Shown here piece by piece: positions 1 through 64,000 of a DNA stretch of 64,000 bases; within the stretch, counting starts at the first letter, position 1, and the number at the start of each line of letters is the position of its first letter. This stretch comes from an uncultured Alphaproteobacteria bacterium (GTDB lineage: Bacteria; Pseudomonadota; Alphaproteobacteria; Rhizobiales; Aestuariivirgaceae), in assembly GCA_963780765.1 (NCBI GenBank), contig CAWADI010000001.1, positions 960-64,959 on the forward strand, written 5' to 3'. Both the position numbers and the translations under genes were made by a program. The notes below the pieces were generated by a model. It was not told the origin of the DNA. It saw only the letters and a program-made list of their open reading frames with translations, and did no database searches.

Positions 1-1771
<1,771 letters not shown>

Positions 1772-1864
1772 GTTTAGACTCCTTTGGTTGAGCGTCATTG
1801 GCAGAAGCCGCGCTTCTGCGGTCACCGCGCAGATGTGCGAAATGTTTTTGCTGTGAGAACTGCA

Positions 1865-1891
1865 CTCGCACTCGATGGGCGTGAGTGCTAA
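1865..1891 (-). promoter_or_regulatory. CIRCE (HrcA operator) inverted repeat upstream of groES
   Basis: CTCGCACTC-N9-GAGTGCTAA against consensus TTAGCACTC-N9-GAGTGCTAA. One arm is perfect and the other matches 6/9. It lies about 95 nt upstream of the groES start. Confidence 0.7.
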
Positions 1892-2249
1892 CGCGCTATT
1901 ACACACATGGTGCGTCATTTCCCATCAGCAAGGGGAAATGGAACAGAAGTCGAAATAATAGTGCGGCTTGAGGGCGCCGAACGAATTAGTGAGAAACGAA
2001 TTCAGTAAGAAGAGCAGTATTGTAATTCGCAAGTTCATCACCACTTACAACCAATACGCGAGTCCCTATCGCGTGGTTTATCCCTACGAAATTCTGTGTG
2101 CAGGACGTGCGGTTGCTATTCGTCCCGGACAACTTTAGCAGCACTATCGTATAGTTATCTGGGGGCGCGCACGGTGTCGCCGGTAGCGATCCTCACCTCC
2201 GGCGCAAATTGTGCGTTATTGCGGGTTATTGCGAACGGAGCCCGTCCCA

Positions 2250-2459
2250 ATGAAACAGCAGCACAAATTCTCGGTCGGTCAGCAGGTACAGTATTCATCG
2301 TCAGATCCTGATCGTTTTCGGGCCTCGGGAACATTTGAGATCACCGGGCTCCTGCCCAGCGAAGGCTCCGATCTTCAGTATCGAATTCGAAATTCGCTGG
2401 AAAAGTTTGATAGGGTTGCAAAAGAATGGCAGCTCGACGTGATTGATGAGCGCCAATGA
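2250..2459 (+). CDS. Small hypothetical protein (69 aa from MKQQHKF)
   Basis: ORF 2211..2459 with internal ATG at 2250. Its stop overlaps the next ATG (ATGA at 2456), suggesting a small-ORF operon. Confidence 0.45.
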   Translation: MKQQHKFSVGQQVQYSSSDPDRFRASGTFEITGLLPSEGSDLQYRIRNSLEKFDRVAKEWQLDVIDERQ

Positions 2460-2713
2460 ACACCAGAAGGAGTTGCAAGCTCGTGACTTTCCCCCAGTCT
2501 TTTCAGTTGACCGGCATGGACAAAATGCTGCCTGCCGGCACTTACGAGGTGACAACGGAGGAGGAGCCGATCGGCGACTTTGTGTACGAGGCCTACCGCC
2601 GCATCTCCACCAGCATCTATGTGCCCGCACGGCCGGGCGATTATGGAATCGGTCAGATCATTTCGATCGACCCAGATGAATTGGCGGACACACTGAAGAA
2701 AACCTCCGCTTAG
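2456..2713 (+). CDS. Small hypothetical protein, paralog of 15961..16170
   Basis: 85 aa. The C-terminal half IGDFVYEAYRRISTSIYVPARPGDYGIGQIISIDPDELADTLKKTSA aligns with IGDLVFEAYRRIGTTIYLPPRAGAYGVGRIVSLDPVELSDALKKASA at 15961..16170. Confidence 0.55.
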   Translation: MNTRRSCKLVTFPQSFQLTGMDKMLPAGTYEVTTEEEPIGDFVYEAYRRISTSIYVPARPGDYGIGQIISIDPDELADTLKKTSA

Positions 2714-2744
2714 GCTCCCAGGTTTGCAATCCGGAGGAATCAAC

Positions 2745-3002
2745 GTGACAGACTTCAACTACGATGCTCCAGCAGAGTTCTATGGCTGGAGAGGCCAAGG
2801 CATGCGACGGGGGGCTGTTACCTACCGCCGGTTCACCACCGCCGCAGAAGCTATTCGCCATGCGATAGAAGACGTTTCATCTGCCGCCTTGGGTAGCTGC
2901 GCACTCGAGGTAGACGGAGAACGGATTCAGGGCAGAGAGATCCGGACGCTCTACACGAACTCCAAGTTTCCCCTGCAGCGAGCCTCGCCGCGTAGAGCTT
3001 GA
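2745..3002 (+). CDS. Small hypothetical protein (85 aa)
   Basis: In-frame GTG at 2745, 7 nt after GGAGGA (2732-2737). Sequence VTDFNYDAPAEFYGW...YRRFTTAAEAIRHAIEDV. The function is not recognisable. Confidence 0.5.
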   Translation: MTDFNYDAPAEFYGWRGQGMRRGAVTYRRFTTAAEAIRHAIEDVSSAALGSCALEVDGERIQGREIRTLYTNSKFPLQRASPRRA

Positions 3003-3965
3003 ACGGTACGAACCGAACGTAAACGGATTCTTGGATCATCTGTTGAGGTCAGGGAGGCTTATCGATGTCAATCCATGCGGACTGGTGCATGCCAGAGCAA
3101 TTGAGCGTACTGCAGGAAATTTTGATCCCTTATGGCTTGATCTAGAGAAAAGTCGGAGCAAGTACATGTTCCCCTACGCGCAGGCCAATCGCGAACGGAT
3201 TGCCATTCTCGTCGTCAAGCACGTCAACGATGAATCCTTTGGACGTCGCTCAGCTCAAACGAGCCACCCTTGATGAGTTCGATGCTTCACATAAAGCAAG
3301 CGCTGCGTTGCCTTCTTCGGTTGCTCCCGCTCTGCAGGACGCTGGATCAGAGAACGATCCGCACTAAGCTCGACCGAGGGGTTCTGCCCAGCAAGGAAGA
3401 CCAATGCGCTAACCTTCTTGTCATTTTGCTGACAGCAGTGACCCTGATCACGGCACAGATTATCGGCCGCAAATTGCAAAATTTGGAAGGCATCAGAGCG
3501 GTGTCATCGCGGGTAACGGTCATACATAAGAACCAAACCTCGCCCAGCATCGGCGAGCTCGAAGCTCGTGTGGCGAAGCCAGACAGCGGTACCGGCGAAG
3601 TCGATAGCGATGACGTTCTCGCCCTCCACTGGCGGGACCCGTGGATCTGATTGGAGATTTCTTTGTCTGGGACCAAAATGCATTTGCGCAAATCTACTTT
3701 AGCGATCCCGGCAAATCGCCTGCCCGCTTCAAAAAGGAGGCGCACAGCCCGCCGACTTCCGGTAAATCATTGACGTCTTGGCGACTCCTGAGAGTTCGCA
3801 GTTAGGCTAGATGGCAGTAGCGTCCCGCCGCGCACGGTCTAACGAGCAGAACAATCAGTCGGGTCATCTTGTAGGGACGAAGATGGAGGCTATATGCATG
3901 ATGTAGTTTGAGTGATGCTCATTCAGATTATTTTTTACTCAATTGGAGTTAAACCCATATGACCA

Positions 3966-4182
3966 ATGTTAGCTCGAATACCAGTTCACCGAGTACAGAA
4001 CCAAGAACAGATGCTGCTCAAGGAAATCGGCGCAAAGTGGACCAACAAGTTCTCCGCCGACGAGTTGTCTGCTCTGAAGAGCAAAGACGACCTCATTAGC
4101 CAGGTCGTCGCGAAGTATCAGTCTTGAAAAAGGCCAAGCTCAGCGCGATGTTGACGCTTTGATGAAGGACCGCCGGATCTAA
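3966..4182 (+). pseudogene. Small CsbD-like/unknown stress-type protein, apparently frameshifted
   Basis: A 53-aa ORF (below the track cutoff), MLARIPVHRVQNQEQMLLKEIGAKWTNKFSADELSALKSKDDLISQVVAKYQS*, stops at 4125-4127. The next frame continues LEKGQAQRDVDALMKDRRI* to 4182. The family assignment is weak. Confidence 0.3.
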
Positions 4183-4342
4183 GGCGGCGCTGCCGAATTG
4201 GCATCGATCCGGGGCCGCCGTGGGCGGCCCCGAGTGTCTTCGGGACAGGCTACTTCACAAAAACAGACAGCCAAGCCGGTGAACCACCGGTTCATGCTGC
4301 AACCAATCAAGATACTCGCCAGAGTAGTTCTGGAAAGGCGCG

Positions 4343-4513
4343 ATGAATTGGGCAATCGGAAAGCTCGGAACCTCATTTGTCAATGTCAGCAAATGGCTGC
4401 AGCGCCCCCGGCAATCTCCGGAACGCGGCGCCCTGCTGAGCGACCATTCGCTAAAGGATATCGGTTTGGCGCGTTTTGACCTTCTCTACGGGATCATCCG
4501 GCGCGACAGGTAG
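4343..4513 (+). CDS. DUF1127 domain small protein (56 aa)
   Basis: MNWAIGKLGTSFVNVSKWLQRPRQSPERGALLSDHSLKDIGLARFDLLYGIIRRDR. The LSDxxLxDIGLxR core is typical of DUF1127. GGAAAGG lies upstream of the ATG. It is not in the ORF track because it is under 60 aa. Confidence 0.7.
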   Translation: MNWAIGKLGTSFVNVSKWLQRPRQSPERGALLSDHSLKDIGLARFDLLYGIIRRDR

Positions 4514-4619
4514 TGGTCTTTAGACTTCACGAAAATCAATGCCATGGTGCAGCAATGCTTTGCCTTGCGCGCCTGGCGAGCAAGGCGGCAGCTGGTCGCC
4601 GCAACCAGGTAGCTGACAA

Positions 4620-4979
4620 TCAGTTCGCTGTGGCTTTGAGGAGCAGTTCGGCACATGCCAGGCTGACACCCTTAACCACCTTGTCGCTGCCGGGCATGAT
4701 CGCCGCGCCGTTTTTTTCCATGAAGGAAGCCTGCTGATAGGGGCTCGTGATGCCCTTCAGCTCAGCCAATTTGGCTTCCGCACCTGACTGCTGGTTGAAC
4801 TGCAGGAAACAAATGGGCGCCAGAGCCTTCGCCACTTCGGTGGTGGCGTGTTTATCCGCTAGGGTGGTTGCCGAGGAACCGGTGACCCAGCCGCCCCAGC
4901 TGAATCCGATGATGGCGAGAGCAACTGCTCCGCCGACCGCGCCCCACGCAGCTGGCTTGACGTTCGGAGAGATTTTCAT
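4620..4979 (-). CDS. Membrane-anchored hypothetical protein (119 aa)
   Basis: Internal start MKISPNVKPAAWGAVGGAVALAIIGFSWGGW (one TM helix), with AAGGAAAA upstream of the ATG at 4979. Confidence 0.5.
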   Translation of the reverse strand: MKISPNVKPAAWGAVGGAVALAIIGFSWGGWVTGSSATTLADKHATTEVAKALAPICFLQFNQQSGAEAKLAELKGITSPYQQASFMEKNGAAIMPGSDKVVKGVSLACAELLLKATAN

Positions 4980-5528
4980 GACTTTTCCTTTCGAGGAGAG
5001 GGGAGGGAAAGATTTCCCTAATCCGAATCCCAAATCTACAGCGCAACGGAGCATGCTGCTGTACAGAACAGCACACACCGCGCGCTCCTCAAGAAACCGA
5101 ACCTGAGTTTTGGTTAAACCGCGATTTGGCCACACGGATTACCTGGCGGGCACATTTGTCCGTATTCGGGACCAATTCGCAGGTTCGATGAGTACCAACT
5201 TACTGAAAGATGCGAGACGACTTGTATTCTTATTTTGGTCTGATCCGCCTATGTTAGATACGGATCAAAAGTCAAACCACAATGGGAAATGCCGCGAATA
5301 CGAAAATATATATCCTGGATTTGAGGCGGCGCCACGAGCACTATGACCTGAGCGCGGTCCAGAGTGCCTCGACTTCCGCCGCCATAAAGCAGACGGCAGC
5401 TCGGTGTTGTCCTAATCGGAGGGCGAGCGTCTAAACCGTTATGGTGGCCGTAACGAGAATTTTGTTCTCGTTTGAGGCTGTTGTCGCGCGCTTTGGGATA
5501 TCAAGGGCGAAGCCCTTGGCTAGTTAGA

Positions 5529-5732
5529 TTAGTCGTGTTTGAAGACCTTCTTGTTCCTGATTCCTTCGCTTAGCTCGGAAATAGCTGCCGCAATTGAACG
5601 CAAGGCCGCCGCTGTCTCAGCGGCAGCGATAACGTTCGCTTCTTCAAGCGATAGGTCTGGCTTCCCGTTACGGCTGCGCCAATCGAGAAAGCCAAGATTA
5701 TCATCCAGGGTAAATCTAACGGCGACGGGCAT
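5529..5732 (-). CDS. Hypothetical protein (67 aa)
   Basis: The ORF is preceded by GGAGGAAGGT immediately upstream of the ATG at 5732. No recognisable domain. Confidence 0.45.
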   Translation of the reverse strand: MPVAVRFTLDDNLGFLDWRSRNGKPDLSLEEANVIAAAETAAALRSIAAAISELSEGIRNKKVFKHD

Positions 5733-5836
5733 ACCTTCCTCCGATGTATTGGCGAATATGTTGGCTAGGTCCTTCCATTTTTAAGTCGGAAGATAGCATC
5801 AGCGCGTTTTGCGCCTCCTGGCAACAAGGTCGGTAA

Positions 5837-6400
5837 TCAGGTCTTGCAAGGCGTAGCAAGTTGTCGCTGTCTGAGTTTGGCACGGATGCGAAGTAACGCG
5901 GCGCCATTTGTGGCTGCTTCTAGTACCTGAATCATAGTTGGCTGACACCGGCGGCCTTTGAAGCGGCGCTGATGCACCTTGGTTTTGGTCCAGACGAACG
6001 GCTTGGCGTTTTCAATGTAGGCCTCGATGAAGGCGTCGATGTGCTCGCGCAGTTCGGTAACGGAGGTGAAGGAAGCACCGCGCAAGGACTTGCCTTCCAG
6101 GATTGAAAACCAGATCTCGACTTGGGTGAGCCACGAGGCCCGTGTCGGTGTGAAGTGGAAATGGACATTGGCGTGACGCTTGAGCCAGCGGTCATTCTTG
6201 GGCTTGTGGGTATTGAGGTTGTCGAGAACGACGTCGATGTCCTTGCCGGCATGGGCGGCGACGATGTCGTTCATGATGTCGAGAAACTCGACGCGCCGGC
6301 GACGCTGTGCATGAGCGTCGTCACCCTGCCGGTGGCCACCTCGAAGGCGGCGAACAGCGTTGAGATGCCATTGCGCTTGTAATCGTGGCTATCCCGCAGC
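5837..6400 (-). mobile_element. IS630-family transposase remnant (N-terminally truncated, frameshifted)
   Basis: DVVLDNLNTHKPKNDRWL...HFHFTPTRASWLTQVEIWFSIL matches the DDE region. The upstream piece DSHDYKRNGISTLFAAFEVATGRV is in another frame, and AHAQRRRRVEFLDIMNDIV follows only after a shift. No N-terminal HTH part is present. Confidence 0.8.
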
Positions 6401-6460
6401 AGCGCGATCTCGCGAGGTCACTGGCTAGCTGAAGCGACAATACAATGATGTCGAATTCAC

Positions 6461-6772
6461 TTAAGTGTCATCCTTATGTTCATGCAGAAATCGAGCAATC
6501 TGCTGTTTCAAACGGAATCGCCGCTCGGGGTCGCTCATGGATGCAGCGTCCTCAAACAGGTCCCGCTGGATTTCGGTGGGGAGATCGTTCCACTGAAGGA
6601 TAACCGCAGCGCCCAGACACCGCAAAATACGCTCTTCGGCCGCCTGAAGCGCGATGTCTTGTCCGAGTCCCGACCCTTGTGGCGGTTCCGTAGCTCCGCC
6701 ATTGCTCTCCCAACGACCGAGGGCCTTGGCGAGATCATAAAGGCTTCTCGGAACCTTCTTTGCGTCGATCAT
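6461..6772 (-). CDS. Hypothetical protein (103 aa)
   Basis: Clean ORF with protein-like composition. No motif recognised. Confidence 0.45.
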   Translation of the reverse strand: MIDAKKVPRSLYDLAKALGRWESNGGATEPPQGSGLGQDIALQAAEERILRCLGAAVILQWNDLPTEIQRDLFEDAASMSDPERRFRLKQQIARFLHEHKDDT

Positions 6773-6970
6773 GGCCTCAGTGTAGCGCGGGATGGTGATC
6801 TTTTTATACCGCCAGTGGCGATCGGCATCGATGTTTCTTCCTCATCCAGATCTGAGAAAAGTCGAAGCGAGGTGGAGTAGGTTGCTCCAGCTCGAACTTC
6901 CACCGCCTTTACACCCGCCTTTCAGCGACTATGTATGGTGATCGGGCGACTTGATTTCTGCAGGGACAAC

Positions 6971-7606
6971 ATGCGCGATCCCATTGATACTTACATGAAT
7001 ACGCTGGTGCCCATGGTCGTCGAGCAGACGAGCCGTGGCGAGCGCGCCTACGACATTTTTTCCCGCTTGCTGAAGGAGCGGATCATTTTTGTCTCCGGCC
7101 CGGTCGAAGACACCGTGGCCACCCTCGTTGTGGCGCAACTTTTGTTTCTCGAAGCCGAGAACCCCAAAAAAGAAATCTCGATGTACATCAATTCGCCGGG
7201 CGGCGTCGTTACTTCCGGTATGTCGATATACGACACCATGCAATTCATTCGCCCGGCGGTGTCCACAACGGTGGTCGGTCAGGCCGCGTCGATGGGCTCG
7301 CTGTTGTTGTGCGCCGGCGAGAAGGGCATGCGTTATGCGCTCAAGAACGCCCGTGTGATGGTACACCAGCCTTCCGGAGGTTTTCAGGGCCAGGCCTCCG
7401 ACATCGAGCGGCACGCCAGGGAGATCCTCGAATTGCGGGCCCGGCTGAACCAGATCTACGTCAGGCATACAGGTCAATCCCTCGACAAGATCGAGCAGGC
7501 GTTGGAACGCGATACGTTCTTGACAGCGGAGGGAGCCCGCGATTTCGGCCTGGTGGACAAGGTAATCGAGAAACGGCCGTTGCCGGCGGAAGGAATAGCA
7601 GCTTAA
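6971..7606 (+). CDS. clpP: ATP-dependent Clp protease proteolytic subunit
   Basis: [40 protein letters not shown]... with catalytic contexts GQAASMGS and MVHQPSGG. Confidence 0.93.
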
Positions 7607-7955
7607 GCACGGTGGTAGAGCGTGCGGCAAATGTCGGCCCGGGCGGACCGCCCCTCGAAAGAGCGCTCACCATCGGCGACCTGATCCGCGACGGCAAGCG
7701 GCTCGAGATCGGCTGCCTGCAAGGTCGGCGCGAGGGCAGCTGTAAGGGTACCCTATCGTCGATCAGTTCATTGGCGAGCTTTCTCCGGGCGTGCGCGATG
7801 TGCCCGGCGACATGTCGAAGGACCGCGAGCTCGCACTCACCGCTAAAACTGCTTTGGAACGGGCTTCTTTCCTGTCCCAGGTGGCTTGATAGCTCCGTCA
7901 GGCATTTGATCGCGCTGCGTACGTGGTCGGCCCGTACTTGACGTCTCGTGGTCAT
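7603..7955 (-). pseudogene. Hypothetical gene convergent with clpP, possibly frameshifted
   Basis: ORF 7461..7955 runs antisense into clpP. After ...KLANELIDDRVP, another frame gives [45 protein letters not shown], ending at 7603 in a CTTAAG stop-stop overlap with clpP. Speculative. Confidence 0.25.
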
Positions 7956-8333
7956 GGCGTTGTCCCTTCAGTGGGCAGATCATTCTGCCGACGTACAAAA
8001 CTTGCACACGCCAGAGTCACACCCCAACGAGATAAGTGGCGTCGCCGTGAATAACTTCGAGCTGTGCGGTTTCGGCCACAGGTTTCTCAGGCTCCAAACT
8101 GACCAAGGGCGCGGTCTCAAGGCAAACTACTCAAGCTTGAGTGCAGCGACTGCCATCGCCATCTCTACGAGGGCCCCCGAGGTGTTCCCGTTCCGCGATG
8201 ATGATCCGGTGCCAACCTTGGCGCGCCGGCTCAGGTGCTCAAGGTACGTGCCCGAAACACAGCTGTCTGGTATCCGAACCACTGCCGACCCGATGCCCGG
8301 CCGCTGGGGGCGAGTGCCTGGGTGTAACAGAAA

Positions 8334-8594
8334 TTAGTAGGCCTTCACTGCCCCTGCCAAGTGACTTATCGCGCCGTCACACAGCTCACGCGGATCGCGT
8401 TCGCCAATCGCGGCCTTGTCAATGATATACTTTGCAAGTTCCGCGCGAGCCAATTCCGCACGGTCCTCTGTCGCGTAGGAAGCTCCGCTGTCCCGAACTG
8501 CCAGCCAAGCATTGTCAAAAGCGACGGTCAAAATCTGAATGGTAGCAGGATCAAACGCCCGAAGATGAGGGCTGAGATACCTGTTCATTGCCAC
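8334..8594 (-). CDS. Small hypothetical protein (86 aa), distantly similar to 16186..16536
   Basis: ILTVAFDNAWLAVRDSG...RAELAKYIIDKAAIGERDPRELCDGAI resembles TMGWAFDTAFDALPADY...RQELALLIIRFFDEGVTDPAHLCKRSL. Confidence 0.5.
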   Translation of the reverse strand: MAMNRYLSPHLRAFDPATIQILTVAFDNAWLAVRDSGASYATEDRAELARAELAKYIIDKAAIGERDPRELCDGAISHLAGAVKAY

Positions 8595-8749
8595 ACTCGT
8601 CCACTTCTGGCGGAGCCGACTCCTCTCTCAGTCAGCGGAATGCCGGATATGGGGCCGATGATTATCGACACTGCGCTCAATTAGCCGGCTTGGCGAGTTA
8701 ATAAATCGGCTCGCGCTGGCTCAGTGCTGAAATCTCGGGGCCTCATCCG

Positions 8750-8887
8750 CTACTTTTTCTTGCCGGGTGGAGAGGGAGCGGCCTCGGCTGCATGATCGAA
8801 AATGACGATACCGCGGCCAGCCGGTTTCGCTTTCGGCTGTTTCGGCTTCTTATGCTCGCGATTGCGTCTTTGTTGACCTTTGGCCAT
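8750..8887 (-). CDS. Lys/Arg-rich small protein (45 aa)
   Basis: MAKGQQRRNREHKKPKQPKAKPAGRGIVIFDHAAEAAPSPPGKKK* preceded by AGGAGA 6 nt upstream. Below the ORF-track cutoff. Confidence 0.55.
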   Translation of the reverse strand: MAKGQQRRNREHKKPKQPKAKPAGRGIVIFDHAAEAAPSPPGKKK

Positions 8888-8952
8888 TGATCTTCTCCTC
8901 AGTTAGTTATCCAAGATGTCATTGCATGCAGGCGAACCTGTTGGACAAACGC

Positions 8953-9222
8953 CTAGCTCGGCAAGTTCGCAGTGCCAAGAACGTAAGGAGCCCCGTGGCG
9001 TCCTGAATAGAGTTTGCCGGCCACCTCGAGGATACGGTCACGATTTGCATCGAATGCGCTCAGAAATCCGGCTTCATCCCTAGACGTGCCCGGACTCATC
9101 CGGGAGAGCGCCTCGTCCTCGACGAAAAACAGGATCTCGAATACTGAATCATGCCCACTGAAACGCACACACTGGCGTGCTGGATCATAACAGCGGCTGT
9201 GATTAGGAAAATGGATGGTCAT
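8953..9222 (-). CDS. DUF1488-like small protein
   Basis: MTIHFPNHSRCYDPARQCVRFSGHDSVFEILFFVEDEAL matches the FPNxxRxYDxxxxxVRFxG pattern that I associate with DUF1488. Confidence 0.6.
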   Translation of the reverse strand: MTIHFPNHSRCYDPARQCVRFSGHDSVFEILFFVEDEALSRMSPGTSRDEAGFLSAFDANRDRILEVAGKLYSGRHGAPYVLGTANLPS

Positions 9223-9513
9223 TTCGGGCATCATAGGCCGTATTTGCGACGATTGTTACCATCGCGGGAAACACGCTCGTCGAGGGCTGGCAAAGATCAT
9301 GCGGAGTTTTCCCTTGCGGTGGCTTGAGATCAGCACCTGATTGCCGAAACCCGAATGGCCCTCCTTCATCTCTCGTACAGTTGCGCGCCGCTGTTAACTC
9401 GCATCGGCGCTCGTGACACACGACCCGAACCGGACTCTCGGCCCTCTTGGAATCGCCAACCTTGGCAATAATGTTGAGCTTTACCCAATAGCTGCCCTTT
9501 ATCGGACGACTCC

Positions 9514-10933
9514 CTAGTGTTCGACTCTACCGCGCATGGTTACCTGTAGCGGCATGCCATCCTTCGGGAGCAGCACCACCCGCCAGACCGGTATGGGTTC
9601 TTGTACAGGCGGGTTTTCGAACCGAGCGGCGCGGACTAGTGTGGCCAGCATGGCTGTTGCCTCGACGAGCGCAAAGGCAGCACCGATGCAGATCCTGGGG
9701 CCGGCACCAAACGGCATGAACTGATAAGCGCGAATAACTGGCCTCACGCTCTGGCGCGAAACGGGACGGATCGAACCGATCCGGGTCATCCCACAGTTTG
9801 CGGTGGCGGTGGATCACGTAGATCGGCAAGCCAATAAGCGTGCCGGCCTTGATGTGCTCGCTGGCTAGCTCGACATCCTTTGCAGTGTAGCGCGTCATCG
9901 CCGGCAGCGGCGGATAGAGCCGCATTGACTCCTTCAATACCTGCTGCACAGTCACCAGCCTGTCAATGTGCTCGCCGGTGACGGGGCCGGAGGGCACGAC
10001 CTGCCGGATTTCCTCCAGGACACGGGCTTCCCACTCCGGGGCACGTGACAGGAGGTAAAGCGTCCAGGTCAGCGTCATGGCGATGGTGTGGTGGCCGGCC
10101 AGAAGGAACGTCAGAAGATTGTCGACGAGCCGCTCTTCCGGCATCGTCTGGCCAGTCTCCGGGTCGACCGCGCCGAGCAGCCGGGTGAAGAGATCGTCGC
10201 GATCGTCGGGCGAAGTATGGCGTGCTTGAATCATGTCGGCAACGACGGCCCTAAGACGGGTCTCCCAATAGCGCATGCGGCGGCGACCCGGGCGCGGCAG
10301 CCAGACTGGCAAGTTGAGCACCGCAAAGGCGGTTGACCAGGAGAGCCCCTCCACATAGTCGGCAGTTCCCTGTTTCATCGTTTCGCCAATGAGGGCGCCG
10401 CTGCCTGGCAGCAATGTGTTGGAGATGACATGGTACGTCGCGCGCAGCATGTCGGCATCAATGGCGTGGGTTGAGCCTGGCGGTGCAGCACGCCATGCCT
10501 TGATCGCCGATTCCGCACCCGCAACCATGGCGGGCACGTATCGGACGATCTCGCCATGTCGAAAGAGAGGCGCCACTGTCTGGTGTTGCCAGCGCCAGTC
10601 CCGCCCTTCCGACGTCAGAATACTGTTGCCGAATAAGCCGCCTAGCACCCGCCGCAGGAGCGGGTCCTGGGGGAAGTGGTCGCAGTGGTCGACCAATACG
10701 ATCTTAACTAGGGCCGGATCCGTCACCCAGACGATGGCAGGGGGGCCGCGCAAGACGACGAGGGGCTCGTGATAGACGGACTCGGGTATGGTCAGCAGCG
10801 GATTGCGGAGAAATTTTACGAAGGACTGTGGCAGATTCAGAGGCTTCGGTGGTGGCGTCACTCGCGGCGGGTACAAAGGCACGCTGCTCGCGTCGATGGG
10901 GCGAATTTTGCTCATGGAATGGCGTTGTTGCAT
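9514..10933 (-). pseudogene. Cytochrome P450 with a frame break just before the heme-binding loop
   Basis: The I-helix FLLAGHHTIAMT and ExxR (ESMRLYPP) are in ORF 9527..10933. The Cys loop [15 protein letters not shown] is in ORF 9514..9789. The junction is ...[11 protein letters not shown] / (R)YQFMPFG at cgcTtatcag (9721-9730), consistent with one extra T. Confidence 0.85.
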
Positions 10934-10981
10934 TCACGGCCGATCCAACTGCCAAAGCCGGCGGGTAGTGTCTCAGGTTGG

Positions 10982-11308
10982 AACTTGACGGCTGACAGCC
11001 TATCGAATCCAGCAGCTGCCTCCTAATATGTTTTGCGCAAAGCAGGAGGCGCGGTATGCGGATTGAGATGCGCGTTGAGCGAAACGGCAGGTCAATTTTT
11101 CGAACTGAGTATTTTACGGAAGTGGGGTTAAGTTTTGCCGAATACTCTAAGATGGCTTTGAAGGAGTTCCATCGGCAGCACCCGGAAGTATCGCTGCTTG
11201 ATGATGACGTTTGGCTCAAGTTCGATAAGGTTCGATAAGTCATGCCCAAAGCAAAAGGCGAACGGCGACGGGCAGACGTGATCGGCAATGCCGTGAAGGT
11301 TATGCGGA
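10982..11308 (+). repeat. Direct repeat copy A (327 bp), partner at 18189..18517
   Basis: aacttgacggctgacagcctatcga...ggttatgcgga aligns end to end with copy B at roughly 90% identity by eye. It contains a 60-aa ORF plus the 5' end of a second ORF. Confidence 0.85.
11056..11238 (+). CDS. Small hypothetical protein (60 aa), duplicated at 18262..18444
   Basis: MRIEMRVERNGRSIFRTEYFTEVGLSFAEYSKMALKEFHRQHPEVSLLDDDVWLKFDKVR differs from the second copy at 2 residues. Confidence 0.5.
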   Translation: MRIEMRVERNGRSIFRTEYFTEVGLSFAEYSKMALKEFHRQHPEVSLLDDDVWLKFDKVR

Positions 11309-11407
11309 AAGTTACCGGCGAGGAAACTGAGGATTTGCCAGCCGACAAAAAGAACAGGGCCGCCGTTGATCTTGACCGTAAGCGCGGCGCACAAGCTGTG
11401 AGGTTGA

Positions 11408-12139
11408 TCACGGTCGTGGAGGAGCAGGAGCGAGGCCGGTCATGTCGGCGCTGACCTTCCACAACCGCGCCTGGAGGGCGCGGTTCAGAGCGATTGGATC
11501 GGGCCGCGTTATTCTCTTATCGACGAAGTAAGTGCCGGTGGTGTCCGCGACCTCGGGCGAGCCAGCAAGATAAAGCGTCGTTTCGGCACCCTGCGCCGGG
11601 GTGAGCAGGACCGGCTTCATGAGCGCCCATGCGAGACCGATGAGCCCGCCCAGATTACCGATTTGCGTCGCCACCATGCCTGGATGCAGACAGTTAGAGG
11701 TAACGCCCCGTCCCTCCAGCGACGTGCGAGCTCGAAGGCGAACACAATACTGGCGAGCTTTGACTGGCCATAGGCTTTCAGCATGGAATAGCCTTCGCGC
11801 GCATCGAGGTTCTCGAAATCGATGCGGGCGCCCTCGTGCGCAGCCGAGGCGACTGTGACGACCCGCGCGGGGGCACTCGCGATGAGCCGGTCGAGGAGCA
11901 GGTTGGTGAGGAGAAACGGAGCCAGGTGGTTGACCTGCCAAGTGGCCTCGAACCCGTCAGTTGTTCTCCGCCAGACCTCGTGCAGCGTCCCCGCATTGTT
12001 AGTGAGTACGTGCACGGCTGGGTAGACGCTCAGCACTTTCTTGGAGAGCGCGCGAACGCTATCGAGCATCTCACTGGCGAGCGACAGCGCACGGTGCAAG
12101 GCTTGTTCGAGACTGCGGGAGAATGTCGGCACGTGATCT
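11408..12139 (-). pseudogene. Short-chain dehydrogenase remnant (N-terminally truncated, frameshifted)
   Basis: HVLTNNAG...YGQSKLASIVFAFELARR is in ORF 11617..12189, then LEGRGVTSNCLHPGMVATQIGN is in ORF 11408..11941. The junction at cgtcgctggag looks like a lost C. There is no TGxxxGxG Rossmann start because clpS abuts at 12140. Confidence 0.7.
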
Positions 12140-12463
12140 CTAGTCCTTTTCCATGGTGCATTGCAGCGGATGCTGGTGCTGGCGGGCAAAGTCCATGACC
12201 TGTCCGATTTTTGTTTCCGCCACTTCGAAAGTGTAGACGCCGCACACGCCTATACCCTTCTGGTGGACATGCAGCATGATGCGGGTCGCCTCCTCCCTGC
12301 CCTTGTTGAAAAAGCGCTCGAGCACATGGACAACGAACTCCATCGGCGTGAAATCGTCGTTGAGCAGGAGCACTTTGTAAAGCGAGGGCTTCTTTGTCTT
12401 GGGCGCCGTCTTGGTGATGACCCCCGTCTGGCCCTCATCCCGATTGCGGTTCTTGTCTGCCAT
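12140..12463 (-). CDS. clpS: ATP-dependent Clp protease adaptor ClpS
   Basis: [11 protein letters not shown]...[58 protein letters not shown]. Confidence 0.9.
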
Positions 12464-12660
12464 GCCGATCGTCCATTGATGCCGCCATAGAGCAGGCAAC
12501 GAATATTGAGCGTGCCAATCGTTTCAGTGCTGCTTTCCCACCTTGGCCCGGTCATGTTGCCGCTGAGGGCCGGTGGCAATCATTCCATTTCCCCTTGGCG
12601 GGGAAGGGAGGGCGCGCTCTGTGTTCGACGAACACGCCCTCCTTCAGGCTTAGTCGCCCC

Positions 12661-13032
12661 TCACATCGCGAAGACGGTTTTCCGGACCTTCTGCGGAGCA
12701 AGCAGCGCATCTTCGACCGATGCCTTCACTCCGGGACCCAGTCGCTGCAGCGTCACTTGCGCGCCATTGGCAAAGCGCACGCCGTCGTGAAAGAAATCGC
12801 TCTCGAGACGCGCGAAGGTCACGAGCTCCGTGGCCTTCACATCGAGAGCGCTCTGGATCGCTTGCGGAATATTCTCGAGTTTGAGGCGCGTGTCATAGGC
12901 CATGCAAATGGCCGTCTTCGCATCGTCGGGCGCGATGAACCCGACGCTGCCGCTCGTAAAGCGGCTCGTCACATACTGCTCGCCTTCCCAGGCGGGCCGG
13001 AAGCGATAGGCTTCCAACGAATAGTCGCACAT
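12661..13032 (-). CDS. Conserved hypothetical protein starting MCDYSL
   Basis: MCDYSLEAYRFRPAWEGEQYVTSRF... I recall the MCDYSL N-terminus as a recurrent uncharacterised family in rhizobia. This cannot be verified here. Confidence 0.55.
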   Translation of the reverse strand: MCDYSLEAYRFRPAWEGEQYVTSRFTSGSVGFIAPDDAKTAICMAYDTRLKLENIPQAIQSALDVKATELVTFARLESDFFHDGVRFANGAQVTLQRLGPGVKASVEDALLAPQKVRKTVFAM

Positions 13033-13346
13033 GATGCCCATCCTTTTATGAAGGCTCCTCCCAGCGAGGAACCGATCGTGAAAGTATGAGCCCGCGAGCC
13101 ACCCAAATTATGACGGTCAAGTACGAATTAATGTTGCTCCACGTCGAGCTCGCCAGCCGCACCCAGCAGGGCCGGCCCGAGCGGTGCTGATTTCGCGGCG
13201 ATCCAGTCGATCGGAACTGCGCTTCGATCTTAAGCTGTCCGAGATTGCGCCTTCCAGACGACGTTGTCTTCGAAACGGCGAGAAGGACGTGCGCTGTTCG
13301 CAGTCAGCTCACATTCGATTTGACTGCGGGTCGTGCAGAAAGTGTT

Positions 13347-14244
13347 TCAACGTCCGCTGGGCGGCGACTGGGACTCAACAGGCGTTGCTCGGCTGAAGTA
13401 CTTGAAGAATTCCGAATTCGCATCGAGGACCAGCGTCGTGTTCGCACCACGCAAGCTTTTCGCGTAGGCCTGCATCGAACGATAGAACGAAAAGAATTCT
13501 GGATCTCTGACGAACGCGTCGGCAAACACCCTGTTCCGCTCGGCATCGCCGCGACCCCGAATGATTTCTGATTCACGGCTTGCCTTGGAGACGAGCTCAA
13601 CCAGTGCGCGATCAGCCTCGGCGCGAAATCTTGATGCTTTGAGATTCACCGATAGCACGAAGTTTGGCCGCCTCGGCAAGGCGCTCGGCCGCCATACGAT
13701 CGTAAGTGTCCTGCAACACCCCGGACAGAAGATCGGTCCGCTGGATTCGTACGTCAATCACCTCGACGCCCAGCGATATCGCCTCCGCACGCACCTGATC
13801 GCGGATCTCCCGCATCATGATCGGGCGATCGAGGCTCAACGCAGCGTCGAAAGTGCGACGGCCATAGGTCTGCCGCAGCGCTGCATCCAGTCGGGTTTCG
13901 ATGCGCTCTTGCGCGCGTGCCAGCGAGGCGCCGACCCTTTCCCGGAACGCTCGCGAATTGACGACCCGCATCATGGTGATGGCGCCAACCTCATAGCGCC
14001 TTCCATCGGCCACCTGCACGGTCCTGTCCGGGCTCGCGAAGAACATGACCCGATCTTCGATCAGGATGCGTTTCTCGACGAACGGAAGTTTGAAATAGAG
14101 TCCGGGCTCACTGATTTCACGCCGGATTTCGCCAAGCCGTACAACAAGCGCCTTCTCTCGTTCATCAACGATGAAAACCGATGAATAGAGCAGCACCAGG
14201 GTGGCACCAAGAAGGATGACGCTAGCGGATTTTGACGCGTTCAT
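13347..14244 (-). pseudogene. SPFH/Band-7 protein, HflC-like, with one frame break
   Basis: N-terminal TM plus VFIVDEREKALVVRLGEIRREISEPGLYFKLPF...VIDVRIQRTDL in ORF 13612..14244. The continuation RAEADRALVELVSKASRESEIIRGRGDAERNRVFADAF...FFKYF is in ORF 13347..13757. The junction is at the aaat run 13626-13629 (one extra base). No hflK is adjacent. Confidence 0.8.
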
Positions 14245-14420
14245 TGACAGCTGGCTACGGTCCTTCGGCCGACTTTACTATGTAGCCGGTGACATTCAAA
14301 AGCTTCTCGCGAAGAAGTCGTAGTTGTCACACTCGGCGAGGCTCGCTCGGCGGTGCTCTCGATCACGTACCAACGGTCACACCTGAGCAGGGCTCCAGCA
14401 TCGTGCCCCGCACCTCGGGG

Positions 14421-14453
14421 AGCGCCCCAATTTTCGGGGCGCTTTCGTTTCTC
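14421..14453 (+). terminator. Terminator-like hairpin, duplicate of the hsp20 terminator
   Basis: AGCGCCCC-aattttc-GGGGCGCT followed by TTCGTTTCTC. It is nearly identical to 17698..17730, and the homology continues into agcgacgtctga..cgag. No intact + strand gene precedes it. Confidence 0.5.
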
Positions 14454-15026
14454 TGAACTTGATAAGCGAGTCTGAATAAGCGACGTCTGAACGAGCTAAT
14501 GCGGGTTATCAATGCCTCTTGGAATCTCCAGAATCCCCGGACAACCTCACCGCTCCGCGAGCTCGTCAAGAGGAAGGCGCGGGGCCAGAAAATCGAAATC
14601 CCGCGCCACGTCGAGCCGGCGCCGGCAGCGTGGGTTACGGCTTCGTTACGCTCGCAATCTTCGGTTTCGGCCTTTCACTACCTTTGCTGGTAGCTTTAGC
14701 TTTCAGTTCGGCCCAACGCCTCCTGAACGCGACTGCGATCGCGCCACAGCCACAAGCCGCGCCACGCAGGGCCAGCTTCAACTTGCTCTGGATATCCACG
14801 ATTATTGCCTTTCGATGCGATGGGGAAAGAGGTTTCTCCAACCTGGGCTGCAAGTATACGTGACGAAAGAGTGCTCGGCTGTGCAAAACAGCACGTCGAG
14901 CCTGCCGCAGTCCTGAATCGCGGGGATTCAGCGAGAAGACGATCGATCACACCAATCGCACAATCGGAGCCGCTAATTGTCAAAGTAACAAGCTACCAAC
15001 TATGGCTTGCTCAAAATTGCTCACAT

Positions 15027-15694
15027 TCACCTTCTGATCTGCGGTTGATCGTGCAGAACGACGCTCAGCAAGGAACTGTGAACATTCAGGTGGCCGTTGT
15101 AATCGATAAAGCCCAATTGCCGAAACTGTTCATGAAATAGCTCACACGGGACCGCGTGGTGCCGATCATGTCCGCGAGCGTCTCTTGGCTGACCTTCGCA
15201 ATGATCGGCTCGGGTCTGCCTTCCTTGCCAAAATTAGCTAGTAACAGAAGAGCCCGTGCCAGGCGCTTCTCACTCGAATTGAACAGTTGATCGACCAAGT
15301 CCTCTTCGACGCGGATGGTCCGAGCCAAAAGATGCGATAGGAACATCTCGGAAAATGCTGGCTCGTCATGGAGGACGCGGATAATGGCCGCCTTCTCCAG
15401 CCGCATAATCTCGCATTCCGTTATTGCCGTAGCTGTCGCCATGCGTCGCGGCTGGCCGGCCAGGCAACCTTCGCCGCAGAATTCATCCAGCCCCAGGATA
15501 GCGACGACCGCTTCCTTCCCTTGCTCGGAAATGACGGTGACTTTGACCTTGCCGTCCTGAATGTAGAAGACAGAATCTGCCAGATCTCCTTGTGAGAACA
15601 CGATTTGATTCACTGGATATTTGGCGATGGTCCTCCCCCCGTCTGCCTTGGCAAGAAAGACCTTGGGATCGAACGGTGGCTTTGCTTTGTTCAT
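15027..15694 (-). pseudogene. Crp/Fnr-family transcriptional regulator with a frame break in the C-terminal HTH
   Basis: The cNMP-binding part (FSQGDLADSVFYIQDGKVKV...) and the HTH start (TLADMIGTTRSRVSYFMN) are in ORF 15086..15721. The expected tail FRQLGFIDYNGHLNVHSSLLSVVLHDQPQIRR* is in the next frame, ending at 15027. The junction atgaacagtttcgg (about 15121-15133) looks like a missing base. Confidence 0.8.
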
Positions 15695-15960
15695 AGCAGG
15701 ACCTCTTTGCTTGACCTCCATTTACACTGAGGAACATGGGCCAAAATTATAGCATCGTTGGCATTCTAAGAAACTGGAATCGATGAGAGATAAGTTTCGG
15801 TCTGGACCCCCTCGTGACGCTGGGCCAGCGCCATCGTTCAAAATCCAAAAAATAGCACCGTCTTACGTTCAATTGGCACGTCTCGTCGTTTTGCTGCGGT
15901 GCAACGCTTGGGCAGAAGTCGAAGGTTGAGCGGACCTTCCACGGACTTGCGCGGCCACCC

Positions 15961-16170
15961 CTAAGCAGACGCTTTTTTCAAAGCATCCGACAATTCAACC
16001 GGATCAAGGGAGACAATCCTGCCCACACCATAGGCGCCCGCCCGTGGCGGCAGATAGATTGTGGTGCCGATTCGACGGTATGCCTCGAACACCAAATCGC
16101 CGATCTGCTCTTCATGCAAGAACGGGGTTGAGCTTTTTCTCGTGCTGCGATTGAAGAAGTGACGGCTCAT
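15961..16170 (-). CDS. Small hypothetical protein, paralog of 2456..2713
   Basis: See 2456..2713. The conserved C-terminal 47 aa are retained and the N-terminus is shorter. Confidence 0.5.
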   Translation of the reverse strand: MSRHFFNRSTRKSSTPFLHEEQIGDLVFEAYRRIGTTIYLPPRAGAYGVGRIVSLDPVELSDALKKASA

Positions 16171-16185
16171 CGTAGATAGCGTGTG

Positions 16186-16536
16186 CTAAGGCATCGCCGG
16201 AGCGCTCTGCATTTCAGGCCGCCAGCGGATCATTTGTTCCTCATATTCGCGCGTTGAAAATCGATATCCAGGATCAGGCAAAAGCGTGACTTTCTCGAAC
16301 CTTGATACTAGTCGATTTGTCGGTGCGCACATTTCCAACGATCTTTTGCAAAGGTGCGCAGGATCGGTCACTCCCTCGTCGAAAAACCGGATGATCAGAA
16401 GCGCCAATTCCTGACGTGCGCCTTGCAGACTCTTGTAATCTGCTGGAAGAGCATCGAACGCTGTGTCGAACGCCCAACCCATTGTTCGTAAATCCTGGGG
16501 ATAATAGGCATGGCAATGCTTGCCTAATGAGTTCAT
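16186..16536 (-). CDS. Small hypothetical protein (116 aa from MNSLGKH)
   Basis: Internal ATG at 16536. Distant similarity to 8334..8594. Confidence 0.5.
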   Translation of the reverse strand: MNSLGKHCHAYYPQDLRTMGWAFDTAFDALPADYKSLQGARQELALLIIRFFDEGVTDPAHLCKRSLEMCAPTNRLVSRFEKVTLLPDPGYRFSTREYEEQMIRWRPEMQSAPAMP

Positions 16537-17195
16537 TTGAGTCCCTCCGTTGCCCTCGGTGCCGTCCACTTTCTGCTATGGATTACGCCGTTGACTACAG
16601 GGAGTGTGATCGGGATTTTGGGGCAGATGTGATGGTAGCCAATCGCTTTCAATGGCGCTGGTCAAAATTGATCACAACCCGCATCCCTGATTGCATGCTT
16701 GTCGCAAGGGACCTTGGCGCCTTTGCCGTTCAGCTGCAAACCTGGGAGTTGTCGTTTTCCGTTCGCTGTTCAATTCTGTCTGATGGTCCTGGGAACCACA
16801 GCACCAGGGGAATGATCAGTACCCCCAAGAACCCCGCTAAGCCCGCGTCCGCTGTATCGGTTATAGCCATAGTACCGCCGCTGCCGAACCATCTGGACGA
16901 CAATCAACAGAGTGCTCATTCAATACTCCGCACTGCTCTCTCTTAGTGCAATACTCCGCACTCACCTTGAAAGCTCTTCCCCGATGTTTGGATCCTGCAT
17001 TTTCAGGTTTTGGACGAGTTTATTTTCTTCATCCCGGCGTTACCCCTTGTGCCCCAGCTCTTGAGGCCCACCTATTGTAGGCGGACAAGAATAATCAAAA
17101 CCCAACCGCCCCATTCTTCATCATCTACTCAGATCGAACCCGAGACTGGTCCTGAAAGTGGACAGCTCCGGCTTGGCCAATAAGGAAGTCATGCT

Positions 17196-17672
17196 ATGCA
17201 TACATTCGACTTTGCTCCCTTCTACCGTTCAACCGTCGGCTTTGACCGACTGTTCTCCGCACTCGACCAGCAGTTCGTGGGCATGGAAGGCCCGGCGCCG
17301 AGCTATCCCCCATACGATATCGAGCGAACCGGCGAGAACGCCTATCGCATCTGGGTCGCTGTCGCCGGCTTCACCGACGCTGATCTCTCAATCGAGGCGA
17401 AGGAGAGCACGCTGACAATCCGCGGCGAGAAGCAGACGAACGACGAGGAGACGACCGGCGACTTGCTCTACCGGGGCATCGCCGCCGCGCGGAACTTCGA
17501 GCGCAGCTTTCAGCTGGCAGACCATGTTGAAGTCATGGGTGCGAGCTTGGAGAACGGACTCCTGCACGTCGACCTCGTGCGCGAGATCCCGGAGGTGATG
17601 AAACCACGGGTGATCCCGATCATGAGCACTCGTAAGGTCCTCGAGGTCAAGCCGACAAAGGTCGCTGCCTGA
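17196..17672 (+). CDS. Small heat-shock protein, Hsp20/alpha-crystallin family (IbpA-like class A)
   Basis: MHTFDFAPFYRSTVGFDRLFSALDQ...YPPYDIERTGENAYRIWVAVAGF...LLYRGIAAARNFERSFQLADHVEV.GASLENGLLHVDL. Confidence 0.92.
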   Translation: MHTFDFAPFYRSTVGFDRLFSALDQQFVGMEGPAPSYPPYDIERTGENAYRIWVAVAGFTDADLSIEAKESTLTIRGEKQTNDEETTGDLLYRGIAAARNFERSFQLADHVEVMGASLENGLLHVDLVREIPEVMKPRVIPIMSTRKVLEVKPTKVAA

Positions 17673-17697
17673 GGCTCCTGCCCGGCGAAATTAAGGG

Positions 17698-17730
17698 AGC
17701 GCCCCAGGTTTTGGGGCGCTTTCGTTTTTC
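17698..17730 (+). terminator. Rho-independent terminator of hsp20
   Basis: AGCGCCCC-aggtttt-GGGGCGCT followed by TTCGTTTTTC, 26 nt after the hsp20 stop. Confidence 0.7.
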
Positions 17731-17833
17731 ATGAGCGACGTCTGATCCGAGATGTGCGGTGTAAGAGAAGCAGCCCCTGATGACATCGCCAGAGACGCGC
17801 ACGCTTCAGAACCCTATGCGCGGGCGGGTCCTT

Positions 17834-18061
17834 CTATTCAAGATTGGTCACGAGTTCTTCGATAAGGCCTCGCACCGTCTGCGGGCTGCCGTCCGTGCGG
17901 ACCTTGTCCCGGGTTCGAAGAGCGAGCTTCTCGTAGCTGCCGGTCGGTACTTCCACGCATACTTGAGTAAGCTTCTTGTTGGGCGGTGGAGCAAGCAAAG
18001 CCGTGCCGGCCATCGCAGCAATCACGATGGCCAGCACAGTGATCGGTGGGGACAGAGTCAT
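17834..18061 (-). CDS. Small membrane-anchored hypothetical protein (75 aa)
   Basis: MTLSPPITVLAIVIAAMAGTALLAPPP... is one predicted TM helix. The start is chosen inside ORF 17834..18160. Confidence 0.4.
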   Translation of the reverse strand: MTLSPPITVLAIVIAAMAGTALLAPPPNKKLTQVCVEVPTGSYEKLALRTRDKVRTDGSPQTVRGLIEELVTNLE

Positions 18062-18188
18062 CAAAGCTCCTTTCACTCGGGCGATAGCAAAAAGGCAAAG
18101 CTCCGGGTCCCGGTGCCGTAGCGCGAAGCTACGCGATGCCTCCGTTTCCTGAAAATGCAAAAACCCGCGCGTGGCTCAACGGGTATGA

Positions 18189-18517
18189 AACTTGACGGCT
18201 GACAGCCTATCGAGTCCAGCGGCTGCCTCCTATATGTATTGCACAAAGCATGAGGCGCGGTATGCGGATTGAGATGCGCGTTGAGCGAAACGGCAGGTCA
18301 ATTTTTCGAGCTGAGTATTATACGGAAGTGGGATTAAGTTTCGCCGAATACTCTAAGATGGCTTTGAAGGAGTTCCATCGGCAGCACCCGGAAGTATCGC
18401 TGCTTGATGATGACGTTTGGCTCAAGTTCGATAAGGTTCGATAAGTTATGCCCAAAGGAGCAAAAGGCGAACGGCGAACGACAGACGTGATCGGCAATGC
18501 TGTGAAGGTTATGCGGA
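18189..18517 (+). repeat. Direct repeat copy B (329 bp), partner at 10982..11308
   Basis: Same sequence as copy A with a few substitutions and small indels. It ends about 40 nt before the SagB-like gene stop. Confidence 0.85.
18262..18444 (+). CDS. Small hypothetical protein (60 aa), second copy
   Basis: MRIEMRVERNGRSIFRAEYYTEVGLSFAEYSKMALKEFHRQHPEVSLLDDDVWLKFDKVR. Confidence 0.5.
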   Translation: MRIEMRVERNGRSIFRAEYYTEVGLSFAEYSKMALKEFHRQHPEVSLLDDDVWLKFDKVR

Positions 18518-18558
18518 TAGCTGTTCTATCCGACTTGCTGAGACGGATGTCAGGGGGC

Positions 18559-20301
18559 TCATCGTTCATCCTCCAACTTGTACGCTGGTAACGTCGTGAG
18601 CCGTTTGTCCTCGACGGGGCCACCCACCGTGAAGTGGTAGAAGCTCTGCCAGTCGCGCGAAGAGATGCCGAACACCTCGTGAACGGGATCATCGAAGTAG
18701 CAGCCGATCCCGGTAGAACGAATGCTCGCCTCTTCAGCTTCGAGGTACAGCACCTGGCCTACGAGACCGGCCTCCCAGAAGAGATTTCGATAGAACGCAG
18801 CGCCGTAGGTAACCAAGCTGTCCATGTAGTCGGCGATCATCCCTAGGCTGAAGGCCCCATCTCCCGCGATGTCCTGACCGCAGGAGACGCTCGCGGCCAG
18901 AGCGCGGCAGTCCCCTTCTTTGAGCAGGTACAGCGGGAGCCCACGCGGGCACGACGGAGGGCGCCGCCACAGGAACTCGCGCCGCATCGCTTGCTGGAGC
19001 GGCTCGACCTTCTCCGGATCGCGAGCAAGCGTGTAGAGACCAGGAGAAAGGTCGTTCACGCGGTGCACGAAGAGGCCCAGGTGGATGCGTGGGCGCCAGG
19101 GAATAGCGTCCCACGGCACGGATCGCCCGTCTCGGGTGGGCACGAGACGAGCGAGCATCCGGAAGAACGTCGCCGCGGAAATTGCGGTGGATGCGTCCAT
19201 GCTCACGGCGCTTCTGCGGCCCAGAATGACTTTCTTCGCGGTGAACGCACCGGATCGAACTGGCGGCTCGAAGAGTTCCCCCTCCGAAGGAAACCCGGAG
19301 AAATCTTCGTCGATCGCAGTCGTCGGATTCGTAGTGGCAGCAGCAACCTCGTCGATCACCGGCCAGTCGACGCTGTGCTCGGAACTCAGCACGTCGGCCG
19401 TGCCATACCATCGTGAAGCGGCCCCCTGGGATGCGACCTCTTTGGATAAGCAGAGGCCCCGGTCACTGGCCCAGTTCTCCCGGACGACAACTGCCAAGAG
19501 TTCGGAATGTTCTCGCTCCGCGTCGGCGTAGTCGGCGTCGCGGTTGAGTCCGAGAAGCTGTGACATTGCGTCTACACGGTCGAGGAGGAAGAGTTTCCAG
19601 CCCAGGGCGGCAGCCGCGAAGCGCAGAGTCCCAAGGGCATGACCCACGTCATGTTGGCAGTACCGGAACGCGCGCTCGCCATACTTCCAGGCCTCTCGCC
19701 AATGAATGGACGAGAGCCCCACAAGGAATGAATCCTCCGGAAACGCGGCCATCAGGGCAGTCCAGTCCGACGGGTCAACATCGGCTCGACGCTCGAGACC
19801 GTGTTCCTTCGGTGCGTAGTGGTAGACGCCGGGACGGTCGTGGACGGCGCCAACGGCAGGCAGGAGCGCATATCCCTCCGTCGGGTGCAGGTTTCCGCTC
19901 GAGGGGTTGGCGCGAAGAGACCACGTCGTTTCGTGGAACCGTTTCCACGCGGTCAGCGAGAGGGCATAGCGGAAGAACAGCGAGACGGAGTCAATCGAAA
20001 GCGGGGCTGGCTCCATGCTGTCGGCGACGTAGAGCTGCCAGTATGGAAGTGCTTGCCCCATCTCAGGGAGAGGGAGGCGAACCAGCGACGCTCCCTCGTA
20101 GCGACGGAACGGATCTGGCTGCGTAGCCCAATCCATGTAGCCAACCGACGCGGCGAAGCGGTGGAAGTGGTGCTTCGTCCGTTCGTGATAGGCGACCACG
20201 AGTTCCTCTGCAGACAGGCTGCTCGCTTGCGAGTGGTCCGGCGAAACCTCCGGTTCACCGTAGAGAGGCAGGCGACCTAGCACCATCGACGTCTTCGTCA
20301 C
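18559..20301 (-). CDS. SagB/ThcOx-type (tandem nitroreductase-fold) dehydrogenase, 580 aa
   Basis: YHERTKHHFHRFA...NPSSGNLHPTE in the N-terminal half, and a second nitroreductase-like half ...FYRNLFWEAGLVGQVLYLEAEEASIRSTGIGCYFDD. GTG start at 20301. Intact. Confidence 0.85.
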   Translation of the reverse strand: MTKTSMVLGRLPLYGEPEVSPDHSQASSLSAEELVVAYHERTKHHFHRFAASVGYMDWATQPDPFRRYEGASLVRLPLPEMGQALPYWQLYVADSMEPAPLSIDSVSLFFRYALSLTAWKRFHETTWSLRANPSSGNLHPTEGYALLPAVGAVHDRPGVYHYAPKEHGLERRADVDPSDWTALMAAFPEDSFLVGLSSIHWREAWKYGERAFRYCQHDVGHALGTLRFAAAALGWKLFLLDRVDAMSQLLGLNRDADYADAEREHSELLAVVVRENWASDRGLCLSKEVASQGAASRWYGTADVLSSEHSVDWPVIDEVAAATTNPTTAIDEDFSGFPSEGELFEPPVRSGAFTAKKVILGRRSAVSMDASTAISAATFFRMLARLVPTRDGRSVPWDAIPWRPRIHLGLFVHRVNDLSPGLYTLARDPEKVEPLQQAMRREFLWRRPPSCPRGLPLYLLKEGDCRALAASVSCGQDIAGDGAFSLGMIADYMDSLVTYGAAFYRNLFWEAGLVGQVLYLEAEEASIRSTGIGCYFDDPVHEVFGISSRDWQSFYHFTVGGPVEDKRLTTLPAYKLEDER

Positions 20302-20466
20302 GTGCTGCAGCGCTCGCGGGTGGGCTCCGGTGTGTTTGGCATCGTTCGCTTGCTCCTCTCACATGCAACACGAGTTCTCGCTAGCCGCAGCGAGGGCATT
20401 GGTAGTGGCTGTGAATCCACTCCATCTGACGAGAGAGGTCGGGCAGCGGTCTGCCATCGACGTCTC

Positions 20467-21093
20467 CTAGACCGTGCGCTGGTAGAAGGGTTTCTCGCCG
20501 GCCGCGTGGTCCGTCGTGTCCACGATGTCGACAATCTCCGGTGCCACCCTGCGCACCATGACCTCGAATCCCTGTCGCAAGGTTACGGAAGAGGCAGCGC
20601 AACCCTGGCAGCCTCCGCTCATCGCAATGAAGAGGTTGCCGTGCCGAACGTCGACGATTGAGATCTTCCCGCCATGGCTTGCGATGGAACGATTCACTTC
20701 GCGGTCCAGGAGTTCCTGAACGCACGCACGAATCTCGCCGTCGGTTCGGCCCCGCGCGCCTGCGTTGCGAGGAGCCTCGAAGATCGCGGGCACGCCTGTG
20801 AGCAGCTGCGTCCGGATGGCCGCGCCGATTGCCGATTTCAGCGCCGACCACGCGACACCCGGGTCCTTTCCAATCGTCACCACGGTCTCGGCCATGAGCA
20901 CATGGGAAACGCCCGGAAGGGCGAAGAGCCGCTCGACGAGGGGCGAGCCGGATGCCCGATCCTTGCTGTCGAAAAAGAACGGGCCACCCGGATGCACCGT
21001 CCGGCTGACCGTGAACTTGCACGTGTCGGGGTCGGCCTGCGATGTCTCGGCGCGGATCGTGATCGTCGGGTCGAACGGTAGGACTTCAGACAT
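20467..21093 (-). CDS. Nfu/NifU-type Fe-S scaffold/carrier (Nfu_N + NifU C-terminal domain)
   Basis: The C-terminal domain has the ...IAMSGGCQGCAASSVTL CxxC motif. The ATG at 21093 overlaps the upstream stop (ATGTCTGA), implying translational coupling with the Mrp gene. Confidence 0.85.
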   Translation of the reverse strand: MSEVLPFDPTITIRAETSQADPDTCKFTVSRTVHPGGPFFFDSKDRASGSPLVERLFALPGVSHVLMAETVVTIGKDPGVAWSALKSAIGAAIRTQLLTGVPAIFEAPRNAGARGRTDGEIRACVQELLDREVNRSIASHGGKISIVDVRHGNLFIAMSGGCQGCAASSVTLRQGFEVMVRRVAPEIVDIVDTTDHAAGEKPFYQRTV

Positions 21094-22552
21094 CTTCCAC
21101 GACCCTGGATGCGCCGTGTTCACCGAAGGCCCGCAGGGGCTCGAACGAGTAGATCCCGGTGCTGTGACCGTCGCTCCAGCTGACCTGAATGGCGTAGTTT
21201 CCCACGCTGGTGATCGTGCGCGGGGTCACGTCCGGTCGCACGCTCTTAGGATCCAGGAGCGGGCGCCCGCTCATCTCTTCGACACAGTGGGCGCATCGGC
21301 ACGCCAATCGGAGGTCCCGGACGTCGAAGTCATTCCGCTGGCCGTCCTCCCAGAGCACGGACAGCGTGCGAGCATCACGCCGGCGGAAGCCAATCGCCGT
21401 CGTTCGCGAGCCCGATGGCCGGATGGCACTCTCGACCCAGGCGGGCTCGCCCTTTCCGGTGTCCCAGGTCCACGCGAACGGCTTCAGGCCCGTGGTTGGG
21501 AGTCCCTGGAGGCGGCCAGCCAGTTCCGTGGCGATTGCCAGGTAAGCCATAGCAGCCACTGAGTTCGGCTTCTCCAGGACAATCGGGCGGCCTTTATCGC
21601 CGCCCATGACGATGTCTGCATCCAAGGGTATTGCGCCCAGGAACGGAACGCCGAGTTCGCTGCTCATCCGCTCACCGCCGCCACTGCGGAACACGTCTGT
21701 GCCCTTTCCGCAGTGAGGACACGTGAAGGTGCTCATGTTCTCAATGATGCCGAGGATGGGGACGTGCACCGTCTCGAACATCCTCAAACTGCGGCGGGCG
21801 ATCTTCAGGCTCACGTCCTGCGGCGTCGTCACGATGATCGCACCCGACAAAGGGTAGCTCTGCGCCAGCGTCAGCTGGGTGTCGCCGGTTCCGGGCGGGA
21901 GATCGAGAAGCAGGTAGTCGAGGTGTCCCCATTTGACGGAGCCGATGAACATGGTCAAGTACTTGCCCACCATCGGTCCGCGCAAGATGGCCGGGTTGTC
22001 GTCCCCGGTCAGCATGCCCATCGAAATCACTTTCAGGTTGTGGCGATCGGCGGGGACGATCTTGCCATCCGGGGTGGTCGTGGGCGGCTGACCGGCCGGA
22101 AGAGCCAGCATGCCAGGGATACTCGGGCCGAGAATGTCCGCATCCACGAGCCCGATCCGGCCCCCGATCTGTTGCAGCGCGACCGCGAGATTCACGCTGA
22201 CCGTGGACTTGCCCACGCCGCCCTTGCCGCTTCCCACCGCGATGACGTGGCGGATCCCGGGTAGCTTCTCTGGGCCGGCAGATGCCTGGGACGACGCGCC
22301 AGGCGCGTGCTGGTTGCCGTCGTGCGGGTTGGTCGTCTGCATACCTCGATTCCTTTCTTTCTGACCGCGCTCGGTGGCTGCTCCTACAACTCGACCTCGA
22401 CGCGACGCCGTAACGTGCGACAGCCCGTTGCGCCGGCGGACCCACCGCTCGGCGATCTTTTGAAGGTGCTCCCGAAGCCGTGAAGCGATCGTCTCAAGGC
22501 GGTTCCCATCGCTGCTCGTCGTTACGGCGAGGTCCTCTGCTATGAATGTCAT
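21086..22552 (-). CDS. Mrp/NBP35 (ApbC) P-loop Fe-S carrier fused to a C-terminal DUF971 domain
   Basis: Walker A AVGSGKGGVGKST, CxxC TFTCPHCG, C-terminal LSVLWEDGQRNDFDVRDLRLACRCAHC...YAIQVSWSDGHSTGIYSF (DUF971-like). The 70-aa N-terminal extension does not resemble DUF59. Confidence 0.85.
   Translation of the reverse strand: MTFIAEDLAVTTSSDGNRLETIASRLREHLQKIAERWVRRRNGLSHVTASRRGRVVGAATERGQKERNRGMQTTNPHDGNQHAPGASSQASAGPEKLPGIRHVIAVGSGKGGVGKSTVSVNLAVALQQIGGRIGLVDADILGPSIPGMLALPAGQPPTTTPDGKIVPADRHNLKVISMGMLTGDDNPAILRGPMVGKYLTMFIGSVKWGHLDYLLLDLPPGTGDTQLTLAQSYPLSGAIIVTTPQDVSLKIARRSLRMFETVHVPILGIIENMSTFTCPHCGKGTDVFRSGGGERMSSELGVPFLGAIPLDADIVMGGDKGRPIVLEKPNSVAAMAYLAIATELAGRLQGLPTTGLKPFAWTWDTGKGEPAWVESAIRPSGSRTTAIGFRRRDARTLSVLWEDGQRNDFDVRDLRLACRCAHCVEEMSGRPLLDPKSVRPDVTPRTITSVGNYAIQVSWSDGHSTGIYSFEPLRAFGEHGASRVVEDV
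22514..22552 (-). repeat. Inverted-repeat arm 1 (5' end of the mrp gene)
   Basis: ATGACATTCATAGCAGAGGACCTCGCCGTAACGACGAGC on the minus strand versus ATGACATTCATGGCGGAGGACCTCGCCGCGACGGTGAAC at 24145 on the plus strand (26/28 over the first 28 nt). Confidence 0.75.
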
Positions 22553-22615
22553 GGCGCCTCCCTCACAAGATTGAACAGAGTCACTGGATCGTTGTTTGTT
22601 GATGCGCCGCGCGGC

Positions 22616-23056
22616 TCAGGCCGCCCTCGCCTCTCTGCTCATGGCGCGACGGGCGTCGGTGCAGATGCGCTCGACCATCGAGGCAAATCCGTTCGAGCGC
22701 TGCGGCGTCAGATTCTCGGCCAACCCGAGACGCCGGAACACGCTCTGCGCATCGATCCGGAGAATCTCGTCCGCACATCTGCCCGAGTAGATCGCAAACA
22801 GGATGGCAATCAGCCCCCGCACGATATGGGCGTCGCTGTCGCCCTCGAAGCTGAGTCGCGGGGGCAACCCGGCGCCGCCGGCATCGCAGGCAGTCGCGAG
22901 CCAGACCTGACTGGCGCATCCCCGCACCTTGTTCGCCTCCGTGCGCGCCGCTTCCGCCAGCGGAGGCAGGCTCCGGCCGAGCTCGATCACATAACGATAG
23001 CGGTCCTCCCAATCATCCAGGAGCTGGAAGTCCGCGATGATGTTCTCGAGCGTCAT
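22616..23056 (-). CDS. sufE: SufE-family sulfur acceptor
   Basis: MTLENIIADFQLLDDWEDRYRYVIELGRSLPPL...KVRGCASQVWL (active-site Cys context). Confidence 0.88.
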   Translation of the reverse strand: MTLENIIADFQLLDDWEDRYRYVIELGRSLPPLAEAARTEANKVRGCASQVWLATACDAGGAGLPPRLSFEGDSDAHIVRGLIAILFAIYSGRCADEILRIDAQSVFRRLGLAENLTPQRSNGFASMVERICTDARRAMSREARAA

Positions 23057-23234
23057 GGGTCTTGCAGCTCATCTGCGACAGGGGACACCACGTCGTCGGC
23101 AGCCCTGGCCTCTGCTCCAGTTCCGATGTCGAGTTCGGGAGGCAGCATTGATAGCGAAACCAATCTAATTTTCTGGTCGCCCCTTGTCAATTAGTTTAGG
23201 AAAGCTACTATCCATCGACAAGCAGGAGACGGAA

Positions 23235-23828
23235 ATGAGTGAACGAGCGGTGGCCGAACTGATCGCTCATCTCGGCCGCATCGCCCACGGCGACGGCTTC
23301 GCTGCCGGGCTGACGCCGGCACAATGGACGGCGCTGCGCTACTTCGCGTCGGCCAACCGTTTCTCGCGGACACCCTCCGCCTTCGCGGAGTTCCATGCCA
23401 CGACCCGCGGCACGGCTTCGCAGACCAACGAGAGCCTGGTCGCTCGGGGCTACCTCGTCCGAACCCGGTCGGAGGCTGACGGCCGTAGCACCCGGCTCGA
23501 CCTCACGGATAGGGCCAGAGCCATCCTCGCGGACGATCCGTTCGAGGCCCTGGTGCGGGCGGCGGGCGCTCTTCCTCCCGGCGCCCGCGGCCAGCTAGCA
23601 AACGCGTTGGAGCGCATGCTCGGTCACGTCGCTCGGGAGCGCAGCAAACGGCCGTTTGGCAGTTGCACGTCCTGTGAGCATCTAGAAGGGGAAGGGAAGC
23701 CGCCTTATCGCTGCGGCTGCCTCGGCGAGCCGCTGGCTGAGGCGGAGCTCCAACAGCTCTGCATTAATTTCGCGCCGGGCCGGAACTCGGCGATGAAGCG
23801 CGCCTTTGCCGAAGGAGGGCAGAAATGA
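23235..23828 (+). CDS. MarR-family regulator with a Cys-rich C-terminal extension
   Basis: wHTH core LTPAQWTALRYF...ASQTNESLVARGYLVRTRSEADGRSTRLDLT, then FGSCTSCEHLEGEGKPPYRCGCLGEPLAEAELQQLC. GGAG lies upstream of the ATG at 23235. It is divergent from sufE. Confidence 0.8.
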   Translation: MSERAVAELIAHLGRIAHGDGFAAGLTPAQWTALRYFASANRFSRTPSAFAEFHATTRGTASQTNESLVARGYLVRTRSEADGRSTRLDLTDRARAILADDPFEALVRAAGALPPGARGQLANALERMLGHVARERSKRPFGSCTSCEHLEGEGKPPYRCGCLGEPLAEAELQQLCINFAPGRNSAMKRAFAEGGQK

Positions 23829-24148
23829 GCGCCCTGTCATCGTCCGCCGTCACCATCGAAGACGGAGAGATCACCATTGCGGCGCACCTGCTTGCGCAAA
23901 AGCTGGGGCTGTCCGTCGAGGCGCTGAAAGCGGAGATGCGCCGCGGCTACATCTATAGTCTGGGCGAACAGGGGATCGCCGAGGACGCGGGGCGCACGCG
24001 CCTCACCTTCCGCTACCGCACCCGCTCGTGGACCGTGGTGGTCGAGCCGGATGGCACGCTGATCGAGACCCCCTACGAGAGCACCAAGGGATCGCCAGCC
24101 ACCAGGGATCGAGCGAGTCTGGTGCATCTTTTGAGCAAGGCGTCATGA
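23825..24148 (+). CDS. Hypothetical protein (107 aa; I tentatively associate it with DUF6522)
   Basis: The ATG overlaps the marR stop (ATGA). Its own stop overlaps the ATG of the 30-codon mrp-5' remnant (ATGA at 24145). Confidence 0.55.
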   Translation: MSALSSSAVTIEDGEITIAAHLLAQKLGLSVEALKAEMRRGYIYSLGEQGIAEDAGRTRLTFRYRTRSWTVVVEPDGTLIETPYESTKGSPATRDRASLVHLLSKAS

Positions 24149-24183
24149 CATTCATGGCGGAGGACCTCGCCGCGACGGTGAAC
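24145..24183 (+). repeat. Inverted-repeat arm 2 (orphan copy of the mrp 5' end)
   Basis: Encodes MTFMAEDLAATV, compared with MTFIAEDLAVTT at the real mrp start. The remnant reading frame ends after 30 codons at 24237. Confidence 0.75.
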
Positions 24184-24271
24184 GTCAGATGTTCGTCTCT
24201 TGGAGAAACGGGCAATTACGTCGATCAGGTTTGTTGAAGTGGTGTTACCGCCTCTTGGAGTTGCGCAGCCC

Positions 24272-25300
24272 ATGTTGGCTCAAATCGTGTCGCACCCACC
24301 CCAGTCTCCCATGGTCGATCCCTTCGGCCGCACGGTGTCGTACCTGCGTGTGTCGGTGACCGACCGCTGCGACTTCCGCTGCGTCTACTGCATGTCAGAG
24401 CACATGACGTTTCTGCCGAAGAAGGACCTTCTGACACTCGAGGAGCTCGACCGGCTCTGCTCGGCCTTCGTCGCCAAGGGCGTCAAGAAGCTCCGCATCA
24501 CGGGCGGCGAGCCGCTCGTGCGCAAGAACATCATCTGGTTGTTCTGGGCGCTTTCGCGACACTTGAAATCGGGCGCGCTCGAAGAGCTCTCGCTGACGAC
24601 CAATGGCAGCCAGTTGCCGAAGTATGCGCAGCAACTCACCGACCTTGGCGTGCGACGCATCAACATCTCGCTCGACACGTTGAACGCCGACCGCTTCAAG
24701 GCCATCACCCGCTGGGGCGACTTCAGACAGGTCATGGGCGGCATCGAGGCGGCCGAGAAGGCAGGGCTCAAGATCAAGCTCAACGCGGTCGCGCTCAAAG
24801 GCGTGAACGAGGACGAGTTCGACGACCTCATCCGCTTCGCCCACGGCCGTGGCATGGACCTGACGCTGATCGAGACCATGCCGATGGGCGAGATCGATGG
24901 CGATCGCACCGACCAGTACCTGCCGCTCTCGATTGTGCGCGCGCGCCTCATGAACCGCTGGACGCTTCAAGACATCCCCTACCGCTCGGGTGGCCCCGCG
25001 CGTTACGTCAAGGTCAAGGAGACGGGCGGGCGCCTGGGCTTCATCACGCCCATGACCCACAATTTCTGCGAAAGCTGCAACCGCGTGCGGCTCACGTGCA
25101 CGGGCACGCTCTACATGTGCCTCGGCCAAGACGACGCGGCAGACCTGAGAACTCCGCTGCGCACGAACAGCGATGACACGCTTCTCTCCCAGGCCATCGA
25201 CGAAGCGATCTCGCGCAAACCCAAGGGCCACGACTTCGTCATCGACCGGCGCACCAAGAAGCCGGCGGTGGCTCGCCATATGAGCGTGACAGGAGGCTAG
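24272..25300 (+). CDS. moaA: GTP 3',8-cyclase MoaA (molybdenum cofactor biosynthesis, radical SAM)
   Basis: [22 protein letters not shown] (CxxxCxxC), [10 protein letters not shown], and the C-terminal [21 protein letters not shown] cluster. Confidence 0.92.
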
Positions 25301-25470
25301 GTCAGGGTGAGTGGCTTTACCGCCGAGCACGCGTGCAGGATGTGCGTCTCGCGCTGGAAAGAAGCTCCCGAAGTGGGCATCGCGCCTCCCGTCACCCTCC
25401 AATTGACGCACGAGGCGGCTCTCGATGGTGTCGATCTTGCCGATCTCAAACGCCACGCGCTGGAACTGTC

Positions 25471-26968
25471 ATGACGGCACAAACCGAAGCAGTCGATCTC
25501 TTTGCATTCGACAACAGCTACGCGCGCCTGCCGGACCGATTCTTCGCGCGGCTTCGGCCCACTCCCGTCGCTGCGCCTCGTCTAGTTCGGCTGAACGAGA
25601 AGCTCGCCTGGCATCTCGAGCTCGATCCGGGGAAGCTTGCCACACCGGAGGGTGTGGAGATCCTCGCGGGCAACCGGGTGCCCAAGAGAGGCGAGCCGCT
25701 CGCCATGGCTTATGCCGGCCACCAGTTCGGGACTTTCGTACCTCAACTCGGTGACGGACGTGCCATTCTTCTCGGCGAGGTTATCGATCGCGACGGCGTG
25801 CGCCGCGACATGCAGCTCAAGGGGTCTGGCCCAACGCCATTTTCCCGGCAGGGCGACGGACGCGCGGCGCTCGGGCCGGTCCTGCGCGAATACATCGTCA
25901 GCGAAGCGATGGCGGCGCTCGGGATCCCGACGACCCGAGCGCTCGCCGCTGTGACGACCGGCGAGACGGTTTGGCGCGAGACGCCTTTGCCCGGCGCGGT
26001 ACTGACCCGCGTCGCGTCGAGCCACATCCGTGTCGGCACCTTCCAGTTCTTCGCGGCGCGCGGGGATGTGGATGCGATCCGGCGCCTCGCCGATCACGTC
26101 ATCGCGCGGCATTACCCAGAAGCAGTTGACGCCGCGAACCGGTACCGCACCCTCCTCGACTTGGTGATCTCGCGCCAGGCAGAGCTGGTTGCGAAGTGGC
26201 TGCTCGCCGGCTTCATTCACGGCGTCATGAACACCGACAACATGTCGATGGCGGGCGAGACCATCGACTACGGCCCCTGCGCCTTCATCGACGTCTATCA
26301 CCCGGCGACGGTCTACAGCTCCATCGATAACATGGGCCGCTACGCTTACGGCAACCAGCCACGCATCGCCCAGTGGAACCTCGCCCGTCTGGCGGAGACG
26401 CTCTTGCCGCTGCTTGCAGAGGACAAGGACGCCGCCGTCAAAGAGGCGCAAGAGGCAATCAACGCATTCGCCACCCGCTTCGAGACGGCCTACGCCGCGG
26501 GCCTCAGTCGCAAGCTCGGCCTGTTCCAACCGCGGCCGGACGATCTGTCCCTGGCACAGGACCTCCTCGAGCGCATGGCCCGCAGCGGCGCCGATTTCAC
26601 CTTGACCTTCCGCCGGCTGTGCGACGCGGCTGCCAGCCCCGACGGCGACGCGGCTGTGCGCAGCCTGTTTACCGATCCGAGCGCCTTCGACGATTGGGCG
26701 GCGAGATGGCGCCATCGACTTGCCGAGGAGGGTGGAGAGCCGAACGAGCGCCGGGCGGCGATGCGTGCGGCTAACCCTGCTTTCATCCCGCGCAACTATC
26801 TGGTGGAGGAGGCGATCTCCGCAGCCGCGAACAATGGGGATTTCTCGCCCTTCGAGAGTTCTGCTGACGGTGCTCTCCATGCCTTACGAGGATCAACCGG
26901 CCTTCGGCCACTACGCCGATCCTCCGCGGCCCGATCAAGTCGTGCACCAAACGTTTTGCGGCACTTGA
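25471..26968 (+). pseudogene. selO: Protein adenylyltransferase SelO (YdiU/UPF0061) with a frame break near the C-terminus
   Basis: MAYAGHQFG...[11 protein letters not shown]...[23 protein letters not shown]. After GDFSPFE the conserved tail [35 protein letters not shown] is in ORF 26720..26968. The junction ttcgagAgttctg (about 26857) is consistent with one extra base. Confidence 0.85.
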
Positions 26969-27284
26969 CCAAGGAAGGGCAGCTCGACGCCGGCATCGTT
27001 TAGGGAGACGGTCATCAGACGCGATGGCCGCCACCCGCTGCTTTCCGCTCAGCACGGGACTTCTCCGCCTGGGTCGGGCTGGCGCGCTCGCCGTGATCCG
27101 GTATGCCAGAATCCACGGCACCAAGCACCGCCCCGTGGCTCACGGCTCTTTGGCGCGTCAGTATCGATTTCAGCAATGGATCCAATTGCGGACGTTGGCG
27201 CGCAAGACCGGCAATCAGTGCCGCTGGAGCCCTCATACGAATCTGGTTCGAAGCGAACCTCAGTCGTCCAGCATCGTTTGCCCG

Positions 27285-28535
27285 TTATTTCACACGAGCC
27301 AATCGGTTTTGCGGCGTTGGTGTGCCGTCAAGCGCATGGCTTAAATGATTGCCGATTACCTCAGAAGCCCGACGGACCGGATCATCGGCCAAATGGGTAT
27401 AGCGCTGCGTGGTCATTGGCGACGCATGCCCGAGGAGCCGTCCGATGATGGGAAGCCCGAAACCTTCACCAGCACCTATACTCGCGTGTGTGTGGCGCAG
27501 ATCGTGGATGCGGACATCATCGATGCTGGCAGCCGAACGGATGTGATCCCAAGGGCGCTTGAGATCGTGGCGCGGCCGCTCCGGGTCGGCTCCTGGAATC
27601 ACAAATCGCCCAAGACGTTTCAGCGACGATAGTACCGAGCAAGCGGCGCCGTTCAGAATTACCGGCTTTCTTCCAGTCTTTGAGTTGGGAAGCAACAGCA
27701 CCCCTCGCTCAAGATCAACCTCGTCCCAACGCAGGTTGAGGATCTCTCGCAGTCGGCAACCGGTTAACAGGAGAAGGCGAATGGCACCAGTCACGTGGCG
27801 AGGATAAACCTCAACGTGCGCTGCCGCCTTGGGGATGTGCTTCGCAGCGACACCTGAGGTCTTGATCATCCAAGGGAGGCCCTGGGTTTCCGCTTGCCGC
27901 AACACGGCGCCCAGGCGGTCAAGTTCACTAGCGCTGAGATATCGTTCCCGCCCCTCCTCCCGAAACCGCTTAACATCCCGCGCTGGATTGCATCCCTTAG
28001 GGAGGTACCCGTTCCGGATACCCCACGAGTAGACGCTGGAGGCATAGGTTATAACCCGATTGGCCCGGTAGGGATGATCGGTCAGTTTCAGGTGGATCCG
28101 GTTGAGATCGCGGGCCATGACGGTCTCGGCCCGCAGGTGTCCGAGCGCAGGAACCACATGCCTGCGCAATGCGCTTTTGTAATCTGCTCGCGTTCGCGCT
28201 TTGAGCTTGGGTCCATGGCCGGCAAGGAACTCGTCAACAAGTTCACGAACGAGAATAGCCGCTCGCTGCTCCCGGCGAGTGCCAGATGGATCGTCGCCAA
28301 GAACAGCCGAACCAAGAACGCGGCGCGCTTCGATGCGGGCCTGCTCAGCAGTAATGACACTAGAACGGCCAAGGGTGTACTGTCGTCTGATACCACCTCT
28401 CCGATAGCGACAGATGAATGTCTTTCGACCACTTGCCTCAACACGTAACCCGAAACCGGGGACTTCGGAGTCCCAGACGAAGTAGCGCGCGCCCTTCGGC
28501 GCCAGCAGGTCAACGGTTCGCTTCGAGATTTTCAT
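27285..28535 (-). CDS. Tyrosine-type site-specific integrase with DUF4102 arm-binding N-terminus (P4-like)
   Basis: MKISKRTVDLLAPKGARYFVWDSEVPGFGLRVEASGRKTFICRYR... and the catalytic region LLLLTGCRLREIL...HDLRHTHAS...LGHASPMTTQRYTH. Intact. Confidence 0.9.
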   Translation of the reverse strand: MKISKRTVDLLAPKGARYFVWDSEVPGFGLRVEASGRKTFICRYRRGGIRRQYTLGRSSVITAEQARIEARRVLGSAVLGDDPSGTRREQRAAILVRELVDEFLAGHGPKLKARTRADYKSALRRHVVPALGHLRAETVMARDLNRIHLKLTDHPYRANRVITYASSVYSWGIRNGYLPKGCNPARDVKRFREEGRERYLSASELDRLGAVLRQAETQGLPWMIKTSGVAAKHIPKAAAHVEVYPRHVTGAIRLLLLTGCRLREILNLRWDEVDLERGVLLLPNSKTGRKPVILNGAACSVLSSLKRLGRFVIPGADPERPRHDLKRPWDHIRSAASIDDVRIHDLRHTHASIGAGEGFGLPIIGRLLGHASPMTTQRYTHLADDPVRRASEVIGNHLSHALDGTPTPQNRLARVK

Positions 28536-28716
28536 GATCGGTGCCTCAACACTCTCTTCTTTACGCCGCCTAGCACAAAAATGGCGTCCATATGGCGTCC
28601 ACCTCGGAAGAAAACTACCACCATTGGCGGGCAATCAGAAGACACAAAGATCGTTCAATATCAATCAGTTGTGCAACGTGAGCCAATATCCGGAAACGAT
28701 GGGAAACGTAATATTT

Positions 28717-28784
28717 CAGACTACGAATTTGGGGGTCAGGAGTTCGAATCTCTTCGGGCGCGCCATATTTTTCAATAAGTTATC
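28717..28784 (+). pseudogene. 5'-truncated tRNA-Arg(ACG)-like fragment plus conserved 3' flank (att-like)
   Basis: cagaCTACGAAtttgggggtcAGGAGttcgaatCTCTTcgggcgcgCCA has an anticodon loop, T-arm and acceptor 3' strand but no D-arm or 5' acceptor. The following atttttcaataaGtta matches atttttcaataaCtta after the intact tRNA-Arg at 63757. Confidence 0.65.
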
Positions 28785-28856
28785 CGTATCTTCGCATCTT
28801 CGCCGGTCATGCCCTACATCCTAACTACATCGGCTGTAGCTCTCGAACTAATATAA

Positions 28857-29252
28857 GCCCCGCGTTCAATTCGCCACTTGATTGAGACGGTTGATACTTT
28901 TGAGAGAATGGAAATCGGCCTTTGTTCCCTCACGGAGAGCGTGGACACGACGACGCCGGGAGGTCGGCTCGTATTTCATATCTTTGGCGCATTGGCTGAG
29001 TTTGAGCGGGCTATCATTCGCGAACGAACCCAAGCGGGGTTGATAGCAGCAAGGCAAGCCGGCCGTCGCGGAGGGCAACCCAGGGCACTAACAGATCGCG
29101 ATATTCACGCCGCTAAAGCGATGTTGAGTGACCAAAGTATAACAGCACTTGAGGTGACGTATCGCTTGTCTGTGTCGCTCTCAACGTTGTACCGCTATAT
29201 TCCAGCGGCAAAGGAGCAATACTGCACAGCATCAAAGAGACTTGACGCGTGA
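28857..29252 (+). pseudogene. Serine recombinase (resolvase/invertase) lacking the catalytic N-terminus
   Basis: The frame opens after a stop at 28854. It reads RSIRHLIETVDTFERMEIGLCSLTESVDTTTPGGRLVFHIFGALAEFERAIIRERTQAGL...LSTLYRYI (C-terminal HTH). About 65 N-terminal residues, including the catalytic Ser, are absent. Confidence 0.8.
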
Positions 29253-29425
29253 CGCGCGAAGGCTGTGAGCGAGTTTTTTAGAAGACTGCATCGGGATACT
29301 GTACAGCATCGAAGAAACTTAACTCTGTGATGCATGAATCCCGGCAATACCGGCATAGAACTACGAATAGAAATCGCGTTGGGTTTGTGTCCTTTACATT
29401 GCTTTGCTTAAGGCAAAACTGATAA

Positions 29426-30244
29426 TCAGCATATCCCCGTCTCCTTCTCTTCTGTGTTGTTTTCGCGTTCAAGACCCCAGGCAAGTGTTGGGCCATATCT
29501 CCTGTTGCTGAGATATCCCACACACGTCCAACGGAAGCCATTTCGGCTGAAACAGTTACCACGAATTTTTGCGAACGCCTCCGCACTGCGCATAGGATCT
29601 CCGTGGCATCGTCTTAGCTGAGGCACACGAGTATTGGAACCATCTGATAAAATGATGGCACGGTCTGCTAGACGATCAGTGAGTTTAGTCAATAAGCGAC
29701 CGCACGGCTCATGCCGAGATTTACAGTCCGCAAGATAGTAGACATTCGACCCGCCTTCACCGGGGCTGTCCCCTCGATGCATGAACACCGTCATTGACTT
29801 CGGCTTCACCTCCAACAAGGCATACTGACCAAATCCCCGACGACGCTTTACAACTAGAAGGCGGTCGGCGGATTCGCCTTCATAGATTTCTATGAGGGTG
29901 CTGGGCTCGATCTCCAAATGACCATCTTTCTCGTGCAGTCGGGAGTTCGGATCGCCCGTGATTGATGAACCTATGAGTTTGTAACCCCCTCCAGACCCTA
30001 TGGCCGGTTCAAGATCAAGACCCTTGGGATAGTGCAGATCGCAAAACACAACTTCATCAACGAATGGAGCGAATACAGACAGAACTTCGTTCGTGTCGCC
30101 GCCAGCCGATGGATAGAATAATGTTCCACGCTCGATAGAGGTGAGCCATTCATCAGGAATAAAGACTTGCGGCTCTGGCATGGCTCCTACGAATTTTCGC
30201 GATCTATTAGGAAATCGGCCAACAGAATCCGAAAGCACCCGCAT
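29426..30244 (-). CDS. Hypothetical protein (272 aa, lower-GC)
   Basis: Long clean ORF in a lower-GC patch. No motif that I can name. An alternative start, MPEPQVF, is at 30181. Confidence 0.45.
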   Translation of the reverse strand: MRVLSDSVGRFPNRSRKFVGAMPEPQVFIPDEWLTSIERGTLFYPSAGGDTNEVLSVFAPFVDEVVFCDLHYPKGLDLEPAIGSGGGYKLIGSSITGDPNSRLHEKDGHLEIEPSTLIEIYEGESADRLLVVKRRRGFGQYALLEVKPKSMTVFMHRGDSPGEGGSNVYYLADCKSRHEPCGRLLTKLTDRLADRAIILSDGSNTRVPQLRRCHGDPMRSAEAFAKIRGNCFSRNGFRWTCVGYLSNRRYGPTLAWGLERENNTEEKETGIC

Positions 30245-30274
30245 CGGCTGTTGGATGAGGATCCGAGGCTGATC

Positions 30275-30604
30275 CTATTGCTGACCGTATACTCTGGACC
30301 GACAATATTCCTCGCCGGGCAAATTTCCACGTTTTCTGTTCGTCCAGGGTCCATTGAGCTTGCATTCACCAATCACCACTTCGACGAAAACAGCGAACGG
30401 TATATCAACTTCAGCAAAATGGCGATCATCCTCCATCCGTTCGCCGCCAAGACCTCGAAGCGCTTCTGCGCCATACGGTAGTCTCAGCGCGACAAGATCG
30501 ATGTCGGTTTCGTTGCTGCCTCCGTCCTCATCCTGAAGTATGAAGCTCGCGAACCTCGAAGAACACCGGGCGGAATTCGCGACGCGATGGCTGTGGGAGC
30601 TTAT
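30275..30604 (-). pseudogene. Possible nucleotidyltransferase (Pol-beta/MNT-like) fragment without a start codon
   Basis: The third minus frame is open from 30604 to the stop at 30275. It contains ...DEDGGSNETDIDLVALRLPYGAEALRGLGGERMEDD, a GS...DxD-like motif. It has no plausible start and overlaps the GHKL fragment. Confidence 0.3.
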
Positions 30605-30944
30605 TCAGAACGCGCGGGACTTTCCCGACAAGTCGCGGTCGATGACGATTCGCGTCACCGTTTCGCCGAAACAAATTACCTTCGCGCACAACGGTCGCGA
30701 TTTTACGGAAGAGGAAATCCTGAGCCTTATCTTCCATGGCTCGACGAAGCAATCGAACCCGGACCAGCTCGGAAAATTCGGAAGCGGCCTTCTATCGACG
30801 CTCCTGATCTCAAGAAAGGTCCAGATCAAGGAAACGTTGCGTGACGACGACGGCCTTCGGAAAGGCTTTGAATTCGAGCTGGACCGGTCCGTCGAAGACG
30901 CCGAGGAGATCGGGGGGCGATGCGACGATCGCTTAAGGCGTTAG
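30540..30944 (+). pseudogene. GHKL (Hsp90/MutL/histidine-kinase-like) ATPase N-terminal fragment
   Basis: The Bergerat-fold N-box WLWELIQNARD and G-box LGKFGSGLLS are present. The ORF stops after 134 aa with no downstream domain in frame. Confidence 0.6.
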
Positions 30945-31139
30945 TCAAATCCCTGAACCAGAGTCGGTTAAGCCAACGGATTGGGCGGAGTACGTCTACC
31001 AAACCGATGGGTCGCTGGATGCCGGGGAACTCGCCGGTTTCGCGATCGAACGCCCAGGTCCTTAGAAAGCAGACAGCGACCGCATGACCACGCGTAGGCT
31101 TAATCGGCTGGATGTCGGCATCGGCTGGATGGTCGGCGC

Positions 31140-31520
31140 TCACAGCTCGTACCCACGGTCCACCCAGTAAAGCCAATCACCGACGGCCTCCTGGGTCTCT
31201 TGATCTTTCGACAATGGTTGCAATTGCGCCAAAGGGACGGCCATTTGCTCCCCGGCCCGCTTAACCCACACAAACATTTCACTCTCGCACTCCTCTTCCG
31301 GTGCCATGCCGAGAACTTCCACTTCTTCTTTAACCTCGAGGATGGAGATGGGCCGCGCGGACCTACAGCGCGCCTTGAATGGAACCGTCATCTTGCCGTC
31401 GAGGTAGCAATACCAGCCCATCGCACGTTCGCTGGAATCGTAAGCATCGACGATGGCCTCCATAGTAATTCGTTGTTCGCGTATTTCATCCCTCGTGCGC
31501 GCCATCGTTCCACTATCCAA
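31140..31520 (-). CDS. Conserved hypothetical protein (126 aa)
   Basis: AIVDAYDSSERAMGWYCYLDGKMTVPFKARC...MFVWVKRAGEQMAVPLAQLQPL...EAVGDWLYWVDRGYEL. I recall homologs annotated as calcium-binding protein, which is unverifiable here. An 8-nt overlap with the upstream gene suggests an operon. Confidence 0.55.
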   Translation of the reverse strand: MDSGTMARTRDEIREQRITMEAIVDAYDSSERAMGWYCYLDGKMTVPFKARCRSARPISILEVKEEVEVLGMAPEEECESEMFVWVKRAGEQMAVPLAQLQPLSKDQETQEAVGDWLYWVDRGYEL

Positions 31521-32166
31521 GCTTGATCGGTGTATTCATCCTTGCAGAGCGTCGTTCTGACGCTTCGCTTTGGTTCTTCAACGGAGCCGGCGTCAATGCG
31601 TCCCTGACCTTGCGCAACGCCTCGTTGGGGCGACAGCCGGATATGTCAACGGACACATGCGCTCTGCGGAAGGAGCGGCTGAAGTAGGCGATGTCCCGTC
31701 TTATTTCACGGAGGTAGAGGCCCTTCTCACGATCCGTCAAAGTCATTCGCACCGGGCGGGAGTCGATGTCGTAAAATGTGATCCTCTTGAGGATATTCTC
31801 CGGCGTATCCCGAAGCACGACAACGGTGGCGTCTCGCGTCTCGTTGACAACTTTCCAGTAACCACCCAGTAGACCGCTCGGCGGCAACGCAATGACACAA
31901 TTGTAACTGTCCCCCCGAGAGAGAACGTGTTTCAAGGCTTGTGATGCCGCCAGCCGGAAATCGTGCGACGTCAGGTGGCAGTTTCGAAGCCGCTCAATCG
32001 ACGTTTCGAAGAAACGCTCGGTCTCAACATCCAGATCAAAAAAGCGACACTCTAGGAGGCCAGCCAGTTGAGCGCCGACAGTAGTCTTGCCGACACAGCC
32101 GAGGCCAGCGAGGAAAATGCCGTACTCAACTAGGAACGGCACAGCTCTCATCGAACGTTCCAACAT
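31513..32166 (-). CDS. P-loop kinase/ATPase (shikimate-kinase-like)
   Basis: Walker A in FLAGLGCVGKTTVGAQLAGLLECRFFDLD. About 210 aa. Confidence 0.6.
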   Translation of the reverse strand: MLERSMRAVPFLVEYGIFLAGLGCVGKTTVGAQLAGLLECRFFDLDVETERFFETSIERLRNCHLTSHDFRLAASQALKHVLSRGDSYNCVIALPPSGLLGGYWKVVNETRDATVVVLRDTPENILKRITFYDIDSRPVRMTLTDREKGLYLREIRRDIAYFSRSFRRAHVSVDISGCRPNEALRKVRDALTPAPLKNQSEASERRSARMNTPIKLG

Positions 32167-32561
32167 GCGTATTCATAGACAATTCGTGCCGTCAGTGGCT
32201 CGGCTTTCCACAGGGGCGGCGAAGTCGAGGCGGATAGGAGAGGTGGCCCCTGAATCTCGGACAGCCGGTTAAGGTGGATCGCGACATGAGAACGACGATC
32301 CCCGATGACGAAGAGACGACGGTATTCAGAGGTGGCCCCGGGATGGGCGAGGTGGGTATAGATGACGCCCAGCCCGTTGCAGTCCGGGCACGCCCCCTTG
32401 GAATTGGCCGATAACAGCGCCGCATCGACCGCGTTGGCCTTGGCGAAGGCCTTGCGCACATTATCGCGAATGCCGGTATAGGTCGCCGTGTCGGACCGCC
32501 GCGAGCCGCGCGCCAGGTTCTGGTCGATGATGGTGGTTTCTGGATATTTAGCCGGTTTCAC
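32148..32561 (-). pseudogene. UvrA-like ABC ATPase internal fragment
   Basis: TTIIDQNLARGSRRSDTATYTGIRDNVRKAFA...SKGACPDCNGLGVIY resembles the UvrA segment IDQSPIGRTPRSNPATYTG...GGRCExCxGxG. It has neither the N- nor the C-terminal ATPase domain. The fragment begins at the edge of the 162-bp inverted repeat. Confidence 0.5.
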
Positions 32562-32573
32562 GACGCTCCTCGA

Positions 32574-32735
32574 GCGCTCTTTGGTCTCTTCTGAGAGCCG
32601 ACGGGGCGAGCGGTAGCTCGAACCGACGTGTTCAATGCCACGGCGGCGCGAATGAGCGCCTTCAACGCCTTTTCGTCAATCTTGTCGCCCTCATGGAAAT
32701 CGATGGCACGCCTGGTGTTGCCTTCGAGGCTGGAC
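32574..32735 (-). repeat. Inverted-repeat arm (orphan copy of the 3' end of the DUF1801 gene at 40684..41136)
   Basis: The reverse complement encodes SSLEGNTRRAIDFHEGDKIDEKALKALIRAAVALNTSVRATARPVGSQKRPKSA versus SSLEGNARRAIDFHEGDKIDEKALKALIRAAVALNRSVRAAARPLRSQKRPKSA. DNA identity is about 90% over 162 bp. Confidence 0.85.
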
Positions 32736-32983
32736 GAGACTGAGAACCGGCGTTCAATTGCTAGTGGCACCATGAAGGATGCGGTCCCAGAACCTCTGCG
32801 CCGCTCTATTAAGGAGCCAATCTCCGCCGTATTCCAAGCTTGGGAGCTTCTTTTGAGTGCGGTTGAAGGCAAGGCGGTTTTCGGCGCTCGTGAAGTTCGT
32901 TGTTCCGAAGTGCCGGGTCGCCGATCTGAGCGCTAATCTCGATCGCAAAAGATGCTCGTCCGCCCGTTGCTGGCCGAGTTTTT

Positions 32984-33002
32984 TGTATGCTATTGTCATA
33001 CA
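32984..33002 (+). promoter_or_regulatory. Palindrome upstream of the antitoxin gene (candidate operator)
   Basis: TGTATG-ctattgt-CATACA, 31 nt upstream of the ATG at 33033. Confidence 0.4.
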
Positions 33003-33032
33003 TCTTTAACGAGTCGCAGGAACCATCGCGCT

Positions 33033-33296
33033 ATGACAACGTCTGTACTGAGCGTGCGCGTCAGCGAAGAGGAGCGCGCCCTCTTAGAGGCGGCCTCTGA
33101 TCAGGCGCGCACCAGCCTCAGCGACTTCGTCCGTCGCAAGGCGCTCGAAGCCGCTGAGATGGACATGCTGGAGCGTCCGGTCGTCACCATCCCGGCCAAG
33201 GATTGGGAGGCGTTCGAGGCGTGGGCCAATCGTCCACCCCAAAAGGTCGCGGCACTTGAGGTGCTGGCGGGCACCGATCCCGCATGGCGGAAATAG
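33033..33296 (+). CDS. DUF1778 (TacA-like, RHH) type II antitoxin
   Basis: MTTSVLSVRVSEEERALLEAASDQARTSLSDFVRRKALEAAE... Confidence 0.85.
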   Translation: MTTSVLSVRVSEEERALLEAASDQARTSLSDFVRRKALEAAEMDMLERPVVTIPAKDWEAFEAWANRPPQKVAALEVLAGTDPAWRK

Positions 33297-33796
33297 CGCC
33301 GCCGCGGCCGCTCGCCGAAACCGACGACCGCAGCGGCTTCGACTGCGGCCGGGAATCGATGAACCAGTGGTTTGGGCGTCACGGCTGGGCCAATCATGCC
33401 GCCGGCCTTTCCCGCGCCAACGTCGTTTGCGATGCGGCGACGGGCCAAATCGTCGGCTATGTCACCCTGAGCGCCGGCCAGATCGAGCGGGCAGCATTGC
33501 CCAAGCCGCTCCAGCGCAACAAGCCCGACCCTGTGCCGGCGACCCTGCTCGGCCAGCTTGCTATCCACAAAGATCATCCGGGAAAGGGCTACGCCCGATC
33601 GCTGCTTCTGTTCGCCCTGCGCGCCGCGCTCCGGTCGTCCCACGACGTGGGAAGCCTCGGCGTCTTCACACATCCTCTCGACGACGCCGCGCGCGCCTTC
33701 TACGCGCGCTGGGGCTTTGTAGACCTGCCCTTCGACCCGCGCCGGGCGATGATCGTCCGCATGGTCGATCTGGAGTGGAGCGGATTGGGGTTGTGA
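33284..33796 (+). CDS. GNAT-family acetyltransferase toxin (TacT-like)
   Basis: FDCGRESMNQWF...GYVTLSAGQIERAALP...LGQLAIHKDHPGKGYARSLLLFAL...FYARWGF. Overlaps the antitoxin by 13 nt. Confidence 0.85.
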   Translation: MAEIAPPRPLAETDDRSGFDCGRESMNQWFGRHGWANHAAGLSRANVVCDAATGQIVGYVTLSAGQIERAALPKPLQRNKPDPVPATLLGQLAIHKDHPGKGYARSLLLFALRAALRSSHDVGSLGVFTHPLDDAARAFYARWGFVDLPFDPRRAMIVRMVDLEWSGLGL

Positions 33797-33927
33797 AACC
33801 GGGGCGGCGAAAATACCGCCTCGTGGTTGAAATCAACTTTAGCCTGTATTCGTAAGGGCGGACTCTGCGCCTTCAGCGCAGGCCCATTCGCCGATGAGCG
33901 TTTGCGCGGGGCACCTAAACGCCAAAA

Positions 33928-33993
33928 TAATGGCGTATAGGCTCGATAATTGCGCATACATGTGCCTTAATGGCGCATAGAAAGCTATACGCA
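33928..33993 (+). promoter_or_regulatory. Array of four 13-bp operator-like repeats upstream of fic
   Basis: TAATGGCGTATAG (33928), TAATTGCGCATAC (33947) and TAATGGCGCATAG (33968) are direct repeats at 19-21 bp spacing. An inverted half site CTATACGCA lies at 33985. The array ends 15 nt before the fic ATG. Confidence 0.55.
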
Positions 33994-34007
33994 ACAAAGG
34001 ATTTGTC

Positions 34008-35420
34008 ATGGCCAAGCCCCGGCCGGAACAGGAACTCGCAGCCATCGAAGCCGTGGTGTGCGCTTATCCCGGCGGCATGACGCTTGCGGAGATCACGGCC
34101 GCGCTGAAGGCGGAGATTCCCCAGCGCACGCTCCAGCATCGGCTCAAGTCTCTGACTGACAGCGGCCGGCTGATCCGGGAAGGGGAGCGGCGCTGGGCGA
34201 AATACCGCCTGCCGCCCATCATCGCCACCGCCGATCTGAAGGCTGGCGATGCGCGTCCTGAGGCGCAGGTGGAGGTTGGCATCCCGCTCTCAAAGGGCGG
34301 GGCCGAAGTGCAGGCCTATGTCCGGCAGCCCGTCGAGAAACGCAAGCCGGTCGGCTACGCCCGGGCGTTCCTTGATTCCTACCGGCCCAATGTCAGCACC
34401 TATCTCGATGACAAAGAGCGCGCGCATCTTCTGAGAGTCGGCACCGCCGAAGCCGGAGACCAGCCCGCCGGCACCTACGCGAAGCAGATCCTGAACCGCC
34501 TGCTGATCGACCTGTCGTGGAATTCAAGCCGCCTTGAAGGGAACACCTATTCGCTGCTCGACACGAAGCGGCTCATCGACTTCGGCGAAGAGGCGGAAGG
34601 CAAGGAGCGGCTCGAAGCACAGATGATCCTGAATCACAAGGATGCGATCGAGTTCCTTGTGGGTTCCGCCGAGGATATCGGCTTCAACCGCTATACGGTC
34701 CTAAATCTCCACGCGATGCTCGCGAACAACCTGCTCGCCGACGAAGCGGCGGCGGGGCGCCTGCGGCGCATCGCCGTCGGCATCGAGCGATCCGCCTTCC
34801 ATCCGCTCGAAATCCCGGCGCTGATCGAGGAGTGCTTCGATCAGATCCTGGCGACGGCGGCCGCGATCAAGGATCCTGTCGAGCAGTCGTTCTTCGCGAT
34901 GGTGCAGCTGCCTTACCTGCAGCCCTTCGATGATGTGAACAAGCGCGTCTCGCGCCTTGCGGCCAACATCCCGCTCATCAAGCGCAACCTCTCGCCGCTG
35001 TCCTTCACCGACGTGCCGCGCAGCGCGTACACCGACGCGGTGCTCGGCGTCTATGAGCTGAACCGCGTCGATCTGCTCAAGGACGTCTTCATCTGGGCCT
35101 ATGAGCGCTCGGCCGCGCGCTATGCCGCCGTCAAGCAATCGCTCGGCGAACCCGACCCCTTCCGCCTGCGTCACCGCGCGGCGCTGCGCGAGCTCATCGC
35201 ACAGATCGTACAGGGGCGCATGGACCGCAAGGCCACGCCTGCATACATCGCGGCCTGGGTGACGGAGAATATTGAGACTCCAGAGCGCGAGCGCTTCCGC
35301 GAACTCGCGGAGCGGGAGCTGCTCGGCCTGCACGAAGGGAATTTCGCGCGCTACCGCATCCGGCCCTCCGAATTCGCGGCGTGGCAGCAGTTGTGGGCGG
35401 CAGCGGGGGCGCGCGCGTGA
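34008..35420 (+). CDS. Fic-family protein with N-terminal wHTH and a degenerate Fic motif
   Basis: 470 aa. The Fic core region carries QPFDDVNKRVSRL (nt 34920-34958) instead of HPFx[DE]GNGRxxR. Confidence 0.85.
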   Translation: MAKPRPEQELAAIEAVVCAYPGGMTLAEITAALKAEIPQRTLQHRLKSLTDSGRLIREGERRWAKYRLPPIIATADLKAGDARPEAQVEVGIPLSKGGAEVQAYVRQPVEKRKPVGYARAFLDSYRPNVSTYLDDKERAHLLRVGTAEAGDQPAGTYAKQILNRLLIDLSWNSSRLEGNTYSLLDTKRLIDFGEEAEGKERLEAQMILNHKDAIEFLVGSAEDIGFNRYTVLNLHAMLANNLLADEAAAGRLRRIAVGIERSAFHPLEIPALIEECFDQILATAAAIKDPVEQSFFAMVQLPYLQPFDDVNKRVSRLAANIPLIKRNLSPLSFTDVPRSAYTDAVLGVYELNRVDLLKDVFIWAYERSAARYAAVKQSLGEPDPFRLRHRAALRELIAQIVQGRMDRKATPAYIAAWVTENIETPERERFRELAERELLGLHEGNFARYRIRPSEFAAWQQLWAAAGARA

Positions 35421-35449
35421 ACGGCGCCGGCCCGGCGGGGCGCCGGATC

Positions 35450-35640
35450 GTGCGCATCACGCGATCCCATATCGAGAACTTCCGCTGCGTCCGCATCTCA
35501 CGTCGAGCTGGGCGACAGTACGGTTTTCATCGGCCGGAACAGTGCCGGCAAGACGGCCATTCTCGATGCCGTGCGGATTGTGCCGGAGCGCGCTTCCGGA
35601 ACACCGAGCCGAGAGACCTGCGATTTTTCGGCTCCAGCAC
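35450..35640 (+). pseudogene. N-terminal remnant of an AAA15/OLD-family-type ATPase
   Basis: VRITRSHIENFRCVRIS, then after a frame shift HVELGDSTVFIGRNSAGKTAILDAVRIV (Walker A). It is cut off by the convergent SDR gene at 35643. Confidence 0.35.
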
Positions 35641-35642
35641 GA

Positions 35643-36408
35643 CTAGCGAGCCGTAAATCCCCCATCAACTGTCAGGACCGTCCCGGTGACAAATCGCGCC
35701 TCATCCGAGGCAAGGTAGAGGACCGCTGCCGCAATTTCCTCCGGCCGCCCAAGCCGGCCAACCGGAAACCAGCTGGCCGCTTCCTCGCGAGAAGTGCCAT
35801 GTGTGTCGAGCCAGCGAACGAATACATCGTTGGGAATGTCGAAACCTGCGGTTGCCAGCGCATTGATGCTTATGTTGTTCGCTGCAACCTGGAGAGCGGC
35901 AGATTTCGTCAAGCCGATCACTCCGCCCTTGGTCGCAGCATAGAGACCATTGTCGGCAACGCCGGTGATGCTGCTGGTTACCGAAGCCTGATTCACAATT
36001 GCCCCACCGCCATTCTTCCGCATCTGTGCGACCTGGTGTTTCATGCAGTAGTAAGCGCCCCTCAGATTGGTGTCGATCAGTTCGTCGAAGGAGGCTGAAG
36101 GCAGATCAAGCGTTGGTCCCGAGATCTCTTTTGCCGCGTTGTTAACCGCAATATCAAGACGGCCATACTTGTTGAACCGTCGCCGAAACGAGCCGTTCGA
36201 CATCTGCCTCGCGCGACACATCAGCGTGAAGGTAAAGGCCGTCCGCGCCGCCAGCAGTCACCAAAGCAAGGGTCTCACGACCACCCTCATTATTGATGTC
36301 GCACATGGCAAGTCGTGCGCCACGCTCCGCGAAGGCACGCGCACACACTCGGCCAAATCCCTGGGCCGCGCCAGTGATGAGCACAACCTTCCCATCGAAT
36401 CCGAACAT
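35643..36408 (-). pseudogene. SDR-family oxidoreductase (FabG-like) with one frame break
   Basis: MFGFDGKVVLITGAAQGFG...DVERLVSAT in ORF 36154..36408, then FNKYGRLDIAVNNAA...YAATKGGVIGLTK...LASDEARFVTG in ORF 35643..36221. The junction gcgacgGttcaac (36171-36183) is consistent with one extra base. Confidence 0.8.
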
Positions 36409-36535
36409 GGGTCTCTCCTCCTCAGCAACTAGATGGGGTAACGGGCCAGCTTAACGGATAGGCGGTCGTCCCTAGAGTGATGGTGTTAACGGAGTCGGGC
36501 GTGGTGCCTGCTCCAAGCATCATCGAGGAACGACC

Positions 36536-37570
36536 ATGGAACAGTATGCAGGAATCGACGTGTCGTTGGAAAGCGCCAGGGTTTGCGTGGTGGATGCGAA
36601 GGGCAAGATCGTTCGGGAAGGGGTAGTGGCAAGCGAGCCCGAGCCGTTGATCGGATGGCTGACAAAGCCGGGTATGGGACTATCTCGAGTTGGGCTTGAA
36701 GCCGGGCCGCTGTCACAGTGGCTTTATGCGGGATTGAAGGCGGCCGGCTTGCCGGCCGAGCTGATCGAGACGCGACATGTGCGCGACGCGTTCCGGGCGA
36801 TGGCGGTGAAGACGGACCGCAAGGATGCGCAGGCGATCGCCCAGTTGATGCGGCTGGGCTGGTTCAAGCCTGTGCACTGCAAATCCGCCTCGGCCCAGGA
36901 GGTGCGAGCGGTACTTGCCGCCCGCCGGCTGTTGCAAAGCAAGCTCTACGATATGGAGATGAGCCTGCGGGGGATATTGCGCGGCTTCGGGCTGAAAGTG
37001 GGCAAGACCACCAGCCGGACCTTCCCGGCGCGGATCCGGGCGCTGGTGGCCGGGCATGAGACGCTCGAGATCGTGGCAAAGGCGTTGCTTTCGGCGCATG
37101 CGGTACTGGTTCGGCAATACGCGGAGCTGGACCGGCGTGTACGCCGCACGGCACGCAGCGATGCCCGGGCGCGCCTGCTGATGACGACGCCGGGGGTCGG
37201 CGCGATCGTGGCGGTGACCTATGTCTCGGCGATCGACCAGACGTCGAGACTCAAGTCATCGAAGAGCGCCGGCGCCTTGTTCGGATTGACGCCCAAACGA
37301 TATCAGTCAGGTGAGATCGACATCAGCGGACGAATATCGAAGACCGGCGACCAGCAGGTGCGCACCGTGCTCTATGAGGCGGCGCACGTCATCCTGACGC
37401 GACCGGTCCGGGCCTCCCATCTCAAGAGCTGGGCGATGCGGGTGGCCAGGCGGGCCGGAATGCGCAAGGCCAAGGTGGCGCTGGCGCGCCGGCTCGCCGT
37501 CATCCTGCACCGAATGCTCGCCGATGGAACGCCATTTAACCCGGAAGCCGCGGCACCGCGGGCGGCATAG
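36536..37570 (+). mobile_element. IS110-family transposase (DEDD recombinase), intact; element ends not definable from a single copy
   Basis: MEQYAGIDVSLESARVCVVDAKGKIV...KTDRKDAQAIAQL...LMTTPGVGAIVAVTYVSAID...FGLTPKRYQSGEIDISGRISKTGDQQVRTVLYEAA. Confidence 0.9.
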
Positions 37571-37860
37571 AAGGGGCAGCGAGGAGAAATAGAAAAGGGC
37601 ATCGAGGAGAAAGCAAGAGTTTCGGCAGGGTCTGAGACTAACACCACCCCGCCGAGTGAAGTCCCGTCGCCGGGACGATGGATCCGGGCGAAGCCGCAAC
37701 ATGCTCTGTAGGTCACCAGACACTACGCGCAATTAGATTGGCAGGCCCGATCCTCATCCGACCCCATCAGGTGGCGGCCTTGCGCCGACCCCGTACAGAA
37801 GCAAGACCCCGGCGGCAGGATCATCACTCAAGGGATTGACAGTCGAGGGCCCGTTACAGA

Positions 37861-37906
37861 AGCATGTTCCGGAAAAGTGTGCACACTTTTCCGGCAAGAA
37901 CATGCT
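37861..37906. repeat. Long interrupted palindrome
   Basis: AGCATGTT-CCGGAAAAGTGTG|CACACTTTTCCGG-caag-AACATGCT. This is a 26-nt perfect inner palindrome plus 8-bp outer arms. Confidence 0.8.
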
Positions 37907-37936
37907 CCAAGTATTTGATGCTGCGCATTTTCTTAT

Positions 37937-37960
37937 CGGCGAAGTGATTCCACTTCGCCG
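37937..37960. repeat. Perfect 10-bp stem hairpin
   Basis: CGGCGAAGTG-attc-CACTTCGCCG, 84 nt beyond the malic enzyme stop. No U-tract on either strand. Confidence 0.8.
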
Positions 37961-38043
37961 GAAAATGCTATAGCCAATGCTTGCTCTACCCCTCGTCGCG
38001 TGGCGCGGAGCCGGCGCTTGCAAATCCGAGTTGCAGCTGCAGG

Positions 38044-39774
38044 TCAACCCGCCTCCACTCCTCGATCGCGGACATAGGGCCGGTATTGCGGCACCCACAT
38101 CCGTCGGCGGATTGCTGCCGCAACGTGACCCCCCGCCGGATCGGCAACCCCTTCGCGGCTGGCCTGCTCTCCCACCGCCAGAGCCACGCGTACGGCAACG
38201 TCCCGCAGAGCACTGACCGGCGGCAGCAGCGTTTCGCTTGAATCGGACCGCGCCGATGACGCTTCCGCCAAAGCCTTGGCGGCCGCCATGAACATCCCGT
38301 CAGTCACCCGGCGGGCCCGGGAGCCAATAACTCCAAGGCCTACGCCGGGAAAGACATAGGCGTTGTTCGTCTGCGCGATCCTGTACGCCCTGCCGTTCCA
38401 GAGCGTAACGGGGAATGGACTGCCGGTGCCGATCACGGCCCGTCCGTTCGTCCACGCCAGCACGTCAGCCGGCTTCGCCTCGCTGTGCGAGGTCGGGTTC
38501 GACAGCGGGAAGATCATCGGCCTGTCAACGTGCTCAGTCATCGCGCGCACTACCGTTTCGGTGAAGACGTCGGCCCGGCCGCAGACACCGATCAGCGCGG
38601 TCGGCTGCACGTTGCGAACGACATCGATGAGCCCGATCTCAGCGGGCCGCTCGAGCCGCCAATTCGCAACTGCGCCCCGGGGCTGCACGAAAGAAGCCTG
38701 GAATGGCAGGATGCCGGGCATGCCCTCGACGAGCAGACCGGACGCATCGACCATGTAAATCGCGGATCGTGCCGCGCTCTTGGTCAGCCCCATCTCGAGC
38801 ATGGCGGCGCGCAGCAGAGTTGCGATGCCGCATCCGGCGGAACCTGCACCGACGATTACGATGCGCTGCTCGACGAGCGGCATGCCCGTGACCCTGACGG
38901 CGGCGAGCAGCGTGCCGACAGCGACCGCGGCCGTGCCCTGGATGTCGTCATTGAACGTGCACAACCGATTCCGATAGCGCTCCAGCAGGCGCGTCGCGTT
39001 GTCTCGGGCGAAATCCTCCCATTGCAGCAGGACGTGCGGCCAGCGTACGGCCACCGCCGCGACGAACGTCTCGACGAAGTCATCGTACTCGTGCCCGCGC
39101 ACCCGTTCGTGGCGCCACCCCAGGTAGAGCGGGTCGTCGAGAAGGTCCCGGCGATCGGTCCCGACATCGAGCAGGATCGGCAGCGTGGTCGAAGGGTGCA
39201 ATCCGCCGCAAGCCGTGTAGAGCGACAGCTTGCCTACCGGGATCCCCATGCCGCCGGCACCCAGATCGCCGAGCCCGAGGATCCGCTCGCCGTCAGTGAC
39301 GACGATCGCCGCCACCATATCGAACCGAGGATGAGCCAAGATACTCGGCACACGGCCCTTGTTCGGCAAGCTGAGGAACAGGCCGCGCGGCTTGCGGTAG
39401 ATATGGCTGAACTGCTGGCAGCCGACGCCGACAGTCGGGGTGTAGACGATTGGCAACACTTCCTCGAGGTGTTGCGTCAAGAGGCTGTAGAACGCCGTCT
39501 CATTGTTGTCCTGCATGTCGCGCAAAAAGTCGTACTGCTCGAGGCTCGTCTCCATGCCGCGCATTGCCTCGAGGCGACGCGCCACCTGCTCGTCGAGCGA
39601 TCCGACGTGCGGCGGCAACAGCCCGTGCAACTCGAAGGCATCCCGTTCGGGCTCAGGGAAGGCAACGCCCTTGTTCAGGAGCGGATCGTTGAGGAGTTCA
39701 TAGCCCGATCGCCGGACCCTCATTGGCAACTGGTGAAGATCACCCACATCCTGGACGAGATCCGTTTCCGACAT
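38044..39774 (-). CDS. NAD(P)-dependent malic enzyme (576 aa)
   Basis: LLNKGVAFPEPERDAFELHGLLPP...IVYTPTVG...VVTDGERILGLGDLGAGGMGIPVGKLSLYTACGG...FNDDIQGTAAV...GAGSAGCGIA. Start taken at MSETDLVQ. Confidence 0.92.
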   Translation of the reverse strand: MSETDLVQDVGDLHQLPMRVRRSGYELLNDPLLNKGVAFPEPERDAFELHGLLPPHVGSLDEQVARRLEAMRGMETSLEQYDFLRDMQDNNETAFYSLLTQHLEEVLPIVYTPTVGVGCQQFSHIYRKPRGLFLSLPNKGRVPSILAHPRFDMVAAIVVTDGERILGLGDLGAGGMGIPVGKLSLYTACGGLHPSTTLPILLDVGTDRRDLLDDPLYLGWRHERVRGHEYDDFVETFVAAVAVRWPHVLLQWEDFARDNATRLLERYRNRLCTFNDDIQGTAAVAVGTLLAAVRVTGMPLVEQRIVIVGAGSAGCGIATLLRAAMLEMGLTKSAARSAIYMVDASGLLVEGMPGILPFQASFVQPRGAVANWRLERPAEIGLIDVVRNVQPTALIGVCGRADVFTETVVRAMTEHVDRPMIFPLSNPTSHSEAKPADVLAWTNGRAVIGTGSPFPVTLWNGRAYRIAQTNNAYVFPGVGLGVIGSRARRVTDGMFMAAAKALAEASSARSDSSETLLPPVSALRDVAVRVALAVGEQASREGVADPAGGHVAAAIRRRMWVPQYRPYVRDRGVEAG

Positions 39775-40015
39775 CGAGCTTGAACCTTGGTTTGCCCCGA
39801 TAGTTATTGCGGCCAACTCCATGGCTTCGCAAGTCGATTGCCACTCTGGAGAAAGTGCCAGCGGCTTTTCATCGGGCTTCCGAAAGGCGACAACTTCGGC
39901 AAGCTTGTAGTCACAGAAACCAGTCGTTCGTCGGAGCGATATTGCGACTTTATTCTCAAACATTGGCTTGTGCCGAGCCGAACATGCGAAGCACCGGCGG
40001 ATAGGAGTGAACGCA

Positions 40016-40495
40016 ATGGCCAACAAAGCGTCCAAGAAGTCCAAGAAGTCGGCGAAGGTCGCAAAGAGGGCCGCCGCCAAGCGGGTCGCTGCGAAGCCGG
40101 TCCTCCTATCAGGCGGCAACCCCCAGATCGCGAAGGCCTACGGTGACGCCCCCGTGCAGGCCTACATCGCGGCCATGCCGGGCTGGAAAAGCGACGTCAG
40201 GCGCCGGCTCGACGCGCTCATCGTGCGCACCGTCCCCGGCGTACGCAAGGCAGTCAAGTGGAACTCGCCCTTCTATGGCATCGAGGGCCAAGGCTGGTTC
40301 CTCAGCTTTCATTGCTTCACGAAGTACGTCAAAATGGCTTTCTTCCGCGGCACGTCGCTGCGTCCTGTCCCACCCGGCGAGTCCAGGAGCAAGGACACGC
40401 GCTACCTCGACATCCATGAGGACGACCAGCTCGACGAAGCTCAGCTCGCCGCCTGGGTGAAGCAAGCCAGCCAATTGCCCGGCGAACGAATGTGA
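40016..40495 (+). CDS. DUF1801 (YdhG-like) domain protein with a Lys-rich N-terminus
   Basis: MANKASKKSKKSAKVAKRAAAKR...AYIAAMPGWKSDVRRRLDALIVRTVPGVRKAVKWNSPFYG. GGAG upstream. Confidence 0.75.
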   Translation: MANKASKKSKKSAKVAKRAAAKRVAAKPVLLSGGNPQIAKAYGDAPVQAYIAAMPGWKSDVRRRLDALIVRTVPGVRKAVKWNSPFYGIEGQGWFLSFHCFTKYVKMAFFRGTSLRPVPPGESRSKDTRYLDIHEDDQLDEAQLAAWVKQASQLPGERM

Positions 40496-40683
40496 GCGGT
40501 GGTGAGGCCGTAGCCTGGTACGGCGTGCCCGGGGTCGATGTACCCGAAATCGAGACCCAACATGATAAGCTGGTTCGACATCGAAGACCCCGACGGAAAC
40601 GAGATGCGATGGTACCAAGTGCCGACTAGCGATACTCAAGTGGCGGGCGAGCGACAACAACCAGGAAGAAAGCGACAACAACC

Positions 40684-41136
40684 ATGAAGAAGAGGAAGAG
40701 CGGCGCGAAGGAAGGAAAAGGAGGAGACTCTCCCTCTCAGCTGATAGATGCGCGAATCAAGGAGCTGAGTGATTGGCGGGGCGAGATGCTGGCTCGGGTC
40801 CGAATTCTCATCAAGCAGGCCGACCCCGAAGTGGTCGAGGAGTGGAAGTGGAGAGGGGTTCCGGTGTGGTCGCACGCCGGAATGATCTGCACCGGTGAGA
40901 CGTACAAGAATATCGTGAAGATGACCTTCGCCAAGGGCGCCTCGTTGGAGGACCCTTCAGGCCTCTTCAACTCCAGCCTCGAAGGCAATGCCAGGCGCGC
41001 CATCGATTTCCATGAGGGCGACAAGATTGATGAAAAGGCGTTGAAGGCGCTCATTCGCGCCGCTGTGGCACTAAACAGGTCGGTGCGAGCTGCTGCTCGC
41101 CCTCTCCGCTCTCAGAAGAGACCAAAGAGCGCTTGA
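40684..41136 (+). CDS. DUF1801 domain protein
   Basis: IDARIKELSDWRGEMLARVRILIKQADPEVVEEWKWRGVPVWSH...VKMTFAKGASL. Its last 162 bp are duplicated in inverted orientation at 32574..32735. Confidence 0.75.
   Translation: MKKRKSGAKEGKGGDSPSQLIDARIKELSDWRGEMLARVRILIKQADPEVVEEWKWRGVPVWSHAGMICTGETYKNIVKMTFAKGASLEDPSGLFNSSLEGNARRAIDFHEGDKIDEKALKALIRAAVALNRSVRAAARPLRSQKRPKSA
40972..41133 (+). repeat. Inverted-repeat arm (3' end of the DUF1801 gene), partner at 32574..32735
   Basis: See 32574..32735. Confidence 0.85.
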
Positions 41137-41268
41137 TGCAGGAGCTGCTGTGCTTGCTGACGACGCTCCCGGACCGCTTGGCGGCGTCAAACCGAACATC
41201 TCACCGCAGCCACGCCGGTTGACCTGCCAGTTTCATCAGGTCCGAACCAACAGAGCGAGGTTCCCATC

Positions 41269-41787
41269 ATGTCGATGTCCAAGGCATCAATTCCGGTATT
41301 CGAGATCGGTCTCAATACTCTTTCGGCGCTCCTCGACAAGGCTGAGTCCTATGCAGATGCAAAGGGCATCGATCCCACTGCGCTTCTCAACACACGCCTC
41401 TTCCCCGACATGTTCGCATTCTCCCGTCAGGTGCAGATCGCTTGCGACCAGGCCAAGAACGGTTGTGCACGACTCGCCGGCATCGAGCCGCCCAGGTATC
41501 AGGACAACGAGAAGAGTATTGCCGAGCTCAGGGATCGCATTGCCAAGACGGTCGCTTTCGTGAAGACACTCGACCCCGAGAGAATTGACATGGCTGCCGA
41601 CCGGGAAATCACTTTTCCGCTCGGCCCGAATAACAAGGGTCACATGAGAGGTGTCGACTATCTCAACCACTTCGCACTGCCAAACTTCTACTTTCACCTC
41701 ACCACCGCCTACGACATCCTCCGTCACTGCGGCGTCGAGATCGGGAAGCGTGACTTCCTCGGCGCCATCCCGATGCGGATGACTTGA
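41269..41787 (+). CDS. DUF1993 domain protein
   Basis: SIPVFEIGLNTLSALLDKAESYADAKGIDPTALLNTRLFPDMFAFSRQVQIACDQAK...LPNFYFHLTTAYDILRHCGVEIGKRDFLG. Confidence 0.8.
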   Translation: MSMSKASIPVFEIGLNTLSALLDKAESYADAKGIDPTALLNTRLFPDMFAFSRQVQIACDQAKNGCARLAGIEPPRYQDNEKSIAELRDRIAKTVAFVKTLDPERIDMAADREITFPLGPNNKGHMRGVDYLNHFALPNFYFHLTTAYDILRHCGVEIGKRDFLGAIPMRMT

Positions 41788-41845
41788 GATAACGTGAAAT
41801 GCAAAAGGCCGTCCTGTTGGAATGACCGTCCAGTGCGCGTGGCTG

Positions 41846-42022
41846 TCAGGCAAAATGCCGATTGGGTGCTTCAATCGATGCGGGCGCGACGGTGGCGACC
41901 CGGTTAGCCAACTCCGCCCTGAACGTGGCGACGCCGGCCGCGGCCCCGGTCGCGATCGTGGCGGCAATCAGGATCATCAGGATGCGTTTCAGAAAGCGGG
42001 CGTCCGCGCTGAGGGCGTCCAT
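41846..42022 (-). CDS. Small membrane protein (58 aa)
   Basis: MDALSADARFLKRILMILIAATIATGAAAGVATF... with GGAGGA 6 nt upstream. Below the ORF-track cutoff. Confidence 0.45.
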   Translation of the reverse strand: MDALSADARFLKRILMILIAATIATGAAAGVATFRAELANRVATVAPASIEAPNRHFA

Positions 42023-42280
42023 AGGGGTCCTCCAATCCGGGCCCCTGACGACGGAGTGTCCGAAGGCCCAAGCCAGTATCTCACTCTGGCCTTACTGGCA
42101 TGTGACGCTACTGTCTGTGGGATTCCCCACCGCACGCAGCTCTCGTCCTCTTGACTTGCACATAATTTTGCATTCCTGACAGACAAGATGGCCGCTCTCA
42201 AACCACATGGCGGCGAGCGATGCGAGAGCTGTCCTGGACGTGCCCGATCGCAGAGGGCGAGACATTAAACGGGAGATGCC

Positions 42281-42757
42281 ATGCAATTCCCTGCTCACAT
42301 GATTGTATGCGGAGCGCTTGCGTTCTTGTTGGGTGAAGGCACGACGGCATCTGCCCAGGATGAGGAGCAGAATATTCAGTGCAAGGAAGTGCCCGCGGCG
42401 GTCACGTCGGCTTTTGCTGAGGCGTTTCCAAAGGCAACGATCAAAGGCTGCGCCAGGGAAGTCGAAAACGGCAAGACCGCCTATGAAATCTCGAGCACGG
42501 AGGTCAAGGCCGACCGCGACGTGCTCTACTATGAGGACGGCAAGTTGATCGTCGTCGAGGAGACGATCGCCACCGGCAGTCTACCCAAGCCGGTCCAGAA
42601 CGCCTTCCACAAAAAATTTCCGAACGGCAAGATCACTCTCGCCGAAAAGCTGACTCGCGACTTATCGGTGACCTACGAACTTCAAGTAAAACGCAAGGAT
42701 GAGATCATAGAAATTGTTTTTGATCGTGACGGCAAAGAACTGGAGCCCCAGGATTGA
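42281..42757 (+). CDS. Secreted PepSY-like (DUF2874-type) protein
   Basis: A signal-like N-terminus, then two repeats of the LPxxVxxAFxxxFP...YE pattern (VPAAVTSAFAEAFPKATIK...YEI; LPKPVQNAFHKKFPNGKIT...YEL). Confidence 0.6.
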   Translation: MQFPAHMIVCGALAFLLGEGTTASAQDEEQNIQCKEVPAAVTSAFAEAFPKATIKGCAREVENGKTAYEISSTEVKADRDVLYYEDGKLIVVEETIATGSLPKPVQNAFHKKFPNGKITLAEKLTRDLSVTYELQVKRKDEIIEIVFDRDGKELEPQD

Positions 42758-42833
42758 GCGTCCAAGCTATGTTAAGGCGTGGCCAAGGCACAGGCGCCTG
42801 ATCGTCATGTCCCTGGGCGCGTCTTGAAACGGT

Positions 42834-43709
42834 TCAATCGCCATCGAGGAACGATTTGAACCTGGCGGCATAATCGGCGTGCCATCGCGACAGCGGCGGG
42901 CGGTTTGCAATCAGGTCTTCGGCCGCCCAGCGAATGCGTTTTTCGTCGATCGCGCGCGTCACCTCGTTGTCGGGGCACAGAATGTAGAAATCACCGGCTT
43001 CCAGCCGCTTCAGCATGAAGGAAACCGTTTGCTCGGGCGTCCAGGCAGCTGCCGGCTTCTCCCGGCGGCCATTGGCCGTCAGCGCCGTGAAGACAAAACC
43101 CGGGATGAGCAAATGCGCCGAGACCCGGCAATCGGAACGTGACCGCAGCTCGTGCTGCAATGCTTCCGTAAAAACCTTCACGCCCGCCTTGCTTACGTTA
43201 TAGGCGGGATCGCCGGGCGGCGTGGTAATTCCCTGTTTGGAGCCGGTGTTGATGATGAGACCGGGAGTTTTCTGGGCGATCATTTGCGGGGCGAAGACCT
43301 GGGTGCCGTGGATGACCCCCCAGAGATTTACCCGCACCACCTTGTCCCAGTTCTCCGTCGGCCCGTAAATGCTGCTTCCCGGCTGAACGCCGGCATTGTT
43401 CATCAGGACATCCACGCGGCCGAAGCGGTCCTGCACCGAACTCGCAACTCTTTGCACTTCGTCCAGCCGACCAACGTCAGCCGAAATCGGAAGGATACCG
43501 GACGATTTGCCGCCGGCAATCGCGACGAGCGCATCGGCTGCGTTCGCCAGGTTCTCCTTGTCAATATCGACGATGCATACCCTCAGATTCATGCCGGCAA
43601 AGCGCTTGGCCGCAGCAAGCCCGATGCCGGACGCGCCGCCCGTGATCACGGCGACGTTGGAAGGGGAAAATGCGGAATGAGTTATTTCGTGTTCACCTCT
43701 CGTCATCAA
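42834..43709 (-). CDS. SDR-family oxidoreductase (intact)
   Basis: VAVITGGASGIGLAAA, NNAG, YNVSKAG. Confidence 0.85.
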   Translation of the reverse strand: MMTRGEHEITHSAFSPSNVAVITGGASGIGLAAAKRFAGMNLRVCIVDIDKENLANAADALVAIAGGKSSGILPISADVGRLDEVQRVASSVQDRFGRVDVLMNNAGVQPGSSIYGPTENWDKVVRVNLWGVIHGTQVFAPQMIAQKTPGLIINTGSKQGITTPPGDPAYNVSKAGVKVFTEALQHELRSRSDCRVSAHLLIPGFVFTALTANGRREKPAAAWTPEQTVSFMLKRLEAGDFYILCPDNEVTRAIDEKRIRWAAEDLIANRPPLSRWHADYAARFKSFLDGD

Positions 43710-43755
43710 GCGAGGGCGCGAGATACAAGTGGAACGCCGCCGCCGCGGCGTTCTT

Positions 43756-45243
43756 TCAGAGCTGCACGAACGTGTGCTTCAGCTGCGTGTACTTATCGAA
43801 TGCATGAAGCGACTTGTCGCGGCCGATGCCCGATTGCTTGTAGCCGCCGAAGGGTGCGGTTACATCGCCGCCGTCGGTGGCATTGATGTTGACTGTGCCG
43901 GCCTTCAGCGCGCGCGCCACCCGGTGGGCGCGGGTAATATCGCGGGTCCACAGGTTCGCCTGCAGGCCGTAGATCGTATCATTGGCGATCTTCACGGCCT
44001 CCTCGTCATCCTTGAAGCTCAATGTCGTCAGCACGGGGCCGAAGATCTCCTCCTGGGCGATGCGCAGCTTGTTGCTTGGCGCCTCGAAGACGGTCGGTTC
44101 CACGTAATAGCCGCCGGTTGACTTGCGTGCCTGGGAACCGCCGGTCGCCAGCCTGGCGCCCTCCTGGCGTCCGATGTCGATGTAGCCGAGAACCCGCTCC
44201 ATCTGGGTCTTGTCGACCATCGAGCCCATGGTGGTCTTTGGATCGAGCGGATCGCCGGGCGTCCAGTCCCTGGCGTATTTGCCGACCAGATCGACGATCT
44301 CGTCCTTGATCTTCTCCTGGACAATCAGCCTGGTTGCCGCGGTACAGACCTGACCCGAATTGTAGAACACGCCCGCCGCCGCCTTTTTGGCGACTTCCTT
44401 CAGGTCGGGCACATCGCCGAACACGATGTTCGGCGACTTGCCGCCGCACTCGAGCGAGATGTGCTTCATGTTGGACTCGCCGGAGTACTTCAGGAAAAAC
44501 TTTCCGACCTCGGTCGAACCGGTGAAGGCCACCATGTCGACATCCATGTGACGGCCGAGCGCCTGTCCGGCTGTTTCTCCAAAGCCCGGCAGCACATTGA
44601 GAACGCCCTCCGGCAGGCCGGCTTCCGCCGCAAGTTCGGCAATGCGGATGGCCGTGAGCGGCGACTGCTCGGCGGGTTTGAGGATAACGGAGTTGCCGGC
44701 CGCGAGCGCCGGTCCGATCTTCCAGCACGCCATGAGCAAGGGAAAATTCCACGGCACGACGGCCGCTACAACTCCCACAGGTTCGCGCGTGATGAGGGAA
44801 ATCGAGTCCGGCCGCTGCGGCGCAAGCTCGTCATAGACCTTGTCGCAGGCCTCGCCATACCACTGGATCGTGTGGGCAGAGGCCGGAATATCGCTCGCAG
44901 TCGAGTTGGCGATGGGCTTGCCCATGTCCAGCGTTTCGAGCAGCGCCAGCTCGTCCCTGTGCCTCATCATGAGCTCGGCGAGCTTGACAAGCACCGTCTT
45001 GCGCTTTTTCGGAAAGGCTTTCGCCCACACGCCCTTGTCGAAGGCAGCGCGTGCCGCCTTGACGGCACGCTCCACGTCCTCCTTGTCGCATTCGGCGACT
45101 TGCGTGAGCACCTTGCCGTTGATCGGACTTATCTTGTCGAAGCTCTTGCCGGACGCGGCAGGCACGTAGCGGCCGTTGATGAAGGCCTGGTTGCGGTACG
45201 AAAGAGCGGGTTGACTGCGAAATTCTTCGACTGCGGCGACCAT
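43756..45243 (-). CDS. NAD-dependent aldehyde dehydrogenase (495 aa, intact)
   Basis: ...VVPWNFPLLMACWKIGPALAAGNSVILKPAEQSP...ISLECGGKSPNIVF...EEIFGPV... Confidence 0.93.
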   Translation of the reverse strand: MVAAVEEFRSQPALSYRNQAFINGRYVPAASGKSFDKISPINGKVLTQVAECDKEDVERAVKAARAAFDKGVWAKAFPKKRKTVLVKLAELMMRHRDELALLETLDMGKPIANSTASDIPASAHTIQWYGEACDKVYDELAPQRPDSISLITREPVGVVAAVVPWNFPLLMACWKIGPALAAGNSVILKPAEQSPLTAIRIAELAAEAGLPEGVLNVLPGFGETAGQALGRHMDVDMVAFTGSTEVGKFFLKYSGESNMKHISLECGGKSPNIVFGDVPDLKEVAKKAAAGVFYNSGQVCTAATRLIVQEKIKDEIVDLVGKYARDWTPGDPLDPKTTMGSMVDKTQMERVLGYIDIGRQEGARLATGGSQARKSTGGYYVEPTVFEAPSNKLRIAQEEIFGPVLTTLSFKDDEEAVKIANDTIYGLQANLWTRDITRAHRVARALKAGTVNINATDGGDVTAPFGGYKQSGIGRDKSLHAFDKYTQLKHTFVQL

Positions 45244-45360
45244 CGATGGCTCCCTGGTTGCTCGAAAACGCGACTTTGGGGCACATTATATAGTTATTGA
45301 CGCAGCGATGAACTAGGCTCAGCGGCCAGACCCATCGACGTCCTTCCAAAGGAGCGAGCC

Positions 45361-46541
45361 ATGACGTGGTTTCGGCGGTTTGTGTTGGCAGTCAGTCATC
45401 GGTGTCACAGCGGCATCGGGTCACGCCGCGTCGCAGACACCTTCGGGATGGCCCACGCGAGGCTGGGCAACATCGTCTCCGGAAGAGCTCGGGATTCGGC
45501 CTCTGGCGAGCTCGAAGCGCTCGATCGCGAGTTCGCCAGCGGCGATCACGGCTACGTCGACAGCATGCTGGTAATCCGGCACGGGCGGATCGCGTTCGAG
45601 CGGGCGTACTCCCATGACTACGATCGGCTCTTCGTCGGAAAGGGTCGCCCCGCATATCTACAATTACTACGACCCGGCGTGGCACCCATTCTACAACCGG
45701 ACGTCCCTGCACACGATGCAGTCCGTGACGAAGAGCGTCACGTCTGCCCTCATCGGGATTGCAATTGCCCGTGGCGAGATACCAGGCGTGGACACCCTCG
45801 TGATGCCATATTTCTCCGCGTTCAAGGTGAAGCCAGATCCACGCCGCGACCGCATGCGGCTGCGCGACGTGCTGAACATGAGGACCGGCATTAGGTGGGA
45901 CGAGAACTCGTCCTACACCGACCCGATGACGAACAACTGCGCCGCGATGGAAGCTACCGACGACTGGGTCCAGTACGTCCTCGATCAGCCGATGATAAAC
46001 GAGCCCGGTAGCGGGTTCGTCTATAACAGCGGCGCGACCCAGCTCCTCTCATACATCCTCAAGAAGGCAACGGGCAAAGAAGCGGACGATTACGCGAAGG
46101 AGCATCTCTTCAACCCGCTCGGCATCGAGAACTACTACTGGAAGCGCACGCCGAAAGGGCTTGCCGATACCGAAGGCGGACTGTACCTGCTGCCCCGCGA
46201 TCTCGCGAAGATCGGTTACCTGTATCTCAAGGGCGGCGTTTGGGACGGCAGGCAGATCGTGCCCGGTGACTGGATAACGCAGTCCACCCAGCGGCAGGTG
46301 AACGCCGGGGTACAGGCTACGGCTTCCAATGGTGGTTGCTCCCACGAAGGGGCTCCGGGTACGCACGACGCGTACGCGGCGCGCGGATATGGCGGCCAGA
46401 GCCTGATAGTTGTGCCGGAGCTCGACTTAATCGCGGTCTTCACCGGCTGGAACATCTATGGCAGGTCCGAGCTCGATCAAAGGATCTGCACTCGTGAGCG
46501 TGGTGGCCGCTGTGAAGGATGGCAGCAAAGCGTCACCCTGA
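45361..46541 (+). pseudogene. Serine hydrolase (beta-lactamase/transpeptidase-like family) with at least four, probably six, frame breaks
   Basis: The SxxK motif MQSVTKS is in ORF 45614. GWPTRGWATSSPEELG and GYGFQWWLLP appear only in alternative frames. YAARGYGGQSLIVVPELDLIAVFTGWN is back in frame. The natural-looking tail KGSALVSVVAAVKDGSKASP* ends at 46541 in a third frame. Confidence 0.8.
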
Positions 46542-46605
46542 AGGGCAGACCCTGGCCGCCGCGGGCCGTTGATCGGCAGGCGCCATCGTGTAGCGTCGCA
46601 GAGCC

Positions 46606-47918
46606 ATGGCCAGAGAACCGGAAGCAGAGGTGCTCGCGATCGACGGCCGCGAGGTCCCCATCACCCATCCCGACAAGCCCTACTTCTCGCGAGAGGTGCG
46701 GCTTTCGAAGCTCGACCTCGTGCGCTACTTCCTCTCGGTGGCGCCGGGAGCGCTGGCCGGCATCCGCGATCGTCCGCTGGTGCTCAAGCGTTTCGTGGAC
46801 GGCGCCGAGGGCCAGCCGTTCTATCAGAAGCGCGCCCCCGCCAGCCGGCCGGCATGGTTGCGGACCGTCTCCCTTTCCTTTCCCTCGGGGCGCACGGCGG
46901 AAGAGGTGGTCGTCGACGATGCAGCGGGCCTCGCCTGGGTCGTGAACCTCGGCTGCATCGAGCTCCACCCCCATCCGGTGCGGGCCGGCGATCTCGATCA
47001 TCCGGATGAGCTTCGCATCGACCTCGACCCAACTCCCGGTGTCGCCTGGGACGATGTTCGCCGCGTTGCGATGGAGGTGAAGGCCTTCCTCGAAGAGGTC
47101 GGACTGCGGGGCTGGCCGAAGACCAGCGGCTCGCGCGGCATGCACGTCAACGTCCGCATCCGGCAGCGATGGACCTTCACCGAGGTGAGGCGGGCCGCGC
47201 TGGCGCTGTCGCGGGAGATCGAGCGGCGGATGCCGGCGCTCGCCACGTCCAGGTGGTGGAAGGAGGAACGTCGGGGAGTCTTTCTCGACTACAACCAGAA
47301 CGCCAAGGACCGAACGACCTGTTCGGCCTATTCGGTGCGTCCGCTTCCCGACGCGCGGGTGTCCGCACCGCTCGCCTGGGACGAGGTCCCCGCCTGCGAG
47401 CCTGCCGACTTCACCGTGCTGACGATGCCGAAGCGCTTCGCAGAAATCGGCGATCTGCACGCCGGGATGGATGACGCCGCGGGCACGCTCGAGGGCCTGC
47501 TCGAGCGCGCCGCCAGGGACGAAGCGGCGGGTCTGGCGGATGCTCCCTGGCCGCCCCACTTCCGCAAGGTGGAAGGAGAAGGCTGCGCGGGTGGCGCCGT
47601 CACGGGCGAAGGGTCTGGCCAAGCGGCCCCGGGTCCGGATGCCGCTCATCGTCGTCGCCAACTCGCCGGACCGGGAAGCGGCGCTTGCCGGCCTCGAGCG
47701 ATGGAAGGAACGGCATCCCGCGGCGGCGCAGCACCTCGCGGTCGACGACGTGCTGGTCGATTCCATGCGCGGACGATCGTCGACCTGGACGCGGATTCGC
47801 GTGAACCTTCGCCATGTTCCCGAGGCGATCCGGCCGGACCCAGGGCCGGCCCGACCCGGACGACGATCCAACCCGCGCCTGGCGAGAGAGCGTGCGCAAG
47901 ACAACGTCGCGCGGCTGA
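46606..47918 (+). pseudogene. LigD-type NHEJ polymerase/primase-domain protein with two frame breaks
   Basis: ITHPDKPYFS...LSKLDLVRYFLSVA...PFYQKRAP...WPKTSGSRGMHVNV. The frame changes at about 47580 and again at about 47848. The tail DPDDDPTRAWRESVRKTTSRG* ends at 47918. Confidence 0.85.
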
Positions 47919-47950
47919 AATTCATTCGCTACATCAAAAGGAGAAATGTC

Positions 47951-48392
47951 ATGCCATCCCCAACTACACCGCTTTGGCTTGCTGCCCGCGGCAGTGCTGG
48001 AGCGTTGGTCCTCGCACTATGGGCGGCGTCTGTGGCCCACGGCGGAAAACGGCGTCCTCGCAGGCAGTGAGTGGCGGCCCAACCGGCTCGGCGGCTCGCC
48101 TGTTTCTCAGAACGCAGACCTCTTCGTGCAATTCCGAGGAGAAGGGAAACTTGCCGGGCACGGCGGCTGCAACCGATTTTTCGGCTCGTTCCGGACGACG
48201 GGCAGAGCAATCGCGATCGGCCCGCTCGGGTCGACACGCATGGCCTGCCCGCCTGAAATCATGAAGCTCGAGGCGGCGTTCATCGCAGCGCTGGAGTCCG
48301 CGACCACCTTTCTGAGGGAGAGCGCCAGACTCTCGTTGCAGAATGCCCAAGGTAAGGAAGTGGCGGCGCTCCAGCAGACCGATCGGGACTGA
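47951..48392 (+). pseudogene. META-domain (HslJ-like) lipoprotein/secreted protein with one frame break
   Basis: The signal peptide MPSPTTPLWLAARGSAGALVLALWAASVAHG (ATG 47951, AAAGGAGA upstream) is one frame off from ENGVLAGSEWRPNRLGG...GHGGCNRFFGSF...GPLGSTRMACP in ORF 47946..48392. Confidence 0.7.
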
Positions 48393-48401
48393 TCGTCGAA
48401 T

Positions 48402-49488
48402 TCAGCGTCCCTCTGAAAAGATCGCCTCCAGTTCCTGAGGCACCACGACCTCGAGCTGTGCAAAGGTGCAATCGAGCGGGCGTTTGTCGGGGCGCCAGCG
48501 GCGAAACTGTGCGGTATGCCGGAAGCGGCTGCCCTGCATGTGATCGTAGGCGACCTCGGCTACAAGCTCCGGCCGCAGCGGCACCCAGGACAGGTCCTTG
48601 CCCTGGCTCCAGCGGCTTGCTGCGCCGGGCCGCCGCTGCGCGCTCGCCGCGTCCGCCTCCGTGACCGCCCAGTCCCGCCACGGATGGCCGTCGAGCGTGG
48701 CCGTGCGGTAGGGCGCGAGGTAGTCCACGAGCTCCCGGCGCCGGGCGTCCGTGAAGCTGGCGCTGACGCCCACATGCTGCAGCTGGTCCTGGTCGTCGAA
48801 GAGACCAAGCAGGAGCGATCCGACGGCGCTGCGCTCGCCGCGCTTGTGCCAGCGGAAGCCGGCAACGACGCAATCGCATTGCCGCGCATGCTTGACCTTC
48901 AGCATCACGCGCCTGCCGGGCTCGTAGACGCCGGACTCCTGCTTCGCCATCACGCCGTCCAGGCCGGCGCCCTCGAAACGGCGGAACCAGTCGCCGGCGG
49001 TGGCCCGGTCGCGCGTCGCGGGCGTCAGATGCAGCGGCGGCGCCGCCCGGGCCAGCACGGACTCGAGCGCCGCGCGCCGTTTCGCGAACGGCGCCGCCCG
49101 CAGGTCGCGATCGCCCTCACACAGGAGATCGAAAAACACGAGCGATGCGGGTATCTCTTTCGACAGCGTCTTCACGCGCGATGCTGCCGGGTGCAGGCGT
49201 AACTGGAGCGCTTCGAAGTCGAGGCCCTGGGCGCTGACGATGACGATCTCCCCATCGAGCACGCAGCGCTGCTGGGAGCTGTTCCAGGAGAGGTGCGATC
49301 AGCTCGGGGTAGTAGCGGGCGAGCGGCTTACCATCGCGGCTCTGCAGGAACACCTCGGCACCGTCACGGAATACGAGCGCGCGAAACCCGTCCCACTTGG
49401 GCTCGAAGATCCACTCCGCGCCGTCGGGCAGCTCACTTACCGGCTTGGCGAGCATGGGCAGGACCGGCGGCTGCACGGGAAGATGCAT
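48402..49488 (-). pseudogene. ATP-dependent DNA ligase (LigC/LigD ligase-domain type) with one frame break
   Basis: MHLPVQPPVLPMLAKPV...WIFEPKWDGFRALVF (KxDG) in ORF 49117..49602, and VLDGEIVIV...GLDGVMAK...MLKVKH in ORF 48402..49262. The junction is near 49262-49270. Confidence 0.85.
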
Positions 49489-49650
49489 GAGGGGGAGTCC
49501 CTTCAGAAGCGCTACGCCCGGCCGCTGTAGCTTTTGCAGCGGGCGCATGCCACCCATCCCGCAACATTGCCGGATGGCCGTGTCGGAAAACAGGCGGTAC
49601 ACTCGGCTGGTAAACGAACCAGTGTATCGCTTGCAAACGGGAGGAACGAT

Positions 49651-50646
49651 ATGACCAGCTTTGACAGACGCACCATCCTAGCAGCTGCCCTCGCCGCGGC
49701 CATGGCGGCCGCGCTGCCACCGCCGACCGCCAGCGCGGGTCAAATGCGGATCGCTTTCGGCGATCTTCCCGGAATCGAGTCCATCCAGACGCTTGCCGCA
49801 ATCGAGCGCGCGAAAGAGCGCGGGGTCGCCGTCGAACTGATCATCCTCAACGAGGAGGATCTTGCCGCCCAGGCCATCGTCGGCGGGCAGGCCGATGTCG
49901 GCATCGGCACCCCGTACACGCTGGTCCAGAAGGCAGGCGTTCCGATCCGCCTCTTCGCGCAGATTTCGACGCTGCGCTTTTTCCCGGTGGTCAACAGCGA
50001 GTCCTACAAGACCTGGAAGGATCTCGATGGCCAGGAAATAGCGGTCCAGGCGCGCGGCTCGGGCACCGAGGCGGTCATGCTGCTGATGGCGAAGAACCAT
50101 GGAATAACCTACGGCAACATCAGTTACGTTCCGGGTTCGGAAGTCCGCCGCAATGCGCTCATCCAGGGAACCATCAAGGCCTCGATCGTCGATGCCGCCA
50201 ATCGCCGGGCGCTCGAAGCGGAGGCTCCGGGCAAGTTCATCGTGCTGCCCGTCGAAAACCTGAGCGCCACCGACGAGGCGGTATTCGCTACCGCCGATTA
50301 TCTCAAGAACAATGCCGCCGACGTCGATATCCTGGTGGAGGAATTGATCAAGACGGCGCGCGAGATCACTGAAAATCCGGCGGTCGCGGTCGAGTTCCGC
50401 AACAAGTACAAGCTGCTGCCGGACCTCGGAGCCGAGGCCGATGCGGAAATCACCGCCTACTACAAGGAGGTCGCCGAGGCCGGAAGCCTGCCCCTAAACG
50501 GCGGCGGCGCCAAGGCCGCGGCCGACGATTTCGCCTTCTTCACCCTCGCCGGCCAGATCGAAGGCGATCCCGCGACGCTCAAGGTCGAGGATTTCTGGGA
50601 TACGAGCGCGCTCGACCGCGTGCTCGCCAAGCTCGGCAAGAAGTAG
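49651..50646 (+). CDS. ABC transporter periplasmic substrate-binding protein (NMT1/NitT-TauT-like), Tat-type signal
   Basis: MTSFDRRTILAAALAAAMAAALPPP... GGGAGGA upstream of the ATG at 49651. Confidence 0.8.
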   Translation: MTSFDRRTILAAALAAAMAAALPPPTASAGQMRIAFGDLPGIESIQTLAAIERAKERGVAVELIILNEEDLAAQAIVGGQADVGIGTPYTLVQKAGVPIRLFAQISTLRFFPVVNSESYKTWKDLDGQEIAVQARGSGTEAVMLLMAKNHGITYGNISYVPGSEVRRNALIQGTIKASIVDAANRRALEAEAPGKFIVLPVENLSATDEAVFATADYLKNNAADVDILVEELIKTAREITENPAVAVEFRNKYKLLPDLGAEADAEITAYYKEVAEAGSLPLNGGGAKAAADDFAFFTLAGQIEGDPATLKVEDFWDTSALDRVLAKLGKK

Positions 50647-50668
50647 AGCAGCGCCTGCAGCGCGGCTG

Positions 50669-51497
50669 ATGACGACAGGCCTTGGGTTTGGAGGTGAGGA
50701 TGTCGACCTGGCGCCTCTTGCAGGACGCGAGGAGGCAGTCCGGTGGTTCGAGCGGCCGGTGGTGCTCCGGCTGCTTTCGGTCGCGTTGTTCGCCGGGATC
50801 TGGGAGGTCGCCGGACTGATCCCGGTGAGCTTCGCGTTCCCGACTTTTTCGGCGACGGTCATGGCCTTCGTGGGGCTGGTGGCGGATGGCAGTCTGCCGA
50901 TTGCCTATGTGTCGACGCTGCAGCCCCTTCTGCTCGGGGTAGTGCTGTCGGCATTGCTCGGCGTCGGTCTCGGCACGCTGTGCGGTCTCTGGCGCGCCGG
51001 GGAGTGGCTGCTGATCCCGGTGTTCATCGTGCTGCAGGCCGCACCCGTCGCCGCCTTCATCCCGATGGTTACTTTCGTCTATGGCATCGGCATGACGGCG
51101 AAGACGCTTGCCGTCATGATCCTTGCCCTGCCCGTCATCGTGCTCAATACCTACAAGGCGGTTCGCAACGTCAACGTTTCGCTGATCGAGATGTGCCGGT
51201 CGTTCCTGGGCACCCGATGGCAGCAGGTGGCGCAGGATCATCCTTCCCGATGCGAGCCCCGTCATATTCGCCGGACTGCGCCTCGGGGTCGCGGCCGGCT
51301 TTGTCGGCGTCGTGCTGGCCGAACTGCTGATTACGCCCACCGGCATCGGCGATCTCATCACCTTTCACCGGTCGCGCGCCAACTACGCGGCGATGTATGC
51401 AACCATTGCCTCGATCATCGCCCTCTCGAGTCTCACGCTCGTCGCCCTGCAGTGGCTCGAGATCCGTGGTTTCAGGCCGGAAAAGCGCGGGGTCTGA
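50669..51497 (+). pseudogene. ABC transporter permease with one frame break
   Basis: ...VSLIEMCRSFLGTRWQQV is in ORF 50669. RRIILPDASPVIFAGLRLGVAAGFVGVVLAELLITPTGIGDLI... is in the frame of ORF 51312..51497. The junction is at about 51225. Confidence 0.8.
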
Positions 51498-51511
51498 GAA
51501 CGACCTCGCCG

Positions 51512-52279
51512 ATGCAAGCTCCGCTCGAAGCCGCCGTGGAGGTCCGCGGCGTATCAAAGACCTATCCCGGCGTCGAAGCGCTGCGCGAGGTCGATCTCGA
51601 TTTTCCGCGCGGCAAGCTGACCAGCCTTCTGGGTCCCAGCGGATGCGGCAAGACCACGCTCCTGAAAATTATCGCCGGCCTGATCGCGGCAGACGCCGGG
51701 ACGGTCAGGGTCGACGGCAGGCCCGTAAGCTCGCCGGGTCCCGAGCGCGCCTTCGTGTTCCAGGATTTTGCCTTGCTGCCGTGGTCGACGGTGCTGCGCA
51801 ATGTCGGGTTCGGTCTCGAGCTGCGGGGGGTGGCCAGGCCGGCGCGCGACAGGATCGCCCGTCGTTACGTGGCCGATGTCGGCCTCACCGGCTTCGAGGA
51901 CAAGTATCCGCACGAGCTGTCGGGCGGCATGCGCCAGCGCGTCGGGCTGGCGCGGGCGCTTTCGGTGGACGCCGACGTGCTGCTCCTCGATGAGCCGTTC
52001 TCGGCGGTCGACGAGCAGAACCGGCGCAAGTTCCAGGAAGACCTGATCCGGCTCCGCGCCGGTCAGAAGAAGACCTTCATCTTCGTCACCCACTCGATCG
52101 AGGAGGCCGTTTATATTTCCGACCGCATCGTGCTCCTGTCGCCGCGGCCAGGTCGCGTTGCCCGCATCCTCGAGCCCGAAATCGACCGCTCGGGCGATCC
52201 GGAGAGCATCCATCGCGACAGGCGCTATCTCGATACGGTCGAGGAAATATGGCAAGGCCTGAAGCAATATGTGGACTGA
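51512..52279 (+). CDS. ABC transporter ATP-binding protein
   Basis: LLGPSGCGKTT, LSGGMRQRVGLARAL, LLLDEPFSAVD. The 536-aa track ORF is an artefactual fusion with the out-of-frame permease. Confidence 0.9.
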   Translation: MQAPLEAAVEVRGVSKTYPGVEALREVDLDFPRGKLTSLLGPSGCGKTTLLKIIAGLIAADAGTVRVDGRPVSSPGPERAFVFQDFALLPWSTVLRNVGFGLELRGVARPARDRIARRYVADVGLTGFEDKYPHELSGGMRQRVGLARALSVDADVLLLDEPFSAVDEQNRRKFQEDLIRLRAGQKKTFIFVTHSIEEAVYISDRIVLLSPRPGRVARILEPEIDRSGDPESIHRDRRYLDTVEEIWQGLKQYVD

Positions 52280-52285
52280 GCTCTC

Positions 52286-53042
52286 ATGACCCTGTTCGGC
52301 TGGCGGGTGCCGATGATGGCTTCGCTCCTGGTGTGGTGCGTGCTCTGGGAGATCGTCGGCCGGCTCGACCTGGTCTTTCTCCTTCCGCCCTTCACCGTTG
52401 TGCTGGCCGCCGCCGCCGATCTGGTGCAACTCCCCTCGTGGCAAAGCGCGACGGTCACGACGTTGCGGGCCTTCGCCATCGGCATGGCGCTGGCGATCGC
52501 CGCCGGCATCCCCTTGGGGATGCTCATGGGCCGGGTCAGGATCGCCGACGATCTCCTCGGCATGTGGGTCAACATCTTCTCCAGCGCTCCCCTGTCGGCG
52601 ATCGTGCCGGTGCTCATGATCCTGTTCGGCTTTGGCGAGAACACGATCATCGCCGCGGTATTGCTGTTCGCGATCTGGATTATCGTGCTCGATACCCGCG
52701 CCGGGCGTTCGTCACGTCTCCCCGTCGCTCATCGAGATGGCCCGCTCGTACGGTGCGTCGGGCTTCGCCCTCTATGGCAAGATCATCGTCTGGGCAGCGC
52801 TCCCCGAAATCCTCGCCGGCATCCGGCTTGGCCTCATCCGCGGGGTCAAGGGCGTGGTCATCGGCCAGTTGCTGGTCGCCATCGTCGGCTATGGCGCGCT
52901 GTTCGAAACCTTCTCGCGCAATTTCCGCATGGCCCAGTTCTGGGCGCTCACCATCATTCTGTTCGCCTTCGCCATGCTGGTTTCGCAGCTGATCGAATGG
53001 GCGGAATCGAAGGTCGAATATTACGCAGGAGCAAGATCGTGA
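52286..53042 (+). pseudogene. Second ABC transporter permease with one frame break
   Basis: ...AVLLFAIWIIVLDTRAG is in ORF 52286. VRHVSPSLIEMARSYGASGFALYGKIIVWAALPEILAGIRLG... is in ORF 52632..53042. The junction is at about 52700. Confidence 0.8.
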
Positions 53043-53743
53043 ACATCCAGGATACAACGTCCCGCTATGTCATCGAACCTGCCGCCGTTCCGGCCGTTCC
53101 GGTGGCCGGATCCGCCCTGTTGTTCCCGGTGCACCGGGTCTACTGCGTTGGCCGGAACTATGCCGCCCATGCCGTCGAGATGGGGCACGATCCCGAACGG
53201 GAGCCGCCGTTCTTCTTCCAGAAGAACCCGGACAACCTCGATGCGAGCGGGAGGTTTCCCTATCCGCCCGCCTCGAACGATGTCCACCACGAGATCGAAA
53301 TGGTGGTCGCGCTGAAAGCCGGCGGTCGCGACATTGCGCTGAAGGAGGCGCTCGATTGCGTCTACGGCTACGGCGTGGGCCTGGACATGACGCGCCGCGA
53401 CCTGCAGGGAAAGGCCAAGGACATGGGCCGTCCGTGGGAAGCCGGCAAGGCGTTCGAGGCCTCCGCGCCGTGCGCGCCGCTGGTGCCGGCGAGCCTGATC
53501 GGTCACCCGGCCGAAGGCGCGATCTGGCTTGACGTCAACGGCGCGCGCCGACAGACCGGCGATCTCGAACAGATGATCTGGAAGGTTCCGGAAATGATCA
53601 GCTATCTGTCCGGCCTGTTCACCCTGATGCCCGGCGACATCATCTTTTCGGGAACGCCGGCCGGCGTCGGCGCCGTCAGGCGCGGCGACCTTCTCCATGG
53701 CCACGTCGATAATGTCGGCGATCTCGAGGTCAGGGTCATCTGA
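53039..53743 (+). CDS. Fumarylacetoacetate hydrolase (FAH)-family protein
   Basis: The GTG start overlaps the permease stop (GTGA). RVYCVGRNYAAHAVEMG...HHEIEMVVAL...GDIIFSGTPAGVG. Confidence 0.85.
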   Translation: MNIQDTTSRYVIEPAAVPAVPVAGSALLFPVHRVYCVGRNYAAHAVEMGHDPEREPPFFFQKNPDNLDASGRFPYPPASNDVHHEIEMVVALKAGGRDIALKEALDCVYGYGVGLDMTRRDLQGKAKDMGRPWEAGKAFEASAPCAPLVPASLIGHPAEGAIWLDVNGARRQTGDLEQMIWKVPEMISYLSGLFTLMPGDIIFSGTPAGVGAVRRGDLLHGHVDNVGDLEVRVI

Positions 53744-53762
53744 ACGCCGGAATGGCGCGAAC

Positions 53763-54350
53763 TCAACTCCGCCGGACCTGCCAGGCGAGGTATGCAATCG
53801 CCGCGCCGACGCTGATCAGCTGGATGCCGAGCAGGAGACCGATCAGCCACGCCGCCGTACCGGGCAGGCTGGCCCACAGGATCACGGAGAGGAGTATCCC
53901 GACCAGCCCGCTCGCGAGGATCCAGCCCCAGTTGGGGAAGGGCCGGATGGTCAGCGCGAAGACAACCTTGGACATGCCCTCGATCATGAAGAATACGATC
54001 AGCAGCAGGGTGATCGACACCAGCCCCTGTTCGGGGTCGCGGAGAAAGAGAAATCCGATCAGCACGGCAAGGATGACGGAGATGAGCTGCAGCCAGAAAT
54101 GCGGCACCTGGCCGGCGCCGAACAGGCCGATGCCTTGCAAAACGCCGCTGATGATCAGCAGCCACCCCAACATGACGATCACCGCCGCTGAGGAAATCAC
54201 TGGATAGATCACGGCCAGAATCCCGGCCGCGACCAGCAGCACGCCCTGTACCAGGTACCAAAGTGAATACTGCTTTACGGTCTGCCGCATTGCCTCGCGA
54301 AAGGCCTCGGCGGCTTCATCCAATGAGATTGCCATGGCTTCCTCCATCAA
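53763..54350 (-). CDS. HdeD/DUF308-family membrane protein
   Basis: Six predicted TM helices with repeated GxxxIxxG patterns (LVQGVLLVAAGILAVIYP...). Confidence 0.7.
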   Translation of the reverse strand: MMEEAMAISLDEAAEAFREAMRQTVKQYSLWYLVQGVLLVAAGILAVIYPVISSAAVIVMLGWLLIISGVLQGIGLFGAGQVPHFWLQLISVILAVLIGFLFLRDPEQGLVSITLLLIVFFMIEGMSKVVFALTIRPFPNWGWILASGLVGILLSVILWASLPGTAAWLIGLLLGIQLISVGAAIAYLAWQVRRS

Positions 54351-54482
54351 AGCTTGCCGTTCGCTTCGGAGATATGGATAACACTTTTCGCCCGGAAGGT
54401 AATGGAGTGGCTGCTGTCTGCAAATCTCATCGCCCAGCTGAAGCTGGCTCGCAGGCTAACGCGGCGGTCCCAGTCGACGGGC

Positions 54483-55406
54483 TTACTTTAGCAGCTCCAT
54501 GGCGACGATCGACGCCAGCACTGTGGCAATGCCTGCCATCTGGAGCGCGGACAACGTTTCCCCCAGAAGCACGACCGCAAAAAGGATGCCAAGCAGCGGT
54601 TCGATGTTGCTGATCATGGTGGCCCGGACGGCGCCGATCATCGGCACCGCGCAGAAGAACGCCAGTGTGCCGACCGTCGAGCCGAGGGCGACGCCGGCAA
54701 ACCCAAGCCAACCCGTCGCGGTCGCTGGCAGTTCCAGATCGCCGCAGAACACGAACGCGATGACGAGCGTAATGGCCGCCGAGAGGGCCATGTAGAAGAC
54801 GACGGCGAGGCTACCGGCCTCTTTGGCGGCGCGACCATTGCCGATGATGACCAGGGCACCGGTTATGGCTGCAATTGCCGCCAGCACGACGCCGGTCACG
54901 TTCAGCTGGTCAAAGGACGCGCCAACCGCCAGGGCCAGTCCGCCCAAGGCGGCCAGCAGAACCAGCATCATCCTCATGGATATCGCCTCGTCTCCGAGGC
55001 GGGCGGCGAAGAGCCCCACCAGCAGGGGGTGGATGAAGAAGATGAGAATGACCGTATTGACGGGAATGAACTCGACCGCTCCGAGAAATCCATAGAGCAT
55101 GACCGCGTAGCAGACCCCGCAAGCCAGCGAGATCAGCATCGGCTTTGTACCGATGCGCAGCGACTGGCCGCGCAGTGCGATCAGCAGCCAGGTCAGCAGT
55201 ACGGTCACGACACTGCGCGCCGTGATCACAGTCAGCGTGTTGCTGCCGCCGTCATAGGCGAGCCTGGCGAAACTCGGGACCACCGCAATGGCGAACGTCG
55301 ATATAATTACCAGCCAGGTGCCAAGCGCTCTGGCCGATAACCGGGCCGCTCTGGGCTTGATGACCAGTTGAGAGGGTAACGATGGGGATGCCGCAGCATT
55401 TGTCAC
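54483..55406 (-). CDS. DMT/EamA-family transporter
   Basis: About 10 hydrophobic segments. GTG start at 55406 chosen for a 307-aa product. The rest of the 367-aa ORF is Arg-rich and non-membrane. Confidence 0.8.
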   Translation of the reverse strand: MTNAAASPSLPSQLVIKPRAARLSARALGTWLVIISTFAIAVVPSFARLAYDGGSNTLTVITARSVVTVLLTWLLIALRGQSLRIGTKPMLISLACGVCYAVMLYGFLGAVEFIPVNTVILIFFIHPLLVGLFAARLGDEAISMRMMLVLLAALGGLALAVGASFDQLNVTGVVLAAIAAITGALVIIGNGRAAKEAGSLAVVFYMALSAAITLVIAFVFCGDLELPATATGWLGFAGVALGSTVGTLAFFCAVPMIGAVRATMISNIEPLLGILFAVVLLGETLSALQMAGIATVLASIVAMELLK

Positions 55407-55577
55407 GATCGTCGAACTCCGTCTTGCGGAGCCCTTGATACTTCCACCACGGGAAACAGCAGTGGACCGTCGCGGGATGGGCGCGGGAATTCGAAACGCA
55501 AACGTTGTGCCGACCGGGAAATGTGCGTTATTCCAGATGGCGCAGGGCGGCGCCGCGCGCCGAAGCTCCGCGGATGC

Positions 55578-57603
55578 ATGGTACAATCGGTCGTGAAACT
55601 GACTCTCCTCGGAGGCTTTGAGCTGCGCCTCGCCGACGGCGAGGTGATCGACCTACCGGGTCAGAAAGACCGGGCGCTGCTTGCTTTCCTGGCCATCTCC
55701 GCCGGAACGGGCCAGGCGCGCGACAAGCTGTCGAACCTGTTGTGGGGTGACCACGGCGATGCCCAGGCCCGCGACAGCCTGAAACACGCGTTAACCCGGC
55801 TTCGCCAGAAGCTCGAGCCGACAGGCGTGCCGGCAATCTTTGCCGACCGGCAAGTCGTAAGGCTCGATCCGGCGGCCTTGAGCCGTCGATGCCGTGCTTT
55901 TCGATCAGCTCTTGCGCAGCGGAACTCTGCAATCGCTCCATCAGGCAGTCGCCGTGTACCAGGGCGACCTGTTGGACGGTTTCACAATCCGCAGCGCGCC
56001 GTTCGAGGACTGGCTTCTGGTCGAGCGCCAGCGGCTCCGGCACAGGTACGAAGCGGCTTTGAGCCGGCTGATCGACGAGTCGACCAAAGCCGGCTTTCCG
56101 ATGCCGCCGCCGATGCGGCGCGGCTGCTGCTCGGGCGCGATCCACTGCAGGAGACGGCGTGCCGGTCGCTGATGCAATTTCATGCCAGCCGGGGCCAGAC
56201 CGTTCAGGCGCTGAAACTCTATGACGAACTCTGCGCGCGGCTGCGTGAACAGCATGGCAGTGGCGCCTGAGCCGGAAACCTCCCGGCTTTACGATGAGAT
56301 CCGGCAGCGGCGGGTGTCTGCCGCGGCGCCGACCGCTGAGGCTCTTTCGACGGAAGGCCGGCAGGCGGCAGCGCAGACCGAAGCGTCGCTTTCCGAAAAA
56401 CCCTCGATCGCCATCCTGCCGTTCGACAATCTGGGCGGCGATCCGGACCAGCAATATTTCAGTGACGGCATTACCGACGACATCATTACCGAACTTTCGC
56501 GGTTCCGGTCGCTGCTGGTGATCGCGCGGCAGTCATCGTTCGCCTTCCGGGGAAAGCCGATCAAGGTCCAGGATATCGCCCGGGAGCTGGGCGTGGCCTA
56601 TGCGGTGGAAGGAAGTGTTCGCAGGGCCGGCGACCGGGTGCGCGTCAATGCCCAGCTCGTGGACGCGGCTACCGGAAATCAGTTGTGGGCGGAACGGTAT
56701 GATCGCGAGCTCGTGGATACTTTTTCGGTGCAGGACGATGTGGCACGCTCGGTCGCAGCAGCGGTAAGCGGACGGGTCGAGGCGGCCAGCCGCGACCGCG
56801 CCGGGCGCCTCAGCCCGGCGGCCCTGCGGGCCTATGATCTCGTTCTACGAGCCAAAGCTTTCACGCTGAACTATCGGCGCGCCGACAATGCGCAAGCGCT
56901 GGCGTGCGCCGAGCGGGCGCTGGAACTCGATCCATCAAGCGCCCGGGCGGCGGCGCATTCGGCATGGTGCCACTTCTACGACTACATGGCGTGCTGGCGG
57001 GAAAACCCGCGTGCATCGCTCGACCGGTCCTACGAGCTTGCCCGGCGCGCCGTTGCCCTCGACGAGACCGACAGCTTTGCCCACGGGGTCCTGGGAATTG
57101 CCCATTTCTTTCGCCGCGAGTACGAGCAGGCGCGGCAGGAGATGCTCGAGAGCCTCGCGCTCAATCCCAGTGACTTCCTGGCCCGGCGTTTCTACGCCAT
57201 CTTCCTCGCGGCAACGGGCAGGGCGGAAGAAGGGATCGAGCAGATCGCCCTGGGACGCCGCCTCAATCCGTTCGATCGGCGCTGGGTACCGTGGAACATG
57301 GGGATCGTATATTTCTCGGCGCGACGCTACGAGGAAGCCGTCGCCGCACTCCGTCAGGCGCACAACCCGATCAATGAAGTCCGGGGCTGGCTTGCCGCAA
57401 GCTGCGCCCACGCCGGAAAGATCCCGGAAGCGCGGGCAGCGCTCGATGAGTTCCTCAAGGTTGCAGAGACCGACATGGCGGTGTTCCCGGGACGCCGACT
57501 GAAGGATTGGGAGGCCTATTGGCACGGCGCCATGGAATACAGGGACCAGGCGGACTTCGATCACCTGTTCGACGCGCTGCGCAAGGCAGGGTTGCCGGAC
57601 TGA
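55578..57603 (+). pseudogene. Winged-helix/BTAD (SARP-like) regulator with TolB-N-like and TPR regions, three frame breaks
   Basis: The wHTH LTLLGGFELRLADGEVIDLPGQKDRALLAFLA is in frame 0. The BTAD core AVAVYQGDLLDGF...FEDWLLVERQRLRHRYEAAL is in ORF 55894. It returns to frame 0 for LLGRDPLQETACRSLMQFHASRG, then moves to ORF 56221 for PSIAILPFDNLGGDPDQQYFSDGITDDIIT plus TPRs. Confidence 0.8.
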
Positions 57604-57649
57604 TCGTTCGAGGAGGCATTTGGCAGCCGGAGAGCGATCTTGCGGCCGC

Positions 57650-58870
57650 TCAGATTTGCGCCCCGCGATTCCAGCCGCGTCCGCGATCGCCATAACCTTC
57701 GCATCCCGTTTCCGTCACGGCGACCGTGTCTTCCAGCTTGATGAAACCGCGCACTGGATGATGCATCGTCGTCTCGATGGAAAGAACCATCCCGGGCGCC
57801 AGCGGGCTTGCCGCGTCATCTCCCGGATAGGGCACCGGTCCGGTGCTGGTCAGGCGCGGCGCCTCGTGGGCGACGAGGCCCATGCCGTGGACCATGAAGC
57901 CCGTGAAATTCCGGTGCGGCGAATCTGCCAGCGCGGCCTTTGCCGCGGCGAAAATTTCCGTTCCCGTGCCTCCAGGACGAATCGGCTTGCGCGCGGCCTG
58001 CTGGACATCGTCGATCTCGGCAAGCAGGTCCTGAAGCTCGCCGTCCGGCTCGCCCAAAATCGCCATCCGGCAGAGGTCCCCGATATAGCCGCCGTAGTTG
58101 CCGCCGGAATCGAGCGAGAGGATCTGGCCCTCTTCCCACCGATCCTCCGACGGCGCGCGGTTTTGGCTGGCGCCGGTGGTGATGAGGCAATATTCGAAGA
58201 CCATCCCTCGCGCGACCTCCTCCCGCTTCAAGGCATCGACGAGCTGCCGCTTGGTCGTGCCTGGTCCGTGGCCGGACATCACCGCGAGCATCGATTCCAC
58301 GACCCGCTCGGAGGCCTCGCGTAAAAGGCGAAGCTCTTCCGGAGTTTTGCGCGCCCGCAGCCGCTCCAGAACCACGAGGGCATCGACGACATCGCAATTC
58401 GGCAGCGCTTTCTTCAGCGCAAGATACGCATCGGCGGGCAGGAAACCGATTTCCACGCCGATCCTCCTGATGTCCGGCCGCACGCGCCGCAAGTGATCAA
58501 CCGCCAGCTCCATCGCATCGAGCGTGCCCCAGGCGCGCGGTTCGACACCCGGCATCCAGAACCGGCCGAGGTCGCGCTCGTATGATTCCATCGGGTTGCC
58601 GACATAAAGGGAGCGGCCCGGGTCACCCTTCAGATAGACGAAGATGGGCAGGTAGCGGCTGATGCCGATCGCGTCCATGTAGCCGAAGAAGAAGAAACGA
58701 TAACCGCCGAGCAGATACTGGATGTTGTGCTTCGAGGTGACGAGCAAGGCATCGATGCCTGCCCGATCCATGAGATCGTCGAGAAGCCGGCACGTCGAAC
58801 GGGATTGCCGAAAGATCGGAACGAGAGTTTGCAGCGGTTGTTTGCACAGGGTTCTCCATCTTTGGCACAT
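57650..58870 (-). CDS. M24-family metallopeptidase (Xaa-Pro peptidase/creatinase-like)
   Basis: GIDALLVTS...SLDSGGNYGGYIGDLCR...FMVHGMGLVAHEAP...LSIETT. Intact. Confidence 0.8.
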   Translation of the reverse strand: MCQRWRTLCKQPLQTLVPIFRQSRSTCRLLDDLMDRAGIDALLVTSKHNIQYLLGGYRFFFFGYMDAIGISRYLPIFVYLKGDPGRSLYVGNPMESYERDLGRFWMPGVEPRAWGTLDAMELAVDHLRRVRPDIRRIGVEIGFLPADAYLALKKALPNCDVVDALVVLERLRARKTPEELRLLREASERVVESMLAVMSGHGPGTTKRQLVDALKREEVARGMVFEYCLITTGASQNRAPSEDRWEEGQILSLDSGGNYGGYIGDLCRMAILGEPDGELQDLLAEIDDVQQAARKPIRPGGTGTEIFAAAKAALADSPHRNFTGFMVHGMGLVAHEAPRLTSTGPVPYPGDDAASPLAPGMVLSIETTMHHPVRGFIKLEDTVAVTETGCEGYGDRGRGWNRGAQI

Positions 58871-58873
58871 ATC

Positions 58874-60133
58874 CTATTCGGGCAAGCCGGCAGTCGTCAG
58901 GCCCCGCGTTACGCTGCCCGAGGTGGGCAGCAATGGGATGAGGCAGGCCTGCAGTGCGTGGTAGATGTCGGGCTTGCCGTAGAAGGGCCCGCTCGCCGGC
59001 TGCAGCGCCTCATTCAGCTGCGGCCGGAAACCGCCGTGCTCGCGGTCGAGCAGGTGTGTCGCGACCCAGTTCCAGATACGGCGATACCACTGTTCATGGA
59101 AGGCATCGCCGTCGACGGCGTTGAGCACGGCGGCCGCGCCGATGCCTTCCATGCACGGCCACCAGTAGCGGTCCCGGCGGTGCGGCCTGCCTTCCCAGTC
59201 AAGGGTGTAGTAGAAGCCGCCCTTCTCCGCATCCCAGCCTTCACCGACGGCCTGGCGAAACAGGGCCCGCGAAGCATCCGGCAGCCAGTCCGCCTTCCGG
59301 CCGCCCAATTCCCAAAGCTGCACGAGCAGCCGCGACCACTCCAGCCAGTGGCCCGGCGTCGTTCCGTAGGGGCGAAAAACGTCGCTGCCGGCATATTCGC
59401 GGTCGATCTGCCAATCGGTCATCGAAGTGCTCCGGCAACCTCCAGCCGTTGTTCGCGGCGATGGAGCCGATCAGCAACGTGGCGATGCTTTCGGCCTTGG
59501 CGAGCCAGGCGCGATCGGCGCTTGCCTCGAACGCCGCCATGCAGGCCTCCGCCAGGTGCATGTTCGAGTTCTGGCCGCGATAGCGGCTGAACCGCCGCCA
59601 GTCGCGAGTGAACTCTTCCGCCGCTGCGCCGTGCTCCTGTTCCCAAAAGCGATCCTCGATGACACTGGCGACATCGGCGAACAGCCGGTCGGCGTCCGGA
59701 TGGCCAGCGACCTTGGCGGAAGCTGCGGCGAGCAGCACGAAAGCGTGGCCATAGGCCTGCTTGGCGTCATCGGCGGGCCCCTCGTCACCGGCGGCCCAGA
59801 AGTAGCCGCCGTTGGCGGGGTCGCGGTGGCGGGTCCACAGGTAGTCCATGCCGTGGTCGATCATGGCGTCCGCACCCGGCCGGCCCATCAGTTGGGCGAT
59901 GGCGTAGCAGTGGACCATTCGCGTCGTGGCATGGATTTGGCGGGCTCGCGAGGATTCCGGGTTGAACGTCGGCCGGCAGCGGCCGGCCGGCGTCGTCCAG
60001 ATCGAAGAAGCCGCCGGCAGGATCGATGCTTCGAGCCCTCGAAGAAGTCGAGCAGTTCGTTGGCCCGCGCCAGCAGCCAGGCGCGATGGGTTGGAATCTC
60101 TACCCACTTTCTCACTGAAGAGCCGGCACTCAT
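58874..60133 (-). pseudogene. AGE-family (N-acylglucosamine 2-epimerase-like) isomerase with three frame breaks
   Basis: MSAGSSVRKWVEIPTHRAWLLARANELLDFFEGSKH / IDPAGGFFDLDDAGRPLP / TFNPESSRARQIHATTRMVHCYAIAQ...GWRLPEHFD / TDWQIDREYAGSDVFRPYGTTPGHWLEW... lie in four successive frames. The ATG overlaps the upstream stop (ATGA at 60130-60133). Confidence 0.8.
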
Positions 60134-63100
60134 ATCCGTATCTCGTCGGCCATTTCGCGATAGCGGCACAACGCGTTGGCCAGTTGCATCTGTCGCGGTG
60201 TCCGGCATTCGGGTTCGAAAAGACTCGGCGCTCCCACCAGAACGCATACGCAGCGCGCCCGCGAGGTGGCGACGTTGAGCCGGTTCAGGCTGTACAGGAA
60301 CTCCATGCCGTGCGGCGCTTCGGCCGGTGTCGAAGTCGTCATCGAGTAGATGACCACCGCCGCTTCCTGGCCCTGAAACTTGTCCACCGTGCCGATGCGC
60401 GCACCGGGGAGGCGGCGGCGCAATTCGAATACCTGGGCGTTGTAGGGCGCGATCAGCAGTATGTCGTTGAGACCGATCGCGCGTTCCTCCCCCTTCCCGT
60501 TCACCCATGAGCAACCGCCCGCGACCAGCCCGTTCACAAGCACCTGAACGCGATCGGCCTCCTCGGGAGAGGAACTCTGGTTGCCGTCATGAGTGACCGG
60601 CATATAGCGCAGGCCGCTGCCGCCGATGGGGCCGGAAGAAATGACCCGTTGCTGCTCCAGGCCCGGTTTCGATCTCAACTTGCTTTCGTAGAACAGCTCG
60701 GAAGTGAATTTGCAGATGTCCGGATGCAGACGCCAGGTCTCGTCCAGAAAGAGGCCGCGGTCGGCAGCGATGGTCTTGTGGCCACCCAGGATGTGGTCCA
60801 GGGCGGACACGCCGGCGCCATCGGGATGGCTGCCCTGCATGGGCTGCTCCAGCTGCTGCGGATCGCCGAGCAGCACGAGGCTTTTCGCTGCCGGAGAAAT
60901 CGCCAGCACGTTGGCGAGCGACATCTGCGCCGCCTCGTCGACGAACAACACGTCGAGAGAGCCTCTGGCCTCCGGCCGCGCCCACAGCCAGGCGGTGCCG
61001 GCGCCGACCTGAAAAGAGGAACGCAAGGCAGTCGAAAAGCTCCTCGTTCTCGGTGGTGAGCGTGATGCCCGGCGAGATCTTTCTCCGGCTCCTCCGTCTC
61101 CCTTATCTTCTGGATGCAGGAGACCGGCATGTGCCGCTCGCCGGCGGCCGTGACAACTTCAGCTCAAGCAGATTGCCGATGACCTTGTGGCTGGCGGCGG
61201 TGATGCCGATCTTTGCCCCCTGGGCCACGAGCTCGCAGATCAGCCGCGCTCCGGTGTAGGTCTTGCCGGCGCCGGGCGGGCCCTGCACGGGCAGGACGCC
61301 GCCCTTCGAGAGTCGGCGCGAGCCGCAGCGCCGCTTCAAGCGGCGACTCCCCGGCTCGTGCGCAGCGGATTGCCTCCGACGCGCGGCGGCAGCCGCATCA
61401 GAAGATCGCGCGCTGCCTCGTATTCACCATTGCCGGCAATGCCGTGTTCGGCCACGTGCTCGCCCAGCCCAAAGAGCGATCGGGCAAGCACCTTGGTCTT
61501 GATCGACGTCGTGGGCGAAAACCGCCGCGGGATGAAAGTCGGCGCTGTCTTTCCGTTTCTTTATGTCGACGGTGAGATCCTCGAAAGATATCGCGTTCAC
61601 CGTTCCAAACCGGTCTCCGCCTAGGCATCGCAACTCCTCGCCGCCGCGCAGCTGCGTCTCCTGCGGCGGAAAGCTGTACCGGTGAACGGGCGTCCTCGAA
61701 CGGCAGTCCTCTACCGCCTCAAGGAAGGCGAGGCCGGAAATCGGCGGAACGCTCGTCCAGAAGCTCCTCGGCGGGCAGTTCCTTGAGCCGGAAGTATTCC
61801 CACCATACCGCCTTGTCTTCGCGGCGGTGCCAGTCGAGCACATTGGCGAGCAGCCATCGGGCTTGCTGTTCCGGAACTCGCCCGGCAACATCGGCGGGAA
61901 TGTCAGCGGTCAGGCGCGCGGCAAGCCGGTCGATCTTTTGCTGCCACTCGCCGACAGCTTCGCTCGGAGCGCCTTCAGCGGGTGCAGGCCGCGCAATTAC
62001 CGAGCCGTTGCGGAGCATGCCCTCTCGAATCGATTCCAGCCAGTTCCGTAAGCGAAGGGCCGACGCGCAGTCATCGCGATTGTAGCTTTCAACGACTGCC
62101 TTGTGCTCGCCGGTGATGCTTGCCGGGTCGGCGAGCTCCAGGCAGGCCTGCACCGCGGCCAGCGCCCGGTTGGCTTCCGGCAAGGCGAGCGAGCGCTGAA
62201 ACCCGTAGAAGGCTTCGAGCTCCTTGATCGAGTAGCTCTCGACGCTCGCCCTGATGCCGTGCCGGACGACCGCGTAGAGGTCGACGAACAGCAACGCCCG
62301 CAACATCCGGTCGAGCGCTTCCTCACGCGTCGCATACCGCCCCATCAGGCGCTTGAGGGCGCCCGGCTCATACGGTGCAAAGTGGTAGATGTGAAGGTCG
62401 GGATACTCGAGCTGGCGTGCGGTTACGAAGTCGATGAAGCGCTCGAAGGCGCGCCGCTCCTCGTCGCGCGACAGCGCCCACTCGCCCACATATTCCTGAT
62501 CCCCCGATTTCCCGTAATAGAGATAGCCGAACAGGTATTCGAGGCCGCCCTCGCCCACGAACGGATCGCCCTCGATGTCGAAGAAAATGTCGCCCGGCGA
62601 CGGCTCGGGCAGCCGGGCGAGCCCGTAGCCCGGCTGCGGATCCAGGACCTCGTAGACGGGCCGGCCTGTCGCCCTGCCCGCCACCTGGACGCGGGCCTGC
62701 TCGCGGACGCGAACATACGTCTCGGCGGCGCCGCGGTCGGGTTTCCACGGCAATGGAAGGTTGACCTGGGCGAGCGCGCCGGTGGTCTCCACGCCGCGCC
62801 GGGCAAGCTCGGTGATCTGCAGCCTTGATATACCGGCGACCAGGCAAGGATGATCGTCGGCGCGGCGCCTGGCGTCGCATTGCCACCGCCACCGGCATAT
62901 CTCGCAGTGCTCCTTGGGGTCGGGATAGCCGCCCGCCCCCTGCTCCCCAACCGCCGCCTCCAGGCTCGCGCGCACCAGCCGGTAATAGGCGGCATAGTCA
63001 TGGGTCCGGAACCGTTCGGGCTCGAACTTCGACCAGGGTGCCACCACGTACATATACTCGGGCGCGACCCCCTGAAGCCTCGAGAGCAGGTCGGAATAGA

Positions 63101-63548
63101 GGCACAGCTGGAGGACGGTTCCGCCGCTCGTCTCGCGCGCGAGCTTGGTGTCGATAACCTCGTAGTGCCACCCTCCCAGCCGGCTTTCACCCTCGACGCG
63201 CCGCAAAATATCGGCGCGGCCTACCCAGTGTTCATCGGACAGTGCTCCCTGCACGATGATTTCCGCGCCGGAGCGCATGGCGGCGAGTGTTGCATCGACC
63301 TGCGCCTGATCGATACCGACGCCGCCGATGCGGACGACCTGACGGCCGGCTGCCGCGAGATGCTCGACGTAGCGCTGTTCATGGGCAGCGCCGCGCTGGC
63401 GCAGCACCTGGAGGTTCGGGTCCCAGTTCCTGGGCGCCTTCAACTCGCCGCGCGCCACCGCGGCATCGACGGCCGTGAGATAGCGGCAGCTCAGGTGGCC
63501 GACGAGGTCGGAGGCGCTGAGCAGGGTGATTCCATTGCTGATGCGCAC
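60130..63548 (-). pseudogene. RecB-like nuclease (TM0106-type) + RNase-H-like + SF1 helicase giant gene, broken in its middle third
   Basis: The N-terminal 609 aa are intact (LSASDLVGHLSCRYL...EVIDTKL...EHCEICRWRWQC; FFDIEGDPF). Walker A VQGPPGAGKTY is in ORF 61103..61339. Motifs II-VI (LFVDEAAQ, LLGDPQQL, TVDKFQGQE, NVATSRAR) are in ORF 60130..61026. The 61026-61719 region needs several frame changes. Confidence 0.8.
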
Positions 63549-63679
63549 GCCGCAGATTATGCGTGGCGGATTGGGAGCTGCAATGGCGACAGGCGGCCAG
63601 GGCTATGCGAAGTATCGCAGCCCGGTTGTCGTGCTCTTCAATTTCATGCAGCACCGGTGCTATAGGCAAGCGCAATGGC

Positions 63680-63756
63680 GCGCCGATAGCTCAGATGGAT
63701 AGAGCACCAGACTTCGAATCTGGGGGTCGCGGGTTCAAGTCCTGCTCGGCGCACCA
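63680..63756 (+). tRNA. tRNA-Arg (anticodon UCG), CCA encoded
   Basis: Manual fold: GCGCCGA / GCTC-agatggata-GAGC / CCAGA-CTTCGAA-TCTGG / GCGGG-ttcaagt-CCTGC / TCGGCGC-A-CCA. 77 nt. Confidence 0.93.
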
Positions 63757-64000
63757 AATTTTTCAATAACTTAAGTCAAAAACTGACTAAACAAAATTGG
63801 ATGGAAATAGGTTCAGGGTAACGATGAGGGTAACAGCAGACGAAAAACTTCCCGGCCGATCGAGTGAGTTGAGTCGAATGAAAATCTGGAAACATCTACA
63901 GTATTGAGCGCCGCAAAAGCGGGCGCACCGTCAACGGTTCATCGGCGATATCGAGGTCAAGGCCAAGGCTATCAAGCGCGCCGCCAAGGAAGTTTCCGAG

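Follow-up and report, generated by a model that had tools for sequence, protein, structure and literature searches.

Factors that act late in Fe-S biogenesis and target [4Fe-4S] clusters are well known from organelles, where they comprise NFU1, BOLA3, GLRX5, IND1/NUBPL and, in plants and apicomplexans, HCF101. We know of no organellar late-acting Fe-S system that includes a SagB-type flavoprotein, DUF255 or SelO. In Escherichia coli, NfuA, ApbC/Mrp and SufE act as stress carriers, and NfuA regenerates the auxiliary cluster that LipA sacrifices. Modules of the suf-nfu-mrp-lipA type are also carried by the glacier Polaromonas plasmids pE5SP1, pE3SP1 and pE10SP1, and were interpreted by Ciok et al. 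(2018, PMC6015842) as a means of withstanding ROS through additional Fe-S capacity.

The locus studied here lies in a 64-kb stretch of DNA, hereafter the window. Like the Polaromonas modules, it is mobile and contains an overlapping Mrp-DUF971/Nfu pair, 73% identical to theirs in nucleotides and about 69% in protein. However, the plasmids encode a complete SufBCDS-SufU scaffold together with BolA, GrxD and LipA, and lack SufE and a SagB-like enzyme, whereas the window combines the carriers with SufE and SagB, without scaffold or desulfurase. Indeed, SufS, SufB and SufU/IscU-type tblastn queries gave no match within the 64-kb window, bearing out the original prediction on this point. With respect to the organellar factors, the Nfu_N and NifU C-terminal domains of Nfu reproduce NFU1, and the P-loop and DUF971 domains of Mrp correspond to the C-terminal part of HCF101, the architecture of which is discussed in PMC11838916. 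The partner set of the organellar factors (Grx, BolA) recurs in sister loci, and the candidate client types are the same (lipoyl synthase, aconitase, the MOCS1A/MoaA class), but the locus is a bacterial, mobile and operon-encoded version, and its Mrp lacks the DUF59 of HCF101. Nfu, Mrp and SufE are expected to play the same roles as the E. coli carriers, and the logic, upkeep of Fe-S clusters during stress, is the same; in E. coli, however, NfuA bears an A-type N-domain instead of Nfu_N, and the genes are scattered, with no flavoprotein partner.

An ORF check recovered all six open reading frames where they had been predicted, and HMM searches run on each of them returned Pfam and NCBIfam matches in agreement with the proposed family names (Table 1). 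SufE, Mrp/NBP35 with its DUF971 tail, Nfu and the 580-aa tandem SagB-type nitroreductase are co-directional on the minus strand, and a MarR regulator with four conserved tail cysteines, coupled to a DUF6522 reading frame, is divergent from sufE.

Table 1. Features of the Fe-S carrier/SagB locus and its flank (positions are those of the window).
Feature	Position	Strand	Basis
SagB/ThcOx-type tandem nitroreductase-fold flavoprotein	18559..20286	-	TIGR03605, PF00881, AF2 model
Nfu-SagB spacer, probably residual scar of a DUF255 gene	20302..20466	-	comparison with sister loci
Nfu, NFU1-type [4Fe-4S] carrier	20467..21093	-	PF08712 (Nfu_N) and PF01106 (NifU C-domain, CQGC motif)
Mrp/NBP35/ApbC-type P-loop Fe-S carrier with C-terminal DUF971/GBBH-like_N	21086..22342	-	PF10609, PF06155
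orf141 5' remnant, 38 codons, in-frame fusion to Mrp leader	22439..22552	-	79% identity to N-terminus of orf141 of locus L132
SufE sulfur acceptor	22616..23056	-	PF02657, E 2e-45; NF006792 and TIGR03391 matches
Candidate divergent sufE/marR control region	23057..23234	.	promoter-like hexamers, inverted repeats
MarR-family regulator, C-terminal four-Cys tail	23235..23828	+	PF12802 (MarR_2)
DUF6522 protein	23825..24148	+	PF20132, E 6e-21; 4-nt overlap with MarR stop
MoaA, GTP 3',8-cyclase, radical SAM, two [4Fe-4S] clusters	24200..25300	+	TIGR02666, 367 bits (cutoff 284)
SelO/YdiU protein adenylyltransferase	25333..27003	+	NF000658, 585 bits; C-terminal ~30 residues (…TFCGT) out of frame
Tyrosine integrase flanking the module	27285..28634	-	PF00589, PF13356

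The invariant core of the island is the translationally coupled pair formed by Mrp/NBP35-DUF971, which is HCF101/NUBPL-like, and the NFU1-type Nfu. Mrp combines a NUBPL-type ParA domain (PF10609, E 5e-94), with a KGGVGKS Walker A motif and a CPHC motif, and a GBBH-like_N/DUF971 domain (PF06155, E 3e-24) with CRCAHC. The Nfu start lies within ATGTCTGA, overlapping the Mrp stop, as had been proposed and as we verified in the sequence. Of 80 related metagenome loci, 79 contain both genes, overlapping in every case, at 77-94% identity, and the isolate Nitrobacteraceae AZCC 2146 carries a minimal Rieske-Mrp-Nfu unit between IS elements. Upstream, SufE carries its active-site cysteine in the motif RGCASQVW, and is also found 5' of Mrp in L129-L132 (L numbers designate loci).

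The pairing of Fe-S carriers with a SagB-like flavoenzyme is not a one-off. The order SufE-Mrp-Nfu-SagB recurs in L008, L129 and L130, at 82-99% identity, and in L131 and L132, where orf141 and NDH2 separate SufE from Mrp. A Polaromonas locus (L023, 70% identical) encodes, in order, MarR, rhodanese, Mrp, Nfu, SelO, SagB, aconitase and IspH. The suggestion that the system was undescribed holds for the SagB/Fe-S link, for which a literature search yielded no paper, but not for the SUF, Mrp and Nfu part, already reported on the Polaromonas plasmids (PMC6015842).

The six genes are intact, as originally stated, but both internal spacers of the operon are deletion scars, and the locus is not the self-contained four-gene orphan that had been envisaged. 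The 488-aa "Mrp" reading frame is a chimera, its first 38 codons (22552-22439) being the 5' end of orf141, whereas the Mrp homologues begin at the Met encoded at 22342, which makes the protein 418 aa long. By comparison with L131, L132 and L145, in which orf141-NDH2 still stands between SufE and Mrp, this remnant marks the deletion of orf141 and of an NDH-2-like flavoprotein gene. The Nfu-SagB spacer has probably lost a DUF255 gene, of which only the last ~35 nt are left: an intact DUF255 gene (thioredoxin-like, CHWC) occupies this spacer in L105, L134 and L135, overlapping the SagB start, and is an internally deleted pseudogene in L132, L133, L145 and L116. Since the conservation upstream of SagB belongs to the 3' end of the lost DUF255 gene, SagB most likely starts at ATG 20286, although its reading frame is extendable to GTG 20301. 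SelO, just outside 18559-24148, is frameshifted near 26870, close to its C-terminus. With two deletion scars and this frameshift, the window copy is an eroded piece of a larger mosaic island, and selection may have ceased to act on part of it.

Mobility is apparent at several levels. Between the window and L008, the block 18186-22955 is conserved at 99.1% identity, but its flanks are rearranged. A Gemmatimonadales MAG carries a SagB gene that shares 97% identity with the one studied here, and the window contains an IS110 element besides the integrase.

Transcription of all four minus-strand genes probably begins in the 178-nt spacer that separates sufE from the divergent MarR gene, the co-transcription and MarR control being deduced from spacing and orientation. 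Overlapping promoter-like hexamers are predicted on both strands at 23162-23211 (10/12 and 9/12 matches), with short inverted repeats at 23183-23222, and no internal terminator was predicted between the operon genes, including the Nfu-SagB spacer. MarR most likely starts at ATG 23235. Its tail motif, FGxCxxC...C...LC, retains the four cysteines in 7/7 homologues beside Mrp-Nfu modules, and the regulator is a candidate Fe-S or thiol sensor. The MarR-DUF6522 neighbourhood is also present in L108.

The 580-aa protein matches PF00881 and the "SagB family peptide dehydrogenase" model TIGR03605 (85.8 bits, cutoff 78.4). Its AlphaFold model (pLDDT 83.7, pTM 0.89) matches over its full length the tandem nitroreductase 3EO7 (Foldseek E 8e-24, TM 0.62/0.73), followed by ThcOx, BmdC and McbC. 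PDB 3EO7, a structural-genomics "putative nitroreductase" (Ava_2154 of Anabaena variabilis), is alone among solved structures in having this tandem architecture over its full length, but the two proteins share 20% identity and the conserved cysteines of the SagB-like family are out of register. With the azoline dehydrogenases of TOMM, cyanobactin and NRPS pathways (SagB, McbC, ThcOx, BmdC), it has in common the nitroreductase fold, the R-x-x-P-S-x-G motif and a Lys-Tyr motif (Lys206-Tyr207, aligning with the WKY of ThcOx); unlike them, it duplicates the fold in one chain and has its own invariant Cys/His set. Across 136 sequences (the window protein and 135 cluster representatives), R130, S134, G136, K206, Y207 and R362-R363-S364 are invariant, and C474 and C534 nearly so. 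The sequence gives no indication of an NAD(P)H site, a metal site or a substrate.

Could this enzyme be the azoline dehydrogenase of a thiazole/oxazole peptide pathway? The TIGR03605 score, the Lys-Tyr motif and the fold speak for it, but the locus has no cyclodehydratase and the recurrent genomic partners of SagB are Fe-S and thiol proteins. YcaO, E1-like and ocin-ThiF partners were absent from about 28 window ORFs subjected to a Pfam scan, including all the longest candidates, and from the Pfam-annotated neighbourhoods. With no YcaO among the genes examined, a role in RiPP tailoring is close to refuted, and azole synthesis is very probably not the function of the SagB-like enzyme here.

We then consider its partners. 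The SagB-like gene lies 3' of Nfu in 12 of the 80 Mrp-Nfu loci, and 3' of the pair in half (8/16) of the close relatives, those with Mrp identity of at least 80% and with 2 kb or more of sequence downstream. Most Mrp-Nfu loci lack it, including all 26 at ~77% identity, which have a SufR-like regulator instead. Fe-S/thiol genes lie near SagB in 16/32 contexts of the close clade versus 1/58 of a distant Nitrospira-type clade (Fisher p about 4e-8), counts obtained by tblastn with proteobacterial-type queries that may under-detect small proteins of distant lineages. These partners are Grx-rhodanese, BolA, SelO, the DUF255 thioredoxin-like protein, Rieske and full suf operons, as illustrated by L117 (suf genes, Mrp, Nfu, SagB, Grx-rhodanese, BolA) and L168 (Rieske, Mrp, Nfu, AKR, Redoxin, SagB, Grx-rhodanese, BolA, SelO, CysJI). 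SelO adjoins SagB or Mrp-Nfu in L023, L026, L019, L168, L137, L141 and L009. SagB frames overlap or nearly abut four partner types, Nfu (4 nt; L129, L130), SelO (L023), Grx-rhodanese (L117) and DUF255 (L105, L132), and SagB-like proteins fused to BolA, to rhodanese and to an aldo-keto reductase exist. The usual partner is the CxxC thioredoxin-like DUF255 protein, which is missing from the window copy, probably by deletion. About half of the contexts show SagB on its own, with IS, integrase or T4SS genes as frequent neighbours, so that it needs no dedicated partner and is an accessory, facultative rather than obligate part.

Taken together, these results are best explained, with a probability of about 60%, by a mobile, mosaic redox-stress island of late-acting Fe-S carriers and thiol-redox proteins, with a new flavoprotein component, of which the locus would be an eroded copy. 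Of the earlier hypotheses, a redox-stress Fe-S salvage unit fits the neighbourhood best. Under oxidative, electrophile or iron stress, the MarR regulator would let go of the operon. SufE would pass sulfur from the host's own desulfurase to the host scaffolds, and Mrp and Nfu would deliver [4Fe-4S] clusters to labile clients or restore them there, candidates being MoaA here and LipA, aconitase, IspH, GltB or CysI in sister loci. The SagB-like accessory flavoprotein would provide FMN-dependent electron transfer serving thiol, persulfide or cluster chemistry.

In a weaker but serious contender, SagB detoxifies quinones, nitro compounds or electrophiles as a general flavin reductase, and shares with the Fe-S repair genes only regulation and mobile vehicles. 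Detoxifying flavin reductases are found in the SoxRS regulon (NfsA) and under the MarR-type regulators MhqR/YodB (MhqN/NfrA), and MarR-type regulators accompany the module. The solitary contexts of SagB would suit such co-travelling cargo, as would neighbours such as a Redoxin of the peroxiredoxin type and an aldo-keto reductase akin to methylglyoxal reductase, and a short SagB-family enzyme from soil reduces metronidazole (PMC10055417). The fusions with BolA and rhodanese and the overlaps with Nfu, Grx-rhodanese, SelO and DUF255 argue against it, as does the position of SagB in L117 and L168, mid-operon among Fe-S genes and not at the edges. Moreover, the protein stays 75-97% identical between phyla and keeps many His and Cys residues unchanged, which speaks for a constrained and specific function, not a promiscuous one.

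A maturation or repair route dedicated to one client, MoaA, had also been proposed and is improbable. The moaA gene lies 1.1 kb from sufE, directly downstream of marR and the DUF6522 ORF, and genuine moaA genes (TIGR02666 above cutoff) occur in L140, immediately 3' of Nfu, and in L147 and L161, close to Mrp-Nfu. Yet moaA is present in only about 5 of 81 Mrp-Nfu loci, and the near-identical block of L008 has no adjoining moaA. Since the neighbouring Fe-S enzymes vary among loci, with lipA (L001, L010), aconitase (L023, L010, L170), ispH (L023), gltB (L092) or cysJI (L168) instead, a single MoaA client is unsupported; MoaA is likely both a passenger and a client. Still less probable is an accidental juxtaposition, in which rearrangements within a mosaic island joined four genes whose cooperation has been lost: the two scars, the chimeric Mrp leader, the frameshifted SelO and the flanks rearranged relative to L008 would fit such decay, but the four ORFs are intact with their catalytic motifs, the same order is found in independent loci at 70-99% identity, and the frame breaks of neighbours may be long-read assembly errors.

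In conclusion, the original interpretation is partly supported: the recurrent pairing of Fe-S carriers with SagB stands, the orphan unit does not, and the MoaA-only route is unlikely. The locus would represent a trimmed, horizontally transferred cassette that gives bacteria spare capacity for Fe-S cluster delivery or repair, and an uncharacterised, highly conserved flavoenzyme recurs beside, and fused to, Fe-S and thiol-handling proteins.

Pfam and NCBIfam searches returned, for the six ORFs between 18559 and 24148, exactly the genes and families listed in the original prediction: SufE, an Mrp/NBP35-type carrier, Nfu and a 580-aa tandem SagB-like flavoprotein on one strand, with divergent MarR and DUF6522 genes. 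The translational coupling claimed for Mrp and Nfu was borne out, the Mrp stop and the Nfu start sharing ATGTCTGA, and tblastn with SufS, SufB and SufU queries gave no match in the 64-kb window, as expected from the predicted lack of a desulfurase and a scaffold. The identity of the Mrp gene held as well, but the 488-aa ORF is a chimera whose homologues start at the Met encoded at 22342, which leaves 418 aa. Together with the fold match of the flavoprotein, these results confirm the initial observation. The likely start codons are ATG 20286 for the SagB-like gene and ATG 23235 for MarR. The module is flanked on one side by MoaA, SelO/YdiU and a tyrosine integrase, and on the other by Hsp20 and a Crp-family gene.

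Features of the carrier module and its surroundings in the window
Feature	Position	Strand	Evidence or remark
Hsp20 gene	17196-17672		
Terminator-like hairpin	17695-17723		strong, bidirectional; 13 bp, 8 GC
SagB-like protein, 580 aa	18559-20301	minus	PF00881; TIGR03605, 85.8 bits (cutoff 78.4)
Nfu	20467-21093	minus	Nfu_N (PF08712) and NifU C-domain (PF01106); CQGC
Mrp/NBP35-type carrier	21086-22342	minus	PF10609, E 5e-94; GKGGVGKST; CPHC; C-terminal DUF971/GBBH-like_N (PF06155), E 3e-24
orf141 remnant	22439-22552		codons 1-38 of the long Mrp ORF
SufE	22616-23056	minus	PF02657, E 2e-45; Cys in RGCASQVW
MarR	23235-23828	plus	PF12802, E 3e-10
DUF6522	23825-24148	plus	PF20132; 4-nt overlap with the MarR stop
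SelO/YdiU	25333-27003 and 26720-26968		frameshift near 26870
Tyrosine integrase	27285-28634		downstream of the module
Fic/DOC protein	34008-35420		downstream of the module
IS110 transposase	36536-37570		downstream of the module

The carrier part of the module belongs to known families. SufE takes persulfide from a desulfurase, [4Fe-4S] clusters are carried by Mrp/ApbC and Nfu, and labile or sacrificed clusters, such as those of LipA, are restored by Nfu-type carriers. The window SufE scores 121.9 against an equivalog cutoff of 160, with its family domain and persulfide-accepting Cys both present. The Mrp translation contains the deviant Walker A (KGGxGKS) and the CxxC cluster-bridging motif, and its NF008669/NF041136 matches fall below the equivalog cutoffs. 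Compared with HCF101, in which DUF59, P-loop and DUF971 follow in this order, it has a DUF971 tail but no DUF59, which at one related locus (L168) is joined to an Nfu_N protein instead. Nfu is NFU1-type by its domains and CQGC motif, and its score below the NfuA equivalog cutoffs sets it apart from the E. coli-type NfuA. With a sulfur acceptor and carriers but neither desulfurase nor scaffold, the module falls short of a complete SUF, ISC or NIF system; among the sister loci, L001, L117, L127 and L029 do have SufS. With the Grx and BolA of sister loci, the carriers parallel the targeting factors NFU1-BOLA3-GLRX5-NUBPL of mitochondria, clients included.

TIGR03605 recognises the nitroreductase-fold FMN domain of the 580-aa protein, and Foldseek matched its AlphaFold model (pLDDT 83.7, pTM 0.89) to the tandem nitroreductase 3EO7 over the full length, followed by ThcOx, BmdC and McbC. 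Residue conservation was followed over 136 sequences (the window protein and 135 cluster representatives). The SagB signature lies in the N-half, as R130-x-x-P133-S134-x-G136 and as W205-K206-Y207, which aligns to the WKY of ThcOx and in which K206 and Y207 are invariant in 136/136; such a Lys-Tyr motif is catalytic in TOMM dehydrogenases. The C-half opens with R362-R363-S364, which we take to be the classical nitroreductase phosphate-binding motif. These motifs and H39, H44, H139, H161, H167, H221 and H413 are essentially invariant, and C474, C534 and C215 are kept in 132, 130 and 118 of the 136 sequences, respectively. Such conservation suggests redox-active thiols in a specific active site and not a four-Cys cluster site. 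The four-Cys Fe-S site considered for the flavoprotein was rejected as stated, because C451, unlike the other three cysteines, is not conserved outside the clade of close homologues. No YcaO was found among the window genes scanned against Pfam or in the Pfam-annotated SagB neighbourhoods, nor an E1-like gene in any gene examined. In fold and motifs the flavoenzyme resembles azoline dehydrogenases, which oxidise thiazoline/oxazoline in peptides. Genomically, these are defined by their association with a YcaO/E1-like cyclodehydratase and a precursor peptide; as no such cyclodehydratase turned up in the genes examined, the flavoenzyme should not be filed as a RiPP enzyme.

Scanning metagenomes with the Mrp protein recovered 80 loci at 77-94% identity, in which Nfu follows Mrp in 79, overlapping every time, and a SagB-like gene lies downstream of the pair in 12. 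When the comparison was limited to loci with Mrp at ≥80% identity and ≥2 kb of downstream sequence, SagB occurred in 8/16 and DUF255, a thioredoxin-like protein, in 10/16. A small Rieske ferredoxin gene stands directly upstream of Mrp in 31 of the 80 loci, and a SufR-like HTH regulator occurs in 21, of which 20 belong to a ~77%-identity clade without SagB. The pair is further accompanied by a Cys-tailed MarR (7 loci), by SufE, Grx-rhodanese or SufB (5 loci each), and by BolA, SufS, SufU or SelO (2 loci each). The finding proved real and extends further than the original prediction could show, the SufE-Mrp-Nfu-SagB order itself recurring in L129 and L130. In the ~77% clade (L142-L167), SagB is never present and the MarR is replaced by a divergent HTH regulator of ~230-276 aa with C-terminal cysteines, which we read as SufR-like, Pfam giving HTH_11/MarR weakly. 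Glutamate synthase large subunit (L092, 5051-6559) and CysJ-CysI sulfite reductase (L168, 12604-15770) genes lie directly downstream of carrier modules; they are further Fe-S or siroheme enzymes travelling with them.

Gene orders and neighbours at related loci
Locus	Arrangement
L117	SufB…SufS, SufU…Mrp, Nfu, SagB, Grx-rhodanese, BolA
L129, L130	SufE, Mrp, Nfu, SagB (window order; Nfu-SagB gap 4 nt)
L168	one strand throughout: Rieske, Mrp, Nfu_N/DUF59, …, AKR, Redoxin, SagB, 92-aa ORF, Grx-rhodanese, BolA, 91-aa ORF, SelO, CysJ, CysI
L023 (Polaromonas)	NDH2, orf141, MarR divergent from rhodanese, Mrp, Nfu, SelO, SagB, aconitase; IspH nearby
L018	BolA-SagB
L016, L017	SagB, then Grx-rhodanese
L016, L019	DUF255-SagB
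L023, L026, L019	SelO-SagB
L015	Rieske-SagB
L029	suf operon with SagB
L010	lipA and aconitase near SagB
L173	glutaredoxin near SagB

The SagB-like family is large, an exhaustive search yielding at least 920 clusters at 50% identity (E below 1e-30). In the clade that includes the window protein, identities of 75-97% span Alphaproteobacteria, Gemmatimonadales, Acidobacteriota, Bryobacterales, Myxococcota and Planctomycetota, a pattern that indicates recent horizontal spread under strong constraint. Fe-S or thiol partners lie within 7-10 kb of SagB in 16 of 32 contexts of this close clade, against 1 of 58 in a ~50%-identical Nitrospira-type clade (Fisher p ~4e-8; the counts carry the caveat that the query proteins were of proteobacterial type). 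The remaining half of the close-clade genes stand alone, often near transposases, integrases or Trb T4SS. Independent fusions join the SagB-like protein to BolA (P0038, adjoining aconitase and a CDGSH protein), to rhodanese and ankyrin (P0331), and to aldo-keto reductase (P0244, P0245). In the Nitrospira-type clade (L030-L087), the genes flanking SagB in 27-37 loci encode a conserved 284-aa protein, a TPR protein and a response regulator; none of the three has an NCBIfam match, nor the 284-aa protein a Pfam match. This context differs from that of the close clade and is probably vertically inherited. Unbiased ORF clustering around SagB homologues gave no functional clue, being dominated by the vertical Nitrospira-type synteny.

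Comparison with sister loci further revealed what the window operon has lost. Codons 1-38 of the long Mrp ORF match the beginning of orf141 at 79% identity, an unrelated small gene for which no Pfam family was found and which is consistently paired with an NDH-2-like flavoprotein gene (L023, L131, L132, L145). In L131, L132 and L145, orf141 and then the NDH-2-like pyridine-nucleotide-disulfide oxidoreductase gene stand between SufE and Mrp; the remnant marks a deletion. The Nfu-SagB position is occupied in L105, L134 and L135 by an intact DUF255/Thioredox_DsbH gene (660 aa, CHWC motif) that overlaps the SagB start, and in L132, L133, L145 and L116 by a DUF255 pseudogene with an internal deletion. 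The window spacer keeps DNA of the last ~35 nt only of the DUF255 gene, a scar seen in the DNA alignment alone, with no significant remnant at the protein level (E 1.5). The orf141 remnant in the Mrp leader and the probable DUF255 loss in the Nfu-SagB spacer show that the window operon derives from a larger island by streamlining or erosion. As a structured element, the same spacer was rejected, its fold being not clearly better than shuffles (z = -1.84). The SelO/YdiU frameshift, which puts the last ~30 residues with the conserved C-terminal …TFCGT in another frame, could mean a true pseudogene or an artefact of long-read assembly.

The island is mobile. A contig of an Alphaproteobacteria MAG (L008, 7347-12113) matches window positions 18186-22955 at 99.1% identity, with a 5'-truncated sufE and rearranged flanks in which the P450 and Crp segments of the window come in a different order. 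On the chromosome of the isolate Nitrobacteraceae AZCC 2146 (L175, 8472-10627), a bare Rieske, Mrp-DUF971, Nfu set lies between IS110 and DDE transposases; this cultured strain is a possible experimental handle on the core module. Antarctic Polaromonas plasmids carry the Mrp-Nfu pair within a full suf-sufU-bolA-grxD…lipA operon, and the plasmid suf operon of Polaromonas was read by Ciok et al. as shielding Fe-S proteins from ROS (PMC6015842). What the window holds is an eroded, facultative form of this mobile island, the core of which had already been noted on plasmids. A SagB-like region unannotated as a gene lies on the Polaromonas sp. P1-6 plasmid (L002, 8001-8839; 75% DNA identity), near a CDGSH Fe-S protein gene; since its ORFs are split into 396 and 251 aa, it is probably a pseudogene. 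In the window, the integrase, Fic/DOC and IS110 genes follow the module, and GC content falls to 0.53-0.55 at 28-32 kb, as fits a mosaic genomic island.

Overlapping sigma-70-like hexamers in divergent orientation (10/12 and 9/12 matches) are present in the 178-nt sufE-marR spacer, and no terminator-like site was predicted between sufE and the end of SagB. The hairpin just past the Hsp20 gene is the first such site downstream of the operon on the minus strand, ~840 nt beyond the SagB stop. The MarR is of a subfamily in which the four cysteines of the C-terminal FGxCxxC…C…LC are conserved in 7/7 homologues beside these modules, in either orientation; it could plausibly be a sensor that works through a cluster, a metal or a thiol. 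A shared MarR operator was discarded, the inverted repeats being weak and inconsistent among four sufE/marR-type spacers. An Rfam scan of the whole window gave tRNA-Arg only, hence no riboswitch or leader was detected.

Although accessory modules for Fe-S carriage and repair have been described, the origin of their electrons and thiol reducing power is poorly defined. We propose that the block would serve as an inducible add-on raising late-stage cluster delivery and repair for labile clients, with desulfurase and scaffold supplied by the host itself. The varying passengers (MoaA here; LipA, aconitase, IspH, GltB and CysI elsewhere) would be clients or back-up copies, and the SagB-like protein, normally paired with the DUF255 CxxC protein, would act on thiols, persulfides or clusters in a redox step that depends on FMN. 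Because its partner genes vary and it often travels alone, the enzyme probably acts on generic species or host proteins and not on one dedicated partner. This autonomy, like the AKR and Redoxin neighbours, also suits the main rival explanation, in which the SagB-like protein is a mere detoxifying reductase under common stress regulation; the fusions to BolA and rhodanese, and the reading frames overlapping with those of partner genes, argue against it.

That the tandem SagB-like family is an unrecognised redox component of Fe-S trafficking, together with the CxxC DUF255 protein and possibly SelO, is a tentative reading to which we give about one chance in five. On this reading, the family could be an electron donor or acceptor reducing carrier or persulfide sulfur, or driving, on Nfu and Mrp, the reductive coupling of [2Fe-2S] into [4Fe-4S]; we know of no dedicated enzyme for such a step in SUF-type or accessory carrier systems. 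SelO AMPylates redox proteins, and in an extreme variant, by analogy with YcaO and SagB, SelO AMPylation would activate a residue and the SagB-like enzyme oxidise the product, a protein-modifying pair that we hold to be very improbable.

In conclusion, the locus and its relatives suggest that one uncharacterised flavoenzyme family, abundant, unusually conserved and horizontally mobile, is a recurrent member of Fe-S carrier modules. Conserved neighbourhood, overlapping frames and fusions to BolA, rhodanese and aldo-keto reductase are evidence of a kind that usually predicts function. As the original prediction supposed for the cluster-delivery proteins, the tie to Fe-S and thiol genes is undescribed as far as our searches show, and literature searches on SagB, DUF255/YyaL/SPATA20 and 3EO7 found nothing on the function of the SagB-like family. 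The finding is of value as a testable lead to a large family of orphan flavoenzymes, not for the window locus itself. Such membership would also give the 'SagB family' a role beyond peptide natural products, one that automated annotation and RiPP genome mining would have to reckon with. The module, which spreads across phyla among bacteria of soils and glaciers, may therefore be a transferable trait for oxidative- or cold-stress tolerance.
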